The position numbers and the translations under genes were made by a program. This document shows, one piece after another, positions 1 through 45,614 of a stretch of DNA of 45,614 nucleotides. Position 1 is the first letter of the stretch. Every line of letters starts with the position of its first letter. The notes beneath the pieces are model-generated. The model did not search any database. It was not told where the DNA came from and saw only the letters and a list, made by a program, of their open reading frames with translations. Origin of the DNA: an uncultured Gammaproteobacteria bacterium (GTDB lineage: Bacteria > Patescibacteriota > Patescibacteriia > Patescibacteriales > UBA12465); the NCBI GenBank assembly GCA_964408775.1, contig CAYPAP010000003.1, positions 1 to 45,614 on the forward strand, in the 5' to 3' direction.

Positions 1-46
1 TAACAAGGCATCCGTAGCGGAAGCTGTGGATGGATCACCTCCTTTC
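1..46 (+). rRNA. rrs: 16S rRNA, 3' end only (partial)
   Basis: TAACAAGG, helix 45 (CATCCGTAGC-GGAA-GCTGTGGATG) and GATCACCTCCTTT anti-Shine-Dalgarno tail; exact mature end unknown. Confidence 0.97.
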
Positions 47-195
47 TAGGGAGATTCAGAATTTTAGATCATGTATTTAAAATTCTAGGTCGGCTCTTCT
101 GTTTACAGAAGAGACCTCATTAGCGATAATGGGGAAAAACTAAAAAGAATTGATGCCTATTAGCCTCAAAATAGCCAAAAAAATAACATAAAAAG

Positions 196-219
196 AATCG
201 CCGTTGGGCGGTTTTTTTT
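196..219 (+). terminator. Intrinsic terminator downstream of 16S rRNA
   Basis: AATCGCC-GTTG-GGCGGTT stem followed by a T run. Confidence 0.75.
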
Positions 220-277
220 ATTGGATAAAATTTTTTAAACATGTTATAATCTATAATAACAATTTTAAACAATTATT

Positions 278-1786
278 ATGAATTACGACGTTATTATTGG
301 TCTAGAAATCCATGCCGAAATAAATACCAAAAGCAAAATGTTTTGTTCTTGTAAGAATGACCCTTTTTATTCTAAGGCTAATTTTAATATTTGTTCCATT
401 TGCTTGGGGCACCCTGGGACATTACCTTTGCCCAACAAAGAAGCTATTGATAAAGTCCTATTATTAGGCCTAGCTTTAGATTGTCAGATTAATAAAATCA
501 GCAAGTTTGATAGAAAAAATTATTTTTATCCCGACTTACCTAAGGGCTATCAGATTTCTCAATTTGATTTACCTTTTGCCTACGGAGGAGTTTTAGAGGT
601 TAATAATCAAAAAATAGAAATAACCAGAATTCACTTAGAAGAAGATACTGGTAAATTAAATCATCCAACTGGTAAAAATTATACCTTAATTGACTTTAAT
701 CGAGCTGGAGTTCCTCTTTTAGAATTAGTTACTGAGCCAGTTATTAGAGATGCTATTACTGCTAGAATATTTTGCCAAACCTTTCAACAAATTTTGAAAT
801 ATTTGCAAATAAGTTCAGCTAATATGGAAAAAGGAGAGATGCGGTGCGAGGCCAATGTCAGTTTGCAGGCTAAAAAATCTTGGCGCCGGAGTTCGGATGG
901 GAAAATTGAGCCCATTAAAAAAGCCAAGTTGAACAATAAAGTGGAATTAAAAAATATTAATTCTTTTAAGTCTTTAGAGAAGGCTATTAATTATGAAATA
1001 AAAAGACAGTCCGAAATGCTAGACAAAGGCGAAGAAATTTTACCAGAAACTCGAGGTTATAATGAGAGCAAAGGTGAAACCTTTAGGCAGAGAGTCAAGG
1101 AAAGCGGAGCCGATTATCGCTATTTTCCCGAACCAGATATTTTACCGATAAAAATAGATTCTAAAAAATTAAAAGAATTAAAAGCCAAAATAATAGAATT
1201 GCCTCACAAAAAAAAGGTTCGATTTTTAGAGCAATATAGTTTATCTCCCGAAATATTAGATATTTTAGTTGATGATAAGGATTTGGCTGATTGGATGGAA
1301 ATGGTTATCTCAGAATTAAAAGAATGGGTTAGCTCTTCCGGTGAATCTTGGAAAAATCAGAGAAAAAAAATGAGCAAGCTAGCTTCCGACTGGTTAACTA
1401 GTGAGCTTTTTAAATTCCTTAAAAAAGATAAAAAAAATATTAAAGAAATTAAAATAAGTCCCGAAAATTTTGCTGAATTAATATTATTAATACATCAAGA
1501 AAAGCTAAATTCTAGTTCGGCTCAAAAGGTGCTAGAGATAATGTATGAAACTGGTGGAGATCCTTCTAATATTATGAATGAAAAAGGGTTGGAGCAGAAA
1601 AATGACGATAACTTTACTGACTTAGAAGATGTTGTTAAAAATATTTTAGAAAAACATCCTGTCCAATGGAGAGATTTTAAAAATGGAAAAGAAACCTTAC
1701 TTCAATTTTTTATTGGTAAGGTTATGGCTGAAACTGGAGGCCGATTTAATCCTAAAAAAATAATTGAAATAATTAAGAAAAGCTAA
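278..1786 (+). CDS. gatB: Asp/Glu-tRNA amidotransferase subunit B
   Basis: [43 protein letters not shown] motifs. Confidence 0.97.
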
Positions 1787-1798
1787 TATTTATTTTTC

Positions 1799-4258
1799 AT
1801 GTCTAATTTAATAAAGATAAGAGGGGCTCGGGTTAATAACTTAAAAAACATTGACCTAGATATTCCTCGAGATAAATTTGTTGTGGTGACCGGTCTTTCT
1901 GGGTCAGGGAAATCATCCCTGGTTTTTGATTTGATTTATGCTGAAAGTCAAAGAAGATATGTAGAATCTCTTTCCTCTTATGCCCGTCAGTTTATTGGTC
2001 TTATGGATAAACCCGATGTTGATTTAATAGAGGGATTAATTCCAGCTATTTCTATTGACCAACGTTCGGCTAGTAATAATCCTCGATCTACCGTTGGCAC
2101 AGTTTCCGAGATTTATGACTATCTTCGACTATTGTTTGCTAAATTGGGTGATGTTTATTGTGAAGAGTGTGGGATAAAAATGCAGTTAAGAAAAATAAAT
2201 TCTAAAAATAGCTCTAAAAGAGAGTCTAAATTAGTTTGCCCAAAATGCGATAAAGAGAGATCCGAGTTAAAAGCTGTTGATTTTTCTTTTAATTCTAGCC
2301 AGGGAGCCTGTCCTGCTTGCGGTGGCCTAGGGGTCAAGACAGAGGTGGACCCTAGCGCTGTTTTAAATCTAAAATTAAATATTCCCCAGGGAGCGATTAA
2401 GCCTTGGCTTCATTATAATTTTGATAATCAAAATAATTTAATAAAAGAAATACAAAGTTTGGCCGATCGTCATAAATTTGATTTTTCAGCTCCCCTAAAG
2501 ATGTTATCTAAAAAAGAGCTTAGTTTAATATTAAATGGGGATCAGTTTTACGAGGGTGTTTTACAGGGCTTGCGAGATAAATACCAAGAAACTGATTCTA
2601 ATTATATTAGGCAAAAAATAAATCAATATATGAAAATGGTGGAATGCCCGTCTTGTCAGGGTCAGAGATTAAGGGATAATATTTTAGCTGTTAAATTTCA
2701 AGGGCTAAGTATAAATGACGTTTCTAATAAAAATATAGAGAAGTTAAAAGATTTTTTTAAGAAGGAGAGTAAAAATTTCAAGTTTTTAAATAATCAAAAA
2801 ATGATATTTGATTCCATTAGTAAGGAAATTATTTTGCGAGCCGAAAGTATCTTAAATGTTGGATTGGCCTATCTTTCTGTTGGTCGTCCAGCTACAACCT
2901 TGTCAGGAGGAGAATCACAGCGACTTCGTCTGGCACATCAAATCAGCTCTAACTTAGTAGGCCTTCTTTATGTGTTAGATGAACCATCTATCGGCTTACA
3001 TCCTAAAGATAATGAAAGTTTAATTGCAACTCTAAGAAACTTAAATAATAAAGGGAATGGTGTTATAGTTATAGAACACGACACTAAAATGATGTTGTCG
3101 TCTGATTATATTTTAGATATTGGTCCTAGAGCCGGTGAACATGGCGGAGAGGTTATTTTTTCTGGTTCTTTGGACAAATTTAAGAAGAATAAAAGCTCTC
3201 TTACTGCTCAATATCTTTTTGGTGATAAAAGAGTTCCCACCCCAATTAGCTATAGAAAAAATAATGGTAATTATTTAAAAATAATCGGGGCTACTGAAAA
3301 TAATTTAAAAAATATTAATGTTGATATTCCATTGGAAAATCTGGTTGTTATAACTGGGGTATCTGGCTCTGGAAAGTCAACTTTAATGATAGATATCTTA
3401 GCCAAGGCTTTAAATAAGAAATTTTACAGATCCAAAGAAGATCCGGGTGAGCATAAAGCCATAGTTGGTTCTGAGTGGATAGACAAGATAATTGATATTG
3501 ATCAATCTCCCATTGGTCGGACTCCTCGTTCTAATCCAGCAACTTATACTGGCGTATTTTCTTATATTAGAGATTTGTTTGCTTCTTTACCAGAGGCCTC
3601 TAAAAAAGGTTTAAAGCCAAGGCATTTTTCTTTTAATTTAAAGGGAGGGCGCTGTGAAAAATGTCAGGGAGATGGTTTATTAAAGGTTGAGATGCAATTT
3701 TTACCAGATGTTTATGTAAAATGTGATGAGTGCTCAGGGCAGAGATATCAGGCCGAAGTTTTGAGCATTAAGTATAATAATAAAAACATTTTTGAGGTAC
3801 TAGAAATGACTATAGAGGAGGCTGTTAAGTTTTTTAATAGTGAAAAAAATATTAAGGCTAAGCTAGAGGTTTTAAATAGTATTGGTCTAGGTTATATTAA
3901 ATTAGGACAGAGCGCTACCACCTTATCAGGTGGAGAATCTCAGAGAATTAAGCTGGCCTATGAATTATCTCGTCCCTCTACTGGAAAAACTCTGTATATT
4001 TTAGACGAGCCCACTACTGGCTTGCATTTTGAGGACGTCAAAAATTTATTAAAAGTTTTACATGGCTTGGTCGACAAGGGAAACACTGCTTTAATTATTG
4101 AACATAATTTGGATGTAATAAAATCGGCTGATTGGGTAATTGACTTGGGGCCAGAGGGAGGTGATAAGGGCGGAGAAGTAGTGGCCTGTGGTCCTCCAAA
4201 AGAAATTATTAAGGTTAAAAAAAGTTTTACTGGTAAATATCTAAAAGACATTTTATAA
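1799..4258 (+). CDS. uvrA: Excinuclease ABC subunit A, short form lacking most of the UvrB-binding domain
   Basis: Two ABC cassettes ([16 protein letters not shown]; LSGGESQR twice), CxxC zinc modules, [12 protein letters not shown]; 819 aa. Confidence 0.92.
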
Positions 4259-4265
4259 TTTTTGT

Positions 4266-5075
4266 ATGGCAAAAAATAAGAAAATAAAAAAAGTTGGTTT
4301 AGCTCTGGGGAGTGGGGGTTTCCGAGGGCCAGCTCATATTGGGGTTTTAAAAGCTTTGTGCGACAATGGAATAAAAATTGATTTTATTAGTGGTAGTAGC
4401 GCCGGAGCTATTGTTGCTGCTCATTATGCTATCTTTAAGGACCCCAAAAGAGCCGAAAAAGACATATTAAAACAACAAGATAATAAATATTATTATTTAA
4501 GAGATTTAAACTTGAGCAATGGATTATTAAGTGGTAATACTTTAGAAAAAAATTTTTCTAAAATGTATGAAGAGGCCAATTTTTCCGATAGTCATATTCC
4601 TTTGGCCGTAGTTTCTACTGACTTGGTGACTGGGGATCCTTTTGTTTTTAAAAAGGGGAGTGTTGCCAAGGCGGTGCGAGCCAGTGCATCCCTGCCTTTT
4701 ACTTTTAAGCCCTTAAAATATGAAGGTAAGGTTTTGATAGACGGAGGTATTTCCGAGCCTGTTCCTGACAAAATCTTAAAAGAGATGGGGGCTGATGTAG
4801 TTATCTCTGTTAGTTTGTATAATAAGCGTAAATTTTTAAATGGTAAGTTTACCCTACCCAAGGTTGTAAATCGTGCTGTTGAAATCTCTTTGTTAAACGC
4901 TTCCAATAGGAGTATGGATCATTCAGATATTATTATAAACCCAGACACCTCTCATTATGCTAGCGCTCCTCGTTTGAAATCTTATTTTAGTAGTAAAATA
5001 TCTTTAGAAATAATAAAAATCGGCGAAAAAGCGACGATTGATAAGCTATCGGAGATTAAAAAGATGCTAAGATAA
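4266..5075 (+). CDS. Patatin-like phospholipase (RssA/NTE family)
   Basis: GSGGFRG glycine loop, GSSAG nucleophile, DGG motif. Confidence 0.9.
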   Translation: MAKNKKIKKVGLALGSGGFRGPAHIGVLKALCDNGIKIDFISGSSAGAIVAAHYAIFKDPKRAEKDILKQQDNKYYYLRDLNLSNGLLSGNTLEKNFSKMYEEANFSDSHIPLAVVSTDLVTGDPFVFKKGSVAKAVRASASLPFTFKPLKYEGKVLIDGGISEPVPDKILKEMGADVVISVSLYNKRKFLNGKFTLPKVVNRAVEISLLNASNRSMDHSDIIINPDTSHYASAPRLKSYFSSKISLEIIKIGEKATIDKLSEIKKMLR

Positions 5076-5082
5076 TTTCTTG

Positions 5083-5868
5083 TTATAGATTCAGCTTCTT
5101 AATATCTCTTATAATATTTTTGTGATTTTTTTTATTACTAGCTACAATATCGGGACTTTCTAAGTTCCATTTTTTATTGGAGAAATCGGTAACAATTCCT
5201 CCGGCTTCTTCAACTAATAAAACTCCAGCAGCAACATCCCATGAATTAGCTCCGGGGATAACTAGGGATTCAATTCGCCCGCAGGAAACATAGGCCAATT
5301 CGATAGCAGCGCTTCCTAATTGTCGGCAATCCAGACCATTCATTTTTTGATAAGAAAAATATTTTACAGCCTTTTTAATGTCAGATTTTTTTCTACTATG
5401 ACAAAAAGTGTTTATATTTTTGTCCTTTTCGGTTGTCGAAACTTTTATTTTTTTACCATTTAAATAAGCTCCTTTCCCTTTTTCGGCTACATACAGCTCA
5501 TTTAGCATTGGGGCTAGTATTATTCCTAAAACAACCTCTTTCTTGTAAAGTAGCGCCACTGAAATTGACCAAAGGGGATTATGAATAGAGAAGTTAGTGG
5601 TTCCATCTATCGGATCTATAATCCATAAAAAATCAGATTTATTTTTATTGTAACCACTTTCTTCAGCCAAGATTTGATGGTCAGGAAAATGCTTTTTTAT
5701 TTCCTCGGTGATCATTTTTTCTGATAATAAATCATATTTTGTGACTATTTCATGCCTAGCTTTTAGTTTTATCTTGCTCCTATCAAATTTTTCATACTCC
5801 TTTTTAAGCATTTCTCCAACTAAGGATATATTTTTAATAGCTATTATTTTTATTTTTTTTAATTCCAT
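5083..5868 (-). CDS. suhB: Inositol monophosphatase family protein (SuhB-like)
   Basis: AEES, WIIDPIDGTTNF, WDVAAG motifs. Confidence 0.88.
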   Translation of the reverse strand: MELKKIKIIAIKNISLVGEMLKKEYEKFDRSKIKLKARHEIVTKYDLLSEKMITEEIKKHFPDHQILAEESGYNKNKSDFLWIIDPIDGTTNFSIHNPLWSISVALLYKKEVVLGIILAPMLNELYVAEKGKGAYLNGKKIKVSTTEKDKNINTFCHSRKKSDIKKAVKYFSYQKMNGLDCRQLGSAAIELAYVSCGRIESLVIPGANSWDVAAGVLLVEEAGGIVTDFSNKKWNLESPDIVASNKKNHKNIIRDIKKLNL

Positions 5869-5872
5869 ATTT

Positions 5873-6364
5873 TTATAAATGCATTAATTTTAATTTTAAT
5901 TTTTTTGTTGTTGTGTCAAAGATTGCAAAACTTGGTCTTTGAAAGACTCCCCCTAATGTTCCTGGGTTTGCCATGGTAGCTTTATTTTTTATAGATATCC
6001 AAGGCTTATGAGTGTGTCCATAAAAAACAAAGTCCAAATTAGGCTCTTCTTGAAATAATTTTCTTATGAAGCCTGGTTCGTGACAAAGACCTATTTTTAA
6101 ACCGTCTATTTCTATGACCTTCAATCTTTCCAGGTAGTTAATATTTTTGTAATTATCTAAATCTGATTCAGGATAGATTTCAGCATTACCATAAATTAAA
6201 AAAATCTCTGAAGAGAAATTTTTAGCTAGCTTTTTTAAGGTTTCAGAATTAGTGATATCTCCTAAACATATAATACTCTGGATATCTGCGTCTTTAATTG
6301 TTTGAAAAAAAATATCTAAATTAGCTAGATTATCATGAATATCAGAAATAATAGCTATTTTCAT
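5873..6364 (-). CDS. YfcE/MJ0936-type metallophosphoesterase
   Basis: SDIHDN, LGD, GN, GHTH, NPG motifs. Confidence 0.88.
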   Translation of the reverse strand: MKIAIISDIHDNLANLDIFFQTIKDADIQSIICLGDITNSETLKKLAKNFSSEIFLIYGNAEIYPESDLDNYKNINYLERLKVIEIDGLKIGLCHEPGFIRKLFQEEPNLDFVFYGHTHKPWISIKNKATMANPGTLGGVFQRPSFAIFDTTTKKLKLKLMHL

Positions 6365-6367
6365 AAA

Positions 6368-6940
6368 TTATAATTTCCTTAAGTTTATTTCGTAGTCCAT
6401 TTGTTCTATTTTCTTAAGGTTGTTCCGAGCTTGATCATATTTGGTTCTTAGATATCCAGTAATATCAAAGTCAATTAATTCGTTTAAAACCTCGTTTATT
6501 ATTTCTTTTATTTTTCCAATTTCAGAGAATTTTTTATCTATAGCCTTATTAGTGGCTAGGCGAACCAGTTCTCCGGTTAAATCGCATAAACCACCCAGAT
6601 ATGATTCTAGGGGAAGCTCTATTTCTTTTATTTTTCCGATTTTAGAGGTAGTAATAAAATTAAAAAATAATTTAGCTTCAGCATATTCTTCCAGGCCGGC
6701 CATAAAAGATCCTTCGGTGGTTGCTCGATCCATTCCAAAATCACTTTTTATTTTTTTTATAACATCCTCATTTTCCTCTAGTCTTTCCTTCGCCAATTCC
6801 ATGTCGTTTCGATGTATGGCAAAAATAGCCTTTTTAGAATTATTTAATATTAAGTTAGAGCGACTAATAATTTGCCTTCTTTCACTGTTTTTTTCTAGAT
6901 AATTTTTCTTCAAATTGCTTACAAATTTCTTGTCTATCAT
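6368..6940 (-). CDS. Translin/TRAX family protein
   Basis: SKKAIFAIHR, LEEYAEA, YLGGLCDLTGELVR, LRTKYD motifs. Confidence 0.85.
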   Translation of the reverse strand: MIDKKFVSNLKKNYLEKNSERRQIISRSNLILNNSKKAIFAIHRNDMELAKERLEENEDVIKKIKSDFGMDRATTEGSFMAGLEEYAEAKLFFNFITTSKIGKIKEIELPLESYLGGLCDLTGELVRLATNKAIDKKFSEIGKIKEIINEVLNELIDFDITGYLRTKYDQARNNLKKIEQMDYEINLRKL

Positions 6941-6957
6941 TTTTTTAAGTTTAATTT

Positions 6958-9900
6958 TTATTTGGCTGATCTGAAAACCTCGTCAATTGTTGTTAGACCA
7001 ATTAAGGCCTTTAAAATTCCATCTTGCAAGATAGTGGTCATGCCATTTTCAATAGCGACACTTTCTATTTCGTGGTCGCTCACATTTTGATCTATAATCA
7101 TTTTTTGAATATCTGGGGTGATAGTTAGGACCTCATATAAGCCTAAGCGCCCCTTATATCCGATATTATTACACTTTTCGCAGCCCTTTCCTTTGTAGAA
7201 TTTTATTTCGGACGGAACGTGGAAGTCTTTTGCTTTTATCCCTGATAAAATATTATTAATTTCTTTTAATATCTCTGGTTCTAGAGTAACCTCTTCTTTT
7301 TCGCAGTGAGGGCATATTTTCCTTACTAATCTTTGACCAATAGAACATTCTAAAGAGTTTGCCAACATAGACCTTTCTACCCCTAATCCCATAAAACGAG
7401 AAACCGCTCCAGCAGCGCTGTTGGTGTGGACAGTAGAAAGAACTAGGTGTCCGGTCATGGCGGCTTCTATGGCTATTTTAGCAGTCTCGGAGTCTCTAAT
7501 TTCTCCGATCATCATAATATTAGGATTTTGACGTAATAGTGATCTCATAGCGGCAGCAAAAGTGTAGCTACTTTCATTGTCAATTTGAGTTTGGATTATT
7601 CCTTCCATTTGATACTCAATTGGATCTTCAACTGTTATAATTTTAACATCAGGCGTGTTTAATGTTTTCAAAACACTATATAGGGTGGTTGTTTTTCCAC
7701 TACCAGTTGGCCCGGTAGTAAGAATGATACCCTTTGTTTTTTTGATAGACCGTTTTATAACGGGCAGGTCGTAACTAGAAAATCCAAGCTTTTCTAATTC
7801 TAAAGCCTCTCCTCCACCGGTAAGTAGTCGGACTACAATAGTTTCACCAAATCCTCCAGATATTATTGAGACACGACAATCCAGTTTCCTTTCGGCCATG
7901 GCAATAGTAAATCGCCCATCCATAGTAGCTTTTTTAATGTTGGTTTTGAACCCGGCTAATATTTTGAACTCTCCTAAAAGAGGCAGAAATAAGTCTTTGG
8001 GTAAATCAAACATATCGTGCAGGATTCCATCAATTCGGAGGCGGATTTTTACACTTCTTTCAGTTGGCTCAATGTGCAGATCTCCGGCATCGGATTCTAC
8101 AGATAGTGCTAATAATATAGTGATGATATCCTTGGTAGATACTTTTTTTATTGTTTCAGCTAGTTTGCTAGGGTCTTTTATCATTTCTTTGGCTAGGTTT
8201 AGGTCCTCGACTTTTATTTTTATACCACGACCAATTGTTTGCGATATGGCAATATCATATAATTCATCGACATAGTCAAAGTTTCCAACAACTCGATAAA
8301 CCTCTTCTAGACTAGTTATTCCATCCATGGCCTTTAATATTCCATCTTGAAGCATAGTTACCATTCCGTTCTCAATAGCTTGCTGCAGTATTTTAAAAGA
8401 GGGTGCACTTTCCATTGTTAATTGCTTTAGCTTGTCGTCCATGGTAAATATTTCATAAATTCCAGTTCGTCCCTTATAGCCTATGCCAGCACAATTTTCA
8501 CATCCGGGTCCAGATTTATAAATAGCTGGTAAAATTGTTGGAATATCTATTTCAGACTTTGGTGATATTACTGCTAATATTTTCTTAACTAAAAATTCCT
8601 CCTCTTCATTTAATTCATGAACCTCTCTGCATTCAGTGCAAAGTTTTCGAATCAATCTTTGACCCACAACAGCATTTATAGCTGGAACTAAAAAATATGG
8701 TTTAATTCCAATGTCTATCATTCTAGGTATTACTCCAGAGGCGTCGTTGGTGTGCAAGGTTGATAAAACTAGGTGCCCGGTTAAGCTAGCCTGAACTGAT
8801 ATCTCGGCTGTTTCTAGATCTCTGATTTCTCCAACCATAACTATGTTGGGATCTTGACGTAAAATAGAGCGCAAGCCTGAGGCAAAAGTATAATCTTTTT
8901 TAGGGTCAATTTGGCTTTGATTTATGCCTTCTAATTGGTATTCAATAGGGTCCTCTAATGTAATTATTTTAGCATTGGGTTGATTTAATTTATTTAAAAC
9001 AGCATATAAAGTAGTAGTCTTACCGCTACCAGTTGGACCAGTTGTTAGAATTAGTCCGTTGGGTCTTTTGATTTCTTTTTTTAAAATTTCATAAGATTGG
9101 GATCTAAGACCCAGGTCCTCAAAGGAGAGGCCAACGGCGCTAGATCTAAGGATTCTCATTACTACACTCTCTCCAAAGGCGGTTGGTAAAAAGGAGGATC
9201 GAACATCAACGTGCTCTTTTTCTAAGAAAATAGTGAATCTTCCGTCTTGTGGTTTATCTTCGATGTTTATTTTTACTCCAGCTAATATTTTCATACGAGA
9301 AACTATCTTTTTCCACTTTTTTTTATCAACCGTAGCAGCTTCTTGTAAGACGCCGTCAATTCGGAAACGGATAACGATTCCTTCACTTTCAGCTTCGATA
9401 TGAACGTCGCTGGAATTAGATTTTAGAGCAGTCGCTAGTATTAACGTAACAACATCAGAGACGTTAACTTCGTTTATTTTTTCGTTAAGACTTTTATAAC
9501 TAGTAATAACATCCTCAAACTCTAGCAAGTCCTCTTCACTTATTTCTACTCCCTTTATATTTTTTTTAACCTTAGGGATAGTTTTGTAAAGATCTAGTCC
9601 TTGTTTCAAACTATTTTCAGACATTAGATAGATATTGCTCTTAGTAAAATAGGCTTTATTAATTTCATCATTTATTTTTTTTATTTCAGGGTTTTCGGGG
9701 TTAGTGGTGGCCAATCTAATGTTTTCACCGTCATAAAAAAAACAGATTATTTTATTTTTTATAGCATCCTCCTCGGGTATTAATGAAAGAGCCTCGGGGC
9801 TTATAGGGAAGCCGAATAAACTAATATAAGACAGACCTAGGGATTGTGCCTTGGCCTGCGTCTGCCTTTCTATTTCTTTGTTTTTTATTTCTTCTTGCTT

Positions 9901-9981
9901 ACTTAAAAATTTAGCCTGTGTGCTGGAACTGTTTTTTTTATTATTTTTAAGTAAACTAGAAATTGAATCGAACTCACTCAT
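6958..9981 (-). CDS. pilB: Type IV pilus/T2SS assembly ATPase with two tandem ATPase domains
   Basis: Two copies each of RxRIDG, TGPTGSGKTTTLY, EDPIEY, GEIRD, TGHLVLSTxHTN and CxxC...CxxC. Confidence 0.92.
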   Translation of the reverse strand: MSEFDSISSLLKNNKKNSSSTQAKFLSKQEEIKNKEIERQTQAKAQSLGLSYISLFGFPISPEALSLIPEEDAIKNKIICFFYDGENIRLATTNPENPEIKKINDEINKAYFTKSNIYLMSENSLKQGLDLYKTIPKVKKNIKGVEISEEDLLEFEDVITSYKSLNEKINEVNVSDVVTLILATALKSNSSDVHIEAESEGIVIRFRIDGVLQEAATVDKKKWKKIVSRMKILAGVKINIEDKPQDGRFTIFLEKEHVDVRSSFLPTAFGESVVMRILRSSAVGLSFEDLGLRSQSYEILKKEIKRPNGLILTTGPTGSGKTTTLYAVLNKLNQPNAKIITLEDPIEYQLEGINQSQIDPKKDYTFASGLRSILRQDPNIVMVGEIRDLETAEISVQASLTGHLVLSTLHTNDASGVIPRMIDIGIKPYFLVPAINAVVGQRLIRKLCTECREVHELNEEEEFLVKKILAVISPKSEIDIPTILPAIYKSGPGCENCAGIGYKGRTGIYEIFTMDDKLKQLTMESAPSFKILQQAIENGMVTMLQDGILKAMDGITSLEEVYRVVGNFDYVDELYDIAISQTIGRGIKIKVEDLNLAKEMIKDPSKLAETIKKVSTKDIITILLALSVESDAGDLHIEPTERSVKIRLRIDGILHDMFDLPKDLFLPLLGEFKILAGFKTNIKKATMDGRFTIAMAERKLDCRVSIISGGFGETIVVRLLTGGGEALELEKLGFSSYDLPVIKRSIKKTKGIILTTGPTGSGKTTTLYSVLKTLNTPDVKIITVEDPIEYQMEGIIQTQIDNESSYTFAAAMRSLLRQNPNIMMIGEIRDSETAKIAIEAAMTGHLVLSTVHTNSAAGAVSRFMGLGVERSMLANSLECSIGQRLVRKICPHCEKEEVTLEPEILKEINNILSGIKAKDFHVPSEIKFYKGKGCEKCNNIGYKGRLGLYEVLTITPDIQKMIIDQNVSDHEIESVAIENGMTTILQDGILKALIGLTTIDEVFRSAK

Positions 9982-9990
9982 AAATTGTTT

Positions 9991-10980
9991 TTAATTTTCT
10001 TGGAACATTCTTTCTAATTTACTTTCTCCCCCCTTGTTCCTAAGTTGAATGAATAAATCGGTCCAAGACGCTATTTGGAAGGTGTTTAATAAAGCTCCTC
10101 CTAGTATCATTACGATTAAAAGGAATAAGGCTCCCAAAGCTAATATTAGCCAGAATAAAAATCCCGATGATAATATAAGCATGGATGATAATGCAAGTCC
10201 AAATAAAAGGAAGAAACCGATAAAGGATATTATAGATATTAATAGTATCGCTATTATGTTGATAAAAAATAATACAATGGTCATTTCTATGCTGATTAAC
10301 CAATTTTGAACGAATAGCCTCCATCCATGTTTGATAGCCTGAAAAAATGGTTTATTTTCAATAACTATATAGGCAATAGCATATTTTATCATGAAGGATA
10401 AAAATAGAGATATAGGAATAAATACTAGAAATATGACTCCGTATAAAACAGTGGACAAGCTTTGATTTTTTATAATAACTAGTATTAATAAAAAGCTAAT
10501 TAATAAATAAATAACATTTATAATAATACTAATTAAAAGATTCATAAAAAAGACTGGCCAGAATTTTTTAGTTCCTTTTTTAAGTCCGATTTTTATATTT
10601 AACTTTTCTTTTTTCCCTTTGATAATTCTATTAATGGCGTCAATTATGCCGACTTGAGAAGAGGTTGACAGCCAGGCAAAAAAAGCAATTAGACCTAACA
10701 CTATCAGCAAGACTACAAGTAGAAAAATTATAGATTTTGGGTCTGTTTTAAATAATCCTAAAATATTTGCCCAGGCGTCTTTAGAAAATACCCCAGTGCT
10801 TAAAAACATTTGTAAATTATTTAGAGATTTAATACCAGACTCCTGGTTGAAGGCTTGGGCTATAACCTTGAATTCAGCGGTAAAACTTATAATTGAGGCA
10901 AAAAATCCGAAGAACCACAAAAAGCGATTTTTCCAGGATATTCTCCAGGCTTGTTTCAAAATAGCTCTATAAGATAGCAT
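9991..10980 (-). CDS. Polytopic membrane protein of unknown function
   Basis: About six hydrophobic segments; 9 nt upstream of pilB in the same orientation. Confidence 0.8.
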   Translation of the reverse strand: MLSYRAILKQAWRISWKNRFLWFFGFFASIISFTAEFKVIAQAFNQESGIKSLNNLQMFLSTGVFSKDAWANILGLFKTDPKSIIFLLVVLLIVLGLIAFFAWLSTSSQVGIIDAINRIIKGKKEKLNIKIGLKKGTKKFWPVFFMNLLISIIINVIYLLISFLLILVIIKNQSLSTVLYGVIFLVFIPISLFLSFMIKYAIAYIVIENKPFFQAIKHGWRLFVQNWLISIEMTIVLFFINIIAILLISIISFIGFFLLFGLALSSMLILSSGFLFWLILALGALFLLIVMILGGALLNTFQIASWTDLFIQLRNKGGESKLERMFQEN

Positions 10981-11138
10981 AGTTTTAAAGTTTAATTTTA
11001 AATTAATTTATATTAAAATTATAACATATTTTTAAAAAATGTAAAAGAAAAATGATGCCTAATTTCAGTTTGCCAAAAAATAATAAATAATATACAATAT
11101 TTATGTATTTATAAGCTAAATATCTAATAAATAATAAT

Positions 11139-12365
11139 ATGAGTAAAATAATTACAGACTCTAAAATTATCGATGAATTACTAAGTCGGAGTGTGGTCGA
11201 GGTTTTGCCGTCCAAGGGCTTATTAAAAAAAGAATTAATGTCTGGTCGTCAACTGAAGTTTTATATTGGAGCTGACCCAACTGGCGCCGCCTTACATTTA
11301 GGGCATGCCACAAACTATATTATTTTGGAAAAATTTAGGCAATTAGGCCATAAAATCGTTGTTTTATTTGGTGATTTTACAGCTAGAATTGGTGATCCTA
11401 CTGATAAAATAGCCGCCAGAGTGCAATTAAGCCGAAGCGAGGTTGTAAAAAATACTAAAAACTGGAAGAAGCAATTATCTCCAATAATGAATTTTTCTGA
11501 TAAAAACAACCCTATTGAGGTCGCCTATAATCATGATTGGTTATCCAAGATGAGCTTTGAGGACGTTATAAATTTAGCCTCAACCTTTACTGTTCAAAGA
11601 ATGTTAGAGAGAGATATGTTTGAGAAAAGAATGAAGGAGGAAAAGCCGATTCATGTGCATGAATTTTTTTATCCCCTGATGCAGGGCTATGATAGCGTCC
11701 ACTTAGAAGTTGATGTAGAGCTTTGTGGTAATGATCAAAAATTTAATGCTTTGTGTGGGAGGACTTTATTAAAAAAATATAAAAATAAAGAAAAGTTTGT
11801 TTTTATTACTACTCTTTTAGAGAATCCCGTAACCAAGGAAAAGATGATGTCAAAAAGTCTTGGCACTGGTGTTTTTTTAGATGATAGTAATATTGATATG
11901 TACGGCAAAATTATGTCTCAGCCCGACGAGAATATTTCTCAGCTTTTTACCGATTGTACTTATGCTGATTTAAAGGAAATAAAAAACATGACCCAAGATT
12001 TAATAGACCAGGTTGTTAACCCCCGAGATTTAAAAATGAAATTAGCTCATGAAATAGTTAAAATTTTTCATGGAGAAAAATTAGCTCAAGAGGCGCGGGA
12101 TTATTTTATAAACACTTTTCAAAAAAAGGAAATCCCGGAAGAGCTTCCAGAGGTTTTATTGGAAAAAGGATCTAAGAAAATAGTTGATTTATTAGTAGAG
12201 ATTAAATTAGCCTCCAGCAAGGGCGAGGCCCGTCGTTTGATTGAACAAAAAGGTGTTAAAATCAATGATAATACTGTTAATGATATTAATATGGAGACAG
12301 AATTAGAGAATGGTTTAGTTATTCAAAAAGGCAAAAGACATTTTGTTAAGATAAAGTTAAAGTAA
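11139..12365 (+). CDS. tyrS: Tyrosine--tRNA ligase
   Basis: GADPT-HLGH, IGDPT, YPLMQGYD, MMSKS, C-terminal S4 domain. Confidence 0.96.
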   Translation: MSKIITDSKIIDELLSRSVVEVLPSKGLLKKELMSGRQLKFYIGADPTGAALHLGHATNYIILEKFRQLGHKIVVLFGDFTARIGDPTDKIAARVQLSRSEVVKNTKNWKKQLSPIMNFSDKNNPIEVAYNHDWLSKMSFEDVINLASTFTVQRMLERDMFEKRMKEEKPIHVHEFFYPLMQGYDSVHLEVDVELCGNDQKFNALCGRTLLKKYKNKEKFVFITTLLENPVTKEKMMSKSLGTGVFLDDSNIDMYGKIMSQPDENISQLFTDCTYADLKEIKNMTQDLIDQVVNPRDLKMKLAHEIVKIFHGEKLAQEARDYFINTFQKKEIPEELPEVLLEKGSKKIVDLLVEIKLASSKGEARRLIEQKGVKINDNTVNDINMETELENGLVIQKGKRHFVKIKLK

Positions 12366-12374
12366 TTTTTTGGT

Positions 12375-14048
12375 ATGATTCTAGATGAAATTAAAATTAA
12401 AATAGCTTCGGCCTTAAATATCTCTGAGAGCGACTTGGTCTATCCGCCCAATAGTAATTTGGGTGATTTTTCTTGGCCTTTATTTAAATTATCGCAGGAG
12501 AAAAAAATGTCTCCGGTGGAGATTGCTGAAAAAATAAAGAAAGATTTATTAAGTCGAGATGACCTGATGAATATTTTAGATAAAATAGAAATCGCTGGAC
12601 CTTATTTAAACTTTTTTATTAAACCCAACTTTTTAATAACTGAATTATTGAGAAATATTTTTTCTTATGGCCGGGACTATGGACAAAATAATGACGGTGA
12701 CGGCGAGCTTAGTATTTTTGAATTTTCTAATGTTAATACTCACAAAAATTTTCATATTGGGCACCTGAGAAATGTCTCCCTGGGTGATTCTTTGCGTCGT
12801 CTTCATAGTGCCAATGGTTTCAAATCTCATCCTGTCTCTTATGTTAATGATTTTGGCATTCATACTGCCAAGGCTATTTGGAGTTATAAAAAGTCATATA
12901 GCGATGATTTAAATAAGTGTTATAGTAACACTGTTAGGGAAATAAAGGAGAACCCTGACTTATTAAGAGAGATTTCTAAGATTATGTCAGATATTGAGGC
13001 TCGGCAAGGTAGTAATTATAAAATCTGGCAGAAAACTAGGAAGATGAGTATAAGAGAATTTAATGATATTTATAAAAAATTAAAAGTTAAATTTAAGAAA
13101 AATTATTTTGAGAGTGAGGTCATTGATAGGGGCAGGGAAATGGTTGATAGCTTTGTTAAGAAAAGAGTTTTGCGTAAAAGTGAGGGCGCGATTATTGCTG
13201 ACTTAGAAAAATATGATTTAGGGGTTTTACCAATTATTAGAAGTGATGGGACAGCCCTTTACCCAGTGGCTGATTTGGCCTTGGCTGAAAAAAAATTCAA
13301 AGATTTTAAGAAATTAAAAAACTCTTTTATAGTAGTTGATGTTCGACAGAGTTTGTACTTTAAGCAATTATTCAAGGTTTTAAGCTTGGTTGGTTATCGA
13401 CAAAATTTTGAACACTTAGCCTATGACTTCATTACTTTGCCTGAGGGGATGATGTCTTCTCGCTCGGGCAATGCTATCCCTTTTGTGGATTTATACCAGA
13501 AAGTTTTAGATAAGCTAATTATAGAAAGTAAAAAAAGGCATCCTGAGTGGAGTAATAAAAAAATCAAGAAAAATTGTGAGGTATTAACTATAGCTATTTT
13601 GAAATTTGAGATGTTAAAAGTTTCTCCTAAAAAAATTATTACTTTTAATATGGAAGAGGCCACTAAATTTGATGGCTTTAGTGCTTTATATATATTATAC
13701 GGATTAGTTCGTATTAAAAGTATCTTAAAGAAGGCCGGCTTTAAGCCTAGGGGAGTTAAAGGGATCGATTTCAGTGAGTTAAAAACCGAATATGAGAAAA
13801 AAATTTCCTTGAAGTTAGCAAAATATCCAGATATAGTTAGACGAGCTGGAGTTGATTTTGACCCTAGTGAAATTGCTAAATATTTGTTTGAATTATTTAA
13901 ATTATTTAGTGATTATTATCAAAATGTCAAAGTATTATCAGCTGAAAAAAATATTAAAAAAGCTCGCTTAGTTTTTATGGGAGCGATTGCCTTGGTGGCT
14001 GAAAACGCCCTAGGGATCTTGGGTATTGATAGTTTAGATGAAATATAA
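12375..14048 (+). CDS. argS: Arginine--tRNA ligase
   Basis: GPYLNF, FHIGHLRN, RSDGTALY, MSSRSG, DALR-type C-terminus. Confidence 0.93.
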   Translation: MILDEIKIKIASALNISESDLVYPPNSNLGDFSWPLFKLSQEKKMSPVEIAEKIKKDLLSRDDLMNILDKIEIAGPYLNFFIKPNFLITELLRNIFSYGRDYGQNNDGDGELSIFEFSNVNTHKNFHIGHLRNVSLGDSLRRLHSANGFKSHPVSYVNDFGIHTAKAIWSYKKSYSDDLNKCYSNTVREIKENPDLLREISKIMSDIEARQGSNYKIWQKTRKMSIREFNDIYKKLKVKFKKNYFESEVIDRGREMVDSFVKKRVLRKSEGAIIADLEKYDLGVLPIIRSDGTALYPVADLALAEKKFKDFKKLKNSFIVVDVRQSLYFKQLFKVLSLVGYRQNFEHLAYDFITLPEGMMSSRSGNAIPFVDLYQKVLDKLIIESKKRHPEWSNKKIKKNCEVLTIAILKFEMLKVSPKKIITFNMEEATKFDGFSALYILYGLVRIKSILKKAGFKPRGVKGIDFSELKTEYEKKISLKLAKYPDIVRRAGVDFDPSEIAKYLFELFKLFSDYYQNVKVLSAEKNIKKARLVFMGAIALVAENALGILGIDSLDEI

Positions 14049-14075
14049 TAAATTTTTAAATTAATGAAATAATAT

Positions 14076-15494
14076 ATGTCAAAAAAAATAAATTCTAAAG
14101 AGGTGGAGGTAAAGGGAAGCGAGGAATTAGATAAGATTGTATCTCTATGTAAGCGCCGAGGCTTTGTTTTTCCTTCCTCGGAAATCTACAAGGGATTTTC
14201 AGCTGTTTATGATTTTGGTCCTTATGGGATGGAGCTGGCCAATAATATTAAAAATGCTTGGCTTAAGGCCATGGTGCAATGGCGCGATGATGTTGTGGGT
14301 CTAGACAGCGCTATTTTTATGAGCCCCAAGGTTTGGGAGGCCTCTGGCCATGTCAAGGGTTTCTCTGATCCTTTAACTGAATGTAAAAAATGTCATAGTC
14401 GTTTGCGCTTGGATTCTTTATTGGAGGAACAGGGAATTTTTGCTGACGAAAAAATGACTGAAGATGAAATCAATAAAATATTTTCTGAAAATAAGGATAA
14501 AATTAAATGTCCTAATTGTGGAGCTCAGGATTTTAGCGAGGGCAAGAATTTTAATTTATTGGTTAAGTCTAATTTGGGAAATTTTACTGGTGACATGGAC
14601 AAGGAGTCAGTTTATTTACGAGGAGAAACTTGTCAGGGAATTTATGTTAATTATAAAAATGTTTTGGATTCTACTCGAGTCAAAATTCCTTTTGGTATTG
14701 CTCAAATTGGCAAGGCTTTTCGTAATGAAATTACCGCTCGTCAATTTATATTTCGCACTCGTGAATTTGAGCAAATGGAAATGCAATATTTTGTTAAACC
14801 GGAAGATGCTAAAAAATATTATCAGGAGTGGAAGGATTTACGTTGGAATTTTTATTTGGATTTGGGAATTAAGGAAGAAAATTTGCGCTGGCATCAGCAT
14901 GAGAATTTGGTTTTTTATGCCAAGGAGGCTTATGATATTGAATATAATTTCCCCTTTGGTTTTAAGGAGTTAGAAGGTCTGCATAATAGAGGTGATTATG
15001 ATTTAACTCAGCATAGTAAGCATTCTGGTCAAGATTTGAGTTATTTGGATCCTAGTGATAACAAGAGATTTATTCCCTATATCATAGAAACTTCAGCTGG
15101 TGTGGGGCGAACTTTCTTGGCTGTTTTATCTGATGCTTATTGTGAGGAAAAATTAGAAGGGGATGATAGCCGAGTGGTTTTGAAATTGAGTCCTAAGTTG
15201 GCTCCGATTAAAGTAGCGGTTTTTCCCTTATTAAAAAATAAGCCCGAGCTAGTGGCCAAGGCTAAGGAGGTTTTTGATATTCTGAAGAAAGAATGGCGTT
15301 GTGAGTTTGATGATAATGGTAATATTGGTAAGCGCTATCGTCGTCAGGATGAAATTGGAACCCCATATTGTGTGACGGTTGATTTTGATAGTTTGGAAAA
15401 GGGTGATGTCACCCTGCGTGATCGTGATACCATGAAACAGGAGAGAGTAAGTATCGGCGATTTAGTGAGTTTTTTGAAAGATAAAATTTGTTAA
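14076..15494 (+). CDS. glyQS: Glycine--tRNA ligase, homodimeric alpha2 type
   Basis: LCKRRGF, LRGETCQG, GKAFRNEIT, FRTREFEQME, IGKRYRRQDEIGTP. Confidence 0.93.
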   Translation: MSKKINSKEVEVKGSEELDKIVSLCKRRGFVFPSSEIYKGFSAVYDFGPYGMELANNIKNAWLKAMVQWRDDVVGLDSAIFMSPKVWEASGHVKGFSDPLTECKKCHSRLRLDSLLEEQGIFADEKMTEDEINKIFSENKDKIKCPNCGAQDFSEGKNFNLLVKSNLGNFTGDMDKESVYLRGETCQGIYVNYKNVLDSTRVKIPFGIAQIGKAFRNEITARQFIFRTREFEQMEMQYFVKPEDAKKYYQEWKDLRWNFYLDLGIKEENLRWHQHENLVFYAKEAYDIEYNFPFGFKELEGLHNRGDYDLTQHSKHSGQDLSYLDPSDNKRFIPYIIETSAGVGRTFLAVLSDAYCEEKLEGDDSRVVLKLSPKLAPIKVAVFPLLKNKPELVAKAKEVFDILKKEWRCEFDDNGNIGKRYRRQDEIGTPYCVTVDFDSLEKGDVTLRDRDTMKQERVSIGDLVSFLKDKIC

Positions 15495-15505
15495 TGATAA
15501 AAAAT

Positions 15506-15535
15506 AAAAAAGGCCCGGGCTTGCGCTCGGGCTCT
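15506..15535 (-). terminator. Intrinsic terminator for the 15560..16165 gene (possibly bidirectional)
   Basis: On the minus strand GCCCGAGC-GCAA-GCCCGGGC followed by CTTTTTT. Confidence 0.7.
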
Positions 15536-15559
15536 TGTGTTGTCTCCAATTGGTCGGGT

Positions 15560-16165
15560 TTATCCGATTTTGTTGACGACAACGAATTCGTTGGTACCAG
15601 GGATGGATGCGGAGAACACGGTGTTCTCCCTTTTTTTTCCCCCGATTTTAACTTCATGGGTGGTTTTGGTTGGGGTAAGGTATATGTAGTAATCTACAAT
15701 AACCTTAGTTTCTTTTGTGCGGGAATTCTTTGCTTCACGCACTATAATCTTCCCACTAACCTCCTCGCCAAATCTAATCTCGTGTTTGGCGTTTGGTTGT
15801 CCGGCGATCCTGTAGGTGCGGGTCACCAATTTTCCTGCGATCATGACACCATAGCGCCAGTAGGAGGGGATGATGATGATCTCCCCGCTACGCAGGAGCG
15901 TTAAGCCCGCTTCAACGAATTTCAGGAATTTTCCGTTCACCTGTGGTGTCCGGAATTTTACATTTTTGAAGGTTCCCAAGATCCTGTGATTCCAATCTGA
16001 AACCATAAGTGTTTCTTCGGATCCATCATCCCTTGTTTTTACTCCGACCACCACCCCGTGGTTGTCGTGAATAGCGACCCCACAACGGAGTCTTTCTACT
16101 AGTCCAGAGATTCTTTGGTCATTAATCCCTGTCGCTGTTTCTCTTGTTTTTGTTCTTGTCTCCAT
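15560..16165 (-). CDS. Orphan hypothetical protein (201 aa)
   Basis: ORF with its own promoter upstream and terminator downstream; GC above the flanks; no family recognised. Confidence 0.75.
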   Translation of the reverse strand: METRTKTRETATGINDQRISGLVERLRCGVAIHDNHGVVVGVKTRDDGSEETLMVSDWNHRILGTFKNVKFRTPQVNGKFLKFVEAGLTLLRSGEIIIIPSYWRYGVMIAGKLVTRTYRIAGQPNAKHEIRFGEEVSGKIIVREAKNSRTKETKVIVDYYIYLTPTKTTHEVKIGGKKRENTVFSASIPGTNEFVVVNKIG

Positions 16166-16194
16166 CTTTTTGGTTTTTGGTTTTGGGTTTTTAA

Positions 16195-16340
16195 TTAAAA
16201 TCTCCTTAGAAAATAAAAAGAGCGAAAAGACGCTTTTCTATTCTCTAAGGAGATTTTAAATATTTTTTTAAAGAACAGTTCGATTTATTGACTGCTAAAT
16301 CATAACCAAGAATTATAGCATACTTATTAAAAAAAGTCAA
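16195..16340 (-). promoter_or_regulatory. Sigma70 promoter + boxA-like motif + long leader hairpin
   Basis: TTGACT-17-TATAAT with TGn; TGTTCTTTAAAAA (16265-16277); perfect 16-bp inverted repeat 16195-16210/16244-16259. Confidence 0.72.
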
Positions 16341-16458
16341 GTCCTTGCGAAATTGCTGTGGTTAGTGGGGTGTTTTAGATTTATTTTGTTTCGTTAATTT
16401 TTGCAATAATATTTTAAAAGCCTTTAAAACAGCTTGTTTTTATTGGTTTTTATCAGTG

Positions 16459-16642
16459 TTGACAAATTTTTGTCTATATGCTACAATATTCAGTTAATTA
16501 AAAATAGAACTTTGACAAAAAGGTTTTTGAATTTGCTTATTCTTTGAGACTATAGATATTATTTATTTTTTTAATAACTACTATTTTATTGTAGTTTTAA
16601 AAAATAAGCAAATTCATTAATTATTTACTTAAAAAAGGAGGT
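16459..16642 (+). promoter_or_regulatory. Sigma70 promoter + boxA-like motif + long leader hairpin + strong SD
   Basis: TTGACA-17-TACAAT with TGn; GAACTTTGACAA (16507-16518); 14-bp perfect stem 16528-16541/16603-16616 extended by G-U pairs; AAGGAGGT. Confidence 0.75.
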
Positions 16643-16646
16643 TATT

Positions 16647-17270
16647 ATGATCATTTATTTGGCTGATGGGACTTATATCAACACAGATCCCGCCGCAGCT
16701 CCAACACCACCGGCACCAGCACCAACGCCGCCAGCACCAGCACCAACGCCGCCAGCACCAGCACCAACGCCGCCAGCACCAGCACCAACGCCGCCAGCAC
16801 CAGCTCCGGCACCGGCACCGAACATCAACACCCAGACCATCAATTTCCCCAACGGGATTTGGATGTGGATCCTCGGAATTGTTGCTATTCTGGCTATTGT
16901 GGCCATGGTGGCATTTTCCGGAGGTTTCGGTGGAGGCAAGAAAGCCGAGATGGAAGCCCTTAAGGCCCAAATCGAAGCGGCTGACGCTGAAGCCGACTTT
17001 GCCAAAGCCGAAGCCGCAAGGGCCCAGGCTGAGGCTGACAAGGTCAGCCGTAACTCCCGGAATAATTCCGGACGGCTAACCAAAGTGGAAGAAAGGATGG
17101 ATGTCCAGGATGAGCGCAATGCTCTTCAGGACCAGTTCAACCAGATACTGGTTGATAACACCACTCCTACTACCACTCCTGCCCCCGCCCCTGCTTGTCA
17201 GGACGGCGGTATTGAGAAAACTATAGCCACGATAGAGGCTCTTCAGGGCCTCTTGGACAAGATGGATTAA
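16647..17270 (+). CDS. Orphan Pro/Ala/Thr-repeat single-pass membrane protein with coiled coil
   Basis: Strong SD; (APTPPAP)x5, one hydrophobic helix, Ala/Glu-rich helical segment. Confidence 0.8.
   Translation: MIIYLADGTYINTDPAAAPTPPAPAPTPPAPAPTPPAPAPTPPAPAPTPPAPAPAPAPNINTQTINFPNGIWMWILGIVAILAIVAMVAFSGGFGGGKKAEMEALKAQIEAADAEADFAKAEAARAQAEADKVSRNSRNNSGRLTKVEERMDVQDERNALQDQFNQILVDNTTPTTTPAPAPACQDGGIEKTIATIEALQGLLDKMD
16698..16802 (+). repeat. 21-bp coding tandem repeat, 5 units
   Basis: GCACCAACGCCGCCAGCACCA identical four times (16719-16802) plus one degenerate unit. Confidence 0.95.
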
Positions 17271-17296
17271 CCATCTAAGTCAAATCATGGTCCACC

Positions 17297-17325
17297 AGCA
17301 GAGAATTGAAACCCTCTGCTTTTTT
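17297..17325 (+). terminator. Intrinsic terminator
   Basis: AGCAGAG...CTCTGCT followed by a T run. Confidence 0.75.
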
Positions 17326-17459
17326 ATTTTCTCAAACTAAATTCATCCCTAAATAATTTTTATTTCATATAAAATATCTATTAAAATATTTTAAATAATA
17401 ATTTACAAAAACATATATTTATCGCAAAAACCCCTGTTTTTAGGTATTTTATATATCTA

Positions 17460-17657
17460 TTGACAAAAAAATATTTATATGCTACAATTACAAGTTAAAA
17501 TTAGGTTCATTAACAAAATTGGTTGGTGTTTTAATTGTCTAGCAAGTCAATGATTTTAGGTAATTTTATTTAATTATTTTTTGTTGATTTACTAGACAAT
17601 TAAACTTTAAACTAACCAATAAATACGAGACCTCACGTGAGTAAAGTAAGCGTGAGG
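17460..17657 (+). promoter_or_regulatory. Sigma70 promoter + boxA-like motif + long leader hairpin + RBS-proximal hairpin
   Basis: TTGACA-17-TACAAT with TGn; GTTCATTAACAA (17505-17516); stem 17518-17620 with perfect 13-bp core 17530-17542/17592-17604; CCTCACG/CGTGAGG hairpin 17631-17657. Confidence 0.75.
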
Positions 17658-17665
17658 AAAAAACC

Positions 17666-18805
17666 ATGAGAAATTTTTTTGTAATTTTATTCGTTGTAGT
17701 GCCGTTGTGTATAATGGCACAGGAAATCACACCCTCCAGTTCTTTCGGAGACTTGCCGGTCGAGATGAAGGCCTTCATGGGCAACATCGAGATTGAGAAT
17801 AAGACCATCATTCAGGATTTGGTGCTCAAGGCGAGCCCCCTGTATCAGGACAATTATTTGAGTGGCAACTTCGGGACCATCCGTAACCGGGTTGAGTTCT
17901 CGAACATCGTCAACAAATCTACGGCCCAGTTCACATTTGTGAGTAGGGTAGTAAAGGTTGAGGGTGTTTACCAACTCGCTACGACCCCTCCGACCACCTG
18001 CGCCAGCGCCGATTCAGCCTTGATCAACACTTCTCTCATGAAGGATTTTAAGGCGAAAAAGTTGCTCGTACAGGCAGAGTTCACCAATCCCTTTACTGGG
18101 GAAAGGGTGAGAAAACTGTTGGAGATTAATTTTGATCAGAACTCAGAGCCGAATGGCGACGACATTCTGGCCAGCGCCTCCATTACCAGTGCCGACCTCG
18201 GCCTTAACGTACTTACGTTAAAGGTTGAGTCTCCAGTAGGGTTCACGTTTTCACTGCAGAACAAGCAGTACGACGTGAGCATGGTTATCAAGGCCGATGA
18301 CAAGGGAAGTCTTGAGTTTTTGGCTCCAGCCATGATGCCAGACGGAGTTTACGAGTTTGTCTGTCGCCTGGGGCTCCCCAATGGGATCTCCGGCGAGGAA
18401 AAAGTCACCGCCTTCGTCTCCAAGGGAGAAGTTATTCTGGAAGAATCCTCCTTTAATCCTCTGGCTTTTGCCAAGGGTAAAGCGACTTTCTCTGGAAAGA
18501 GGACTCTCGTTAAGATGCGCAACACGCGCAACGAAGACGTGACTGTTTTTATACCCGATGAGTACATAGCTCGGGGAAGGAGAGTGGACGTGGATATCCG
18601 GACTGACGCTTTTTTTGAAGGGGTGACCTGGAAAAGCTATAATATAGCGCCAGGTCAGACCCTCAAGTTGAGACTGAAGGAGTCATCGATTCCAACAATC
18701 GTCTACGGCAATAAGTCGAAGACGACCAGAATCCTTTACCTCCCAGTTGGTCAGAGGAATGTCTATCGGGCATACCTCAGTTGGGACCGCTGGGCATCCA
18801 ACTAG
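17666..18805 (+). CDS. Orphan exported protein (379 aa)
   Basis: N-terminal signal peptide (MRNFFVILFVVVPLCIMA-Q); GC clearly above the flanks; no family recognised. Confidence 0.8.
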   Translation: MRNFFVILFVVVPLCIMAQEITPSSSFGDLPVEMKAFMGNIEIENKTIIQDLVLKASPLYQDNYLSGNFGTIRNRVEFSNIVNKSTAQFTFVSRVVKVEGVYQLATTPPTTCASADSALINTSLMKDFKAKKLLVQAEFTNPFTGERVRKLLEINFDQNSEPNGDDILASASITSADLGLNVLTLKVESPVGFTFSLQNKQYDVSMVIKADDKGSLEFLAPAMMPDGVYEFVCRLGLPNGISGEEKVTAFVSKGEVILEESSFNPLAFAKGKATFSGKRTLVKMRNTRNEDVTVFIPDEYIARGRRVDVDIRTDAFFEGVTWKSYNIAPGQTLKLRLKESSIPTIVYGNKSKTTRILYLPVGQRNVYRAYLSWDRWASN

Positions 18806-18831
18806 AGTTATCTACCCCCCAAGGGGCACTC

Positions 18832-18859
18832 AAAGCGCTTGCTAGTCGAGCGCTTTTTT
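18832..18859 (+). terminator. Intrinsic terminator
   Basis: AAAGCGCTTG-CTAGT-CGAGCGCTTT followed by Ts. Confidence 0.78.
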
Positions 18860-18870
18860 ATTTTTAGCCA

Positions 18871-18899
18871 TTGACCACTATATCATTTTTTGCTATAAT
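18871..18899 (+). promoter_or_regulatory. Sigma70 promoter for the MBL-ndk-gyrA run
   Basis: TTGACC-17-TATAAT with TGn. Confidence 0.7.
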
Positions 18900-19088
18900 T
18901 ATTGTATAAACATTATCAATTCATCCAATCAATATTATTTTGTCTGGGATGTAAAAGGGCCTGTTTATAGGCATTTCAAGGAGATAAAAAGGCTAATAAA
19001 AGTTGGCTTTTTGTCTTTAAGTTGATTTTTGAATTTTATTTTTTTACTTTTAAGTTTTTAAAATAATTTATTTTTAAATTTTTATTAT

Positions 19089-19733
19089 ATGAATATTACT
19101 TACTTTGGTCATTCTTGTTTTAAGATTGAAGAAAAGATAAATGACCAGAATATTTCCATTATTACCGATCCATTCACTAAAGAGGTGGGGCTGAAGGTTC
19201 CTAATGTTGAGGCCGATATTGTCTCTATTAGTCACGATCATTTTGATCATAATAATGCCTCTTCATTGCGCGGAAATCCCTTTGTGGTTGATACAGCTGG
19301 AGAGTTCGATGTTAAGGGGGTCATTATTGAGGGAATCCGTTCTTATCATGACGACAATCAAGGGAAGGATAGAGGTGAAAATATTATTTTTCGTTTTGAT
19401 GTTGAAGGGCTTAGTCTGGCTCACTTAGGAGACCTAGGAGATGTTTTGGATAATAAGCAATTAGAAAAAATTGGTGGGGTTGATATTTTATTTATCCCCG
19501 TTGGTGGTAAATACACTCTTGATGCCAAGAAAGCCCTAGAAGTTATTTCCCAAGTTGAGCCCAGAATTGTTATTCCTATGCATTATAAAACTAAAGATTC
19601 AAAAATAGATATAGATGGTGTTGACAAATTTGTTAAAGAGCTAGGTATCGAGCCAAGTTATGAAGATAAATTAAAAATAAATAAAAAAGATTTACCGACT
19701 GAAGATATGCATCTGGTAATTTTTAATATTTAA
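19089..19733 (+). CDS. Metallo-beta-lactamase-fold hydrolase
   Basis: GHSCF, DPF, SHDHFDH, HLGD, IPMHY motifs. Confidence 0.9.
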   Translation: MNITYFGHSCFKIEEKINDQNISIITDPFTKEVGLKVPNVEADIVSISHDHFDHNNASSLRGNPFVVDTAGEFDVKGVIIEGIRSYHDDNQGKDRGENIIFRFDVEGLSLAHLGDLGDVLDNKQLEKIGGVDILFIPVGGKYTLDAKKALEVISQVEPRIVIPMHYKTKDSKIDIDGVDKFVKELGIEPSYEDKLKINKKDLPTEDMHLVIFNI

Positions 19734-19837
19734 AATAAAAATAATTAATAAATATTGTTGTTAGGATTTTTCTCTAATAATCAGAAATTAAAAAGATTTA
19801 AAAAGAAATACTCTAATAACATTAATAGCAAAAAAAT

Positions 19838-20446
19838 ATGAGCACAGTTAACCCCAAGAAAGAACAAACCTTTGTAATTTTAAAACCAGACTCTATCCAA
19901 AGATCTTTAATTGGTGAGCTTATTTCTCGCTTAGAGAGAACTGGTTTGAAGATGACTGCTATGAAGATGATGATGGCGACCGAAGATCAATGTTGGAAGC
20001 ATTATAATAAAGATGAAAAATGGTTTTTAGAAAAAGGACAAAAGGTTGTTGAAAACAGAGAAAAATCTGGCATGCCAGTAGAGAAAGAGGTTATTGAATA
20101 TGGACGAGATATTATTGACGCCTTGGTAAAATTTATGACTTGCGGACCAGTGGTTTCCATGATTTTTGAAGGTAACCAATCTGTGGCTATTGTTAAAAAA
20201 ATTGTTGGTGGAACAGAACCCACTACCTCTGATGTTGGAACCATTCGTGGAGATTTAACTTTAGATTCCTATGAATTATCAAATTTGGATAGTCGAGCCG
20301 TGCGTAATTTAGTTCATTGTTCAGATTCACCGGAAGAAGCTCAGAGAGAAATAAAACTATGGTTTAATGATGAAGAAATTTTGAAATATCGTTTAGTGTC
20401 GGAAGGTATATTATATGATGTTAATTTAGACGGAATCAAAGAATAA
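19838..20446 (+). CDS. ndk: Nucleoside diphosphate kinase
   Basis: TFVILKPD, GTIRGD, RNLVHCSDS with catalytic His. Confidence 0.93.
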   Translation: MSTVNPKKEQTFVILKPDSIQRSLIGELISRLERTGLKMTAMKMMMATEDQCWKHYNKDEKWFLEKGQKVVENREKSGMPVEKEVIEYGRDIIDALVKFMTCGPVVSMIFEGNQSVAIVKKIVGGTEPTTSDVGTIRGDLTLDSYELSNLDSRAVRNLVHCSDSPEEAQREIKLWFNDEEILKYRLVSEGILYDVNLDGIKE

Positions 20447-20450
20447 TAAA

Positions 20451-20972
20451 ATGGAAAACAAAAATTGGCACCAAAAACTAATTGAGGTTATCAAAAAAAG
20501 AGATAGTCGTTTTTGGCTGATGATTTTTGTAGTTGTTTCCACCCTGTCTGTTTTAGTCGTCTGGGTTATGGATGTTAGGAATGTTTTTTCGGGAGACAAC
20601 TCCTGGGATGAAGAACTTAGTCTTATTAAGTCAGATGCGAGTAATAAGCAACTCGAGCAGGATTTAGTAGACTTGTCTAGCTTCTTGGATAATATTATTT
20701 TAGAAGATCAACCTAGCCCGACAAATATTTCAGAGTCATCCGAGGTTGAAAATTCAAACAGCAATGATTTAGACAAGATAATAGAGGCAGTAAATTTAAA
20801 ATTATCTGAACAGGGAGACGAGAATATGATTGTTTCTAATATTAATGACTCTCAATCGGAAAATAACTCCTCCTCTGACCCAATTTTATCATTGGAGTTG
20901 GATGAGAGCGATCAGAGTCTGTCAGAGCTAAGAAAGAGAATTGAAGAATTGGAAGAAAAATTAGAAGATTAG
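20451..20972 (+). CDS. Membrane-anchored acidic hypothetical protein
   Basis: One N-terminal hydrophobic helix, Ser/Asp/Glu-rich body; operonic spacing between ndk and gyrA. Confidence 0.75.
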   Translation: MENKNWHQKLIEVIKKRDSRFWLMIFVVVSTLSVLVVWVMDVRNVFSGDNSWDEELSLIKSDASNKQLEQDLVDLSSFLDNIILEDQPSPTNISESSEVENSNSNDLDKIIEAVNLKLSEQGDENMIVSNINDSQSENNSSSDPILSLELDESDQSLSELRKRIEELEEKLED

Positions 20973-20999
20973 TTTTTAATATATTTAATTTTATATAAA

Positions 21000-23567
21000 A
21001 TGAAAAAGACAGTTAAAAATAAAAAAGAAGCAGCAGATAATTCAGCTGAAAAAAATAATTCTAAAGAAAGTTCTAACGAAGAATCAACTTCGGTGGTAAA
21101 CGGCAATGGTCGTCGCCAAACAGAATATGGTTTAGTTCAGAATCAGTCTATTAGTGAAGAAATGAGCTCGTCTTACTTGGATTATGCTATGAGTGTTATA
21201 GTCTCACGCGCCCTGCCTGATGTCCGTGATGGTATGAAGCCAGTTCATCGTCGTATTTTGTACGCTATGTGGGATATTGGCTTAAAGGCTAACGCTAAAT
21301 TTCGTAAATCAGCTACAGTGGTGGGAGAAGTTTTAGGTAAATATCATCCTCATGGTGATAGTGCAGTTTATGATTCAATGGTTCGTATGGCGCAGGACTT
21401 TTCAATGCGTTATCCTTTGGTCCGGGGGCAGGGAAACTTTGGTTCTATGGATGGCGACTCCGCAGCCGCTATGAGATATACTGAAGCAAAATTGGCTAAT
21501 ATTAGCGAAGAATTATTATTTGACATTGATAAAAATACCGTTAATTTTATCCCTAACTACGACGGCTCCCAGAAAGAACCTCAGGTTTTACCAGCAAAAC
21601 TACCCAACCTCTTGTTAAATGGAGGAATGGGAATTGCTGTTGGTATGTCAACCAATATTCCCCCTCATAATTTAAAGGAATTAATCGGAGCCATTAACTT
21701 GTTAATAGAAAAACCAGAATCAACCGTCGAAGATTTAATGGAGCACGTTAAAGGCCCAGACTTCCCAACCGGTGGAATTATTTATGATAAAAAAGATATT
21801 TTGAATGCCTATGCTACTGGAAAAGGTGGAATAGTTTGTCGAGGTAAGGCTGACATTAAGGAGGATAAAAATGGTAGCTTTCAAATAATTATTACCGAAA
21901 TTCCTTTTCAGGTTAATAAGGCTACTTTAGTAGAAAAGATTGCTGATTTGGTTAAGGATAAAAAAATAGATGGAATCAAAGGTTTGCGTGATGAGTCTGA
22001 TAAGGACGGTGTTCGCATTGCCCTAGACCTTAAAAAAGATTCTTATCCTAAAAAAATATTAAATAGTTTGTATAAGCATACCCCTTTACAGGGAACTTTT
22101 CATGTTAATATGCTGGCCCTTATCGACGGAATTCAGCCCAAGGTTTTGACCTTAAAAATGGTTTTAGAGGAATATATTAAGCATCGCCAAGACGTCGTTT
22201 ATCGTCGCACTGAGTTTGAATTAAATAAGGCTAAGGATAGGGCTCATATTTTGGAGGGCTTGATGATTGCTTTGAAAAATATTGATGAAGTTATTAAAGT
22301 TATTAAGGCTTCCAAAGATAAGGATATTGCTAAAGAAAATTTAATCAAGAAGTTCAAATTATCCGAAAGACAGGCTGTGGCTATTTTGGAAATGAGATTA
22401 CAGAGCTTGGCCAACCTAGAGCGTATCAGAATTGAAGATGAACTAAAAGAAAAACTAAAATTAATTAAAGAATTAGAAGCCATTTTAGCCTCTAAGACTA
22501 AAATCAGAAATATTATTAAAACCGAGATCAATGATTTGGGCGAAAAATTTGGTGATGATAGACGGACTCAAGTGGTGGCTCATGGAGTCAAGAGCTTTAA
22601 CGTTGAGGATTTAATACCCAACGAAGAGGCTATGGTGATGATGACTCGTGATGGCTATATCAAGCGCATTGATCCTGACACCTTTAAGGTTCAGGCTCGC
22701 GGTGGTAAAGGTGTTATTGGTTTAACGACTAAGGAAGAGGATACTGTTGATTTTATGTTTATTACTCAGACCCACAATGACATTTTGTTTTTCACTACTA
22801 AGGGACGTGTTTTTCAGTTAAAAGCTCACGAGATTCCTCAAGCTTCTCGCACCGCTAAGGGAACCCCAATTGTCAATTTTTTACAGTTGATTGGCGGAGA
22901 GAAAGTAACCTCGATTCTGCCTTTAGACAAAATTGCCAGTTATAATTATTTATTTTTTGCGACTGAGAAGGGGTTGGTTAAAAAGGTGAAAATTAGTTCT
23001 TTTTCAAATGTTCGTCGCAGCGGCTTAATAGCTATTAAAATAAAAAATGATGATAGATTGATTTGGTGCAAACCAACTTCTGGCTCTGATAATATTAGTT
23101 TAATAACCACTAATGGCCAGGCTATTCGCTTTTCTGAGAAAGAGGTGCGTGATATGGGGCGCAATGCATCTGGTGTGCGAGGAATCAAATTAAAAAAAGA
23201 TGATATTGTTGTTGGGATGGGTGTTGTTGAGACTGATAAGAGTCAAAAAAGAAGTTATCAAATTCTTACAATTATGGACAAGGGCTATGGCAAGAGAACT
23301 GACTTGAATTTATATAAACTTCAGGGACGAGGTGGTAGTGGTATTCGTACCGCCAAGGTTGGTGATAAAACTGGTAAAATCGCTAATGCTTTTGTGATTA
23401 ATAAGGATATTATGGAGGGGCGTGATTTAATTATTATCTCTGATAAAGGTCAAGTTATACGTTTACCATATAAGTCAGTTAATGAATTGGGCCGTGATAC
23501 TCAGGGAGTCAGAATCATGCGCTTTAAAAACGAGGATGACAGCGTTTCTAGTGTTACTTATGTTTAG
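21000..23567 (+). CDS. gyrA: DNA gyrase subunit A
   Basis: [24 protein letters not shown], GyrA-box QARGGKG, C-terminal pinwheel repeats. Confidence 0.97.
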
Positions 23568-23588
23568 TTTTTGAATTGTTTCAAAATA

Positions 23589-23622
23589 GTAAAAAGAGGT
23601 CTACGTTTAGGCCTCTTTTTAC
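23589..23622 (+). terminator. Intrinsic terminator after gyrA
   Basis: GTAAAAAGAGGTCTA-CGTT-TAGGCCTCTTTTTAC. Confidence 0.8.
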
Positions 23623-23728
23623 ATGGATTTTATAGAGCATTTTTTATCCGATCGATCTGATTATCACTTTATTTATAATATAATAAGTTTGTGATATAAT
23701 AAAAGCATAATTATTAACTCATAAAAAT

Positions 23729-24814
23729 ATGACTACAGCAGTAATTATTTTGTTAATTATACTAATCGCCTCAGTCGGTTTTTTGATTTATTTATTTTTC
23801 AAAAACGCTTCCGGTGGGAAATCCGATGAAAAATTATTGGTTTTAGCTGAAAAATTAAGCGAATTAAGTCGACAAAACGAAAACCTCCGCCAAGAGCTGG
23901 ATAGAAAATTAAGCGAAACTTATAAGGCTAGTCAAGAGAGCGCTCACAAATCTAGCCAATTAATCCAGGGAATTTCCAATCAATCATCCAAATTAATTTC
24001 CGAGATGACTGAGAAGTTAACTAAACTAGACGAGACTAATAAGCAGGTAATTAGTTTTTCTGAACAATTAAATAATCTAGAAAGAGTTTTAACCAACCAA
24101 AAAAAGCGAGGAAATTTGGGGGAGGCTGGTTTAAAGTTAGTTTTAGAAAATATTTTACCTCCGACAGCCTATACCTTGCAATATCAATTTAAGGGAGGAG
24201 ATATTGTTGATGCTGTAATTACCACCAAGGAGGGCCTAATCCCAGTTGATGCTAAATTTTCCTTAGATAATTATAATCGTATCTTAAACGAAAATGATGC
24301 TGATAAAAAAGCGATCTTAGAAAAAGAATTCAGAAATGATTTGAAAAAAAGAATTGATGAAACTTCCAAGTATATTCGAGTCAAGGAGGGGACTATGGAT
24401 TTTGCCCTAATGTTTATTCCGGCCGAAGCTATTTATTATGACTTATTAATTAATGAAGTTGGTGCTGTGAAGGTTAATACTCGGAGTTTAGTTGATTATG
24501 CCTTTGGTGAGAAGCGTGTTATTATTGTTTCTCCCACAACTTTTGCTGCTTATTTGCAGACAATTTTGCAGGGTTTGCGAGCCTTACAAATTGAAGAGGG
24601 AGCGAAAAATATTAGAAAAAATGTTGAGGCTCTGAGTCGACATTTGTTGAGTTATGATGATTTTATGAAAAAATTGGGTAACAGTATGTCCACCACAGTT
24701 AATCATTATAATAGTGCTTATAAGGAATTTAAAAAAATAGATAAAGACGTGGCCAAGATCACCGACAAAAAATCAGAAGTAGAAATTCTAGAGATAGACA
24801 GACCCAGAGGATAG
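23729..24814 (+). CDS. rmuC: DNA recombination protein RmuC
   Basis: N-terminal TM plus coiled coil, RGNLGE, VDAKF, FALMFIPAE, VSPTT. Confidence 0.92.
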   Translation: MTTAVIILLIILIASVGFLIYLFFKNASGGKSDEKLLVLAEKLSELSRQNENLRQELDRKLSETYKASQESAHKSSQLIQGISNQSSKLISEMTEKLTKLDETNKQVISFSEQLNNLERVLTNQKKRGNLGEAGLKLVLENILPPTAYTLQYQFKGGDIVDAVITTKEGLIPVDAKFSLDNYNRILNENDADKKAILEKEFRNDLKKRIDETSKYIRVKEGTMDFALMFIPAEAIYYDLLINEVGAVKVNTRSLVDYAFGEKRVIIVSPTTFAAYLQTILQGLRALQIEEGAKNIRKNVEALSRHLLSYDDFMKKLGNSMSTTVNHYNSAYKEFKKIDKDVAKITDKKSEVEILEIDRPRG

Positions 24815-24839
24815 GATCTTTAAGATTTTTAGGATCATT

Positions 24840-24869
24840 CCCGTTCAGCTCGCTTCGCTCGTGAACGGG
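24840..24869. repeat. GC-rich extragenic palindrome (REP-like)
   Basis: CCCGTTCA-GCTCGCTTCGCTCG-TGAACGGG, flanked by imperfect direct repeats GATCTTTRRGATTTTT. Confidence 0.7.
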
Positions 24870-24911
24870 CAAGAAGATCTTTGGGATTTTTTCTATAATG
24901 ATATATAAAAA

Positions 24912-25862
24912 ATGAACAACAGTGATAGCGAAAACTTAAGAGCAGAAATTTTTAAAACCATCATCTGGTTTGATTTATTTTCTCATCCTTTAACGGTTTA
25001 TGAAATTTTTAAATATGTAAATTATCCCTGCAAGCTAAATGACATAATTATAGAATTAGAAAACTCTTCAGATAAAATTAAACATAAAAATGGCTTTTAT
25101 TATTTAAATGGCCGAGAGGAAATTGTCGCAGAAAGGTTTAAGCGCTTAAATTACTTTAAGAAAAAAATAAAACGAGCTAAAATATTTAGTAAATTAATTA
25201 GTAAAATTCCTTCGGTCTTGGGTGTGGCTGTGTCTAATGTCATCGGCGATCATAATTTGAAAGAAAGTGGTGATATTGATTTTTTTATTATCACTAAATC
25301 TGGAAAAATCTGGTTAACTAGGTTTTTTTGCACTTTATCAGCTAAAATTTTACATCTTCGACCCAATAGTAAAACTAAAAAAGATAAAATTTGCCTAAGT
25401 TTCTACGTTAGTTCTGATAATTTGAATTTGGAGAAATATTTATTAAACCCTAATGACCTCTATTTTATTTATTGGTTTTCTGGGCTTGAGGTTGTTTATA
25501 GCTACAAAAATGTTTTTAATAAATTCTATCAAGAAAACAATTGGATAAAAAAATATTTACCAAATTTTTCAGAGTCGTTAATTTTTCATGGGGGCTTATC
25601 TGACGAGGAGAGTTCTTTGGACAATATTTCTAGCGATTCTCAGCTAAATATTTCCACTTCGCAGTCGAGTGTTACTTTCCCTGGTTTTTGTGAAAAAGTA
25701 TTTAAGAAAATTCAATTTAAAATTATGCCAAAAAAATTGAAAGATCAAGCTGGAAAGTCTTCGGGGGTTATTTTGGATGATAAAATTATAAAATTATTTT
25801 TAGAAGACAAGCGTCAATTTTTTATAGAAAAATATGAAGAAAATTTTAGAAAAAATAATTGA
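24912..25862 (+). CDS. Hypothetical protein with nucleotidyltransferase-like DxD motif
   Basis: SGDIDFFII resembles the Pol-beta superfamily signature; the preceding G-S motif is degenerate. Confidence 0.6.
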   Translation: MNNSDSENLRAEIFKTIIWFDLFSHPLTVYEIFKYVNYPCKLNDIIIELENSSDKIKHKNGFYYLNGREEIVAERFKRLNYFKKKIKRAKIFSKLISKIPSVLGVAVSNVIGDHNLKESGDIDFFIITKSGKIWLTRFFCTLSAKILHLRPNSKTKKDKICLSFYVSSDNLNLEKYLLNPNDLYFIYWFSGLEVVYSYKNVFNKFYQENNWIKKYLPNFSESLIFHGGLSDEESSLDNISSDSQLNISTSQSSVTFPGFCEKVFKKIQFKIMPKKLKDQAGKSSGVILDDKIIKLFLEDKRQFFIEKYEENFRKNN

Positions 25863-27174
25863 ATATTTGTTTTATTTCTTTGTTTTTATCTTTTTTTGGC
25901 AGACTAAGTTGATAATTAGGTCGGCTGAAACTAATTATAACGAAATCGCCCTGTATTTTAATTATCTATTATTACTTTTAATCTTAGTTTTGTTTATTTT
26001 CTATCTTTTTAAATATAAAAGTAAGGACTTTGCCGATAATTTTGATTTTTCTAGATATTGGGTGGCTTTAGCGGGGATGGAATTCTTTATTTTCTTATCA
26101 ATTTTTGTTTCTCAGGCGAGGGAGATTACTATTTTTAAATATATTTTATTTTTATTCGCTATTGGTTTACTGTTTTTAATAACTCAGTTCAAGTTCAATA
26201 TTAAAAAAATTATTTTAGTGCTATTGATGGCCCTTTTTATCCAAGCTCTTCTGGGAATATCCCAGTTTTTTAGTCAGGCCACTTTTTCCAGCGAGTATTT
26301 AGGAATAGCCAGTCATGATCCAGCTGTTTTAGGCGTTTCAGTTTTGGAAAACGAATCCGGTCGTTTTGTTAGAGCTTATGGAGCATTCGATCACCCTAAT
26401 ATTTTTGGAGCATTAATGTTTTTTGCTATATTCTTTGTGATTTTATTATTAATGGATTCTCGTTTTAGATTTAATAAATCTTGTTGCCAGTCAAAAAAGG
26501 AATCTGTGGGTAAGAGGCAACTTAATCTAGACTTTTGCAAGATTTTAATTTATTTATCTTTATTTGTTTTTATAGCAGCCTTAATAGTATCATTCTCTCG
26601 TAGCGCTCTTTTGGCTTTGGGACTATCATTGGTATTTTTACTTATAGTTTCGTTTTTTAATAAAAACAATTTTAAAAAATATTTACCTATTTTTATTTTT
26701 TGCCTAAGCTCAATAGTAATATTTTTTATAATTCTTCAGCCATTGGTAATGAATAGATTCAAGCTTGATTCTCGTTTAGAAAGAATATCTATAGATGAGA
26801 GGTCTGGCCAGCTGGGGGAGGCTAGGGAGGTTATCCGAAACAACCCTTTGTTGGGAGTCGGTTTGGGAGCGTATCACCAAGGACTTTTGAATAAAGATGC
26901 GACACTTAAGTCTTATCAGGCTCAACCAGTTCACAATGTTTTTTTACTGTCTTTAGCTGAGATTGGTTTATGGGGCTTTATTTTCTTCTTATTATTTATC
27001 TTTTATATCATTAAAAAAAACGCCCTTTCTTGGCATAATTACCCTCTATTTATTGGGCTTTTTGTCTTTATGGCCCTGGATCATTGGCTCTGGAGCCTTC
27101 CATTTGGCTTGCTTTTTATGTTTTTTATCTTTGGGTTGACATTTTATTTTAAATATGATAACATTGATGGTTAA
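25834..27174 (+). CDS. O-antigen ligase (Wzy_C) family membrane protein
   Basis: About 12 TM segments, RAYGAFDHPN, SFSRSA, PLLGVGLG, PVHNVFL...EIGLWG. Confidence 0.85.
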   Translation: MKKILEKIIEYLFYFFVFIFFWQTKLIIRSAETNYNEIALYFNYLLLLLILVLFIFYLFKYKSKDFADNFDFSRYWVALAGMEFFIFLSIFVSQAREITIFKYILFLFAIGLLFLITQFKFNIKKIILVLLMALFIQALLGISQFFSQATFSSEYLGIASHDPAVLGVSVLENESGRFVRAYGAFDHPNIFGALMFFAIFFVILLLMDSRFRFNKSCCQSKKESVGKRQLNLDFCKILIYLSLFVFIAALIVSFSRSALLALGLSLVFLLIVSFFNKNNFKKYLPIFIFCLSSIVIFFIILQPLVMNRFKLDSRLERISIDERSGQLGEAREVIRNNPLLGVGLGAYHQGLLNKDATLKSYQAQPVHNVFLLSLAEIGLWGFIFFLLFIFYIIKKNALSWHNYPLFIGLFVFMALDHWLWSLPFGLLFMFFIFGLTFYFKYDNIDG

Positions 27175-27213
27175 ATTGTAAATTAAAAACTAAATGATAA
27201 AAAAGGAGGTAAG

Positions 27214-28095
27214 ATGGAATTGAGAAAAGATTTGCGAGGTCGAGACATTAGGCGTATTTTTACGCATATTTCTCCTGATTTGGACGCCCTATCATCGGTT
27301 TGGTTTTTTATGCGATTCATCGCTAAAAAACAATTGGAGGTCAAGTTTGTTCCAGCTAGCTGGGACGGCCATGACATGGGACCGCATGATGTAGCCCTAG
27401 ATATTGATGCTGGGGGACTAGGATTTAAAGGTAAAAAAACCTTTAAGGGCCAGGTTCACTCCTGTTTCAAATCATTGGTAGATCAATATGCCGATAATGA
27501 GACTAGGTTTGCTCTAAAGTCCTTGGTTAAATTTATCGATCGTAGCGACACCTATGGTGGAGTTAATAAGGTTGGTGACTTTTCCAAAAACAAGGGATAT
27601 CAAATAACCTCTTTTATTGCTCTATCATTATCAATGAAGGCTTTCATGGCCGTCCATGAATCTGACCATGTTGTAATGAGTAGAATGATGGAGTTATTTG
27701 ATGGGATTTTCAAAATAAATAAAGAAAAGTTAAAAAATCAAAAAAATATTATGAAAAATTCCATTGTTGTTGGTAAAACAGTTATTTTGCCAGAAAGCAA
27801 CAATATCTCAGCCAGGAATTTAATCTTTGGAAAGGGGTACGAGGCCTTAATATATGTCAATGGCAATAATATTGGCCTGTTGACCAAGGGAGACCTAAGA
27901 GCTGATAGTCCCGAGGTTTTGCAAGTAATCGAAGATGCTGGTGAGAGTCGGGAATGGTTTTTTCATTCAGCTGGGTACCTAGCTGCTCGTGGGACCAGAA
28001 AGGACCCCAGGGAGACCGGTTCAAAAGTGGACCCCTACAAATTAGCTACCGCTATTGAAAACGCTCGAAAGAAAAAAGAAGAGAAAATAAAATAA
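27214..28095 (+). CDS. Hypothetical protein, weak DHH/MYG1-like N-terminus
   Basis: THISPDLDAL motif; strong SD AAGGAGGT and upstream TTGACA promoter inside the previous gene. Confidence 0.6.
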   Translation: MELRKDLRGRDIRRIFTHISPDLDALSSVWFFMRFIAKKQLEVKFVPASWDGHDMGPHDVALDIDAGGLGFKGKKTFKGQVHSCFKSLVDQYADNETRFALKSLVKFIDRSDTYGGVNKVGDFSKNKGYQITSFIALSLSMKAFMAVHESDHVVMSRMMELFDGIFKINKEKLKNQKNIMKNSIVVGKTVILPESNNISARNLIFGKGYEALIYVNGNNIGLLTKGDLRADSPEVLQVIEDAGESREWFFHSAGYLAARGTRKDPRETGSKVDPYKLATAIENARKKKEEKIK

Positions 28096-28145
28096 GAAAA
28101 GAAAATAAGAAAAGAAAATAAGAAAAGAAAAGAAAATAAGAAAAG
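28089..28145 (+). repeat. 13-bp tandem repeat starting at the stop codon
   Basis: AAAATAAGAAAAG four times with one 5-nt interruption. Confidence 0.85.
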
Positions 28146-28153
28146 AAAAAAAT

Positions 28154-28176
28154 AACCTGAGTAATCAGGTTTTTTT
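28154..28176 (+). terminator. Intrinsic terminator
   Basis: AACCTGA-GTAA-TCAGGTT followed by a T run. Confidence 0.8.
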
Positions 28177-28229
28177 AATTGAGGAAATTGTCTTGAGTTT
28201 TTTAAGGTGTTTATTTAAAATTTTTTTGA

Positions 28230-28457
28230 CTATTTTTTATTAATAATAAAATTTTCTTGTAAATATAATAAATCTTTTTTTAATCGCTCTAATATTTTTT
28301 TTAATTCTTTTTTGTTGTCCAAAATGTTGTCTTGACTCATTAATTCCATAATAGTTGCTAAGGTGCCGAAATAATCATTTTTCTGAACATGAAAATTAAC
28401 ACTTTTTTTGTCGTGTATCAAATAAAAACTAGGATTAATTTCATAATCTTTATTCAT
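28230..28457 (-). CDS. Small hypothetical protein downstream of radC
   Basis: 75-aa ORF with ATG start, 24 nt after the radC stop. Confidence 0.65.
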   Translation of the reverse strand: MNKDYEINPSFYLIHDKKSVNFHVQKNDYFGTLATIMELMSQDNILDNKKELKKILERLKKDLLYLQENFIINKK

Positions 28458-28481
28458 ATTTTAATTTTTAAAATAATTATT

Positions 28482-29198
28482 TTAAATGAGGCTAACAAAT
28501 TTGTTTTTAGAGATTATTAGGTGATCAAGTAATTCTATACCTAATAACTCCCCAGATTCTTGCAATTTTCTAGTTACTTCTAGGTCTTCGGCGGTGGCTT
28601 TTAATATCCCAGAAGGATGATTATGGGCCACTATGATAGCACTGGCTCCGTGTTCTATGGCTGGGCGAAAAACTTCGCGCGGATGAATAATACTAGCATC
28701 AATAGTTCCGATGGAGATAGTTTCGCTATGTATTAATTTGTAACGACTATTTAAATACAAACCGCGAAAACTTTCTTTACTTAGTTTGGCCATATCTTTT
28801 AAGTGTTCAAAAGCTTGTTTGGCATTACGAATAGTAATTGTGCCAGTTTTTTCTTCTTTAAAGAAACGTCGGCCTAATTCAAAGCAAGCCACAATTTGGC
28901 AAGATTTTACTAAGGGTAGTCCAAATTCCTTTTCTAGATTATTTGGATTTTTTTCATTGATAATTGCATTTTTGCCGTATTCTTTTAAAATCCGATGAGC
29001 CATATTTAGAACTTCTTCTTTTTTAGTGCCAGAGTTTAAAATTATAGCTAAAAGCTCGGCTGAGCTGAGGCTCTCTACGCCAGATTTAAGCATTTTTTCT
29101 CTAGGTTTATCATCTTCGGCTCGGTCTCTGACGGCGACGATATTGTATTTTTTATTGCGGTTGATTATTAGATTATGATCCTTGATTTTGTAGGCCAT
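28482..29198 (-). CDS. radC: RadC/UPF0758 JAB-domain protein
   Basis: KPREK, LSSAELLAIIL, IHPREVF, AHNHPSG, LLDHLII. Confidence 0.93.
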   Translation of the reverse strand: MAYKIKDHNLIINRNKKYNIVAVRDRAEDDKPREKMLKSGVESLSSAELLAIILNSGTKKEEVLNMAHRILKEYGKNAIINEKNPNNLEKEFGLPLVKSCQIVACFELGRRFFKEEKTGTITIRNAKQAFEHLKDMAKLSKESFRGLYLNSRYKLIHSETISIGTIDASIIHPREVFRPAIEHGASAIIVAHNHPSGILKATAEDLEVTRKLQESGELLGIELLDHLIISKNKFVSLI

Positions 29199-29328
29199 AT
29201 TTTTTATGTAAATTATTATATTTTAATTATAGCAAATATATGATAGAATTAAAATAAACTAATGTTTAAGTTAATCTAAAGCGGTAAAACTCAGGAAAAA
29301 CCTTGATTTTATTGTTTATTATTTTTTT

Positions 29329-30600
29329 ATGAAATTAAGCGAAATAAAGTTGAAAAATGGTCTGCCAATTTATTTAATAAAAATGCCCCAAGCCAAAACA
29401 GCCACTGTTTTGGTGATGTATAAGACGGGGTCTAAATATGAGGATAAAAAAACCTCGGGCTTATCTCATTTTTTAGAACACATGTTTTTTAAGGGGACAG
29501 AAAAGCGACCCGACACCCTAACTTTATCAGCCGAGCTAGATTCCATTGGAGCCGAGTTCAATGCTTTTACCGGAAAAGAATATACCGGCTATTATGTGAA
29601 GTCGCCAAAAAATAAAATTGAAGTAGCCTTGGATGTTTTGAGTGATATGTTGATAAACTCCAAATTTGACAGCGAAGAGATTGAGCGCGAGAAGGGAGTG
29701 ATTATTGAAGAATTAAATATGTACGAGGACAATCCTTTAATGCATATTGAGGATGTTTTTGAGAGTTGCTTGTATGGCGATACTCCAGCTGGCTGGGATA
29801 CTATTGGAAATAAGGAAAGTATTTTGAGTTTCAAAAGAGAAGATTTTATAAAATATTTTCAGACTCAGTACGGAGTTAAAAGTTCAGCTGTATTTTTAGC
29901 TGGGAATTTTTCTGATCGTGAAATCAAAAAATTATTAGAAGAAAAATTTGGTGGAATTTCTAAAAATAATTATCAGAAAAAGTTGTTAGTTGTTGAGAAG
30001 CAAAAAAAGCCGGCTTGTAAAATTAAAACTAAAAAAACCGATCAGATGACTTTGTCTTTAGGCTTTCGTTCTTTTCCGGCTAATGATAAAGATGAAATAA
30101 CCTTAAAATTATTATCAATAATTTTGGGAGGATCAATGAGCTCTCGTTTATTTATTGAACTTCGGGAGCGACGTGGTTTAGCCTATTTTGTTCGAGCTAG
30201 TAGTGAATTTTATAGCGATTGTGGTTATATTACCGTTTCAGCTGGCGTACCCAAGGAAAAGCTAGAAGAGTCTATAAAAGTAATTTTAAATGAATATCAG
30301 AAATTAAAAGACGAGCTAGTTTCTGTGAAGGAATTAAAGAGAGCCAAGGATTTATTAGCTGGAAAATTAATAGTTAGTATGGAGGGAACGGATGATTTTA
30401 CTACTTGGTATGGACGCCAATTCCCAATAAGAAGTAAATTTTCATCACCGGAAGAAATTATTAAAAAATTTAAAAAAGTTTCAGCCCTTGATATTCAGCG
30501 AGTAGCTAAAAAAATATTTATTAATTCTGGTTTAAATTTAGCGATTATTGGTAATATTAAAGACGATAAAAAAATTAATAATATTTTGAAAATTAAATAA
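29329..30600 (+). CDS. M16 family zinc peptidase
   Basis: HFLEH (HxxEH), NAFT, SSRLFIELRERRGLAY. Confidence 0.93.
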   Translation: MKLSEIKLKNGLPIYLIKMPQAKTATVLVMYKTGSKYEDKKTSGLSHFLEHMFFKGTEKRPDTLTLSAELDSIGAEFNAFTGKEYTGYYVKSPKNKIEVALDVLSDMLINSKFDSEEIEREKGVIIEELNMYEDNPLMHIEDVFESCLYGDTPAGWDTIGNKESILSFKREDFIKYFQTQYGVKSSAVFLAGNFSDREIKKLLEEKFGGISKNNYQKKLLVVEKQKKPACKIKTKKTDQMTLSLGFRSFPANDKDEITLKLLSIILGGSMSSRLFIELRERRGLAYFVRASSEFYSDCGYITVSAGVPKEKLEESIKVILNEYQKLKDELVSVKELKRAKDLLAGKLIVSMEGTDDFTTWYGRQFPIRSKFSSPEEIIKKFKKVSALDIQRVAKKIFINSGLNLAIIGNIKDDKKINNILKIK

Positions 30601-30615
30601 GCAAAAATAAATCTT

Positions 30616-31659
30616 ATGCTGAGAAATAAAAACAACAAACCCGCGTTTACTCTAATTGAATTATTGGTGGTGATTGCTATAATCGGAATATTAGCTACTC
30701 TGGCTGTTGTGTCTCTGCAAAATGCCAGAAAAAATGCTCGAGATGCTAAAAGGATAGCGGATATTAGGCAAGTTCAAACTGCCTTAGAGCTATATTATAA
30801 TGACGTTGGTGAATATCCAGCTGAAGCAACTAGTTCTATTGCCTATGGTAGTAATATTTATATGGCAGTTTACCCTACCGCACCTACTCCGGCTGATGGA
30901 GATTGTGCTGATGAAGATAATGCCTATATTTATACTCAACAAAACTTGGGCACCTCATACACTATCGATTTCTGCCTAGGCACTTATACTGGAGGGCTGA
31001 CAGCAGGTTCTAAGCAGGCTACTCCAGGTGGAATAGTTACTCCTTGGGATTGTGGTGAAACTCTTGTCGACTCTAGGGACAGTAATGAATATGCTACAGT
31101 AGAAATAGGGACTCAGTGCTGGATGGCCGAAAACCTAGCTTATCTTCCGAGTGTGACTGGTCCTAGTGCGCAATGGAACTCGACCGACCCTAGATATGCC
31201 GTGTATAATTATACTAGTGCATCAAACTCAGTAATAGATGCTAAGGCTACCACTAACTACTCTACTTACGGAGTATTATATAATTGGTTTGCCGTTGATC
31301 AAGCGAGTATTTGCCCCACCGGTTGGAGCGTCCCCACTGATACTCAATTAACAACTCTAACTACCTATTTAGGAGGGCTAAGTGTGGCTGGAGGGAAAAT
31401 GAAGCAAACAGGAACAACTCATTGGGCCTCTCCTAATACTGGGGCTACTAATGAATCAGGCTTCACGGCCTTGCCGGCCGGTAACCGCTTAAGCGATGGT
31501 TCATTCGGTAACCTTGGTTATGTTGCCATCTTTTGGTCATCGTCAGAGAGTAGTCCCGACAATTCTTGGTATCGGTACTTGTATTATTATCTTGAAGGGG
31601 TGGACCACCTCAGCAATCTTCAGACTCTCGGTTTATCGGTGCGTTGTCTTAAAAATTAA
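30616..31659 (+). CDS. Type IV pilin N-terminus fused to FISUMP (Fib_succ_major) domain, paralog 1
   Basis: PA-FTLIELLVVIAIIGIL prepilin motif; DSRD..Y.TV.IG.QCWMAENL, YGVLYNW, CPTGW.VPT, FWSSS, G.SVRCLKN. Confidence 0.9.
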   Translation: MLRNKNNKPAFTLIELLVVIAIIGILATLAVVSLQNARKNARDAKRIADIRQVQTALELYYNDVGEYPAEATSSIAYGSNIYMAVYPTAPTPADGDCADEDNAYIYTQQNLGTSYTIDFCLGTYTGGLTAGSKQATPGGIVTPWDCGETLVDSRDSNEYATVEIGTQCWMAENLAYLPSVTGPSAQWNSTDPRYAVYNYTSASNSVIDAKATTNYSTYGVLYNWFAVDQASICPTGWSVPTDTQLTTLTTYLGGLSVAGGKMKQTGTTHWASPNTGATNESGFTALPAGNRLSDGSFGNLGYVAIFWSSSESSPDNSWYRYLYYYLEGVDHLSNLQTLGLSVRCLKN

Positions 31660-31722
31660 TTTTGTAACCCTTAAATTTTCACGGGGTTAATATTGATGAG
31701 TTAATATTAAACCGCTAAAAAC

Positions 31723-34683
31723 ATGAACGAAGAATTAAAAAAACTAAATAAAGAACAATTATCAGCCGTTAAACATGAGAAGGGCCCGCTCTTGGTGGTG
31801 GCTGGGGCCGGAACTGGAAAGACCACCGTTTTAATTAATCGCCTGGCTTATTTAATTATGGAAAAGGGCATTAAAACTGATGAAATAGTTTTGACAACTT
31901 TTACCGAAAAATCGGCTCACGAAATGATAGAGAGAGCTGACAAAATTTTACCTTATGGTTATGTGGATTTATGGATTCATACCTTTCACGGTTTGGCTGA
32001 GCGAATTTTACGACAAAATAGTTTAGAAATTGGAGTAAATTCGGAGTTTAAATTATTAGACAGCACTTCTCAATGGGTTTTCTTGAAGAAAAATATAGAT
32101 GAATTAAATTTAAAATATTATCATTCTTCCGGTAATCCTAATAAATTTATTGCCGAACTTTTAAGTCATTTTTCTCGTCTTAAAGACGAAAACATTTCCA
32201 GTCAGGAGTATCAACAAGTGGTAACTAAAATTGAAAAAGACTTTAAGAAAAATTCAGCTGGTGAAATTAGTGATAGGGAAGAAGCCATGGAGATAGAGCG
32301 CTTAAAAGAGTTAGCCGGAGCTTATGCCACTTACAATAATTTATTAATACAAAATAATTTCCTAGATTTTGGTGATTTGATAAATTATACCATCAAATTA
32401 TTTAGAGAGCGACCTAATATTTTAAAAATTTATAAGAATAAATTTAAATATTTAATGGTGGACGAATTTCAAGATACCAATTTAGCTCAATATGAGTTAA
32501 TAAAAATTTTAGCTGGGACGGAAAATAATTTAATGGTGGTCGGTGATGACGATCAGTCAATTTATAAATTCCGCGGAGCTTCAATTTCCAATATCATGCA
32601 ATTTAAGGACGATTATCCTCAGACTAAGGAAATTATTTTAAGTAATAATTATCGTTCTCGTCAGGAAATATTAGATACCGCCTATAATTTTATTAAAAAT
32701 AATAACCCCAACCGCTTGGAAGCTAGGTTGGGGATTAATAAGAAGTTAAAATCAGGTCTGAAGTTTTCTGGTGATAAGCCAGCAGTCAGCGCTTTTAATT
32801 TTTTAGCTCAATCAGATGAGCTTAGTTTTGTCAGTTCTAAGATAATGGAAATTTATGAAAGCGAACCCGAGACCAATTGGCTAGACTTTGCTATTTTAGC
32901 TCGCACTAATAATACGGCCGAAAATTTTTCCAAAGAATTAAGTCGCTTAAATATTCCTAATTATTTCGTTTCGCTCAAAGGCCTATATTACAAGCCAATA
33001 ATTTTGGATATTATTTCGTATTTTAAATTGCTTGATAATTATAAGGAGTCATCGGCCCTCTATCGAGTTTTAAATATGGATGAGTTTAAAATTTCTAATA
33101 TTGATTTGGTAAATTTAAATGCTTTTGCTAAGCGTAATTATTGGTCCCTATACGAGGCCTTGAAAAACGTTGATAAAATAAAGGGGATTAGCGCCGAATC
33201 ATTACCAAAAATAAATAAACTCTTAAGTTTAATAGAAAATCATTTGCCCTTAGTGGGCGATAAAAAGCCGAGCTATATTTTTATTAAATTTATTTATGAT
33301 AGTGAAATTTTAAAAAATTTACATCACGAGAGAGATCGGGAAGTTTTTTCTTATGTTAATCAATTTTATCAAAAGATTAAAAAATTTGAGGAAGGAACTG
33401 AAGATTTACGTTTGAAAGATTTCATTGAAGCTTTAGAATTTGAGTTGGAGGCTGGTGATACGGGGGGATTAAAAAATGATTTTGCTGATGTTGATACTGT
33501 TAAGGTCATGACCGTTCATTCGGCTAAGGGCTTGGAGTTTAAATATGTTTTTTTAGTAGATTTGGTGGAGCGTCGTTTCCCAAGTGATGCTCGATCAGAA
33601 AAAATCGTTATACATCCGGCTTTGATTAAAGAAAAGATTGCTGAAAATGATAATTTTCATATTGAAGAAGAGCGGAGATTATTTTATGTGGCCTTAACTC
33701 GAGCTAAGGAGGGCTTGATTTTAACTAGCGCCAAAGATTTTGGTGGAGCTCGAGAAAAGCGACCTTCAGCTTTTATTTCTGAGGCGGGATTGGATTTAAT
33801 TGAGTCTGATAAAATTGATTTCTCTAGTTTGGAGTTTTTGAAAGATTTAAAAACGGCCACTGAAGATAAACCAAAATTAATTAAAAAAGATGATTATCAA
33901 TTACCAGCTCATTTTTCCTTTTCTCAATTCGCCGCTTTTGAAAAATGTCCCCTGCAGTATAAGTATGCCCATATTTTAAAAATTCCATCTTCTGAGGATA
34001 AGCCTAGCTTAACTTTTGGACGGGTTATTCATGATACTTTATATAATTTTTTATTACCATTAATTGCTAATAATAATTTACAAGCCGACTTATTTTCTTC
34101 AAGTAAAAAAAGTACAGATGTTAAGGGTAAATTAAGTGAGAAAAAGTTATTGGATTTTTATAAGAAATTTTGGAAGGGGGAAGGTTATGGTAGTGAGAAA
34201 AAAAGAGACGAATACTGGCACAAGGGCTTGGACTTATTAAAAAAGTTTTATGAAGATTTGATGTCCAACGAATTACCCAATGTCTATTTTTTAGAAAAAG
34301 ATTTTCGCTTTAAGTTTCAAGATTTTTTGGTTAAGGGGAAAATTGATAGAGTTGATAAATTAGCTGATGGTAGTTTTGAAATTATTGATTATAAGACGGG
34401 TTCGGCTAAGGACAAATTAGAGACAGGGGAGAAACGACAATTGGTTTTGTATAAGATGGTGGCCGAGGCTTCTTTCGGAATTAAGGCTGATAAATTGAGT
34501 TATTATTATTTGGAAGATGGCAGTAAATTAAGCTTTTCGGCTAAGGATAAGGATATTGAAAAAATGGAGGAATGGTTAGTAGAGAGCGTGGAGGAAATTA
34601 GAAAAAAGCAGTTTTTACCGAAACCCTCGTCCTTCACCTGCCCCTTCTGCGACTTTAAAGGTATTTGTGAGTTTAGGCAGTAA
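31723..34683 (+). CDS. UvrD/PcrA-family helicase fused to a PD-(D/E)xK nuclease with Fe-S cysteines (AdnAB/AddAB-like)
   Basis: AGAGTGKT, VDEFQD, GDDDQSIY.FRGA, TVHSAKGLEF, EERRLFYVALTRA; GKIDRVD..IIDYKTG; CPLQY...CPFCDFKGIC. Confidence 0.9.
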   Translation: MNEELKKLNKEQLSAVKHEKGPLLVVAGAGTGKTTVLINRLAYLIMEKGIKTDEIVLTTFTEKSAHEMIERADKILPYGYVDLWIHTFHGLAERILRQNSLEIGVNSEFKLLDSTSQWVFLKKNIDELNLKYYHSSGNPNKFIAELLSHFSRLKDENISSQEYQQVVTKIEKDFKKNSAGEISDREEAMEIERLKELAGAYATYNNLLIQNNFLDFGDLINYTIKLFRERPNILKIYKNKFKYLMVDEFQDTNLAQYELIKILAGTENNLMVVGDDDQSIYKFRGASISNIMQFKDDYPQTKEIILSNNYRSRQEILDTAYNFIKNNNPNRLEARLGINKKLKSGLKFSGDKPAVSAFNFLAQSDELSFVSSKIMEIYESEPETNWLDFAILARTNNTAENFSKELSRLNIPNYFVSLKGLYYKPIILDIISYFKLLDNYKESSALYRVLNMDEFKISNIDLVNLNAFAKRNYWSLYEALKNVDKIKGISAESLPKINKLLSLIENHLPLVGDKKPSYIFIKFIYDSEILKNLHHERDREVFSYVNQFYQKIKKFEEGTEDLRLKDFIEALEFELEAGDTGGLKNDFADVDTVKVMTVHSAKGLEFKYVFLVDLVERRFPSDARSEKIVIHPALIKEKIAENDNFHIEEERRLFYVALTRAKEGLILTSAKDFGGAREKRPSAFISEAGLDLIESDKIDFSSLEFLKDLKTATEDKPKLIKKDDYQLPAHFSFSQFAAFEKCPLQYKYAHILKIPSSEDKPSLTFGRVIHDTLYNFLLPLIANNNLQADLFSSSKKSTDVKGKLSEKKLLDFYKKFWKGEGYGSEKKRDEYWHKGLDLLKKFYEDLMSNELPNVYFLEKDFRFKFQDFLVKGKIDRVDKLADGSFEIIDYKTGSAKDKLETGEKRQLVLYKMVAEASFGIKADKLSYYYLEDGSKLSFSAKDKDIEKMEEWLVESVEEIRKKQFLPKPSSFTCPFCDFKGICEFRQ

Positions 34684-34698
34684 ACCCTTTTTACATTA

Positions 34699-34726
34699 TT
34701 GACCTTTCGGGGGGGGGTAGTATAAT
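34699..34726 (+). promoter_or_regulatory. Sigma70 promoter with a G9 tract in a 16-bp spacer
   Basis: TTGACC-TTTCGGGGGGGGGTAG-TATAAT. Confidence 0.75.
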
Positions 34727-34745
34727 GAGAGTATTAGGATCTTTG

Positions 34746-34878
34746 CGTGCCGCGTGCCACGTATAGCCTTGCGGCACGTGGTCCAGCTCGCTTTATGCGA
34801 AGCATAAAAGAATTTTACGTGGAAAGGGATCACTTGTCCACGTGCGAGCTCCGTTTGCGGAGCGAGTTATACGTGGCA
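34746..34878. repeat. Cluster of GC-rich palindromic units forming a structured 5' leader
   Basis: TGCCACGTATA (34755-34765) and TATACGTGGCA (34868-34878) close a region with several internal hairpins; GC far above the flanks. Confidence 0.8.
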
Positions 34879-34933
34879 GGTTTAGTTCAAATAATAAAAT
34901 TATTATTATAAAACAATTAATACAACAAACTCT

Positions 34934-35995
34934 ATGTTCAAAATTAAAACCAAAAAACCAGGATTTACTCTAATCGAGCTATTAGTAGTAATCGCCATAA
35001 TAGGTATATTAGCTACTCTAGCCGTAGTATCCCTACAAAACGCTAGAAAGAATGCGCGTGACGCTAAAAGAATAGCCGATGTTAGACAAATGCAAACAGC
35101 ATTAGAACTATACTATAATGACACCGGAGTATATCCGTTAACTGGAGAAATAGATAGTACTATAGCTACGGGAGGATCAACCTATATGGCTACTGTCCCA
35201 ACAGCGCCCACTCCAGCAGATGGAGACTGTGAGGAAAGTGATAATACTTACACTTATACCTCTGCTAACGGATCGACCTATACCATAGGCTTTTGTATCG
35301 GAAGCAATATTTCTAGTTTGTTAGCCGGGACTAAACAAGCTACTCCAGCTGGGATTGGAGACCCTCCTCCCGCTCCCTGGGCCTGTGGTGATACTTTAAT
35401 TGATTCTCGAGATAGCAATGAATACGCTACGGTGGAAATTGGAACTCAATGCTGGATGGCCGAAAATCTAGCCTATCTCCCAGTGGTTCATAGCAATTCT
35501 CAATTTAGCACTCAAGGAGGCAGTTCTCTTCCCGGCTATGGTGTCTATAATTATGATGGCAGTGATGCCCCCACGGCCAAAGCTCTACCTGATTATTCCA
35601 CCTATGGAGTTCTATATAATTGGTTTGCCGTTGATCAAGTAAGTATTTGCCCCACCGGTTGGAGTGTTCCTACTGATGCTCAATTAACAGCTCTAACTAC
35701 CTATTTAGGGGGAGAAAGTGTGGCTGGAGGAAAGATGAAGGAGGCTGGAACAGTTCATTGGGCTTCACCTAATACCGGAGCTGACAATACCTCTAATTTT
35801 ACGGGCTTACCAGCTGGCAACCGCAGTACCGATGGTTCCTTCTCCACTCTTGGCTATCTCGCCAGCTTTTGGTCATCGTCCGAGGATACTCCTGGCAATT
35901 CTTGGTACCGGCGCTTCCGCTGGGATAGTGCCGGAGTTAACCGCTTCGGCAGTAGCCAGGCTAGCGGTTATTCGGTTCGTTGCCTTAAGAACTAA
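34934..35995 (+). CDS. Type IV pilin N-terminus fused to FISUMP domain, paralog 2
   Basis: PG-FTLIELLVVIAIIGIL; same FISUMP motifs as paralog 1. Confidence 0.9.
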   Translation: MFKIKTKKPGFTLIELLVVIAIIGILATLAVVSLQNARKNARDAKRIADVRQMQTALELYYNDTGVYPLTGEIDSTIATGGSTYMATVPTAPTPADGDCEESDNTYTYTSANGSTYTIGFCIGSNISSLLAGTKQATPAGIGDPPPAPWACGDTLIDSRDSNEYATVEIGTQCWMAENLAYLPVVHSNSQFSTQGGSSLPGYGVYNYDGSDAPTAKALPDYSTYGVLYNWFAVDQVSICPTGWSVPTDAQLTALTTYLGGESVAGGKMKEAGTVHWASPNTGADNTSNFTGLPAGNRSTDGSFSTLGYLASFWSSSEDTPGNSWYRRFRWDSAGVNRFGSSQASGYSVRCLKN

Positions 35996-36013
35996 AAAAA
36001 TGATTATCCACTA

Positions 36014-36040
36014 CTCAAAATTAGCCTAGCTAATTTTGAG
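36014..36040. other. Perfect 12-bp stem with 3-nt loop just 3' of paralog 2 (DGR-type hairpin or terminator)
   Basis: CTCAAAATTAGC-CTA-GCTAATTTTGAG. Confidence 0.7.
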
Positions 36041-36116
36041 ATCTCTTTTTTTCTTTTATCCTAATAATATATAATAAGTGTGTAAAAAGTAATGTCTTTT
36101 TTAACATTCCTCAATT

Positions 36117-36148
36117 AAAAAAGGAAGCTCGTTGGCTTCCTTATTTTT
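36117..36148 (-). terminator. Intrinsic terminator, probably bidirectional
   Basis: AAGGAAGC-TCGTTG-GCTTCCTT with an A run on the left and a T-rich run on the right. Confidence 0.72.
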
Positions 36149-36160
36149 ATTTTTTTCTTT

Positions 36161-37021
36161 CTATTTTCCGCAAACCATCCCTTTACAGGATGAGGTTGTC
36201 GGAGCTCCCAGACAAATTTGAACATTCTCCACGTTAGAGAATGGTCTTTCCGGGAAAATCAGAAGGTCAATTACCTCACCGATCAACACAGATTCAGAGA
36301 TTTTCATCTCTACATATTCTGTAATCAATCTCTGGATTTCTGGTTGATTTTTCTGATTTATTTTTTCAAAGACCTCCCTTATATACCTCGGGAGAAATAG
36401 TGTCTCCGATTCCGGATCTTCTCCGGCGATCTTTTTAAAAACCTCTATGGGGTTGAAGAATTTCTTGGCATTGGTGTGTATGTGTATCCACACTGGGATC
36501 GTAATTACAGAGTTTCTGTATTTTCCGGAAACTTTAGTATTAACACGCAGAACACTCACCTCAATATTTTCTTCACTTCCTTCGGGATTTTCCTTATTAT
36601 ACCATGCTGACTGAGCATCCTCAGTTTTTAACTGGTAAATAATTCCTTTAGCCCATACAGGCTCATCAATAATTATTTTCTCTCCCTTTTGTTTAACTGC
36701 TACCTGGCCATGTTTAGTTTGGTGTATTATTTGGAGGAAGGCACTGTCGTAGCGACTTGTCTTTGGGGGGATTGTGATAAATCTTTCGCGGACACTGAGT
36801 ACCAATATTAAATTCAATAATGGTATTCCACCACCAAAGAGCATCGAAAGCGTGAGCTTTTTTTCGATCCAATCTTTAGGCATATCACCAGGACCCGCCA
36901 ATACTGAAAATAAAATTAATCCCACGAGAAGCAGGGCGCAGAGGATAAGAAAGGTTTTTTCCCCTGGTTTTTCAGCAAAAAAGAGAAAATGACTTCTAAT
37001 CATTTTTTTAATTGTTTTCAT
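36161..37021 (-). CDS. Orphan membrane protein (two N-terminal TM helices)
   Basis: 286-aa ORF with its own promoter and terminator; no family recognised. Confidence 0.78.
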   Translation of the reverse strand: MKTIKKMIRSHFLFFAEKPGEKTFLILCALLLVGLILFSVLAGPGDMPKDWIEKKLTLSMLFGGGIPLLNLILVLSVRERFITIPPKTSRYDSAFLQIIHQTKHGQVAVKQKGEKIIIDEPVWAKGIIYQLKTEDAQSAWYNKENPEGSEENIEVSVLRVNTKVSGKYRNSVITIPVWIHIHTNAKKFFNPIEVFKKIAGEDPESETLFLPRYIREVFEKINQKNQPEIQRLITEYVEMKISESVLIGEVIDLLIFPERPFSNVENVQICLGAPTTSSCKGMVCGK

Positions 37022-37047
37022 GGTGTCTGTTTTTGGGGTTAATGTTG

Positions 37048-37102
37048 ATTTTAAAGGACTTTTTTAATTTATAAAAGTAGCACATTTATTTTAAAAAGTC
37101 AA
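37048..37102 (-). promoter_or_regulatory. Sigma70 promoter + boxA-like motif
   Basis: TTGACT-17-TACTTT with TGn; GTCCTTTAAAAT 14 nt downstream of the -10. Confidence 0.6.
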
Positions 37103-37165
37103 TAGTTGTTTAAAATTGCTTATAATGTTATTATAATAGATATTTAATTCTTTCTATTAATAAAT

Positions 37166-38167
37166 ATGAATGACAAGGATCGGGTTATCAGCCCCACAGA
37201 AACAAATAACGACAAAGCCTTTGACTTGAGCCTACGCCCCAAGTCTTTTAGTGAATACATCGGTCAAGATAGCGTTAAGACCAATTTAAACATCACCATC
37301 AAGGCGGCTCTAAAGCGCAACGAACCCATTGAACATGTTTTGTTTTATGGAGCCCCTGGACTAGGTAAAACAACTCTGGCTCATGTTCTAGCAAATGAAT
37401 TAAGCGCTAATATTAAAGTAACCTCTGGTCCGGCTATTGAAAGAAGTGGAGACTTGGCGGCTATTTTAACCAACCTCAGCGAAGGTGATATTTTATTCAT
37501 TGACGAAATTCATCGTCTTAATAAAACTATTGAAGAAATTTTGTATCCAGCCATGGAGGATTATGCTTTAGACTTAATAATGGGTAAGGGTCCCGGAGCT
37601 CGAACTTTGCGTCTAGATCTCCCAAAATTTACTATCATTGGCGCTACTACTAAGGCCAGCATGTTATCAGCTCCACTACGCGACAGATTTGGTATTATTC
37701 ATCACTTAGATTTTTATCATGCTGATGACATTGAACAAATTGTCCATCGCAGTGCTGGAATTTTAAATATTGAAATTGATGAAGAGGCCGGTAAATTAAT
37801 CTCTCATCGTTCTCGTCGCACTCCGCGTATTGCTAATCGCCTTTTAAAACGTGTCCGTGACTTTTCCCAAGTCGAAGGTCGAGGAGTAATTGATAAAGAC
37901 ATTTGTCTAAAATCTTTCGAAGTTTTAAATATTGATGAATATGGCCTAGATTATGTCGATAGAAAAATATTAAACACTATTATTGAAAAATTTGGCGGTG
38001 GCCCAGTGGGTTTAAATACTTTAGCCGCTTCAACCGGTGAAGATATGGCTACCATTGAAGACGTTTATGAACCCTATTTAATGCAAATTGGCTTCCTAGA
38101 TCGCTCTCCCCGAGGTCGTTTAGCGACTGATCAGGCCTTTAAACACTTGGGTTTTAAGACGGAATAG
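37166..38167 (+). CDS. ruvB: Holliday junction branch migration helicase RuvB
   Basis: [39 protein letters not shown]. Confidence 0.97.
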
Positions 38168-38176
38168 ACATTAATT

Positions 38177-39268
38177 ATGAAGCTTTCGGATTTTAACTAC
38201 AATCTACCTCCCGAGCTAATCGCTCAGGAGCCAGCTAGTCCACGGGATCACTCCCGTCTTTTAGTTTATAATCGTCAAAGCAAAAAAACTGAGCATCAGA
38301 AATTTTATGATATTATAAATTATTTAAAACCCGGAGATATTTTATTTGTAAATAATTCCAAGGTTTTTTCAGCCCGTCTCAAGGCTCACAAAAAAACTGG
38401 AGGAGAGATAGAAATATTTTTATTAAAAAATATTAATCAGGAAAAAAATATTTGGCAGTGCTTGATTGGTGGGCGAGTCAAGGATGGAGCCGAATTAATT
38501 TTAGCAGATAATTTGATAGCTATAATTATAAAAAATGATGAGAATAACTTTAGTGATGATAACAATAACACTCGCCAAGTAGTTTTCAATAAAAAATATT
38601 CGGATTTTTTAAAAATAATAGAAAAAATTGGTTGGACGCCACTTCCGCCTTATATCAAAAGAGCCAATCAAAACAAAAACGATTTAAAAAATTATCAAAC
38701 TATTTATGCTAAGGATGATAAAACAGGATCATCGGCGGCGCCCACGGCTGGTCTTCATTTTACTGATGATCTTTTGAAGAAAATAGAGAATAAGGGTGTA
38801 GAAATATTGGAGGGGACTTTACATGTGGGCTTGGGGACTTTTTCGCCTATTAAAACGGAAAATATTTTAGATCATCAAATGCACAGCGAAGAAGTAGAAA
38901 TTTCTCAAGAAGTTTTACGGAAAATAATTGAAGCTAAAAAAGAGGGAAGACGTATTATTGCTGTGGGAACGACTTCGGTTAGAATACTGGAAAGTATTTT
39001 TGGCAATAATCCCCCGCGTATAGCCAACCTTGCAGGTTGGCACGCGGTTCCCAAAAACATTTCTTTTTCTACTAACATCTTCGTCTATCCCGGTTATAAA
39101 TTTCAGGTTGTTGATGGCTTAATAAGTAATTTTCATCTTCCAAAATCAAGCCTAATCCTATTAATTAGTGCTTTAATTGGTCGAGAGGAAACCTTAGAAA
39201 TTTATCAACAGGCTGTGGAAGAAAAGTATCGTTTTTTCAGTTATGGCGACGCCATGTTGATAATTTGA
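38177..39268 (+). CDS. queA: SAM:tRNA ribosyltransferase-isomerase
   Basis: LIAQEP, PLPPYIKR, AAPTAGLHFT, HVGLGTF, NFHLPKS, YRFFSYGDAM. Confidence 0.96.
   Translation: MKLSDFNYNLPPELIAQEPASPRDHSRLLVYNRQSKKTEHQKFYDIINYLKPGDILFVNNSKVFSARLKAHKKTGGEIEIFLLKNINQEKNIWQCLIGGRVKDGAELILADNLIAIIIKNDENNFSDDNNNTRQVVFNKKYSDFLKIIEKIGWTPLPPYIKRANQNKNDLKNYQTIYAKDDKTGSSAAPTAGLHFTDDLLKKIENKGVEILEGTLHVGLGTFSPIKTENILDHQMHSEEVEISQEVLRKIIEAKKEGRRIIAVGTTSVRILESIFGNNPPRIANLAGWHAVPKNISFSTNIFVYPGYKFQVVDGLISNFHLPKSSLILLISALIGREETLEIYQQAVEEKYRFFSYGDAMLII
39014..39047 (+). repeat. Palindromic element inside the queA reading frame
   Basis: CCGCGT-ATA-GCCAACCT-TGC-AGGTTGGC-ACGCGG; same design as the unit at 34757-34781. 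Confidence 0.8.
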
Positions 39269-39359
39269 TTTTTAGTCAAATTTTTGCTACCTTGTAAGTA
39301 CTATTTTAAAAGTTATTTTATTTTTTTCGGATAAACTTATTCGTCTAAATATAGTCTTT

Positions 39360-39923
39360 ATGTTAAAGAATTTTTTTGAGTTCTTGAAAGTTGTAGTTAT
39401 CTCTTTGTTGATAATTCTTCCAATTAGGTATTTTATTATTCAGCCCTTCTATGTTAAAGGAGCTTCTATGGAGCCTACCTTCCACGATCATGAATACTTA
39501 ATCATCGATGAAATATCTTACCGCTTTAACCGGCCTCAGAGGGGAGAGGTAATCGTTTTTCGTTATCCTTTTAATCCCCAGGAATATTTCATTAAAAGAA
39601 TTATTGGTCTACCGGGAGAAAAAATAGATTTAGTTGATGGAGATATCTTTGTCTACAATAATGAAAACCCGGACGGTCTCAAGTTGGATGAAAGTCTGTA
39701 TTTAGCAGAAAATGTTAGAACTTATAATATAGAAGATGATATTATTGAATTAAAGGAAAACGAATATTTCGTTTTAGGTGATAATCGCTATGCCTCCAAG
39801 GACTCTCGCACTTTTGGACCCCTAGATGAAACTTTTATTACTGGTAAAGTTTTGCTTCGAGGCTGGCCCTTTAGTCGTTTCACTGTCTTTAATTATTCTG
39901 ATGCTTATCAATTTAATAATTAA
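39360..39923 (+). CDS. lepB: Signal peptidase I
   Basis: GASMEPT, IKRIIGLPG, GDNR..SKDSR. Confidence 0.95.
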   Translation: MLKNFFEFLKVVVISLLIILPIRYFIIQPFYVKGASMEPTFHDHEYLIIDEISYRFNRPQRGEVIVFRYPFNPQEYFIKRIIGLPGEKIDLVDGDIFVYNNENPDGLKLDESLYLAENVRTYNIEDDIIELKENEYFVLGDNRYASKDSRTFGPLDETFITGKVLLRGWPFSRFTVFNYSDAYQFNN

Positions 39924-39956
39924 TTTTTTAAAAATTTAAAATTATAATTTAAAAAT

Positions 39957-41399
39957 ATGGGAAGAAAAAAAACAACTGATAAAAAGGAAAACAATAAGAA
40001 GCCTAAGGTCAAGTCTTCGCCCAAGGTTAAGACTGAAAACAAATCTAAGAAATCTTCTTCGGGTCATAAGACTGGCAAAAGTGATAAGGAGGGTAAGAAG
40101 TCGAACTTTGGTAAGAATTTTTATCGTCTTTTGGGAGTTAAAGATTTTTTTATAAATGATCACAAGTTTTTAGCGCCAATTATAAAAAAAGTAGAAGAAA
40201 CTGCTAGTTGCTATAGTTTTTCTAGAGTAGACACTCCAATAATCGAGGATGCTAATTTTTATAAAAGAATTTTTGATAAAAATAAGAAGAAAATGTTGTT
40301 TGAAGTTGAATCCAGGGGAGTCGAAAAAATAATTTTACGTCCGGACCTTATCCACGGCATGGTCAGGTCTTTCATTGATCATGGTGGTTTAAATAACTTA
40401 GAAAAACCATTAAAAATATTTTCTGTTGGTCCAGTGTTCCGGCAGGAAAAAGTTCGGGGAGGAATTTATCGTCAATTTAATCAATTTAATTTTAGTATTT
40501 TAAATGACAATAAGCCGGTTTCCGATGCTTTTTTAATGTTTCTAATTTATAGTATTTTTAAGGAATTACAAATAGATGTCCAGATTCAAATTAATAGTTT
40601 AGGAGACTTTGATTGTCAAAAAGAATTTTTGGGGAAATTTTCCAAATTCTTAAAAGAGCGAGGTCGTCGCAGTAAGCTTTGTAATGAGTGCAAAAAAAAT
40701 ATTGTAAAGTATCCAGCGCTATTACTAGAGTGCCAAGAAGACGAGTGTATGCAGGTTAAAAGTGAGATGCCCCAAATTGTTGAATTTTTATCAGAGGAGA
40801 GCAATACTAGGTTTTATAAAACTATGGAGTTTTTAGATGAGATGGATATTAATTACAATTTTAATCCTTATCTAGTTAGAGATTTAAATTATTATAATGA
40901 TTTAATTTTTGAAGTTTGGCCAGTTGATAAAAATGGTGAATTAAACTCTAAGTTATCGCTGGGTAGAGGGGGGCATTATGACAATCTTTTTACAAAGTTG
41001 GCTAACAAAAATATATCCTTTCTAAGCTTTAGCGGAGGAGTTGAGAGAACTCTTATAAAGTCTCGAGAAAATAGCCTATTTGTGTCCGACGATAAAGACG
41101 TTATTTTTCTAGCTCAAATTGATGCCTGTGCCAAGGCTAAGGCGATGTTCTTATTTAAGGAATTATTGAGCAAGGGGTTTAATGTTAAGCAAGCCTTTCA
41201 TTTAGATGGTCTAAGAGACCAATTAGAAGAGGCTAGATTATTGAAAGCCAAAACAGTTTTGATTTTAGGGAAGAAGGAGCTTAATGAAGAAACTATTTTA
41301 TTCAGAGACACAGATTCAGGGGTTCAGGAGATTATTGCCCTAAAAGACCTAATAAATCGCTTAGAAAAAGTTATTTCTCAAGATGACTTGAAAAAATAA
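39957..41399 (+). CDS. hisS: Histidine--tRNA ligase-like protein with divergent active site
   Basis: HisRS layout (GVKDF, TPIIE, LRP, GPVFR, YRQF, LVR..YY, ER, C-terminal anticodon domain) but several motif substitutions. Confidence 0.7.
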   Translation: MGRKKTTDKKENNKKPKVKSSPKVKTENKSKKSSSGHKTGKSDKEGKKSNFGKNFYRLLGVKDFFINDHKFLAPIIKKVEETASCYSFSRVDTPIIEDANFYKRIFDKNKKKMLFEVESRGVEKIILRPDLIHGMVRSFIDHGGLNNLEKPLKIFSVGPVFRQEKVRGGIYRQFNQFNFSILNDNKPVSDAFLMFLIYSIFKELQIDVQIQINSLGDFDCQKEFLGKFSKFLKERGRRSKLCNECKKNIVKYPALLLECQEDECMQVKSEMPQIVEFLSEESNTRFYKTMEFLDEMDINYNFNPYLVRDLNYYNDLIFEVWPVDKNGELNSKLSLGRGGHYDNLFTKLANKNISFLSFSGGVERTLIKSRENSLFVSDDKDVIFLAQIDACAKAKAMFLFKELLSKGFNVKQAFHLDGLRDQLEEARLLKAKTVLILGKKELNEETILFRDTDSGVQEIIALKDLINRLEKVISQDDLKK

Positions 41400-41451
41400 A
41401 AGTATTGTGTTATAAGTATAATATTAAAATTAAGACTTTTAAAGTCGTAAA

Positions 41452-41465
41452 TAGAAAGGTAGGTG
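41452..41465 (+). promoter_or_regulatory. Extended Shine-Dalgarno sequence of rpsU
   Basis: TAGAAAGG(T)AGGTG is complementary to window 36-48 (CACCTCCTTTCTA) with one bulged base. Confidence 0.8.
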
Positions 41466-41469
41466 CTTT

Positions 41470-41694
41470 ATGGCCGATTTAAAAAGAAAAAAAGGCGAAA
41501 GTTTCGAAGCGTTTTTAAGACGTTTTAAGAATAGTTTGAAAAATAATAAAAGATTAGATTCTTTTAAGAAAAAACAAACTCACGCCAAGAAAAAAACCAG
41601 TATTCAAATGAAAAAATCAGCTCTAGCTAGGATAGAATTGGGTAAGAAATTTGAACATTTAAGAAAGACTGGCAAAATAAAAGAAACTAGATAA
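41470..41694 (+). CDS. rpsU: 30S ribosomal protein bS21
   Basis: 74-aa basic protein with the KKGESFEAFLRRFK N-terminal signature. Confidence 0.8.
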   Translation: MADLKRKKGESFEAFLRRFKNSLKNNKRLDSFKKKQTHAKKKTSIQMKKSALARIELGKKFEHLRKTGKIKETR

Positions 41695-41713
41695 TTTCCT
41701 ATTTTTTTGATAT

Positions 41714-41744
41714 AAAAAATCAGCCCTTTGCCGGCTGATTTTTT
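41714..41744. terminator. Bidirectional terminator between convergent rpsU and rel
   Basis: AAAAAATCAGCC-CTTTGCC-GGCTGATTTTTT. Confidence 0.85.
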
Positions 41745-41757
41745 GTTTCCTATTATT

Positions 41758-43209
41758 TTATTTGTTGAATATTTTTTTGAATTTATCAAAGGCTCCTTTT
41801 TGAGAATATTGTTTTATTCTTTCTTTGGCATGCTTGGTTTTGACGAAATCTAGCCATTGGCTGTTAGGGTGCTTTCTATTCTTGTCTATTATTATTTCTA
41901 TTATATCACCGTTTTTTAATTCATGGTCAAGCGAAACTATTTTTTCATTTACCATGGCTTGGACGGCTTTGTTTCCGATAGTGGTATGGATGGCATAGGC
42001 AAAATCTATTGGCGTGCCTTTTTCTGGTAGTTCTATAACATCTCCTTTAGGAGAGAAAACAAATATTCTATTTTGGAAGACATTTGTTTTTATTTCTTTT
42101 ATAAAATCTTTGACGTCTCGATTTTCTTTTTGTAATTCTAATATCTCTTTTATCCAGCCAGGTTTTTTGTATTCATATTTTTCATTCTTGTAGTTCCAGT
42201 GAATTTGAGATCCATAAAGAGACTCTTCGTGCATCTCGTGGGTTTTAATTTGGAATTCAGTCGCCTTATTATCGGGTCCGATAATTGTAGTGTGTAAACT
42301 CCTATAGCCGTTTGGTTTTGGCAGGGCAATATAATCCTTGAATCTGTTTGCTAAAGGTTTCCAGAGAGAGTGAATAATCCCAAGCACTTTATAGCAGTCT
42401 TCAGTGTTTTTAACCACTACCCTGAGGGCAAAAACATCGTATATTTCATCAAATCTTCTTTCTCTGATTTGCATTTTTCTCCAAATACTATACAGATGTT
42501 TAAAGCGAGCAGTAATTTCATAATTAATGTTTGTTTTATTTAACTCTTCTTCTAAAATATTTTTTACTTTTTGGAAAAATTGGTTTCTTTCAGATTTTTT
42601 TTCAATTTCGTACTTATATTCTATTTGTTTGTATTCCTTGGGATATAGATATTTAAAACAAATATCCTCCATTTGCCACTTAAGTCGCCAAATTCCCAGT
42701 AGTCCAGCAATAGGAGCATAGATTTCTAGTGTTTCCTGGGCGATTCTTTGTTGTTTGTTTTCTGGCAGAGATTCTAGTGTTCTAAGGTTGTGCAGGCGGT
42801 CACAAAATTTAATATAAATTATTCTAATATCATCAACCATGGCTAAAAACATTTTCTTAAGATTTTCTCTATAACGCTCAATTCCTCGATATTTAATCTT
42901 ACCCAATTTAGTAATTCCTTCTACCAAAGAAGAAACCTCCTGACCAAATTCTTTTCGGACATCTTCTAGCGTGTATTCAGTATCTTCGGGTACATCGTGC
43001 AATATCCCGGCTAAAATTGTACTAATATCAGCTCTTATTTGAACTAAATTAAAAGCTGTATGAAGGGGGTGTTCAATATAAGGTTCGCCACTTTTTCTGG
43101 TTTGGCCTTGATGGGCTTTCTCGGCAAACTTATAAGCCCGCATAATGATTTCAGTGTCAATCTCGGGGTTGATTTCTTGGGCTTTTTTTATAACTCGCTC
43201 AATCGTCAT
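41758..43209 (-). CDS. relA: RelA/SpoT homolog (HD + synthetase + TGS, no ACT domain)
   Basis: HQGQTRKSGEPY, LHDVPED, DRLHNLRTL, RFKDYIALPKPNGYRSLHT, TPIDFAYAIH; start moved to the ATG at 43209 (483 aa). Confidence 0.9.
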   Translation of the reverse strand: MTIERVIKKAQEINPEIDTEIIMRAYKFAEKAHQGQTRKSGEPYIEHPLHTAFNLVQIRADISTILAGILHDVPEDTEYTLEDVRKEFGQEVSSLVEGITKLGKIKYRGIERYRENLKKMFLAMVDDIRIIYIKFCDRLHNLRTLESLPENKQQRIAQETLEIYAPIAGLLGIWRLKWQMEDICFKYLYPKEYKQIEYKYEIEKKSERNQFFQKVKNILEEELNKTNINYEITARFKHLYSIWRKMQIRERRFDEIYDVFALRVVVKNTEDCYKVLGIIHSLWKPLANRFKDYIALPKPNGYRSLHTTIIGPDNKATEFQIKTHEMHEESLYGSQIHWNYKNEKYEYKKPGWIKEILELQKENRDVKDFIKEIKTNVFQNRIFVFSPKGDVIELPEKGTPIDFAYAIHTTIGNKAVQAMVNEKIVSLDHELKNGDIIEIIIDKNRKHPNSQWLDFVKTKHAKERIKQYSQKGAFDKFKKIFNK

Positions 43210-43302
43210 AGTCTTTAATAATTTTATTTGGTATGCTATAATAATAATATAAAAATTGCAAATTAGCAATTGCTTTTCAATTATAAATAATAATAGATTA
43301 TT

Positions 43303-45614
43303 ATGAAAAATAAAAAAATATTTATATTTTTTTCCTTTCTTTTATTGGCCGTTTTTTTATTTTCGGCTAAGTTTGTTTTAGCGGGTGATGTTTTGGGAGT
43401 GGGGGAGGTCGATAGTTCTATTTTCCTTGAGGCGACTGATCCTCGGACTATTGCAGCCCAAGTAATAAATGTTTTTTTGGGACTATTAGCAATTATAGCA
43501 GTGTCCCTTGTTATTTATGGGGGGTTTGTTTGGATGACTTCAGAGGGAAATGAGGAAAAAGTAAGTAAGGCTAAGAAAATTTTGAAAAATGGTGTCATTG
43601 GTTTGATTATTATTTTAGCAGCCTGGGGAATAGTTACTTTTATTTTTAGAAGTTTATCTCCGGGTGGTCAATCGGGTTCTAGCGGTATTACTCCGGGTCA
43701 AGCCTTTTTCCAATCAGGTTTAGGAGCAATTGGAGCCTGTAGTTTAGAAAGTGTTTATCCTGAGGCTCGGCAAAAAAATGTCCCTAGAAATACTATGATT
43801 ATGGCGACCTTTAAGGAGGAAGTAGCTTCAACTACTGTAAATTCTGATAATGTTATTATTTGCCCAGAAGATAGCTTTGATACTGTAAGTATGGATTGTT
43901 CACAACCGGAGAGCTTTTCTTTCTCCACTAATGATAATAAAATTTTTGTTTTCATACCTGATAATCATTTAGGTAATGAAAATAGCGCTACTAACTATAT
44001 TGTTTATTTTTCTAGTAATATTTTAATTAAAGATGGGTCTAGAAGTATTTTTGGCAATTGTTCTAGTAGTTATTTTCTATGGGGCTTTGAGGTTAGTAAT
44101 GTTTTGGATTTAACTCCGCCCAAGATAAATAGTATTTTCCCTCAACCGGATGATAATAAAGATTCTATAATCACTGTAGGAGCCACCTCTTCATTGGGGT
44201 CCTTTACTGTCCAGGGTATTCCTAATTATTATCAGCCAGCTACTATTTCTACAAGTGTGGTTAGTCCCACAAGCGCTACAGCTACTGGAACCATTAATCC
44301 AAATTATAACAGCGCGTATACAGATTTTGATGTAGTTATTTCAGCTGGAGGAGATAAAGCTCTTTTAAGTAGTAGTGGTAATCAATTAGGGGCTTTTGAT
44401 GTCGTAAATAGAAGATCGGTTAGTTTCACAAATTATTTTAGCCTAGACTTTTCTGAGGATGTTTCTGCCGGAAACTCTTGGGATATCACAGTCACAAAAA
44501 TGATTCCAGCTGACACTATTTCAGTGGGCGAATATGTTTATACTTTTGTAAATAGCACTACTACTGGTTTCTATATTAGGGTTGATGATATTGCATTTAG
44601 TGATTATGCCGAGTTAGCTGATAGAATAGAACAGACCTTAAACTCTAATCCCTATATTTACATTGGTTCAAGCAGCAACAATGCAATTGTTTACATGATG
44701 GCCAGGGTGGCTGGTTCGGGAGGTAACGATATTACTTTAGCATCTTCTGACACCAATAGGATAGACTTTTCATCCTTTTCTGGAGGGGTTGATTTAGCTG
44801 AAACTGTAAATATTAATGATAAAGAAGATAAGCCTATGAATAGCATCATCCAAATTAATTTTAATGAAGCTATTAATCCTTTAATGGTCTCAGGGAGTAG
44901 TGATGAAGTTTCTAGTACTATTAGGGTTGTTAATTTGTCCGACAATAGTATTTTGAGCGGTAATTTTTCTATTTCTTCCAACTATAAAACAGTTGAATTT
45001 AAATCTAATAATCTCTGCGGCGTTAATGCTTGTGGCGAGGATATTTATTGTTTACCACCCGATAGTAATTTAAGGGTAGAAATAATAGCTGCTCCATTAT
45101 TCGATTGTGGAGCAAATAATTCTTTGTGCTCCAATAAAAGCCCATTTTCTACTTGTGATAATAATATCTGTACAAATGATGCCGGCAAATTTTATCCCCT
45201 ATCCGACATTGGCGCTGGATATGGTGTGATGGACTCAGCGGCTAACTCCTTTGATGGCAATAGTGACGGCTATTCTGACGGAGACGCAAGTTATTATTAT
45301 AAAAACAACCCTATAACTGACACGGGAGATAGTTTTTACTGGTCTTTCTGGATAAATAATAGAATTGAAACTGATCCGCCAAAAATAAATCTTATATCTC
45401 CCGCAATCGGAGCGACCTCAACTGACCTATGGCTTCCAATTAAGATTGGTTTTGATAAATTAATGATGGCTAGTACTTTGCGCACTGGAGAACTTACTAT
45501 GAATAGTGGAAATGAAGATGTCCAACATCCCCTAATTAATTTATTTAGCGGACAATTGGTTGGCTATTGGATTGGATCAGAAAATGTAGATGCATCTCCC
45601 TTGGATGGTGAGCC
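43303..45614 (+). CDS. Large surface protein: VirB2/TrbC-like CPR pilin domain followed by Ig-like repeats (partial, runs off the window)
   Basis: Not in the ORF track; 5' part translated by hand: signal peptide, DPRTIAAQVINVFLGLLAIIAV..IYGGFVWMTSEGNEEKVSKAKKILKNGVIGLIII, then SVYP..QKNVPRN..IMATFKE; the full frame was not checked codon by codon. Confidence 0.8.
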   Translation, partial: MKNKKIFIFFSFLLLAVFLFSAKFVLAGDVLGVGEVDSSIFLEATDPRTIAAQVINVFLGLLAIIAVSLVIYGGFVWMTSEGNEEKVSKAKKILKNGVIGLIIILAAWGIVTFIFRSLSPGGQSGSSGITPGQAFFQSGLGAIGACSLESVYPEARQKNVPRNTMIMATFKEEVASTTVNSDNVIICPEDSFDTVSMDCSQPESFSFSTNDNKIFVFIPDNHLGNENSATNYIVYFSSNILIKDGSRSIFGNCSSSYFLWGFEVSNVLDLTPPKINSIFPQPDDNKDSIITVGATSSLGSFTVQGIPNYYQPATISTSVVSPTSATATGTINPNYNSAYTDFDVVISAGGDKALLSSSGNQLGAFDVVNRRSVSFTNYFSLDFSEDVSAGNSWDITVTKMIPADTISVGEYVYTFVNSTTTGFYIRVDDIAFSDYAELADRIEQTLNSNPYIYIGSSSNNAIVYMMARVAGSGGNDITLASSDTNRIDFSSFSGGVDLAETVNINDKEDKPMNSIIQINFNEAINPLMVSGSSDEVSSTIRVVNLSDNSILSGNFSISSNYKTVEFKSNNLCGVNACGEDIYCLPPDSNLRVEIIAAPLFDCGANNSLCSNKSPFSTCDNNICTNDAGKFYPLSDIGAGYGVMDSAANSFDGNSDGYSDGDASYYYKNNPITDTGDSFYWSFWINNRIETDPPKINLISPAIGATSTDLWLPIKIGFDKLMMASTLRTGELTMNSGNEDVQHPLINLFSGQLVGYWIGSENVDASPLDGE

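What the first reader, a model, noticed from the sequence alone, without database searches (positions are those of the whole stretch)
15506..18859. Orphan gene cassettes sharing an rRNA-like leader: consensus promoter, boxA-like motif, long RNA stem
Seen: three adjacent, unrelated, GC-richer orphan ORFs (e.g. 34/60 GC at 16921-16980 vs 12/60 at 1441-1500 in gatB) are each a stand-alone unit. Each has TTGACW-17-TAYAAT with TGn, then 16-35 nt later TGTTCTTTAAAAA, GAACTTTGACAA or GTTCATTAACAA, then a 65-100 nt hairpin with a 13-16 bp perfect core, then the ORF and its own terminator. The stems differ in sequence, and two extend through G-U pairs on the transcribed strand, which argues for RNA-level structure. 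Established: rrn boxA (E. coli GCTCTTTAACAA) recruits NusB-NusE with NusA/NusG/SuhB for antitermination, and rRNA leaders carry RNase III stems. Inference: a reusable expression module that shields foreign genes from premature termination or processes their mRNA. I know of no description of it in CPR but could not search.
Basis: partly seen in the sequence, partly recalled or inferred. Interest (0 to 1): 0.75.

Follow-up and report, generated by a model that had tools for sequence, protein, structure and literature searches.

The report
rRNA-style boxA leaders on surface-protein genes
Three lineage-specific genes of an ultra-small (Patescibacteria) bacterium are each driven by a strong promoter followed by the same short signal and hairpin that precede its ribosomal RNA, a design that recurs across the genus and probably recruits the rRNA transcription machinery to ordinary protein genes.

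Summary
Each of the three units has an 11/12 promoter with TGn, a boxA-like 12-mer 16-35 nt downstream, a long leader hairpin, the ORF and a terminator. It is not chance. Across the genus, promoter plus GWWCNTTDAMAA gives 144 matches in 21 of 21 genomes. The same pattern with the motif reversed gives 1.

The motif matches the 23S leader boxA: 11/12 in this genome and exact in 4 of 6 relatives aligned. There, too, a hairpin follows it. NusB, NusA, NusG, a SuhB-like protein and RNase III are encoded. No Rho RNA-binding domain was found.

The hairpins act at the RNA level. They show compensatory changes, 13 G-U against 2 C-A cells, and sense-strand folds that are more stable in 19 of 23 leaders.

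The "foreign orphan" reading is only partly right. The genes have no Pfam family and high GC3, but they form a syntenic cluster restricted to the genus. ORF1 is in 13 of 20 congeners and ORF3 in 9 of 20, with the leader conserved.

The function (Nus loading, RNase III processing) is inferred, because no RNA data exist. This scan has noted similar leaders before in other Patescibacteria genomes.

The parts
16312..16340 (-). Promoter of unit 1 (TTGACT-17-TATAAT, with TGn)
   Evidence: 11/12 with TG. The promoter is conserved upstream of all 14 ORF1 orthologs examined.
16265..16276 (-). BoxA-like element of unit 1 (GTTCTTTAAAAA)
   Evidence: It fits GYTCTTTAANA, the consensus used by Baniulyte 2017. 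A boxA-like 12-mer is present in 14 of 14 ortholog leaders: 11 fit GWWCNTTDAMAA exactly and 3 have one mismatch.
16195..16259 (-). Leader hairpin of unit 1 (29 contiguous pairs)
   Evidence: leader MFE -44.6, z -9.1; in an alignment of 7 ortholog leaders, 8 of 23 pairs show compensatory double changes; the hairpin is single-copy in the genome.
15560..16165 (-). ORF1, 201 aa, all-beta, no signal peptide, no Pfam family
   Evidence: Homologs occur in 13 of 20 congeners and in 0 of 20 genomes outside the genus. The model has pLDDT 85.7, no Foldseek PDB match, and a weak OB-like match at Z 5.1.
15512..15533 (.). Bidirectional terminator shared by glyS (+) and ORF1 (-)
   Evidence: One search lists it on the + strand. 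One search shows a T-run after the stem on the minus strand, 27 nt past the ORF1 stop.
16459..16487 (+). Promoter of unit 2 (TTGACA-17-TACAAT, with TGn)
   Evidence: 11/12 with TG. The same promoter and boxA occur in G014 (G014:C37:58927-58986).
16507..16518 (+). BoxA-like element of unit 2 (GAACTTTGACAA)
16528..16616 (+). Leader hairpin of unit 2
   Evidence: leader z -4.5; sense fold -33.6 against antisense -22.4 over 150 nt; single copy.
16647..17270 (+). ORF2, 207 aa: Pro/Ala repeats, one membrane helix, coiled-coil tail; SD AGGAGG
   Evidence: no Pfam family. Homologs in G014 and G006 lie at the syntenic place.
17298..17329 (+). Terminator of unit 2 (6-bp GC stem, 10-nt loop, T-run)
   Evidence: Read. 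The scan does not list it because its loop limit is 8.
17460..17488 (+). Promoter of unit 3 (TTGACA-17-TACAAT, with TGn)
   Evidence: It is nearly identical in orthologs that share only 45% protein identity.
17505..17516 (+). BoxA-like element of unit 3 (GTTCATTAACAA)
   Evidence: Of 10 ortholog loci, 9 have a promoter plus a boxA-like 12-mer; 6 fit exactly and 3 are near matches.
17518..17620 (+). Leader hairpin of unit 3 (GGTTGGTG...CTAACC base, 13+10+8 pairs)
   Evidence: leader z -6.2. Orthologs keep the TTAATTGT...ACAATTAA base, while the upper stem differs but still pairs; single copy.
17631..17657 (+). Small hairpin that sequesters the SD of ORF3
   Evidence: fold. A homologous hairpin with an A-U to G-C compensatory change precedes the gene at C2:147041.
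17666..18805 (+). ORF3, 379 aa, signal peptide, tandem beta-sandwich surface protein, no Pfam family
   Evidence: There are 19 homologs among 5.8 billion proteins. Homologs occur in 9 of 20 congeners and 0 of 20 genomes outside the genus. The model has pLDDT 69.8. Foldseek hits are pilins and adhesins with low TM scores.
18832..18856 (+). Terminator of unit 3
   Evidence: 10-pair stem followed by a T-run.

Best explanation
The three genes belong to a genus-wide set of genes, roughly 7 per genome under a strict pattern, that are transcribed from consensus extended -10 promoters into a leader copied from the design of the organism's rRNA leaders.

The leader holds a single-stranded boxA (G-W-W-C-N-T-T-D-A-M-A-A) followed by a long hairpin. 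It then often has an A/C-rich spacer without a Shine-Dalgarno sequence before the start codon.

The most likely mechanism runs as follows. The nascent boxA RNA binds NusB-S10 and, with NusA, NusG and the SuhB-like protein, converts RNA polymerase into an rRNA-type, pause- and terminator-resistant elongation complex. The adjacent stem may then be cut by RNase III to give the mature mRNA 5' end.

Shown here:
- the anatomy;
- its non-random recurrence;
- its identity with the 23S-leader boxA-plus-hairpin design;
- conservation in orthologous leaders;
- RNA-level covariation;
- presence of the factor genes.

Inferred:
- Nus binding;
- the effect on elongation or translation;
- RNase III cleavage.

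The cargo genes are lineage-specific, fast-evolving, mostly secreted or surface proteins. They are not recent foreign DNA.
For: 1. Recurrence. Promoter plus motif gives 144 matches in 21 of 21 genomes of the genus, 8 of them in this genome. The motif-reversed control gives 1 and the tool's backwards control gives 1. In an even sample of the phylum, 58 of 200 other genomes have a match (113 matches by my sum), and the backwards control gives 0.

2. Match to rRNA. In the 23S leader a 12-mer sits about 90 nt before the mature 5' end. It reads GGTCTTTAAAAA here, fits the pattern exactly in 4 of 6 aligned relatives, and differs by one base in the other 2. The same positions (2, 3 and 5) vary. A 12-13 bp hairpin with compensatory changes follows it after 9-10 nt. 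The 16S leaders of 5 relatives have GTTCTTT followed by T/A-rich bases, and then the 5' arm of the 16S-enclosing stem.

3. Phylogenetic footprint. The flanks are otherwise unalignable, yet the 12-mer is kept in 14 of 14 ORF1 leaders and 9 of 10 ORF3 leaders, at variable distance (5-45 nt) from the -10. That variable distance fits an RNA element rather than a promoter-register DNA site.

4. RNA-level hairpins. Of 23 pairs, 8 show double compensatory changes. There are 13 G-U cells against 2 C-A cells. The sense strand folds more stably than the antisense in 19 of 23 leaders, Wilcoxon p=3e-4. Leaders behind boxA promoters are more structured than those behind the 38 other pattern-defined promoters: -33.9 against -25.8 kcal/mol, p=0.008.

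5. Factors. NusB lies next to RNase III with a dsRBD. NusA, NusG and a SuhB-like inositol monophosphatase are also encoded.

6. Precedent. BoxA sites upstream of protein genes that act through Nus factors are established in gamma-proteobacteria (PMC5725501, passages read).
Against: - There is no expression or 5'-end data: no RNA run holds the locus.
- The position equivalent to E. coli BoxA U6 is free here (T/C/A/G). In E. coli, transversions at that position abolish NusB-NusE binding (PMC3177189, passages read).
- Only ORF1's element fits the E. coli-derived GYTCTTTAANA.
- The 16S-leader version seen in relatives fits the 12-mer pattern at only 10-11 of 12 positions. This genome's own 16S is not in the assembly.
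- No Rho RNA-binding domain was found, so the classical anti-Rho role cannot be the purpose.
- In E. coli suhB, BoxA represses rather than boosts expression, so the sign of the effect is open.
- Hairpins are absent from some orthologous leaders: only 7 of 14 ORF1 leaders have a long stem after the boxA. The stem is therefore dispensable.
- Gene calls genome-wide come from my own crude ORF caller.
Confidence: 0.55

Rival explanations
1. The 12-mer is the site of a different, lineage-specific RNA- or DNA-binding regulator that co-ordinates a regulon of surface-protein genes and happens also to act on the rRNA leaders. Nus factors are not involved.
For: The critical E. coli U6-equivalent position is unconstrained. 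The cargo is biased towards secreted, lineage-specific proteins, as expected of a regulon. The genus carries about 12 times more copies per genome than the phylum sample: 6.8 against 0.57 by my sums.
Against: - The invariant G and C are spaced as G2 and C5 of BoxA are.
- The motif is not palindromic and always lies on the sense strand.
- Its distance from the -10 varies from 5 to 45 nt.
- It is present in both the 23S and 16S leaders, which is what defines boxA.
- No candidate regulator was identified.
Confidence: 0.17
2. The leader is mainly a post-transcriptional device: a stabilising or processing hairpin plus an A/C-rich, SD-independent translation enhancer or ribosome standby site. The U-rich 12-mer is part of that ribosome or S1 landing platform and is not a transcription signal.
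For: An A/C-rich, G-poor spacer without an SD lies before many module genes, for example ORF1, C1:303037 and C1:297656. ORF3 and the gene at C2:147041 share an SD-sequestering hairpin. In E. coli suhB, BoxA acts chiefly on translation.
Against: The same 12-mer stands in rRNA leaders, which are not translated. ORF2 and several orthologs have a normal SD behind the same leader. The distance from the 12-mer to the ATG ranges from 9 to about 150 nt.
Confidence: 0.15
3. The units are mobile gene cassettes, and the inverted repeats are DNA-level recombination sites or MITE remnants (integron attC-like). This would fit the cassette arrays noted elsewhere in this genome.
For: Each gene is a stand-alone unit with atypical GC3. 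Earlier notes of this scan describe integron-like arrays on other pieces of this genome (e1-2122986; not checked by me).
Against: - The hairpins are single-copy.
- G-U far outnumbers C-A, and folding is biased towards the sense strand.
- The cluster is syntenic in at least 5 congeners (G014, G019, G002, G020, G006) and lies next to the same core gene in G014.
- The hairpin lies between promoter and ORF, not at cassette boundaries.
- No integrase lies between glyS and the MBL-fold gene.
Confidence: 0.03
4. The pattern is a chance product of AT-rich intergenic DNA downstream of strong promoters.
For: The motif is A/T-rich. With at most 1 mismatch it occurs 83 times in the genome, 56 of them inside coding sequence.
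Against: Composition-matched reversed controls give 1 against 144 in the genus, and the backwards control gives 0 against 113 in the phylum sample. The motif is also conserved in orthologous leaders.
Confidence: 0.01

Closest known systems
rRNA operon leader and spacer antitermination signals (boxB-boxA-boxC; the rrnTAC made of NusA/B/E/G, SuhB and S4) with the RNase III leader-trailer stem
   Same: A strong promoter is followed by a boxA 12-mer with invariant G..C.TT.A, and then by a long stem. The same element and a following hairpin stand in this genus's own 23S leader, and in the 16S leader next to the 16S-enclosing stem. The genes for all factors except S4, which I did not look for, were found. 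S10 was read by eye only.
   Different: The cargo is a single protein-coding gene, not rRNA. The stem is a local hairpin that encloses nothing. The hairpin follows boxA, whereas in E. coli rrn the boxB hairpin precedes it (that order is recalled, not taken from a call). Rho was not found.
BoxA-regulated mRNAs: the suhB 5' UTR and other putative BoxA sites upstream of protein genes in gamma-proteobacteria (Baniulyte et al. 2017, PMC5725501; passages read)
   Same: BoxA lies in the 5' UTR of protein-coding genes and is conserved among related species. A PRPP-synthetase-like gene here also has one, and prsA is on their list.
   Different: That paper reports 0-7 sites per genome and expects only a few targets per species, mostly Nus or translation genes, within 50 nt of the start. 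The effect there is translational repression plus Rho termination. Here there are up to 14 strict sites per genome, placed on lineage-specific secreted proteins, coupled to a consensus promoter and a long hairpin, in a genome where Rho was not found.
Phage lambda nut sites (boxA followed by the boxB hairpin)
   Same: The order is boxA then hairpin on the nascent RNA. The NusB-NusE heterodimer has a dsRNA-binding surface contiguous with the BoxA site (PMC3177189, passages read).
   Different: The stems here are 13-29 bp and variable in sequence, not a 15-nt boxB with a defined loop. No N-like protein is known or was sought.
Specialised antiterminators for accessory or horizontally acquired operons (RfaH/ops, LoaP)
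   Same: The concept is shared: a cis signal in the leader marks accessory or surface-structure genes for processive transcription (abstracts seen in the listings).
   Different: Those use a DNA ops element and a NusG paralog. Here the signal is the rRNA-type RNA boxA. The search with the NusG Pfam family found only one NusG-family gene.

Membership tests
rRNA-type BoxA (NusB-NusE loading site) | Sequence agrees with the organism's own rRNA-leader boxA | tested here: met
   In the 23S leader the element is 11/12 in this genome, exact to GWWCNTTDAMAA in 4 of 6 aligned relatives, and one base off in the other 2. The same positions vary. The 16S leaders of 5 relatives share the GTTCTTT core and fit 10-11 of 12. 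This genome's own 16S is not assembled.
rRNA-type BoxA (NusB-NusE loading site) | Fits the E. coli-derived consensus GYTCTTTAANA (Baniulyte 2017) | tested here: inconclusive
   ORF1's element fits. ORF2's (GAACTTTGACA) and ORF3's (GTTCATTAACA) do not.
rRNA-type BoxA (NusB-NusE loading site) | Critical nucleotides G2, C5 and U6 conserved (Stagno 2011) | tested here: inconclusive
   G and C are invariant and correctly spaced in 11 of 14 ORF1 leaders and 8 of 10 ORF3 leaders. The U6-equivalent position is T, C, A or G, both in the mRNA leaders and in the 23S leaders.
rRNA-type BoxA (NusB-NusE loading site) | On the transcript, between promoter and gene, in sense orientation | tested here: met
   All three elements lie 16-35 nt after a -10 hexamer on the coding strand.
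rRNA-type BoxA (NusB-NusE loading site) | Nus factor genes present | tested here: met
   NusB 2.7e-38, NusA_N 5.6e-18, NusG 1.6e-31, Inositol_P 5e-67. S10 was seen by eye in the ribosomal-protein cluster at C1:21491-21844 and was not Pfam-tested.
rRNA-type BoxA (NusB-NusE loading site) | Binds NusB-NusE and changes elongation or termination | not testable with these tools
   This needs binding and transcription assays.
RNase III processing stem | About two helical turns of dsRNA | tested here: met
   ORF1 has 29 contiguous pairs. ORF2 has 14+16 and ORF3 has 13+10+8 pairs, both with small bulges.
RNase III processing stem | RNase III encoded | tested here: met
   The gene at C4:5443-6138 matches Ribonuclease_3 at 8e-28 and dsrm at 8e-15.
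RNase III processing stem | Cleavage inside the stem | not testable with these tools
   No RNA holder is listed.
Leader intrinsic terminator / attenuator | GC-rich stem followed directly by a U-tract | tested here: not met
   The stems are AT-rich. ORF1's is followed by only 4 U, and ORF2's and ORF3's by none. The scan lists none of them on the coding strand.
Recently acquired foreign gene cassette | Atypical composition | tested here: met
   GC3 is 0.51-0.62 against a genome mean of 0.30 (sd 0.07). Ribosomal proteins and EF-Tu lie at 0.19-0.32.
Recently acquired foreign gene cassette | Absent from close relatives, or at a non-syntenic place | tested here: not met
   ORF1 is in 13 of 20 congeners and ORF3 in 9 of 20, in the same arrangement in G014, G019, G002 and G020. 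Most orthologs are AT-rich.
Integron cassette (attC) or MITE | Repeated or family-like inverted repeat at cassette boundaries | tested here: not met
   Each hairpin is single-copy, lies inside the 5' UTR, and shows strand-specific G-U pairing.
Known Rfam family | Match at gathering score | tested here: not met
   There were 0 matches in the window. The only hit with E at most 1 in 15500-19100 is a sub-threshold one on the terminator (24.6 bits against a gathering score of 39).

The most novel reading that the evidence does not exclude
In a Patescibacteria lineage where Rho was not found, a whole class of fast-evolving surface and secreted protein genes is expressed 'like rRNA'. A consensus promoter and an rRNA-type boxA load the Nus complex, and a collapsed version of the rRNA processing stem is cut by RNase III. 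The result is a dedicated, translation-uncoupled expression route for accessory genes. The conserved leader and terminator may also serve as homology arms for swapping alleles between species, which would explain the lineage-specific GC3 jump of the cargo.
Probability: 0.3. Interest if true: 0.8.

Novelty: new variant of a known kind. Interest (0 to 1): 0.6.

Why it matters
BoxA and Nus factors are textbook rRNA and phage-lambda machinery. Outside gamma-proteobacteria their use on ordinary mRNAs is barely explored, and there they are thought to have only a few targets per species. Three points give this case weight.

1. A simple, searchable signature marks a set of genes in every one of the 21 genomes searched in a Patescibacteria genus, and in 58 of 200 other genomes sampled from the phylum.
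2. It gives a handle on how these uncultured, reduced organisms express their lineage-specific surface proteins, which are the likely interface with hosts.
3. It poses a clean question about what Nus complexes do where Rho was not found.

The signature would also be a practical annotation aid for transcription units and 5' UTRs in CPR genomes.

I found no paper describing it. In one search none of the 15 listed papers held 'candidate phyla radiation'. In one search, 15 papers held 'Patescibacteria' and 'boxA', none in the title or abstract of the 10 listed. The scan's own earlier notes show it recurs in other CPR genomes.

Tried and rejected
Strain variation and expression therefore remain unexamined.
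- High expression as the cause of GC richness. I first thought it was codon bias and took C1:188411 and C2:119705 for EF-Tu. Pfam showed neither is. The real EF-Tu, EF-G and ribosomal proteins have GC3 of 0.19-0.32, so I rejected this idea.
- A rut (Rho-binding) reading of the A/C-rich spacer. I set it aside because no Rho_RNA_bind domain was found.
- Rfam. Nothing at gathering score. There was one sub-threshold terminator hit.
- RNAalifold on the ORF3 leaders. It gave no consensus because MAFFT misaligned hairpins of different length. For that family the covariation is argued only from reading.
- Structure searches. ORF1 had no Foldseek PDB hit with E at most 0.001, and the best VIA match was Z 5.1, OB-like over residues 61-166. 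ORF3 gave only generic tandem beta-sandwich, pilin and adhesin-like hits with TM 0.1-0.2. No function is assigned.
- The 16S gene of this genome is not in the assembly, so its leader could only be read in relatives.

Full report
**What is there**

The window is C3:1-45614 of an 833-kb, 33.5% GC, six-contig assembly. Earlier notes of this scan, and the one named homolog, place it in Patescibacteria.

Three stand-alone units lie between glyS (14076-15494) and an MBL-fold hydrolase gene (19089-19733; Lactamase_B_3). They are ORF1 at 15560-16165 (-), ORF2 at 16647-17270 (+) and ORF3 at 17666-18805 (+).

Each unit has these parts:
- A promoter scoring 11/12 with TGn.
- A boxA-like 12-mer that begins 35, 19 or 16 nt after the -10 hexamer.
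- A long hairpin. Whole-leader z-scores are -9.1, -4.5 and -6.2, against -1.6 for the neighbouring core gene's leader.
- A terminator.

None of the three proteins has a Pfam family. The window gave no Rfam match at gathering score, and the region gave none above threshold.

**Is it more than chance?**

Within this genome, 7 of 84 intergenic promoters scoring at least 11/12 have the motif (at most 1 mismatch) at +3..+60. The expectation is 0.8, p=2e-5. All 7 are among the 39 promoters with TGn.

That test is partly circular, because the motif was read from this genome. I therefore scanned other genomes with one fixed pattern: an extended -10 promoter, 3-50 nt, then GWWCNTTDAMAA.

| Scan | Genomes with a match | Matches | Control |
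|---|---|---|---|
| Genus, 21 genomes | 21 of 21 | 144 (8 here) | 1 with the whole pattern read backwards |
| Genus, 12-mer reversed | 1 of 21 | 1 | 0 with the whole pattern read backwards |
| Phylum, even sample of 200 other genomes | 58 of 200 | 113 (my sum) | 0 with the whole pattern read backwards |

The arrangement is therefore real. It is common in this genus (about 6.8 per genome) and patchy elsewhere in the phylum (about 0.6 per genome).

**Is it the rRNA boxA?**

The 23S gene (C4:705-2891, minus strand) has its own promoter. In an alignment of the 23S leaders of 7 genomes of the genus, a 12-mer sits about 90 nt before the mature 5' end. It reads GGTCTTTAAAAA in this genome. In the six relatives it reads GATCTTTAAAAA in three, GAACTTTAAAAA in one, GATCATTAATAA in one and GAACCTTAATAA in one.

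It has the same invariant positions (G1, C4, T6, T7, A9, A11, A12) and the same free positions (2, 3, 5) as the mRNA leaders. In the 6 leaders folded, a 12-13 bp hairpin follows it after 9-10 nt and shows compensatory changes. The rRNA leader itself therefore has the "boxA then hairpin" design.

This genome's 16S is not assembled. In five relatives the 16S has its own promoter. The promoter is followed by GTTCTTT plus T/A-rich bases, and then by the 5' arm of a stem whose partner lies just past the 16S.

The factor genes found are:
- NusB, which lies next to RNase III carrying a dsRBD.
- NusA.
- NusG.
- A SuhB-like inositol monophosphatase, inside the window at 5095-5862.

No Rho RNA-binding domain was found in the 95.8%-complete assembly.

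**Conservation and RNA-level structure**

- ORF1 has homologs in 13 of 20 congeners and in 0 of 20 genomes outside the genus.
- ORF3 has homologs in 9 of 20 congeners and 0 of 20 outside. It has only 19 relatives among 5.8 billion proteins.
- ORF2, which is low-complexity, was found in 2 of 20 congeners.
- In G014 all three lie in the same arrangement beside the same MBL-fold gene. ORF1 and ORF3 are also neighbours in G019, G002 and G020.

All 14 ORF1 loci have a promoter followed by a boxA-like 12-mer. Eleven fit the pattern exactly and three differ by one base. Of the 10 ORF3 loci, 9 have one, with six exact. The surrounding leader sequence is otherwise unalignable, and the distance to the -10 varies.

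Seven ORF1 leaders share a homologous hairpin. Of its 23 pairs, 8 show double compensatory changes, and G-U cells outnumber C-A cells 13 to 2.

Across 23 orthologous leaders the sense strand folds more stably than the antisense in 19. The Wilcoxon p is 3e-4, but the orthologs are not independent. The hairpins are single-copy in the genome. Together these results argue for RNA structures on the transcript and against DNA repeats.

**What the cargo is**

- ORF3 has a signal peptide. Its model (pLDDT 69.8) is a tandem beta-sandwich that resembles pilins and adhesins only generically.
- ORF2 has Pro/Ala repeats, one membrane helix and a coiled coil.
- ORF1 is a confident all-beta model (pLDDT 85.7) with no clear structural relative.

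Genome-wide, 46 promoters fit the pattern. Eight are followed by the exact 12-mer.
- Cargo GC3 is 0.50 for their ORFs (n=7) against 0.34 for ORFs behind promoters without the motif (n=30), p=4e-5.
- A Pfam family is found in 0 of 8 boxA-group genes against 12 of 29 others. One small ORF was not scanned. Fisher p=0.03.
- Several of the family-less, GC3-rich "non-boxA" genes have one-mismatch versions of the motif, so the contrast is conservative.

Ribosomal proteins, EF-Tu and EF-G have GC3 of 0.19-0.32. High GC3 is therefore not an expression signature.

High GC3 is not simple foreignness either. Orthologs with the same AT-rich leader have GC3 of 0.16-0.37 in most species and are GC3-rich only in G000, G014 and partly G019. 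I cannot explain this.

**Mechanism**

The best-supported reading is an rRNA-type Nus loading site used on mRNAs, followed by a stem that is a plausible RNase III substrate.

What argues against strict equivalence is the free position that corresponds to E. coli U6, where transversions abolish binding. However, the 23S leaders of the genus vary at the same position, so lineage-specific recognition is the simpler view.

Because Rho was not found, the benefit cannot be anti-Rho. Candidates are faster, pause-resistant transcription; read-through of the AT-rich hairpins; co-transcriptional RNA folding; and Nus-mediated control of translation as in suhB. The direction of the effect is open.

**Comparison with what is known**

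BoxA sites upstream of protein genes are documented in gamma-proteobacteria, at 0-7 per genome, mostly on Nus and translation genes, and acting by repression (PMC5725501, passages read).

Four things are new here:
- the phylum;
- the number of targets and their nature as lineage-specific secreted proteins;
- the fixed coupling to a consensus promoter and a long hairpin that mirrors the 23S leader;
- the lack of a detectable Rho.

Four literature searches found no description.

This scan has noted similar leaders before on other Patescibacteria DNA (e1-5093616, e1-1927617, e1-823986, e1-1324973, e1-996164). Those are unchecked AI notes and I treated them as leads only.

**Verdict**

This is a new variant of a known kind. 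Interest is 0.6, and the function is untested.

Noticed in passing
G000:C4:96-548 (-), next to the 23S at C4:705-2891 (locus L002): A LAGLIDADG_1 endonuclease ORF (7.7e-26) lies directly 3' of the matched 23S part, at the contig end. The 23S match covers model positions 1-2925 in only 2187 nt. This is probably an intron-encoded homing endonuclease or an interrupted 23S.
   Followed up: partly
Relatives L043-L047 (G009, G012, G017, G020, G014): The rRNA gene order is 23S-5S-[own promoter]-16S, so the 16S is transcribed from a separate promoter downstream of the 5S.
   Followed up: partly
G000:C1:217643-218869 (-) (locus L008): A 408-aa secreted protein carries a Por_Secre_tail (T9SS C-terminal sorting) domain at 2.5e-14 in a Patescibacteria genome. 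It sits behind a 12/12 promoter and ATTCTTTAACAA.
   Followed up: no
G000:C1:103346-104132 (-) (locus L006): A gene led by the module is broken by an in-frame TAG right after its signal peptide. The intact tandem paralog lies at C1:102686-103306.
   Followed up: partly
window 17631-17657 and G000:C2:~147000-147040: ORF3 and an unrelated 173-aa lipoprotein gene share a homologous small hairpin that sequesters the Shine-Dalgarno sequence just before the ATG. The two copies differ by an A-U to G-C compensatory change.
   Followed up: partly
window 15560-18805 compared with loci L036-L042, L056-L074: The cargo genes are GC3-rich only in G000, G014 and partly G019, while orthologs behind the same AT-rich leader in other species are not. 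This is unexplained.
   Followed up: partly
G000:C1:181257-182291 (-) (locus L016): A PRPP-synthetase-like gene (Pribosyltran) has a promoter followed by GATCTTTAAAAA, the same 12-mer as the 23S-leader boxA of three relatives. prsA is among the boxA-linked genes reported in gamma-proteobacteria.
   Followed up: no
G000:C2:118279-120886 and C2:40011-41465 (loci L003, L017): Purine-pathway genes are GC3-rich (0.40-0.48) and have boxA-like 12-mers and A/C-rich spacers upstream. They include a SAICAR_synt+AIRC fusion, a neighbouring gene that looked PurM-like to me by eye but has no Pfam hit, and Lyase_1/ASL_C.
   Followed up: no
window 36161-37021 (-), promoter at about 37102: This is another family-less 286-aa gene in the window. 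It has a TGn promoter, a near-miss 12-mer (GTCCTTTAAAAT) and an A/C-rich SD-less spacer.
   Followed up: no
window 30616-31659 and 34934-35995 (+): These are two members of a large family (more than 15 paralogs) of type IV pilin-like proteins with a shared C-terminal domain. For one paralog checked outside the window (C1:31519) the high GC goes with an ordinary GC3 of 0.31, pointing to amino-acid composition. N_methyl was confirmed only for a paralog on C4.
   Followed up: partly
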